Notes: generated by a model from the sequence alone, not told the origin. A stretch of 6,038 nt of DNA from Nanopusillaceae archaeon (GCA_049973735.1 JBMFJL010000034.1:1-6038), one strand, 5' to 3'. Shown: positions 1-6,038, counted from the first letter of the stretch. Made by a program: numbers and translations.

Positions 1-2
1 GA

Positions 3-1313
3 ATGAAAAGTTTAGAAAAAATATATGGATACAAGATTCCAAAGAAAATAGATCATTATTATGGAGATTTTGTCTATGTAGTAGTAAATAAATTATACGA
101 AATAATACCAGAGCTAGAGAAATATAAACAAAAAGTAATATATATGATAGAAAAAGGAAATAATGAAATATATGAATTATCTAAGGAAATATCAGACAAA
201 ATATTGTTAGAACAATTAAAGACCTTGTGGAACTTTGATATTTATTATGACATAATAATTAGAGAGTCCGATATATTAAAATACAATCTTTTTAATAGAG
301 TATTTAATATCCTTAGGGAAAAAGGCATAGTTAAGCCTGGTGAGGAAAAATCATATTATATTGATTTGAGTAGATGGAAGGATCTAGAAAAGGCATATGG
401 TTCTGATAAAAAATATATAATAAGAAAGGATGGTACTGCAACATATTTGGCAAAAGATATAGCATATGCATTTTGGAAGGTAGGATTGATTGAAAATACA
501 TTAAGATTTAAGGAAAGCATTTTACAACCTAATAAGAAATATATTTATGAAATTAAACCAGATGGAGATAAGATATTTGAGCAGTGCGATTTATCTATAA
601 ATGTAATTGGAAAAGAACAGACAGCAGAGCAATTAATAATAAAAAGAATAATTGAGGAGATGGATAAGAATAAAAAATATATACATTATGGATATGAACT
701 GGTTATGTTAAATAGAAATACTGCAAAAATTTTTGGGGTTGAAGGGGATATGGTTAGAATGTCTGGAAGAAAGGGATTATATATAAATGTAGATGATCTA
801 TATGAAAAGTTGTATAATATAGTATATGAAAAGTTTAAAGATGAGGATATCGCTAGGAAAATAACTAAAAGCTTCATATGTTTGGAAATGTTGAAATATG
901 ATAAAAATACGGTGATAAACTTTGATATTGATAAGATGCTGAATATTGAGGAAGGTAATGCAATATACTTTTTGTATACTTATGCAAGAATAAATTCTTT
1001 ATTAGAAAAAGCAAACTGGGATATACCAAAAGAATTTGAAATAAAGGAATTAAATAAATATGAAGAAAGATTAATATTAAAATTATTTGAATTTAAAGAT
1101 AAATTATTAGAGGTAGAAGAAAATTTGGAATTAAACAGATTGTATAAATATTTAATTGAATTGGTAAGAGCATTTAACGAATTTTACCAAAATGTACCAA
1201 TATTAAATTATAAAGATAAGTATCCACATAGATTGTTCTTAGTTTATTTAACAAAAGAAGTATTGGACAAAATATTTTATATATTGAAAATTGAACCTGT
1301 TAATAGAATATAG
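3..1313 (+). CDS. argS: Arginyl-tRNA synthetase (class I aaRS), C-terminal ~436 aa; the catalytic-core N-terminal part (HIGH motif, N-terminal domain) is not in the window
   Basis: Open frame 3..1313 ending in TAG. 'IIRKDGTATYLAKDIAYAFWK' matches the ArgRS core signature (K-x-DG-x-x-T-Y-x-x-x-D-I-A-Y). 'VRMSGRKGLYINVDDL' matches the ArgRS M-S-[TG]-R-x-G block that replaces KMSKS. 'AIYFLYTYARINSLLEKA' matches the first helix of the DALR anticodon-binding domain. The frame is open to the left edge; the first full codon happens to be ATG. Confidence 0.9.
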   Translation: MKSLEKIYGYKIPKKIDHYYGDFVYVVVNKLYEIIPELEKYKQKVIYMIEKGNNEIYELSKEISDKILLEQLKTLWNFDIYYDIIIRESDILKYNLFNRVFNILREKGIVKPGEEKSYYIDLSRWKDLEKAYGSDKKYIIRKDGTATYLAKDIAYAFWKVGLIENTLRFKESILQPNKKYIYEIKPDGDKIFEQCDLSINVIGKEQTAEQLIIKRIIEEMDKNKKYIHYGYELVMLNRNTAKIFGVEGDMVRMSGRKGLYINVDDLYEKLYNIVYEKFKDEDIARKITKSFICLEMLKYDKNTVINFDIDKMLNIEEGNAIYFLYTYARINSLLEKANWDIPKEFEIKELNKYEERLILKLFEFKDKLLEVEENLELNRLYKYLIELVRAFNEFYQNVPILNYKDKYPHRLFLVYLTKEVLDKIFYILKIEPVNRI

Positions 1314-1327
1314 AAAATCTTTGGGAT

Positions 1328-1342
1328 TATTTTTTATTTTTA
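1328..1342 (+). terminator. Oligo-T tract downstream of argS (candidate archaeal intrinsic terminator)
   Basis: 'tattttttatttttat' begins 15 nt after the argS TAG, with two T5-6 runs on the coding strand. Archaeal RNAP terminates at oligo-T. Such runs are also common by chance in this composition. Confidence 0.3.
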
Positions 1343-1387
1343 TTAATAATTAAAAATCATCCTATATTAACTATTCACAATCTAATC

Positions 1388-1450
1388 TTTTATATAAAAA
1401 TATAATTTAGGGCTCTAAAAGAATATTAAAAAATAATTTAAAAATATAAT
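1388..1450 (+). promoter_or_regulatory. Candidate promoter region for the rps10-nop5-flpA unit (two TATA-like boxes)
   Basis: 'ttttatata' at 1388-1396 is a near-perfect archaeal TTTATATA box and would give a ~45-50 nt leader. 'tttaaaaatata' at 1437-1448 is centred ~25 nt before the ATG at 1468 and would give a leaderless mRNA. No Shine-Dalgarno-like GGAGG/GGTGA precedes the ATG. Confidence 0.35.
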
Positions 1451-1467
1451 CATAAGATATAGAGTTT

Positions 1468-1785
1468 ATGTCGATGATAAGGATAAAGATGTGGAGTACC
1501 GATTTGAAAACATTGAATCAATTTACTAATGATTTATTAAAAATTATACAACAACTTGGTATTGAAAAGAGAGGACCTGTTAATTTACCGACAAAGGTTA
1601 TTAGAATACCAACAATGAGAACGTTGGGAAAGAGAGGAACAAAGATATATGAAACATATCAGTTAAGAATATATAGAAGATTCATAGATGTAGCTAATGA
1701 TGAGAGATTCTTTAAAAACTATTTCATAAATATGAAAATTCCATCAAGAGGATTTAGAATATCGTTAAAGATAATAAATAAATGA
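1468..1785 (+). CDS. rps10: 30S ribosomal protein uS10 (S10p/S20e)
   Basis: 105 aa. 'IRIKMWSTDLKTLNQF...GPVNLPTKVIRIPTMR...YQLRIYRRFIDVANDERF' is colinear with archaeal S10 (ARIKL-S-x-x-x-x-L ... GP-x-PLPTK ... ELRIHKRLIDI-x-ADE). Its TGA stop overlaps the nop5 ATG (ATGA at 1782-1785). An alternative start exists at Met3 (1474). Confidence 0.9.
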   Translation: MSMIRIKMWSTDLKTLNQFTNDLLKIIQQLGIEKRGPVNLPTKVIRIPTMRTLGKRGTKIYETYQLRIYRRFIDVANDERFFKNYFINMKIPSRGFRISLKIINK

Positions 1786-2768
1786 AATATTTATTATTAA
1801 GGTTTGACGGATTATATATATTTGATGAGAATTTAGATAAATACGAATTTAAAAAGTTAGATTTTGACTTAAACGATTATAAAGATATTTTGAATAATAA
1901 GCTACCTGAAAAAGTTAAAAATTATGTAGATACTGGTTCAATTTTTTTAGGACAAAAATTTGAAGGATATAAGTACATAGATGATATTAAGTTGATTTCT
2001 AAGGCACTAGAAAAAATAAAAGATTCGGAAATTGATAAAGAATTATTCTTAAACTTACTAAAGGAACAAATATCAGATTCTGTTACAAAGGATGAATTAA
2101 TAATACAGGCAATTAGATTTTTGGATGATTTAAATAAAACAATAAATTTGTATGTTGAAAGATTTAGAGAATGGTATGAATTATATTTCCCAGAAATATC
2201 TCAAAAAATAGAAGATCATGAGAAATTCTTAAAGGTAATATTAAATAAGAAAAGAGAGGAAATAATGAAGGAAAATGATATAGATATTACAATGGGTGGA
2301 AAAATATTTGATGAGGATGATTTTAAATTATTAAATGATATAGCTCAAAAAATAAATGATTTATATGTATTAAGAAAGGAAGTTGAAGATTATATAGATA
2401 AATTGATGAAAGAATATGCTCCAAATCTTTATGAAATTGCAACTCCAAATATTGGTGCCAGACTAATTGCATTAGCAGGTGGATTAAAAGAATTAGCATC
2501 TTTACCATCTTCAACTATACAAGTTTTAGGTGCAGAAAAGGCATTATTTTTACATTTAACTAAGAAAACAAAACCACCAAAACACGGTGTAATATTTAAT
2601 CATCCATATTTGCAAAAGTTACCTGAAGATAAAAGAGGTGCTATGGCTAGAAGTTTAGCATCTAAGATTGCAATTGCGGCAAGAGCAGACTTGAAAAAGA
2701 AAATAATATACAAAAAGTTGAAGGAAGAATTGGATAAAAGATTCGAAGAATTAAGAAATAAAAAATGA
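1782..2768 (+). CDS. nop5: Nop5 (Nop56/58 homolog), box C/D sRNP scaffold protein
   Basis: 328 aa. The NOSIC/Nop domain is evident: '[13 protein letters not shown]', '[47 protein letters not shown]...[14 protein letters not shown]...[19 protein letters not shown]'. It lies immediately upstream of fibrillarin, the conserved archaeal arrangement. ATGA overlaps occur at both ends. Confidence 0.93.
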
Positions 2769-3436
2769 GGTTAAAACCATTAAAGGAAAATAGCAGAATT
2801 TTTGTTGATGAAAAAGGTAGGTTATATACTAAAAATTTAGTTAAGGGTCAGAAAGTTTATACGGAGAGATTGGTAAAATATGAAGGAGAAGAATATAGAG
2901 AATGGGTTTTAAATAAATCAAAACTTGGTGCTGCTATTAAGAAAAATATTGGAAAAATACCAATAAATGAGGGAGATAAAGTATTGTATTTGGGAATTGC
3001 TGCAGGTACAACAGCATCACATATTTCAGACATAATTGGAGAAAAAGGTTTAATATATGGTATAGATGTTGCTCCAAGGATATTGAGGGAACTTGTACCA
3101 ATTTTATATAAAAGAAAAAATATAGTTAGTATATTATCTGATGCAAATAAACCAGAAAATTATTTATTTATTGTTCCTAAGGTTGATTTAATTTATCAAG
3201 ATGTTGCACAACCAAATCAGGTAGATATCTTCATTAAAAATATAGACTATTATTTGAAGAATGGTGGGTATGGATTTCTAGCAGTTAAGGCTAGATCTAT
3301 TAATGTTTCAAAAGATCCAAAGGAAATATTTAGAGAAGTAAGATTGTCTTTGGAGCAACATGGATTAAAGGTTATAAGTGAAGTAAGATTAGAGCCATAT
3401 CATAAGGATCATGCTATGTTTTTAGTGCAAAAATAA
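2765..3436 (+). CDS. flpA: Fibrillarin-like rRNA/tRNA 2'-O-methyltransferase
   Basis: 223 aa. '[16 protein letters not shown]', the SAM-binding motif '[18 protein letters not shown]', 'DANKPENY', '[12 protein letters not shown]', '[23 protein letters not shown]' and '[12 protein letters not shown]' are colinear with Methanocaldococcus-type fibrillarin over the full length. Confidence 0.95.
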
Positions 3437-3461
3437 TCTTAAATTTATTCTACATAATTTC

Positions 3462-4448
3462 ATGGAATTAGACAAAATTCTGGGAAATATATATAATAGT
3501 TTTAGTAGAATAAAAGAAAGTCTTGAGAATAACTTTAATCTATATGATAAAAAGTCGAGATTCTATTCAGGAATTTCTAAAAGATTTTATACAATAAATA
3601 GAAGTACAGAAAGATTTTTATGTCATGTAGATCGTATATTTAAAGAAACAGAATTAAAATATATATCAAAAGTTTTACAAAGAGAGCCATTAAGTGTACC
3701 TATAGTTTTCGCAGGACTTTATTTATTATATTATACAAATCCGGAAGCATTTTATGCAGTAAATACTGGTTTAGCAACTTTTATTACTGCAAATGCAATT
3801 CATTATATGATATCAAAAACAAAACCCATACCTGCAGAACATATACCAATTGATTATAAATATCTGGTATTCAAACCTTTAGAAATTTATAAAAGTGGGA
3901 AAAATCCAGGATTAAGGGCAGGATTGTTGGATATCAATGGACAAGTAATTGGAGAATATATATTGGAATTTGAGAAATCTGGTAATTTAAATAAGAAAGT
4001 ATTGGATTCTGGAATAGAAATACTACCTTATATGAAAAAAGTAGCAGAATTATTTGACAGATGGGGATATGATAAATATAATACGACAAGTGTACTATTT
4101 GCATTAGAAAATAAAAATATATTTACTTCTCCATGTAATTCAAAGAGATTAATAATTAAAGATAATGATAACTGGAGTTATATAATTTTACCAAGTTTAA
4201 GGATACCCCAAATAACATATGGATTTGAAACTGGAAAATTTGAAGTAATTAAACCGTCTAGGTCAAATGAATTGATTGAGGATGAAGTAATACAAAAATT
4301 GATGATATTACGTGTAATGGCTCTTGATATTACAAATAATTTATATGGACCAGTAGTAGTTAAAGTTGATATGGATGATAATACTTATCATTTACCAGTA
4401 TTCTTTAGTAATGTAGGATTTAAACCATGTAGTATGACAATAAAATAA
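3462..4448 (+). CDS. Hypothetical membrane-hairpin protein, paralog A (unknown family)
   Basis: 328-aa ORF starting 25 nt after the flpA stop on the same strand. Coding status is supported by full-length colinear similarity to the downstream ORF 4655..5728. Shared blocks include the N-terminus M-x-L-D-x-x-x-G-x-I...KESL, PxPA[ED]H[IL]P, YLVFKP, NGQxIGxYILExE, NWSY, PQxxYxFETG and [IV]EDxxIQK. I recognise no known domain. Confidence 0.85.
   Translation: MELDKILGNIYNSFSRIKESLENNFNLYDKKSRFYSGISKRFYTINRSTERFLCHVDRIFKETELKYISKVLQREPLSVPIVFAGLYLLYYTNPEAFYAVNTGLATFITANAIHYMISKTKPIPAEHIPIDYKYLVFKPLEIYKSGKNPGLRAGLLDINGQVIGEYILEFEKSGNLNKKVLDSGIEILPYMKKVAELFDRWGYDKYNTTSVLFALENKNIFTSPCNSKRLIIKDNDNWSYIILPSLRIPQITYGFETGKFEVIKPSRSNELIEDEVIQKLMILRVMALDITNNLYGPVVVKVDMDDNTYHLPVFFSNVGFKPCSMTIK
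3687..3812 (+). other. Predicted hydrophobic helical hairpin of paralog A (aa ~76-117)
   Basis: 'PLSVPIVFAGLYLLYYT' and 'AFYAVNTGLATFITANAIHYMI' are separated by the short turn 'NPE'. Basic residues flank both sides (..KVLQRE / SKTK..). This suggests an in-out-in hairpin with both soluble domains on the same, probably cytoplasmic, side. Judged by eye, not with a predictor. Confidence 0.5.
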
Positions 4449-4492
4449 TATTAAATCATTATAAAATAAAGATAGTCTAAAATAAATACTGT

Positions 4493-4502
4493 TATTTTTT
4501 AT
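4493..4502 (+). terminator. Oligo-T tract downstream of paralog A (candidate terminator)
   Basis: 'tattttttat' (T6 at 4495-4500) lies ~45 nt after the TAA at 4446-4448. It is the first T5+ run on the + strand after the rps10-nop5-flpA-paralog A string. Confidence 0.3.
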
Positions 4503-4623
4503 CATACACCATTTTAAGTAGATAATTTGTAAGCTTAGCAAAACTATAGTAAATGTATATCTTAGATGCTAAGAGTAAATTAATAAATTTAAATGTATTC
4601 TGTTACTTTTAGTTAATAATAAA

Positions 4624-4647
4624 TCTTTTAAATATTTTTTTAAAAAA
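4624..4647 (+). promoter_or_regulatory. Candidate TATA box(es) for paralog B
   Basis: 'tcttttaaatatttttttaaaaaa' contains 'ttttaaata', centred ~25 nt upstream of the ATG at 4655. That spacing fits a leaderless or near-leaderless archaeal transcript. No SD motif is present. Confidence 0.3.
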
Positions 4648-4654
4648 TAATTTT

Positions 4655-4879
4655 ATGAGTCTAGATGAGGTAGTAGGACGTATAAAAAAGGGTCGGGCAG
4701 AATTAAAAGAAAGTTTAGATACATATCTTAGTAGGGTAGGATCAACAATTGGTTATGGAATAGATAAATTGAAAGAAAATGTAGAAAAGTTTGGAAGTTA
4801 TTTGAATAATATAAAATTAAAACTTGATAATGCAATTGATAAATTGGAAGAAGGAGCAAAAGAATTGGGAGGTTATTTG
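4655..4879 (+). repeat. Three tandem 75-nt (25-aa) repeats encoding the N-terminal helical region of paralog B
   Basis: Each unit ends in 'YL', exactly 25 aa apart (Y24L25, Y49L50, Y74L75). Units 2 and 3 share I-D-K-L-x-E-x-x-x-x-x-G-x-Y-L ('GIDKLKENVEKFGSYL' / 'AIDKLEEGAKELGGYL'). At the DNA level 'gataaattg' occurs at 4763 and 4838, 75 nt apart. Unit 1 ('...AELKESLDTYL') is more diverged. Confidence 0.55.
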
Positions 4880-5728
4880 AGAAAGGGTACTGAAAAAATA
4901 AGGGAATATGGACCAATAATAAAAGCATCCGCTAAAAATTCTTTGCCATTACCAATAAAAGCAGCAATTGCTGGTGGAACCGGTTTGGCAGGATACTTAA
5001 TATTAGAAGGAAAGGTTTCTCCAAAAGTTGCTGCAATAATTGGTGGAGTTGCTGCAGCTGCTGCGATCGCAGGTTATTATGCATTAAGAACATTTGCACC
5101 ACAGTATGTTGAAAAACCAGTACCTGCAGATCACCTACCAGATTACATATATCTAGTATTTAAACCAGAAAAAGTTATTGAATATGGAGAAAAAACAAAA
5201 TTGGAAGCAGAATTGCTTAATCCAAATGGACAACCAATAGGAAAATATATATTAGAATATGAATCAACGACGACAGATCCTGATAAATTGATGAAAGATG
5301 TAAAAAATCTATTTGCTAGAGATGGATTCGATATTACGGTACTGTACGTGGTAAAAAATGGAGATGTATATACATATCCAAGTCATCCGGAAATTCTATT
5401 AGTTAAGAATAATAATTGGACTAACTGGAGTTATGTACTTGTTCAAACTTCACATGTACCACAAACAGCATATGCATTCGAAACTGGAAATATCAAAGTA
5501 GTTATACCATCTATAGTAAATGGATTGGTAGAAGATAAAACAATACAAAAATGGAGACATTTACAAGCAGTAGCGAATGCTATGGGAGGTGGTTTGGAAC
5601 CAATAAGTGTGATACAGGTAAAGATAAATGGTAAGGAATATACTATACCAGCATATTTCACTGAAAGTCGCTTTTCGCTATATAAAGATGCATGGCAGCA
5701 ATATTGCAAAGAAATAGGAGGATGTTAG
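4655..5728 (+). CDS. Hypothetical membrane-hairpin protein, paralog B (unknown family; N-terminal 25-aa repeats, Gly/Ala-rich hairpin)
   Basis: 357-aa ORF ending in TAG. It is colinear with ORF 3462..4448 at roughly one-third to 40% identity by eye over the C-terminal ~200 aa, with ~50% identity in the conserved blocks. Short DNA-level identities persist, e.g. 'tatctggtattcaaacc' (3861) vs 'tatctagtatttaaacc' (5150), and 'taactggagttat' in both copies. Confidence 0.87.
   Translation: MSLDEVVGRIKKGRAELKESLDTYLSRVGSTIGYGIDKLKENVEKFGSYLNNIKLKLDNAIDKLEEGAKELGGYLRKGTEKIREYGPIIKASAKNSLPLPIKAAIAGGTGLAGYLILEGKVSPKVAAIIGGVAAAAAIAGYYALRTFAPQYVEKPVPADHLPDYIYLVFKPEKVIEYGEKTKLEAELLNPNGQPIGKYILEYESTTTDPDKLMKDVKNLFARDGFDITVLYVVKNGDVYTYPSHPEILLVKNNNWTNWSYVLVQTSHVPQTAYAFETGNIKVVIPSIVNGLVEDKTIQKWRHLQAVANAMGGGLEPISVIQVKINGKEYTIPAYFTESRFSLYKDAWQQYCKEIGGC
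4943..5086 (+). other. Predicted Gly/Ala-rich hydrophobic hairpin of paralog B (aa ~97-144)
   Basis: 'LPLPIKAAIAGGTGLAGYLIL' and 'VAAIIGGVAAAAAIAGYYAL' are separated by 'EGKVSPK'. Small-xxx-small (GxxxG/AxxxA-like) spacing recurs. This is a locally GC-rich patch ('gctgcagctgctgcgatcgcagg') in an AT-rich gene. Confidence 0.5.
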
Positions 5729-5741
5729 AAGATTGATAAAT

Positions 5742-5765
5742 AAATACAATTTTTGTATTTTTTAT
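5742..5765 (+). terminator. Hairpin plus oligo-T downstream of paralog B (candidate terminator)
   Basis: 'aaatacaa' (5742-5749) and 'ttgtattt' (5753-5760) form a perfect 8-bp inverted repeat with a 3-nt loop. It runs into a T-rich tail (T6 at 5758-5763) and starts 14 nt after the TAG stop. Confidence 0.4.
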
Positions 5766-5810
5766 TATATTTCTATTACATAAGGAAATCCGAATGTTAC
5801 TATAATCCAA

Positions 5811-5864
5811 TTTAAATATAATATTCCTTTTTCTCTGCCAGACCCTGCAGATATAAATATAAAT
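5811..5864 (+). promoter_or_regulatory. Two TATA-like boxes upstream of the GC-rich RNA-like island
   Basis: 'tttaaatata' at 5811-5820 and 'atataaatataaat' at 5851-5864 lie in a 150-nt non-coding gap just before the compositional switch. Their spacing would place transcription starts near ~5841 and ~5885. Tandem promoters are common upstream of archaeal stable-RNA genes. Confidence 0.3.
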
Positions 5865-5927
5865 GGTTGTTTTTGTTAGTAGGTTATTTGGTTATTCAAG
5901 TGTTTGGGGTGGTTTGGTTTTTCTTGA

Positions 5928-6038
5928 CTGCGCCGGGGGGTTTAGAGTGTATGATCTGCGGAGGCGCCGGCCCGCGCATAGAGGCGGCGCACGGCGCGGC
6001 GGTGTGGGCCGTCGATAGGGGCTTTGCGGAGGGCGCGG
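5928..6038 (+). ncRNA. 5' part of an unidentified GC-rich structured RNA locus (possibly an rRNA leader/processing stem or another stable RNA), truncated by the window end
   Basis: My hand count is ~74% GC over 5928-6038 and ~80% over the last 80 nt, against ~25-30% elsewhere. No ORF is present. G exceeds C on the + strand. G:C-only stem potential exists, e.g. 'ccgcgc' 5972-5977 with 'gcgcgg' 5994-5999. The + orientation is favoured because TATA-like boxes lie upstream and the - strand has no oligo-T after 5928. Identity and strand are not established. Confidence 0.45.

Follow-up and report, generated by a model that had tools for sequence, protein, structure and literature searches.

The window, that is, the whole stretch of DNA analysed (6,038 nt), was an entire contig of a Nanopusillaceae MAG and carried the genes for ArgRS, uS10, aNOP56 and fibrillarin upstream of two same-strand open reading frames, which lay exactly where the original prediction had placed them. 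Gene A (nt 3462–4448, plus strand; ACP5G1_02690 in NCBI) started 25 nt past the fibrillarin stop codon and encoded a protein of 328 aa, and gene B (nt 4655–5728, plus strand; ACP5G1_02695) encoded one of 357 aa. Both products matched at 100% NCBI hypothetical proteins labelled Nanopusillaceae archaeon, and because of this label the surmise of a reduced, host-attached archaeon proved right. No further contig carrying A or B came up in exact look-ups. The GC3 of gene A (0.13, like its neighbours) and of gene B (0.16) matched that of their own genome (0.17 to 0.26), and both genes are thus native to the nanoarchaeal genome. In the A–B spacer (nt 4449–4654), an oligo-T run followed A (4492–4502) and A/T-rich, TATA-like boxes were located at 4626–4648, 20 to 29 nt upstream of the B start codon; judged from the sequence by what is established for archaeal transcription signals, the former would be a terminator and the latter a promoter.

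The N-terminal part of A (aa 1–72, nt 3462–3677, on the plus strand like all coding features below) was a charged helical region (32% charged) homologous to the N-terminus of B. It was followed by a hydrophobic pair (aa 75–116, nt 3684–3809), SVPIVFAGLYLLYY and AFYAVNTGLATFITANAIHYMI, separated by the turn TNPE and marginal in its Kyte-Doolittle (KD) maxima over 19-residue windows (1.24 and 1.02), and by a C-terminal orphan domain (aa 118–328, nt 3813–4445) that shared 38% identity with B, matched the family profile at 9e-95 and had no family match. In B, the N-terminal amphipathic helical region (aa 1–95, nt 4655–4939; 36% charged) contained repeated G-x-Y motifs and was modelled by single-sequence AF2 as a helix spanning residues 3–93 with a pLDDT of about 83. 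Hydrophobic segment 1 of B (aa 97–117, nt 4943–5005; LPLPIKAAIAGGTGLAGYLIL) was Gly/Ala-rich, with a short uncharged core (KD 1.41), a predicted helix at 99–117 and a summed Hessa deltaG of +5.5, and was absent or recoded in P0002, a 253-aa relative of B. Segment 2 (aa 125–144, nt 5027–5086; VAAIIGGVAAAAAIAGYYAL; KD 1.81) was the best membrane-spanning candidate, aligning with the sole membrane helix of P0002 and of a Caldivirga protein described below. A conserved linker (APQYVEKPVPADHLPDYIYLVFKP) and an orphan domain, predicted to be alpha+beta, made up the remainder (aa 148–357, nt 5096–5725), as seen from the family alignment, an AF2 model and dN/dS values of 0.14 to 0.30.

The double hydrophobic hairpin that had been proposed was present in both proteins, in the form of predicted helices at aa 75–91 and 95–116 of A and at aa 97–117 and 125–144 of B, joined by very short turns (TNPE and EGKVSPK, respectively), but it was weaker than claimed, as three of the four segments fell below the KD threshold of 1.6 used for a membrane segment and only B segment 2 exceeded it. 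The expectation of a beta-rich C-terminal domain likewise held in part: the whole-domain AF2 model of B, of moderate confidence (pLDDT 74, pTM 0.76), contained 11 strands, but also four helices, which would make the fold alpha+beta and not all-beta. The single-sequence AF2 model of full-length B was poor (pLDDT 50).

Similarity between A and B was strongest over the C-terminal approximately 200 aa, where BLASTP aligned A121–320 with B154–340 (76 of 202 residues identical, 38%; 133 bits, E 9e-41). The motifs quoted in the original prediction, PIPAEHIP (3825–3848) and PVPADHLP (5117–5140), YLVFKP (3861 in A and 5150 in B) and PQITYGFETG (4206–4235), were all found at their positions. The likeness of the N-termini (MELDKILGNI..IKESL versus MSLDEVVGRI..LKESL) was absent from the BLASTP output; its Smith-Waterman score was 52, against 26.7 ± 4.6 for shuffled sequences, and was reached by 1 to 2 of 2000 shuffles. 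With significant likeness at both ends, A and B are therefore homologous end to end, as the claim of colinear paralogues required. The duplication is old, as also proposed, since A, which has private insertions of 10 aa and 4 aa, was 40% identical to B and 35% identical to the Caldivirga copy in the family alignment. A dN/dS comparison of B with P0002 (90% identical) gave a dS of 0.23, a dN of 0.054 and an omega of 0.23 over the domain, with 0.14 for aa 154–300 and an overall range of 0.14 to 0.30. Purifying selection on the B domain is supported by these values, in agreement with the argument for selection on real genes. A and B are almost certainly real paralogous genes, a genuine tandem pair of which both members have been kept by selection.

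When A, B and the Caldivirga protein were compared with Pfam, NCBIfam, PHROGs and PADLOC, nothing but sub-threshold noise emerged (DUF808, KleE, Apolipoprotein, BLOC1_2 and TIGR04205). Against the family profile, the best PDB sequence reached an E value of 0.015 over 40 residues, and Foldseek searches of the AF2 domain model against PDB and BFVD gave no match at E ≤ 0.001, the top ones having E values of 0.018 (PDB) and 0.009 (BFVD) with TM scores below 0.3. When HMMER was run exhaustively against 1.84 billion representatives, just three clusters were recovered at E ≤ 1e-10, namely A, B together with its 253-aa relative, and the Caldivirga protein. Only A, B, P0002 and the Caldivirga protein (P0004) were among the matches listed by word-index protein searches, one of which missed P0002, showing that this index was non-exhaustive; no loci were added when GTDB genomes, JGI metagenomes and IMG/VR were scanned by pattern and by tblastn. 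Literature searches on the accession numbers, Nanopusillaceae and the Nanobdellota attachment organelle returned nothing on the A/B family. The domain, which the original prediction could not assign to any family or fold, is thus unassigned by sequence-family, PDB and Foldseek searches as well, and very probably represents a tiny orphan family. Reduced archaeal genomes commonly encode orphan membrane proteins.

Several partial resemblances were considered and rejected. OB-fold-like Foldseek matches (HIN, Mop, SSB and LEF-3) had TM scores of 0.13 to 0.43 and an rmsd of at least 5.5 Å. The Ig-like domains Big_2 (PF02368) and Big_1 (PF02369) share with the family a local beta-hairpin in which the motif L-x-A-x-[LV]-L-[ND]-x-N-G-Q-P-[IV] leads into an alternating strand, and multi-repeat Big_2 proteins matched the A/B family profile with E values of 3e-8 to 7e-4. 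However, Big domains are all-beta and of about 80 residues, whereas the A/B model has four helices among its strands; no Pfam match was obtained for A, B or the Caldivirga protein, and hhalign of the family against seven Big_2 repeats gave a probability of 34.6% over 32 columns. The likeness is a common motif, not membership. The long, charged amphipathic helix formed by residues 1–95 of B resembled the Apolipoprotein A1/A4/E family (PF01442; E 0.0087, 16.2 bits versus a cut-off of 90) and ApoLp-III (PF07464; E 0.09, 13.3 versus 36.3), but A had no such match and the host copies lack the whole N-region. A match to the archaeal class III (type IV pilin-like) signal peptide (TIGR04205; 14.4 bits versus 65, E 0.029) was internal, at B 119–146, and P0002 and the Caldivirga protein had no K/R-G/A cleavage motif. 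Similarity of B 13–72 to residues 33–92 of influenza HA2, a class I viral fusion coiled coil (E 0.04, 17.5 bits), was judged compositional.

The conserved aromatic residues of the domain in the family alignment (Y15, Y17, F20, Y49, Y111, Y124, F126 and Y180) bear on whether it might be an exported enzyme or a solute-handling module with no part in cell–cell contact, such as a pseudo-periplasmic protein that modifies glycans or binds substrates. Aromatics of this kind occur in sugar-binding sites, and a membrane anchor with a compact alpha+beta domain would suit such a protein. However, no conserved residue set of catalytic type was seen, Cys, His, Ser and Asp being absent from the invariant columns and Glu occurring there just twice, which was counted toward a non-catalytic role; moreover, no enzyme or binding-protein family or fold was matched, and no transporter or glycosylation gene was adjacent in the window. 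This explanation is regarded as improbable.

The family was not strictly lineage-specific, contrary to what had been suggested, as homologues were also found in Caldivirga and on a contig of a GC-rich archaeon. The Caldivirga homologue (WP_291999234.1) was present in five assemblies, which include chromosomal contigs of 38.6 kb and 65 kb with the same housekeeping-gene context, and started 184 nt 3′ of a tRNA-Gln gene. Its GC3 of 0.30 was the minimum of the locus, the other genes having 0.39 to 0.53, and it lay in a low-GC islet of 1.3 kb. The protein began with MRR and a 22-residue hydrophobic helix (KD 3.19), directly behind which came the domain. The contig of the GC-rich archaeon (L001, 1.5 kb) carried the B-like gene for P0002, whose product started with a K/R-rich tail (charge +4) and one helix, then the domain; GC3 was 0.18 in the 3′ part of this gene versus 0.83 in its left neighbour, and an imperfect inverted repeat of 28 nt flanked the copy. 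Identity of L001 to the window varied in successive blocks (0.5–0.68, 0.87–1.0, 0.75–0.82 and 1.0), as did dS against successive parts of the B gene (1.16, 0.15 and 0.49), with downstream sequence about 2% diverged; this mosaic contig could be partly chimeric. The sequence 3′ of B (nt 5767–5829) was 100% identical to L001 and was also conserved in the 3′ flank of the Caldivirga gene (L003, 10707–10765), the local alignment score being 33 versus 20.4 ± 2.6 for shuffled sequences, none of 500 of which reached it.

The location of the non-nanoarchaeal copies in AT-rich islets of GC-richer genomes indicates symbiont-to-host transfer, and the domain is probably shared between symbiont and host in this way. 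Misbinning or chimeric assembly, with the family in fact purely nanoarchaeal, would fit the small size and mosaic structure of L001 and the end of the window, where a GC-rich tail (nt 5895–6038, plus strand), out of character with the remainder of the contig, held an open frame from an ATG at 5951 to the contig end, GC rising from about 25% to about 75% (0.76/0.66/0.86 by codon position over the 29 codons of this frame). No Rfam family, tRNA or folding signal was found in the tail, and its exact 22-mer had no match in three collections; the peptide fragments from the flanks of L001 and the window were not in the protein collection and had no family or structure match. These last 140 bases may not be part of the nanoarchaeal genome, and may be an assembly chimera. 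However, the tail sequence also follows the B relative in L001, so that the AT-to-GC junction after the gene recurs in two assemblies differing by about 2%, and the Caldivirga copy, found in five independent assemblies, with identical context on the 38.6-kb and 65-kb contigs, is only about 42% identical to B and therefore does not stem from stray nanoarchaeal reads. An artefact is thus considered very unlikely.

Transfer could also have been the work of a virus, plasmid or integrative element among thermoacidophilic archaea, with the family as its cargo, e.g., an envelope, receptor-binding or exclusion protein, in which case the distribution would reflect the element and not symbiosis. Its patchy spread over three very different genome compositions, the islet right after a tRNA gene, the about 60 nt of 3′ flank moved along with the gene and the inverted repeat in L001 are as expected for cargo, but no integrase or other element gene was found near any copy, no att-like direct repeat of the tRNA end in the Caldivirga islet, and no relatives in IMG/VR, GenBank phages, PLSDB plasmids or PHROGs. 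Furthermore, the context of A and B themselves is that of a housekeeping operon, and their codon composition is native. Mobile cargo is accordingly deemed unlikely.

Whether the domain faces inward or outward depends on the hydrophobic region. Should both segments span the membrane, the C-terminal domains of A and B would be cytoplasmic, on the same side as the N-domains, and the proteins might shape or tether the membrane from inside the symbiont, as originally proposed. The two predicted helices with their very short turn, the short hydrophobic cores of the first segments (13–16 residues, as in monotopic hairpins) and the sub-threshold likeness of the N-region to amphipathic lipid-binding helices are compatible with such a hairpin, which is also favoured in A by net charges of +1, −1 and +1 on flank, turn and flank. 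In contrast, a single-span model of B puts all the net positive flank charge inside, and the homologues carry the domain behind one strong N-terminal signal anchor, which argues for a domain outside the cell. Composition points the same way: charged residues amounted to 32–36% in the N-domains of A and B but 22–25% in their C-domains, with 28–36% in nanoarchaeal cytoplasmic neighbours (only four comparison proteins), and the Caldivirga domain, with 13% charged residues, 29% S/T/N/Q and three sequons, resembled an exported protein of an acidophile. Because of the single-anchor homologues and this split between N- and C-domains, exposure at the envelope is more likely than a role in shaping membranes from the cytoplasm, which is rated rather unlikely; the evidence leans towards an extracellular domain.

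Transfer to hosts together with the single-anchor architecture thus favours an outward-facing binding domain over a cytoplasmic hairpin, and to this explanation taken together, with its binding role at the envelope, we give a probability of roughly 40%. Each protein would have a charged amphipathic helical N-region in the cytoplasm, a hydrophobic region rich in Gly, Ala and aromatic residues, whose second helix is the one that truly crosses the membrane, and a Pro-rich linker (K-P-[VI]-P...Y-x-Y-L-V-F-K-P) bearing an alpha+beta domain of about 205 residues. At the outer face of the membrane, this domain would be a non-catalytic binding module of the cell envelope. It has very likely moved out of AT-rich nanoarchaea into the genomes of crenarchaea (Caldivirga, the GC-rich archaeon and probably Thermocladium), and in the recipients it stands directly behind a single N-terminal signal anchor. 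Its likeliest site of action would be the symbiont–host contact zone, a role proposed here tentatively, where the N-terminally shortened host copies may pair with the symbiont proteins or compete with them. A bolder and unlikely version holds that the domain is a partner-specificity module, with A and B of the symbiont binding the same domain, or the same envelope ligand, on the host, the shortened copies, captured time and again by host genomes, being docking partners or decoys that block attachment, and the locus recombining repeatedly between symbiont and host.

The locus offers a concrete, clonable candidate for symbiont–host contact, in which a domain with no known relatives is duplicated in the symbiont and recurs, with a simpler anchor and foreign composition, in a putative host genus (Caldivirga) and in a GC-rich archaeon. 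Exposure of the domain and binding to itself or to the host envelope, if true, would make host range accessible at the molecular level and would provide an example of symbiont-to-host gene flow acting on the contact interface; otherwise the pair would still be a new membrane-protein family, possibly with a new fold.

A conceptual parallel may be drawn with TraA/TraB of myxobacteria, homotypic surface receptors for outer-membrane exchange that are polymorphic, are present on both contacting cells and have alleles that move by gene transfer. Nanoarchaeota, for their part, must obtain membrane material from their hosts. TraA is a bacterial protein in which a C-terminal sorting tag accompanies a PA14-like domain and Cys-rich repeats, and it has no sequence or fold relation to A and B. 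Pointers to nanoarchaeal host recognition and docking were described as "conserved predicted membrane proteins" by Wurch et al. (2016; PMC4935971). Jarett et al. (2018, Microbiome 6:161; PMC6142677) obtained Caldivirga, Thermocladium and Vulcanisaeta by co-sorting, as putative hosts of Nanoarchaeota, and their Table S9 lists unannotated proteins as likely transferred (clade 2 Nanoarchaeota/Thermocladium sp.). In one such pair, nanoarchaeal residues 101–351 align to host residues 5–252 with 74% identity, a second host paralogue sharing 71%; the candidate genes are Ga0197779_10717, Ga0197781_101711 and Ga0197781_100312. The tandem A/B pair, the domain architecture and any structural or topological analysis are absent from that paper. 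The present family nevertheless has the same geometry, as B 105–357 (of 357 aa) aligns to the full length of P0002 (1–253); both sets are annotated as hypothetical, the host in each case is a Thermoproteales-type or other crenarchaeon, and, on alignment geometry alone, the proteins of Jarett et al. may be members of the A/B family.

The window is a complete contig of 6038 bases from a metagenome-assembled genome labelled Nanopusillaceae archaeon at NCBI, with a G+C content of 20-37% in 500-base windows. The first gene (nt 3–1313, + strand), truncated by the start of the contig, encoded the C-terminal 436 residues of an arginyl-tRNA synthetase and matched model positions 181–608 of 613; since the DALR anticodon-binding domain was the sole Pfam match, the catalytic core has diverged too far for its Pfam model to detect. 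It was followed on the same strand by genes for ribosomal protein uS10, aNOP56, and fibrillarin, in this order, with 4-nt ATGA overlaps at nt 1782–1785 and 2765–2768 that make them a tight operon. A (nt 3462–4448, + strand, 328 aa), whose start codon lies 25 nt past fibrillarin as read by eye, may be co-transcribed with this operon. An oligo-T run 3′ of A and TATA-like A/T-rich boxes 20–29 nt upstream of the start codon of B (nt 4655–5728, + strand, 357 aa), both read by eye, suggest from archaeal promoter rules that B is probably transcribed from a promoter of its own. The 3′ flanks of A (nt 4479–4506) and B (nt 5738–5769) had in common the sequence AAATAAATAC..TGT.TATTTTTTAT.ATA, oligo-T runs included; apparently, a terminator-like flank was copied along in the A/B duplication. 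GC3 was 0.13 for A and 0.16 for B versus 0.17–0.26 for the housekeeping neighbours, and this matching codon composition indicates that both genes are native to the nanoarchaeal genome.

The original prediction had described A and B as colinear paralogues from end to end, and every motif it quoted was found where it had been placed. BLASTP aligned A121–320 with B154–340 (38% identity, E 9e-41); similarity between the N-termini was absent from the BLASTP output and was detected by Smith-Waterman alignment, with a score of 52 versus 26.7 ± 4.6 for shuffled sequences, reached by 1–2 of 2000 shuffles. As this N-terminal similarity is significant, A and B are paralogues over their full length. The hydrophobic hairpin proposed for both proteins was present in weak form, because only the second segment of B (aa 125–144, Kyte-Doolittle 1.81) exceeded the usual threshold, the remaining three having short hydrophobic cores and values of 1.02–1.41. 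In addition, B aa 13–72 (nt 4691–4870) gave uniform weak matches (E 0.04–0.1) to the influenza HA2 coiled-coil region 33–92, which are sub-threshold and probably compositional; the Gly/Ala-rich hydrophobic segment after the N-terminal helix of B was reminiscent of fusion peptides.

Neither protein was recognized by Pfam, NCBIfam, PHROGs, or PADLOC, consistent with the earlier statement that the C-terminal domain (about 200 residues) could not be assigned, and a domain profile found nothing below E 0.015 among PDB sequences. An exhaustive HMMER search of 1.84 billion cluster representatives returned only three clusters at E ≤ 1e-10, represented by A itself, P0002 (253 aa, with 90% domain identity to B), and P0004 (231 aa). 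Weaker matches (E 3e-8 to 7e-4) comprised P0008, a repetitive non-Ig protein of 721 aa that was disregarded, and long bacterial proteins with 5–9 Big_2/Big_1 repeats, each of which aligned to a single beta-hairpin motif, L-x-A-x-L-L-x-x-N-G-Q-P-I. These bacterial proteins thus have a local beta-hairpin motif in common with the orphan domain, and assignment to the Ig domains was rejected because profile-profile comparison gave only 35% probability over 32 columns. The family is therefore beyond recognition by the tools applied here.

P0002 was located on L001, a 1.5-kb contig of assembly GCA_023270135.1. The frame to its left had a clear GC-rich coding signature (G+C by codon position 0.64/0.48/0.83); to its right was an AT-rich spacer of 165 nt, followed by another GC-rich frame. 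The P0002 gene itself was a mosaic, with GC3 of 0.42 and dS of 1.16 versus B in the first 55 codons, and GC3 of 0.18 and dS of 0.15–0.49 in the remainder. Its N-terminus falls inside the first hydrophobic segment of B and consists of a K/R-rich tail, MAEFVARHLAKYKGKISPK, followed by one membrane helix; an in-frame stop 21 nt upstream of the ATG and a TTTAAAAAA box 18–27 nt upstream indicate that it is a complete gene as assembled. Between L001 nt 474–1235 and window nt 4994–5728, dS was 1.16 for helix and linker, 0.15 for aa 154–300, and 0.49 for aa 301–357, falling to about 0.02 downstream of P0002; identity in consecutive 60-nt bins ran 0.5–0.68, 0.87–1.0, 0.75–0.82, and 1.0. The variable block (window nt 5596–5715, GGGLEPISV...TESRFSLYK) may represent either a tract of recombination or a surface patch that is hypervariable. 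Omega for B versus P0002 was 0.23 over the domain and 0.14 at residues 154–300, indicating purifying selection, for which the original prediction had asked. As originally proposed, A and B are genuine paralogues of long standing that selection has maintained, and their domain cannot be assigned. An exact 17-mer, CCGCGGCGGCGGGCTAC, occurred at L001 nt 261–277 in the GC-rich upstream region and at nt 565–581 in the P0002 membrane-helix codons.

At nt 5895–6038 of the window, G+C changed sharply, with about 25% before and about 75% within this stretch, and an open frame ran from the ATG at nt 5951 to the contig end with G+C by codon position of 0.76/0.66/0.86. The same GC-rich tail followed P0002 in L001 with 92-100% identity. 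This tail, which makes up the last 140 bases of the window, matched no Rfam family, contained no tRNA, and did not stand out in folding energy, and an exact 22-mer from it had no match in three sequence collections. Because this AT-to-GC junction is common to two assemblies differing by about 2%, nanoarchaeon-like DNA adjoins GC-rich DNA in at least one real genome. The simplest reading is that a GC-rich organism gained the 3′ portion of a gene resembling B, with its flank, and that the assembler of the window then crossed from B into the flank of that organism. The window would then end in a chimera; alternatively, host-like DNA may genuinely border B in the nanoarchaeal genome. In L001, the left junction could conceivably have been created by the assembler at the conserved motif KPVPADHLP..YLVFKP.

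P0004 shared a 90% cluster with WP_291999234.1, a hypothetical protein of Caldivirga sp., whose gene was found in five assemblies, including contigs of 38.6 kb and 65 kb with the same housekeeping context (thiolase, UbiA, UbiD, molybdopterin oxidoreductase, and ABC transporter). That the host copies are artefacts is contradicted by these five assemblies and is very improbable; with members in Caldivirga and on the GC-rich L001, the family is not lineage-specific, contrary to what was envisaged originally. The Caldivirga gene lay within a stretch of about 1.3 kb with 30-40% G+C in a region of 45-50%, and its GC3 of 0.30 was the minimum of the locus (others 0.39–0.53); it looks like an acquisition from an AT-rich donor. 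Its domain was 42% identical to that of B and 35% to that of A and was without the private insertions of A, suggesting that the A/B duplication probably predates the transfer. At one site (L003 nt 10474–10485 versus L002 nt 684–695), four of the five assemblies encoded FETE, and the fifth and all other family members had FETG, which is otherwise invariant. Downstream of B (window nt 5767–5829) and of the Caldivirga gene (L003 nt 10707–10765), some 60 nt of non-coding sequence were conserved despite a protein identity of only about 42% (alignment score 33 versus 20.4 ± 2.6 for shuffles, reached by 0 of 500); this flank may act in termination or regulation, or may simply have been co-transferred. 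Such co-transfer would suit cargo of an unrecognized mobile element, as would the tRNA-Gln(TTG) 184 nt upstream of the Caldivirga gene start and a 28-nt imperfect inverted repeat (23/28 matched) bracketing P0002 at L001 nt 388–414 and 1398–1425, the right copy of which also occurs at window nt ~5893–5920. The repeat score was reached by 1 of 500 shuffles for regions that were picked post hoc and are of low complexity, making it weak evidence for a mobile cassette; moreover, no integrase or att-like repeat was present near the Caldivirga gene, no element genes were found, and searches of virus and plasmid collections gave no relatives, so that a mobile-element origin is unlikely.

The Caldivirga protein has a single N-terminal anchor (MRR plus a 22-residue helix, Kyte-Doolittle 3.19), as does P0002 (a tail of net charge +4 plus one helix), which by the positive-inside rule places the domain outside the cell. 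The Caldivirga domain contains 13% charged residues, 29% S/T/N/Q, 9% Tyr, and three N-x-S/T sequons, versus 18-33% charged residues in soluble neighbours; such a composition is typical for exported proteins of acidophilic crenarchaea. Charged residues made up 32-36% of the N-terminal regions of A and B, 22-25% of their C-domains, and 28-36% of the cytoplasmic proteins of the window. In B, a span by the second helix only would leave all net positive charge of the flanks inside. The single-anchor copies, the domain composition, and the B flanks together favour an N-in/C-out topology for A and B, which is somewhat more likely than not; the first hydrophobic segment would then be embedded in the inner leaflet or lie along it. 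The flank charges of A favour a true hairpin, as in the original model of a cytoplasmic hairpin that shapes or tethers the membrane; the domain is nevertheless probably not cytoplasmic, and this model is the less likely one.

Single-sequence AlphaFold2 prediction of B gave an N-terminal helix at residues 3–93 (pLDDT about 83), two helices across the hydrophobic region, and a C-terminus that could not be relied on. When the B domain was modelled from an alignment of four sequences, the best of five models had pLDDT 74 and pTM 0.76, the other four being near pLDDT 40; the element order in the best model was beta3-alpha-beta4-alpha-beta-alpha-beta2-alpha. Among the invariant domain columns, aromatics were numerous, Glu occurred only twice, and Cys, His, Ser, and Asp were absent, which suggests a role in binding and not in catalysis. 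That the protein is an exported enzyme or binding protein having no link to symbiosis is improbable. The symbiont carries two copies of the domain, crenarchaeal genomes have captured it repeatedly, and it is probably surface-exposed; on these grounds it would act at the envelope contact between symbiont and host cells, the most plausible site, with a probability of about 0.3. The A/B pair is thus a promising yet unproven candidate for symbiont-host interaction.

One of the capturing crenarchaeal genera is a reported putative host. Yellowstone Nanoarchaeota were co-sorted with Thermocladium, Caldivirga, and Vulcanisaeta, which were named as the first possible hosts among the Thermoproteales, and four unannotated proteins were reported as likely transfers between clade 2 Nanoarchaeota and Thermocladium (Jarett et al. 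2018, PMC6142677). In Table S9 of that work, residues 101–351 of a nanoarchaeal protein align to residues 5–252 of a host protein with 74% identity and the identity to a second host paralogue is 71%; neighbouring genes match too (PMC6142677). B and P0002 align with the same geometry as this pair, which probably belongs to the same family; earlier work had then probably already flagged the family, without analysis, as a transfer candidate.
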